A stretch of DNA of 64,000 nt from Octopus vulgaris. Taxonomy: Eukaryota. Within the stretch, counting starts at the first letter, position 1. Every line of letters begins with the position of its first letter. The stretch spans positions 67,952,001 through 68,016,000 of the forward strand of contig OX597816.1 of assembly GCA_951406725.2 (NCBI GenBank), written 5' to 3'. Shown here in pieces: positions 1-64,000 of the stretch. The position numbers and the translations under genes were made by a program. The notes under the pieces are model-generated. The model was not told where the DNA came from, did no database searches, and was given only the letters and a program-made list of their open reading frames with translations.

Positions 1-14167: not shown

Positions 14168-14690
14168 ATATAAATAATATATAAATATAAGCATATATAC
14201 ATACATATATATGTATATATACATGCATATGTGGGTACAGGACATCAAAAAAACGTTGAACACAATGAGAAACGAAAACATAAATACAAAAACATACAAA
14301 ACAAACTTTTTTTCGAACAACGAAAAAACCAGAGATACGAGACATGCAACATAAAGAATATTCCCCTTCTTCAGTTGTCCCTGTTTCACCTACTTCACGT
14401 TCCATAAGGGGAGGTTATGAGAGGTAATGGTGTCAGTAAGAGCCAAAGGTGTCAGGTAATGCTGAGTATGTGCTATGGATAGACCATAGTTAAGCTCCCG
14501 GTTCGGTGATTATGCGAATAAGAAGTCCAACGCAGTTAATATATCAGCGTGCGTATGTATAATTTTTTTTTTCAGAATGTGATAAAAAAAACAAGGCTGT
14601 GAAGATTTTAGAACACATATAAATGTTCTAAAATCTCTACAGCCTTGGTTTTTTTTTTATCTCATCTTGAAAAAAAAAATTATATACATA
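14160..14690. mobile_element. TA-associated repeat, with a second copy inserted in a SINE at about 1865-2135
   Basis: Shared gggtacaggacatcaaaaaa..gaatattccccttcttcagttgtccctgtttca; short fold-back at 14555-14690. Confidence 0.6.
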
Positions 14691-15097
14691 GGCGCAGGAG
14701 TGGCTGTGTGGTAAGTAGCTTGTTTACCAGCCACATGGTTCCGGGTTCAGTCCCACTGCGTGGCATCTTGGGCAAGTGTCTTCAACTATAGCCTCAGGCC
14801 GACCAAAGCCTTGTGAGTGAATTTGGTAGACGGAAACTGAAAGAAGCCCGTCGTATATATGTACATATATATATATGCGTGCGTGTGTTTGTGTGTCTGT
14901 GTTTGTCCCCCTAGCATTGCTTGACAACCGATGCTGGTGTGTTTATGTCCCCGTTACTTAGCGGTTCGGCAAAAGAGACCGATAGAATAAGTACTAGGCT
15001 TACAAAAGAATAAGTCCCGGAGTCGAGTTGCTCGATTAAAAGGCGGTGCTCCAGCATGGCCGCAGTCAAATGACTGAAACAAGTAAAAGAGTAAAAG
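14691..15097 (+). mobile_element. tRNA-derived SINE family A, full length, with internal TA/TG microsatellite
   Basis: Head GGCGCAGGAGTGGCTGTGTGG (A box)..GGTTCAGTCCC (B box) and tail gactgaaacaagtaaaagagtaaaagag. Other plus copies lie at about 19376-19745, 23405-23680, 30519-30995, 44333-44485, 57415-57885, 61555-62270 and 63705-63945. Confidence 0.88.
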
Positions 15098-15111
15098 AGT
15101 ATATATACATA

Positions 15112-15456
15112 CATTGTTGTGTCTGGAGAGAGTCATTCTCTTTTGGTGCCTTATCATTTAACGCACTCACCGGTAAAATTTCCACTTATTTTTTTTTAGA
15201 TTTATTTAATTTTAATTTTTTTTTCTAAAAGTTTCGTTGCTTCGTGCAACCTTTTCAATAGTCATTGACAGAGTCAAAACCATTGAAAAGGTTGCAAGAC
15301 GCAACGGAAATATTAGAAAAAAAAAGAAATAAGTGGAAATTTTACCGGTGAATGTGTTAAATTATGAGGCACTAAAAGAGAATGGCTCTCCCCAGACACA
15401 ACAGAATATGCTTCAACACACGAATTCACATAAAGAATCATGAAAACCAAATCCCC

Positions 15457-15460
<4 letters not shown>
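15112..15460. mobile_element. Fold-back element with two divergent U3-A8 hammerhead-like motifs (15225-15261 minus, 15280-15316 plus)
   Basis: About 15116-15263 is inverted at about 15278-15402. The motif is CTA-TTGAAAA-G-GTTGC..GCAAC-GAAA..TAG, with a stem I of only 3 bp. Confidence 0.65.
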
Positions 15461-15496
<36 letters not shown>

Positions 15497-15497
<1 letters not shown>

Positions 15498-15681
15498 TTT
15501 ACTCTTTTACTTGCTTCAGTCATTGGACTGCGGCCATGCAGGAGTACCACCTTTAGTCGGACCCCAAGACTTATTCTTTGGAAGCCTAGTACTTATTCTG
15601 TCGGTCACTTTTGCCGAACCGCTAAGTTAGGGGGACGTAAACACACCAGCATCGGTTGTCAAGCGATGTTGGAAGGGATAA

Positions 15682-15714
<33 letters not shown>

Positions 15715-15855
15715 CGACGGGCTTCTTTCAGTTTCCGTCTTTATTCGCCCGAGGGTATAGTAGAAGATATTTGCTCAAGGTACCACGCAGTGGGAATGAA
15801 CCCAGAACCATGTGGTTGGTAAGCAAGCTACATACCACACAGCCACTCCTGCGTC
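15497..15855 (-). mobile_element. SINE family A
   Basis: Colinear with the 58985 copy. Confidence 0.85.
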
Positions 15856-15921
15856 TGATGAACGCTTATATGTAATACTGAATAAGAATGTGAAGTTTTT
15901 CGGTTTAAATATATATATGTG

Positions 15922-15991
<70 letters not shown>

Positions 15992-16075
15992 TGTATGTAT
16001 GTATGTATGTATGTATGTATGCATGTATGTATATATATATATATGTATATTTATATATATATATATGTACATATA

Positions 16076-16113
<38 letters not shown>

Positions 16114-16547
16114 GGTATGTAGAAAAATACAACATGGACAAGAACGTATAACTCTGGGAAGACGATACAATAAACACGGACAGGACATTCGAAACCCTCA
16201 GTCTTCAGTCAAGAACCGGATCATCGTAGTAATTTCGGGTATGTATGTATGTATGTATGCATGTATGTATATATATATATATGTATATATATATATTGAG
16301 CAAGACACTTTATTTCACGTTGCTCCAGTTCACTCAACTGTAGAAATGAGTTGCGACGTCACAGGTGCCAAGCTGTATCGGCCCTTGCCTTTCCCTTGGA
16401 CAACATCGGTGACATGGAGAGGGGAGGCCGGTATGCATGGGCGACTGCTGGTCTTCCATAAAACAACCTTGCCTAGACTTGCGCCTTAGAGGGTAACTCT
16501 CTAGGTGCAAACCCATGGTCAGTGTCTGACCGAAGGGGGTCACCACC

Positions 16548-16578
<31 letters not shown>

Positions 16579-16598
16579 CATATATATATACATACATG

Positions 16599-16658
<60 letters not shown>

Positions 16659-16760
16659 TTAAAATAACTAAGTCTCTCTAAAAGAGAACAGCGGCAGCGT
16701 TCCCGGAAAATAATAGTTATCGCCATACTAATATGGCATTCTTATAATATGGCTGGCTAC

Positions 16761-16802
16761 GCTGCATTGAAAAGGGGCAATACCCCGAAACGCGTCTGTA
16801 GC
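16761..16802 (+). ncRNA. Minimal type I hammerhead with U3-A8 compensated core
   Basis: GCTGCA-TTGAAAA-GGGG-CAATA-CCCC-GAAAC-GC-GTC-TGTAGC; palindromic stem III ACGCGT. Confidence 0.82.
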
Positions 16803-17122
16803 TGCTGGTCAAGTAGTGTGGAGCGACTGACCTCCCTTGTTCGAAGGTTATATGGATACAGTTTGTGTATCAAATAGCTAACTTAAGGCGATGGCCTCAT
16901 GGAGCTAATAAGCGGACAGCTTTTTTCTTATTTTTATAAGAATGCCATATTAGTATGGCGATAACTATTATTTTCCGGGAACGCTGCCGCTGTTCTCTTT
17001 TAGAGAGACTTAGTTATTTTAATATTTCTATTATTGAAAACAAGTGGATGTATTCCACCGAAACTAGGTAAATAAAACCATCGAACAGAGATTGTCGGAA
17101 GCGACACCTACTGGCTGGCTAC

Positions 17123-17164
17123 GCTGCATTGAAAAGGGGCAATACCCCGAAACGCGTCTGTAGC
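17123..17164 (+). ncRNA. Minimal type I hammerhead (tandem copy, U3-A8)
   Basis: Identical to 16761-16802, 362 bp downstream. Confidence 0.82.
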
Positions 17165-17323
17165 TGCCGGTCAAGTAGTGTGGAGCGACTGACCTCCCTT
17201 GTCCGAAGGTTATATGGATACAGTTTGTGTATCAAATAGCTAACTTAAGGCGATGGCCTCATGGAGCTAATAAGCGGACAGCTTTTTTCTTATTTTTATA
17301 AGAATGCCATATTAGTATGGCGA

Positions 17324-17393
<70 letters not shown>

Positions 17394-17408
17394 TATATAT
17401 ACATGCAT

Positions 17409-17477
<69 letters not shown>

Positions 17478-17657
17478 AACCGAAAAAATTTTATTTATAT
17501 ATATATACACACACATGTACATGTATATATATATTTCTAAGCAATAGAAGAGTTGTCTACAGGAAATGGACCGTAGTAAAAGTAAAATAAAACATAATCA
17601 GTTATTTATGACAACAAAGTATTTATAAATAACTCACAAATCTATGTATATTTAATA

Positions 17658-18048
17658 CTAGCAGTATAGCCCGGCGTTGCTCGGGTTTGTTTTGACCCTT
17701 AGAATTTGAATTTTTGAAAACAAAAAATTTTGCATTATGTTGATTGTTATTCTCTTTAAGTGAACATTTTACTGGTTGAAATACACCGGAAAATGGCGAC
17801 ACAGCAGTCAGAACATCGTAAAAAATAGGGATTTTCATAGGAAAAAAAAGGACGTTTTTGATGTAAATAATTTTTGGCGTTAACATGGTCCGATTTGAAT
17901 TTTTTCTTCTACGGAAGGAAGAGCAAGCCTTCTTCTGTCATACTCTCAATTTTGGTCAACTTGCGCCGCAGGGTCTCGGAGGAGATGGTTAGTTGAAGGC
18001 TACCAAACCTGTCACACACAGACAACTTCAGCTTTATATATAGAGAGA
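17658..18048 (-). mobile_element. Non-autonomous Helitron with the same termini and a different interior
   Basis: ctagcagtatagcccggcgttgctcgggtttg end and a related cacagacaacttcagctttatatatagaga end. Confidence 0.72.
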
Positions 18049-18596
18049 TTACACAGAAAACAGGAAGATAGTTCGTAATAGTCCTTCAAAAATAGGGAGA
18101 TATCCAGAGATTAAACACGTGGAAACATAACTAAGTGAAAAACCATTCCTATGGAATCTCTGGATATCTAACCATTCTAGAAGGAATTCTATGGACAATC
18201 TTCTTGCTTTCTGCTTAATTATATTTATATACTTGCGTAACTTTATTTTTAAATGCTTTGGTGCCATAAATAACTGCATGTCCATCGTTTAGTGTGTGTG
18301 TGCGCGCGTGTGTGTGTTTATCTGTCTGTCTGTCTATTTATATCTCAATATATAATAAAAACCAAATGATTCAGACGAAACATTATGCACACGTTTTACG
18401 CGCTCGCGCACTCACGCACGCACACACACACGCGTGTATACATATATATACATGTATGTATATATGTGTGTTTATATGAATATATATATATATATTATAT
18501 ATATTATTATATATATATATATATTATATATATATTATTATTATTATATATATACATATTATCATAAATATATACATATATGTGTATGTATGTATG

Positions 18597-18639
<43 letters not shown>

Positions 18640-18933
18640 GTGTATACATATATATATCTGTGTATATATATATATATATGTACCTATATATATATATATA
18701 TGCATGTATATGTACGTCTACATGTATATACGTGTATATATATGTATATATAGATACATACATATATGTATGTATATATATGCACGCATATATATTTATG
18801 TATGTTTGTATGTATATGTGTATGCATGTATGTATGAATGTATAAATATATTTATATACACATATACATACATGTATATATGCGTGTATGTATATGTGTG
18901 TATATACACTATATATGCATATATATGTGCGTG

Positions 18934-18993
<60 letters not shown>

Positions 18994-19024
18994 TGTGTGT
19001 GTGTATGTGTGTGTGTGTATACGT

Positions 19025-19255
19025 TACTGCACTGTTCGAAAGATTACAGCTGTCCCCATCTTGAGTGAGGATCATGTACTGCAACAGTTTGGGACTCAAG
19101 GGCCCAGTGCTATTTAATACCTAGCCAAAACATTTGAGGGATGTTCATGGAGTGGGGGTAGATGTTTTCAAGAAACGACTTGACTCCTTGCTATCCAAGG
19201 TCCTAGATGAACCAATATCAAGGCAGGGGATTCAAGGAAGAGCAGCAGTGCCTTA
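19025..19255 (+). mobile_element. CR1-like LINE ORF2 3' fragment
   Basis: [45 protein letters not shown]. Confidence 0.7.
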
Positions 19256-19510
19256 TGTGATTGGCACTAGAAGCCAATCACATAACACTGGCCATTGAAA
19301 AGGTTGTTACACTGGCGGTGCACCAGCATGGCCAAAACTTTAGGGCTGAAAGAAGAAAAAGAATAAAAGAATATATAGCTGTGTGGTAAGAAGCTTGCTT
19401 CCCAACCACATGGTTCCGGGTTAACCTTTGGCAAGTGCCTTCTACTAGCCTCGGGCCGACCAAAGCCTTGTGAGTGGATTTGCTAGACGGAAACTGAAAG
19501 AAGCCCGTCG

Positions 19511-19569
<59 letters not shown>

Positions 19570-19758
19570 TTGTACCCCCACCATCGCTTGACAACCGATG
19601 TTGGTATACTTACGTCCCCCGTAACTTAGCGAGTCGGCCAAAGAGACCGATAGAATAAATACTAGCCTTACAAAGAATATGTCCTGGGGGTCGACTAAAG
19701 GCGGTGCTCCAGCATGGCCGTAGTCAAATGACTGAAACAAATATAAAATAAATAACAG

Positions 19759-19850
<92 letters not shown>

Positions 19851-20510
19851 TAATTTGGAGCACTGATACAGGGTTTACCTTTGGCTTCGTTCGGTAGTTA
19901 AGTTTTTTTTTTTACTTCGTAACATTCGAATATACGTTGATATAAAGTTAGAGGGACGTCTATGTATAGATATTATATTTGCATTGCTTAAATTGCTTAA
20001 AACATTGTTATCCGAAGTTTTATAACCATATGTATAAGAGCCATCGACTAACAATAATAATCGTATGTATGTATGTATGTATGTATGTATGTATGTATGT
20101 ATGTATGTATGCAAGTATGCATGTATGTATGTATGTATGTATGTATGTATGTATGTGTGTATGTATGTATGTATGTGCATGTGTGCGTATGTATGTTCGT
20201 GTGTGTGTATATATATATATATATATATTTATAAATACACATATACATATGTTCATATAATGTATATCCACATACACATATATACGTAAATATATAATAA
20301 ATATGTTATACACTTATGTAGATATAAATAACACACACACAAACACACACACACACACACACACACATATTACGAACATGTACTTGCATAGCAAGTGTCC
20401 TGATCTGAGATCGTGTGCTGGAATGAAAACAATTGCTGCGTGGAAGGTGTTTATAAGCCATTTAAGAAACACACAAAAACTGTTAGATTCACTTCAACAT
20501 TTAAATTTAA

Positions 20511-20561
20511 TTTGCCAAAATATTTTCGTCGCTTTGAGACCGCGACCTGTTCGCTGACAAA
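20511..20561 (-). ncRNA. Hammerhead-like motif with G3-C8 swapped core and an extra G
   Basis: TTTGTCA-GCGAACA-G-GTCGC-GGTCTCAAA-GCGAC-GAA-AATATT-T-TGGCAAA. Confidence 0.55.
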
Positions 20562-21874
20562 ATTCCGTGCTGCATATATATTGCACATAAGCATATATAT
20601 ATTTATATACATACACACCCATACATACATACATACATACATACATACATACATACATACATACATACATACATACATTTATACATACATACATACATAC
20701 ATACATACATACATACATACATACATACATACATACATACACACACAATCTGATCGTACAGTTATAGAGGTCGGACACCTAGCAAGTCCTTAATATCTTT
20801 TCAAAATTCAATGACTAGAATATTTATGGGCAGTTGCTTCGAAACGTTCAACTTCTCTATTCTGATTATAAATTTAGATTGATATCGATGAATATTGCCG
20901 CACTTTAGCTATGTAAGAAAAGTTTAAGCGATCCATCATGATACGTTCGATCTTCATTTTCTATAGGATTTTTCTTAATAGCAGTAATCTCGTTGAAATT
21001 TGGTATTAAAATTAATTTTAATTCTTCCATTTAAAAAAGCTTGGATATTCAGGCCAAGAAAGTATTTACCTAACACGCACTTTGTTATCGAAATTCCAGC
21101 TATGAAACTTTTCTGTTTTTTTTTTGTTTTTTTTTTGCTTGAAAGCAACTCCTTTCTTGTGGAAATTCAAATAATGGAAAAGAACGAAAGTGATATACAT
21201 ATATGTACATAAATATATCGATACAAACATATACGCATATCAATAAATACATGAATTTATAAACATACATATAAACCTCAGCAAATAAAATATACTTAGA
21301 TATAGACATACATATACACATGCTTGTGGAGGTGCAATGGCCCAGTGGTTAGGGCAGCGGACTCGCGGTCAGAGGATCGTGGTTTCGATTTCCAGACCGG
21401 ACGTTGTGTGTGTTTATTGAGTGAAAACACCTAAAAGCTCCACGAGGCTTCGGCATGAGGTGGGTGGCGACCCTTGTTGTACTCTTTCGCCCCAACTTTC
21501 TCTCACTCTTTCTTCCTGTTTATTGAGTAACGCGTCCCGTCCAGCTGGGAAACCGGGAAACCGGGCCCACGAGCCTGGCTAGGCTTGAAAAGGGCGCATA
21601 AATAAAATAAAAAATACACATGCTTGCACTCAAACTTTATGCATGGATGCATGCATACATACATACATACATGCATACATACATACATACATACATACAT
21701 ACATACATACATACATACATACATACATACATACATACATACATACATACATACATACATACAGTGCTACACCCGGAAAGCATTGTCCTGAGGGTCATAC
21801 CAAAGGCACATCAGAACCAAAATATATCCGTGTCTTTCAAAATAAAAGAACACCTTTGGAATATTTCGATGGAA

Positions 21875-22348
21875 CTAGGGGATATGGAACTATAAAGCAG
21901 TGGTTCCCAAAAGTGGACAGTATTGCTGTGGAAAGACTCAGGAGGATGTTGAAGAAAAGAGGGGTGATAATAGGGTAGCCGAAATGAGGCAATGGATGTA
22001 CTCCCCAGCTAAATAATGGGTTGATTATGTTAACTTTTATTTATAGTTATTTTGAATTTGCTGCAGAAAGCGGTCTATGTTCGTGGTGGCGAGTTTGGTG
22101 TGTGTGAAGGGGGATGCTGGGGATGTGGCCTGGGTGTCACATACTCTAATCGCACAGTAACAGAGGTCGGCCATCCAGCAAGTTCTTAATATCCTTTCAA
22201 AATTCAATGACTAAAATATTTATGAGCAGTTCAACTTCTTTATTCTGATTATAAATTTAGATTTATATCGATGAATATTGTTGCACTTTAGGGGGCGGCA
22301 GCCCGAAAAGGTTTGGGAACCACTGCTTTATAGCTTCATATCCCCTAG
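21875..22348. mobile_element. hAT-like MITE with 37-bp inverted ends and an interior duplicated from nearby
   Basis: CTAGGGGATATG(GAA/AAG)CTATAAAGCAGTGGTTCCCAAA at both ends, inverted. Confidence 0.75.
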
Positions 22349-22865
22349 ATCAGCGGCTAGTAGAATGTAAATTTCTCGTCAAAACTTCAAGAAAAGGAAA
22401 ACATCCGTGGAGAACTAAGGAGAAAAAATACTGGTTTCAAAGTCAGGCTGTAGATTTTCATCCGTACCTCTTGTCTTAGGTGCAATGGACTATGGTAACA
22501 ATAAATTTGTAGAAAAGCTAAATAGTTCTCGGCTTCGTGCAGAATGAACAAGACAAAATGATTCGCATATGTCAAATATAGTCGACTAGTGGGTCAGTGA
22601 ACACATCTGAAACATTCTAAGGATTCTCCCTTTGAGGTTCTAGGACCGAAGACATACGTACAAAGACAGGTACATATGGAACAGTCTCCCCGTCCTCACA
22701 TATATACACTTCTGTATCAAAGTGATAAGCTCACCCACTACATGAATGTGTACATACATAATATATACATACATACATACATACATACATACATACATAC
22801 ATACATACATACATACATACATACATACTTACATATACATAAGAGAACAAGGTGTACGTACGCTG

Positions 22866-22918
<53 letters not shown>

Positions 22919-24430
22919 AATACAAATGGGACAAGAACGCAAAACATTCAAATAGACGATACAAAAAACACGGACGCGTTATTCGAAGCCTCTAATCTTC
23001 AGTCAAGAACCAGATCATCCTCGCAATTTCGGCTGATTAATCTTGAGATTGCTCCAATCTGGCCAGCCCCAAGGAAAAACTATACATATATATATACATA
23101 CATACATACATACATACATACATACATACATACATACATACATACATGCATACATGCATACATACATACATATATATATATATGTATGCATACATACATA
23201 TATACATACATATATACATACATACATATATGTATGCATACTTACATACATACATACACACACATACCTGTATATGTATACATATATGCATACATACATG
23301 CACATACAAACATGTATACTTTATAATCATGTATTGAGTTATTTCGCCTGTTCTATCAAACCTATATACATGTATTCATACACACACACACACAAACACA
23401 CACGTGAATTTGATAGACGGAAACTGTGTGGAAGTCCGTAGTATATGTGTGTGTGTGCAAAGTGTGTATGTGGTGTGTGTGTCTTTGTTATTGTGTTTGT
23501 ACTCTCACCGCTTGACTACTCATGCTGGTTTGCTTATCTTCTCGTTTCTAGCGATTCGACAAAAGTGATCGATAAAATAAGTGCCAGGCTTAAAAATTAA
23601 GTACTGGGGCCAATTTATTCGACTGAACCCTTTAAGGTTGTGTCTCGACATGACTTCAGCTCAATAATACAAACAAGTAAAACACAAACATGTACACGCT
23701 AACTCACATATTCACAAAAACCGCGATACGGTTTTTGACTCAAAGCCGTGGGTCACTTTGTTAGTGGTCAGTTTTATTTTTGCGATGGACTTAAGTACAT
23801 CTCAAAGAAAATCTACACATACACTTACAAACAAACACATTACAGGAGGTTTTCAGGCAAATACACAATTCCTCCCCGATGTAATTTAAATTCCTGCATT
23901 ATGTCTTTATATCATTAAAAAAAAAAACCGGCACCTTTTTATATATATGAAGGGATCACGGATGTGTGACGAAAGATTTCCGGACAACGGACGTTAGATA
24001 AAGTAAGAACAATAATAAACGAGTGCAGAACAAATATATAGTGTGTGTTTTTATTTAGCAAAAAAGGAAAAGAAAAAAGAAAAGAATTACAATCCCGAAA
24101 ATAACAATATCTATTTCAACACACGGTTCCACATTAGGAATCTTGGTACGCAAATTCATAAACATGTGTGTGTGTATACATTTACATACACGCATACATA
24201 CATGTACGCATATACATATATATATTTGTGTTGTGTATATACATACATGAATATACAGACACGCTCACACATACACATGTACATATATATTTATGTATGT
24301 ATAAATATGTGCGCGTGTGTATGTATACATGTGTGCATATATGCATGTGTATGTATATGTGTGTGTGTATATATATATATATATTATATGCATGTATATA
24401 TACATATATATGTATATCAATGAGTGAGCG

Positions 24431-24476
<46 letters not shown>

Positions 24477-24595
24477 CCTCATATATCGTTCACGACGAGG
24501 GAATCCGTCATACACACACTCACACACACACACTCACACACACACACACACATATATATCTATAATATATCTATATATATATATATATAATATAT

Positions 24596-24687
<92 letters not shown>

Positions 24688-24940
24688 ATTTGTATATATA
24701 TACTATTTGTTGTAAGGTCATTTATTTTCATGAGGTAATTCACCTTTGATAAATTTTGTTTTTTTATCATGCAAAAACCGTCTAAAAACTCAACTTTCTC
24801 ATCAAGGACGGTTGGTGGGGTTGCCTGTTTAGTCATCGTCAACCCGACCATGCGCGGGTGCCACTGGCCTACACGGTTAAAAATATCTAGTCTAATATCA
24901 TCAGATCCCTTGCTCGACATATTAATGTGTATGTGTATTA

Positions 24941-25001
<61 letters not shown>

Positions 25002-25181
25002 GTATGTATATGTGTGTATATATATATAAGTATATATCAGCAATAATAATAATAATAATAATAATCATAATAATAATAAAGATTATTACCATCAAAGGAC
25101 ATGCTATGTAAGAATGTATGCATATATGTACGTATATACAGCTTCAAATAGACTTACATATGTTTCAAATGCATCTATTAG

Positions 25182-25588
<407 letters not shown>

Positions 25589-25640
25589 TGTTTGTTTGTT
25601 TTCCACCTGCCTTCGTCTTTTGTCTATTTTCATAAAGCTT

Positions 25641-25677
<37 letters not shown>

Positions 25678-25681
25678 TATA

Positions 25682-26052
25682 CAGGGTGATTCAAAAGTCT
25701 CTATACATAGGAAAAAATTATTTTTTTCTAAGAAACAGTTTATAAGATCCCCTGGATCCCCTGATCTGACCCCCTCTTAATTTCTATCTTTGGGGGCATT
25801 TGAAGGGCATGGTGTATCGCGGAAAGATAAAAGACATAAATCATTTGAAGGAACGCATCACCAACTCATTTGCACACGTATCACCAGATGTGCTATTACG
25901 AGTTCACAATGAGTGGGGTAAACGTATTGCAATGAGTAGTCAAAATAATTGTAACCATATAGAGCCTGTTCAGTTAAAAAAAAACTTCTTATAAACTGTT
26001 TCTTATAAAAAGATAGATTGTTCCTATGTACGGCGACTTTTGAATAATCTTG
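25682..26052 (+). mobile_element. Tc1/mariner-superfamily deletion derivative with about 65-bp TIRs
   Basis: TA|CAGGGTGATTCAAAAGTC...GACTTTTGAATAATCTTG|TA; internal SPDLTPS*FLSLG/FYLWGHLKGMVY transposase remnant. Confidence 0.85.
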
Positions 26053-27090
26053 TATATTTATATACATACATACAAATTTATATATGTTGGTCGTCAACAC
26101 AATTTCGAGCACAACCACTTTCTCATTGCAGTCATATCCCTGTAACACTTGATAAGCTAACTGTGATCTGTTTGAATTTTTTTTTTGTGTGAGAAATGCA
26201 ACATAATTTGGTAGTTTGGTCAAAAATCACACAAAACGAATGTCCGTTCTTGTGCATTCGCCCAAAAGGAATTTTCAGCTCTGCAGTAGACAAGCACGTC
26301 CTTGGACGTGAAGTTTAGCAGTGCTCCGTATGTAGCGTTGGAGCTGTAAGCCTCTCTCGTTTTCCGATTTGTGATTTTTCATAGGTGCTTAGTCCCTCTT
26401 TTGAAAGTATAATTCGACCATAGATTACTCAGGATATATATGCGTGCATGCATACATACATACATAAATACATACATACATACATACATACATACATACA
26501 TACATACATACATACATACATACATACATACATACATACATGTGGAGGAGCGTGTCTTAGTGGTTAAGATTTTGAGTTCATGTTTGTAAGATTCTAGTTT
26601 CGATTCCTGGAACGGGCGATGCATTGTGTTCTCGAGTAAAACACTTCTTTCATTTCTCGTTGCTCCAGTTCACTCAGTTGGCAAAAATGAGTAATACTGT
26701 GATGGACCAGCGTCCTATCCAGGGGTGGGATATATACACCACCTGAATCTGGAAACCGGCAGTAGGAATCTATGGCTCAACTAGGAGTCTGATCCTTTTT
26801 TGATATACATACACACGTGTACGCAGTGAAAAATGAAAGGTAATGCATACACACACACACATGCACAAACACACACACAGACATACACACGCACACATCT
26901 TTATATATACATGCATGTCTACAAAACATACATTCACACATACACAAACATGCGTACAAAATATACATACATGCCCACTAAATTAGAAATGCGCGTATAC
27001 ATGTTCAAAATATGGAATACTGGTGAAGCATTGCCATAAAAAAAAAAGCATGACATTGGTAAAAACAACAGGCCAGATATTATTCTAAGA

Positions 27091-27277
27091 CAGTGCTTCG
27101 CAACCGGTATGCCGCGGCACACTGGTGTGCCACGAGACGCTGCTAGGTGTGCTGTAGTGTAACTCGAATAAATTTTTTTCCCCCGATACTTTTAGTTATG
27201 TTTTTAGTTCTGATCTACCGCCGAATGTTGAAAAGAATATAAGCGTACCGCAAGTGGAAAAAGATTGCAGAGCGCCG
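27091..27277. mobile_element. Old hAT-like MITE
   Basis: cagtgcttcgcaaccggtatgccgcggcacactggtgtgcc...gattgcagagcgccg; degenerate TIRs. Confidence 0.5.
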
Positions 27278-27889
27278 TTCTAGGGGATCGGGAGCAAAGG
27301 TCATGCAGTCTTATAAGGATCTGCTAATGAGGAACTTACAACTCTTATATCTAAGCTATAGTTTTCTATTTGTTCTTATTATCATAAATGCATAACATAT
27401 TTGCATAAAAATGCTGGAGTTCTAGAAGAAAGAGCAAAGCAAACTGATTCATATCTCCCAAACACAGTCGATTAGAGGTACAGTAAAACATCTGCAAGAC
27501 ATTTCATTTGTTCTCCCTTTGAAGTTTATGAATTGGACATATTGCATATGACATAAACACACAGAAACAGTGTTGAAACACACACACATGTGTATTAACG
27601 TGATGTGCACAACCTCTGTACGAGTGTAAGGTTATTCACAAACTAAGTAACTCATTCATAAATCCACAAACTCCAGGAGTTGTCTTGACATATACAAAAG
27701 AGCTTTATCACTTCGTGAAGTGACCGGTTTCGGGTGTGCAAAAAGCAAACCATAAATATATCTCCAAAGACACACGCACATACATTCACACATACATATT
27801 TAAATACATACATGCATAATATACCGCATGCATACCTGCCTACATACATACATACATACATACATACATACATACATACATACATGCGC

Positions 27890-64000: not shown

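What the first reader, a model, noticed from the sequence alone, without database searches (positions are those of the whole stretch)
16652..17328. 362-bp tandem element with twin U3-A8 minimal hammerheads inside the homeobox gene intron
Seen: two identical 42-nt HHRs 362 bp apart with self-complementary stem III (ACGCGT), a 5' inverted arm and TA flanks. Established: minimal HHRs with palindromic stem III cleave as dimers. Inference: the tandem pair on one transcript provides the dimer partner and would excise a 362-nt RNA. It is antisense to the host gene.
Basis: partly seen in the sequence, partly recalled or inferred. Interest (0 to 1): 0.72.

Follow-up and report, generated by a model that had tools for sequence, protein, structure and literature searches.

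The report
Octopus hammerhead retrozyme, two-armed Penelope-style insertion
This is one of several hundred near-identical copies of a 362-base non-coding repeat that carries a predicted self-cutting RNA motif and sits in TA microsatellites, here inside a homeobox-gene intron; its two back-to-back arms end at two fixed sites, so it is likely a "retrozyme" copied by a Penelope-type jumping-gene enzyme, probably from an RNA circle, a known kind of element whose cutting and circle are untested here.

Summary
The insert is a 98-nt inverted arm plus 1.6 copies of a 362-nt unit, between (TA)n tracts in intron 1 of a PRD-class homeobox gene, antisense to it. It belongs to a young dispersed family (1,125 hammerhead matches genome-wide, 0 in the control). 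The ribozyme is a canonical type I fold with a U3-A8 core, not a minimal one. Subfamilies keep its stems and palindrome by compensatory changes, and 16750-17200 is predicted to fold as a double hammerhead. In 50 of 51 two-armed loci, one arm ends at unit position ~175 and the other at ~238. The arms share a haplotype, join by microhomology and read through the cut site 174 times. This fits twin priming by a Penelope enzyme on one continuous RNA, probably a circle; an uncut multimer is not excluded. A young Neptune-like element with the same U3-A8 core is the best partner candidate, but it shares no DNA homology with the unit. Cleavage and circles are unshown, and the inverted arm may block folding at this locus. 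It is a new member of the known non-LTR retrozymes. The scan noted the same two-arm pattern earlier in other families.

The parts
16548..16652 (.). left (TA)n-rich target tract
16650..16747 (-). inverted arm: unit positions 138-235, outer (3') end at site S2
   Evidence: 100% reverse complement of 16934-17031; arm parsing
16748..16749 (.). 2-nt filler between the two arms
16750..17330 (+). main arm, 581 nt = 1.6 units (unit positions 316-362, 1-362, 1-172), outer (3') end at site S1
16751..16810 (+). type I hammerhead 1: extended helix I with UAC bulge, U3-A8 core 16767-16773, helix II 16774-16786, palindrome 16790-16795, predicted cut after C16796
17113..17172 (+). type I hammerhead 2, predicted cut after C17158
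16797..17158 (+). predicted 362-nt monomer or circle; non-coding (longest stop-free stretch 55 codons)
   Evidence: (circular MFE -119 kcal/mol, z -5.5; antisense z -5.4)
16966..16975 (+). site S1 (unit ~170-179): family-wide 3' end, inferred RT start site
17029..17035 (+). site S2 (unit ~233-239): second family-wide 3' end, inferred RT start site; S1-S2 is the ~63-nt 'tail'
17328..17474 (.). right (TA)n-rich target tract
10978..28794 (-). intron 1 of the host PRD-class homeobox gene, which holds the element

Best explanation
This is a young insertion of a non-coding 362-nt hammerhead repeat family (a non-LTR retrozyme) that was likely pasted into a (TA)n tract by the RT-endonuclease of a Penelope-like element, probably using a circular monomer RNA as template. 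SHOWN: family size and youth; two fixed 3' ends, one per arm; shared haplotype of the arms; microhomology at the arm joint; read-through of the cut site; compensatory changes in the ribozyme. PREDICTED: tandem copies on one transcript pair their ACGCGU palindromes into a double hammerhead, cut after each C17 and release a 362-nt RNA. INFERRED from other retrozymes: that RNA is ligated into a circle. INFERRED: the Penelope enzyme nicks both strands of (TA)n; one DNA end starts reverse transcription at S1 and the other at S2 on the same RNA; both run on past the cut site for up to 7.5 units; the two cDNA ends then join head to head. The likeliest enzyme donor (about even odds) is the young Neptune-like element with the same U3-A8 core. 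The intronic antisense position is probably incidental.
For: 1,125 hammerhead matches vs 0 control; copies 96-100% identical. Of 142 arms in 78 loci, 129 end at S1 or S2, and 113 of those 129 run into (TA)n. 50 of 51 two-armed loci have one S1 and one S2 end, p=2e-14; subfamily B shows the same in 11 loci read by eye. Minor alleles are shared by opposite arms in 109 of 124 comparisons, within an arm in 210 of 249, between loci in 1,191 of 11,153. Arm joints overlap by 4 nt or more in 24 of 58 vs 2% for random joins. Arms cross the cut site 174 times and stop at positions 1-4 only 6 times; both arms cross it in 20 of 51 loci; the longest arm is 2,737 nt. In 3 loci each arm holds sequence the other lacks, so neither is a fold-back copy of the other. 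Across subfamilies (A vs B 300 of 367 columns identical, both 362 nt) stems covary, ACGCGT changes to ACATGT, and N7 varies freely. The double-hammerhead fold is the MFE of 16750-17200. An intact 781-aa RT + GIY-YIG element (95-100% identical among 9 copies) ends in (TA)n, has a U3-A8 core with ACATGT, and has a ~40-nt tail that is absent from the second arm in 4 of 4 two-armed loci seen. Literature: tail at one end and inverted 5' copy are PLE hallmarks (PMC8557442); two RT start sites bounding the tail were shown in vitro (PMC11167929).
Against: No cleavage, RNA end or circle was shown. PMC11167929 found hammerhead mutants did not impair insertion in vitro and unprocessed RNA was the main template, which favours an uncut linear multimer. 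Only 1 of 9 Xenopus retrozyme dimers cleaved in vitro (bioRxiv 10.64898/2026.07.22.740005), and a U3-A8 core may be slow. A transcript of an already homogeneous array would also give arms of one haplotype. The unit has no significant DNA similarity to the Neptune-like element (325 of 500 shuffles scored as high) or to a second very young PLE family (no hit at E<1), so the partner is not pinned down. At this locus the inverted arm abolishes the predicted dimer fold in a nested-only model. Only 20 of 52 census loci have two or more hammerheads on one strand. The covariation set is small (11 distinct, related rows), and pairs changed on both sides were not above shuffles (101 of 500).
Confidence: 0.65

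Rival explanations
1. Same element and same Penelope mobilisation, but the template is an uncut linear multimer read from tandem genomic copies; the hammerhead is slow or cuts only at a later step, and no circle is needed.
For: PMC11167929: hammerhead cleavage was dispensable for insertion in vitro, and no RNA-seq ends were found at the cut site. Read-through of the cut site and shared haplotypes are equally expected. 8 of 9 Xenopus dimers did not cleave (bioRxiv 10.64898/2026.07.22.740005).
Against: Only 6 of 52 census loci have three or more hammerheads on one strand, yet multi-unit arms occur on many different haplotypes, so each would need its own long donor. The two repeated junction pairs among 51 differ in haplotype or arm lengths, so they do not look inherited from a donor locus. 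Stems and palindrome are maintained by compensation.
Confidence: 0.25
2. The unit is a detached terminal repeat (pLTR) of an autonomous PLE that was not sampled, so these are truncated PLE copies rather than an independent non-autonomous element.
For: Xenopus retrozymes are homologous to PLE pLTRs (bioRxiv 10.64898/2026.07.22.740005). Only 150 of 6,136 GIY-YIG candidates were scored.
Against: Units are joined head to tail with no ORF between them. PLE sequence near the copies was a separate insertion in the cases looked at (L079, L157, L167).
Confidence: 0.07
3. A locus-specific antisense ribozyme or circular RNA that regulates the homeobox gene.
For: It lies antisense in intron 1.
Against: It is one of several hundred ~99% identical dispersed copies. 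Position follows a (TA)n tract. A sense host pre-mRNA carries only the inactive complement. The inverted arm is predicted to hinder folding.
Confidence: 0.03

Closest known systems
Metazoan non-LTR retrozymes (coral, mussel Mytilus galloprovincialis 350-390 bp, axolotl 330/350 bp; PMC7229834, read parts 2-4 of 6, supplement not readable)
   Same: Non-coding tandem unit of a few hundred bases, one type I hammerhead per unit, weak palindromic helix III that needs a dimer (as axolotl HHR_Amex1), GC under 50%, highly paired predicted circle.
   Different: U3-A8 core; short dispersed two-armed insertions with fixed ends in (TA)n; expression as circles not shown here.
Vertebrate retrozymes as non-autonomous PLE derivatives (bioRxiv 10.64898/2026.07.22.740005, read parts 1-3 of 5, supplements closed)
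   Same: Co-occurs with intact PLEs; ~360-nt unit; often intronic.
   Different: That link rests on pLTR homology and co-occurrence. Here no pLTR homology was found, and the link rests on insertion anatomy and a shared core variant.
EN+ Penelope-like elements (Neptune/Naiad/Poseidon) with inverted 5' copy and one-sided tail (PMC8557442 passages; PMC11167929 parts 1-2 of 4)
   Same: (TA)n targets, partial tandems, inverted 5'-truncated copy, tail at one end only, two RT start sites.
   Different: No ORF; tail about 63 nt rather than 30-40; both start sites end in a TAT-like stretch that matches the target, whereas the anole enzyme started without homology.
U3-A8 minimal hammerheads of Schistosoma mansoni Cercyon PLEs (PMC4209133, read parts 1-2 of 4)
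   Same: U3-A8 in place of C3-G8; dimer-dependent.
   Different: Those are minimal motifs, mostly single. This one has canonical helix lengths and a bulged helix I extension, and sits in a tandem non-coding unit.

Membership tests
Non-LTR retrozyme | Tandem unit of about 150-450 bp with one type I hammerhead per unit | tested here: met
   362-nt unit, up to 8 hammerheads on one strand
Non-LTR retrozyme | Non-coding, no LTR architecture | tested here: met
   longest stop-free stretch 55 codons; ends join (TA)n; PBS/PPT not searched separately
Non-LTR retrozyme | Dispersed multicopy family | tested here: met
   1,125 matches vs 0 control; copies on many chromosomes
Non-LTR retrozyme | Highly self-paired predicted circle | tested here: met
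   -119 kcal/mol, z -5.5 vs 60 shuffles; antisense equally stable
Non-LTR retrozyme | Self-cleavage of the transcript | not testable with these tools
   fold prediction and covariation only
Non-LTR retrozyme | Expressed as linear and circular monomers | tested here: inconclusive
   only assembled contigs could be laid, and these cannot tell a circle from a tandem
Canonical type I hammerhead | Helix I 6 bp, helix II 4 bp, short palindromic helix III, extended bulged helix I | tested here: met
   the loop-bulge contact itself is inferred
Canonical type I hammerhead | C3-G8 core | tested here: not met
   U3-A8 in all 12 aligned copies; pairing kept; variant known from PMC4209133; no Rfam hammerhead hit even at E<=10
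PLE minimal hammerhead (min-HHR) | Long helix II (7-8 bp), short helix I (4-5 bp), poorly defined loop 1 | tested here: not met
   helix II 4 bp; helix I 6 bp plus 7-bp extension
PLE-mobilised element | Inverted 5' copy, tail at one end only, microsatellite target | tested here: met
   51 of 78 loci two-armed, 50 with one end of each kind
PLE-mobilised element | Sequence homology to the pLTR of an autonomous PLE | tested here: not met
   none with the two young PLE families or the older copies held; PLE sampling incomplete
Autonomous PLE | RT + GIY-YIG ORF | tested here: not met
   no ORF in the unit

The most novel reading that the evidence does not exclude
A U3-A8 hammerhead circle, invisible to standard hammerhead searches, is copied by one Penelope enzyme complex from both cut DNA ends at once, one end per fixed start site, rolling round the same circle in parallel. 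The family would then be a genomic record, and a 362-nt test substrate, that explains how Penelope elements make their tandem and inverted insertions and how a retrozyme with no sequence homology hijacks them.
Probability: 0.4. Interest if true: 0.7.

Novelty: new member of a known kind. Interest (0 to 1): 0.42.

Why it matters
How animal retrozymes move, and how Penelope elements build their tandem/inverted insertions, are still open: PMC7229834 proposes PLE mobilisation of circles, and PMC8557442 calls for an in vitro system. This family gives countable evidence (one start site per arm, one haplotype per insertion, microhomology joins) together with intact young candidate enzymes in the same genome, so the question is directly testable with a 362-nt RNA. 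It also shows that searches built on the CUGANGA core or on Rfam miss whole families: a generic U3-A8 pattern matches 4,875 times vs 487 control. The class and the main hallmarks are already known, and the homeobox location adds little.

Tried and rejected
RNA evidence: no RNA holder listed (20 holders, none on record as RNA, all contigs). Laying 4 guessed-RNA runs and 4 more runs showed no molecule ends. A contig closing on itself after 362 nt appears in guessed-RNA run X1, but also in X17, which also covers the neighbouring unrelated repeats and so looks like DNA; I do not count it as a circle. Presence or absence of this exact insertion in other individuals could not be read because contigs break at the microsatellites. 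Genomic trace of cleavage: arm 5' stops are about 12-fold more frequent per base just 3' of the cut (positions 1-19, 13 stops) than just 5' of it (343-362, 1 stop), p=0.002. But the bins were chosen after looking, the larger peak is at 32-56 around a TTCGAA palindrome, and joints are biased by microhomology, so this is a weak hint only. Rfam: no hit at gathering level in the window; no hammerhead at E<=10. Canonical C3-G8 hammerheads with ACGCGT (51 matches vs 13 control): of the 30 loci fetched, only L091 held the unit, as a neighbouring family copy. Pol III transcription of the monomer is unlikely: T6 and T5 runs at unit 125 and 135. Fold-back copying of one arm from the other fails in 3 loci. 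Not-in-print searches found no paper describing an octopus retrozyme, a U3-A8 retrozyme or a one-site-per-arm count; the library lacks most subscription papers, and the supplements of PMC7229834 and of the bioRxiv preprint could not be seen and may list cephalopod families.

Full report
Observation. The finding is in the sequence as described. A 98-nt arm (16650-16747) is the exact reverse complement of 16934-17031. After a 2-nt filler, a 581-nt arm (16750-17330) holds 1.6 copies of a 362-nt unit, and (TA)n tracts flank both ends. The two 42-nt hammerhead motifs are identical, with C17 at 16796 and 17158. The host gene is a PRD-class homeobox gene whose exons match protein P0001, named for Octopus vulgaris by its source. 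The exons lie on the minus strand at 28819-28795, 10977-10836, 1355-1232 and 939-867. The element is thus in intron 1, with the ribozyme strand antisense.

The ribozyme. Helix I is 6 bp and continues past a UAC bulge for 7 more pairs. Helix II is 4 bp with a CAAUA loop, and helix III is the palindrome ACGCGU. By the definitions in PMC4209133 this is the canonical type I architecture, not the minimal one. The core has U3-A8 for C3-G8, a swap that paper reports for Schistosoma PLE motifs. That such a pair keeps partial activity is recalled, not tested; PMC11167929 shows partial rescue for the G3-C8 swap. Rfam does not see the motif. In 12 aligned copies from several subfamilies (11 distinct), 13 cells show changes on both sides of a pair (0 of 500 shuffles reach this). 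The palindrome switches between ACGCGT and ACATGT, and N7 is A, C or U. The number of covarying pairs (5) is not above shuffles (101 of 500), and the rows are related.

Folding. A single copy does not form helix III. The 16750-17200 transcript folds as a double hammerhead at 0.83-0.99 pair probability. This falls to about 0.5 for 16750-17330 and to 0.0 when the inverted arm is included; the model cannot represent pseudoknots, so the last figure is a caution, not a proof.

The family. The strict pattern matches 1,125 times (control 0). At about 1.9 matches per locus on contig C1 (87 matches, 45 loci), that suggests roughly 600 loci, a lower bound. Copies are 96-100% identical. An older subfamily B is 82% identical, also 362 nt, with 2,724 first-look candidates. 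I parsed 78 loci: 52 from the first 100 pattern matches (duplicates merged, one non-member dropped) and 26 full-unit loci (4 duplicates dropped).

Insertion anatomy. Of 142 arms, 129 end at unit position 165-182 (S1) or 228-240 (S2), counted from the cut, and 13 end elsewhere. 113 of the 129 run into TA repeats. In 51 loci two such arms sit back to back, and in 50 of them one arm ends at S1 and the other at S2 (p=2e-14). The exception, L007, has flanks that are inverted copies of each other. The window's copy follows the rule. Subfamily B does too in 11 loci read by eye (two may be one duplicated insertion; 4 others have a non-standard end; the set was selected for S2 ends). Opposite arms share minor alleles in 109 of 124 comparisons, against 1,191 of 11,153 between loci. 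The joints overlap by 4 nt or more in 24 of 58 cases, against 2% by chance. Arms pass the cut site 174 times and stop at positions 1-4 six times; 80 of 129 exceed one unit, and the longest is 2,737 nt.

Mechanism. These features are the PLE signature. PMC8557442 describes partial tandems, an inverted 5' copy, a tail at only one end and (TA)n targets. PMC11167929 shows in vitro that a PLE protein cuts and extends both strands and starts at two internal sites that bound the tail. I infer twin priming on one RNA, one DNA end per site, followed by microhomology joining. The template must be continuous across the cut site: a ligated circle, as proposed in PMC4209133 and PMC7229834, or an uncut multimer. 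I favour the circle because long arrays are rare (6 of 52 census loci have three or more hammerheads on a strand) while multi-unit arms occur on many haplotypes. The in vitro finding that cleavage is dispensable, and the 1-in-9 cleavage rate of Xenopus dimers, keep the linear reading alive.

Partner. The genome holds a young PLE with a 781-aa RT + GIY-YIG frame and a C-x4-C-x2-C linker, which is Neptune/Nematis-like by the description in PMC8557442; no tree was built. Nine copies are 95-100% identical. It ends in (TA)n and carries a U3-A8 core with ACATGT, the same core and palindrome as subfamily B. Its ~40-nt tail ends in a TATTAT stretch like S1 and S2; 4 of 30 tailed loci had a second arm within 1.5 kb, and all four lacked the tail. 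A second, very young PLE family (40 of 40 scored copies ~100% identical) has a U3-G8 core. Neither shows significant DNA similarity to the unit, so the partner is a candidate only.

Expression. Nothing here shows transcription, cleavage or a circle; the sequencing runs available were uninformative (see Tried and rejected). Long T runs argue against a Pol III monomer transcript, so source loci probably depend on read-through. Here that would have to be antisense to the host gene and would include the inverted arm.

Comparison and verdict. It works like, and meets the testable criteria of, a metazoan non-LTR retrozyme. It fails the tests for a minimal hammerhead, for the C3-G8 core and for pLTR homology. 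My searches found no description of this family; unseen supplements may bear on that. After I had formed this reading, the scan's own notes showed the same two-arm, two-end pattern in other retrozyme families of this and related genomes (unchecked AI notes, not support). No note matched this sequence. Verdict: a real, young, well-behaved new member of a known class, useful as a test case for Penelope mechanism. Interest 0.42.

Noticed in passing
L113:287-3684 (also L111-L119): Young autonomous PLE with an upstream open frame of about 330-420 codons (no Pfam hit) that overlaps the 781-aa RT-GIY-YIG frame in most copies; a T-run lies in the overlap, a possible programmed frameshift. Long 3' UTR with internal repeats.
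   Followed up: partly
L224-L233: Second very young PLE family (~100% identical copies, 3,070 candidates) with proline-rich ends on a ~960-1,040-codon frame and a hammerhead-like motif with a U3-G8 core and ACGT palindrome near its (TA)n end.
   Followed up: partly
G000 genome-wide: A generic U3-A8 hammerhead pattern matches 4,875 times vs 487 control, including a further small family on C1 (21166763, 21302248, 22161163) that I did not examine.
   Followed up: no
L161, L045, L183, L185, L190: Family haplotypes look like mosaics of two variant sets, suggesting template switching or recombination between RNA variants.
   Followed up: no
L055-L058: An insertion flanked by a direct duplication of at least 30 bases, a candidate long target-site duplication.
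   Followed up: no
L008/L123 and L091/L122: Subfamily A copies sit directly beside subfamily B-like sequence, suggesting repeated insertion into the same tract or chimeras.
   Followed up: no
window 55557-55994: A 145-codon open stretch on the + strand that reads like a mariner-type transposase C-terminus (recognised from memory, not searched).
   Followed up: no
window 47966-48760: Fragments that read like the 3' part of a LINE reverse transcriptase (recognised from memory, not searched).
   Followed up: no
window 50159-51544 and 61172-62218: Local duplications of several hundred bases seen as repeated translations in the ORF list.
   Followed up: no
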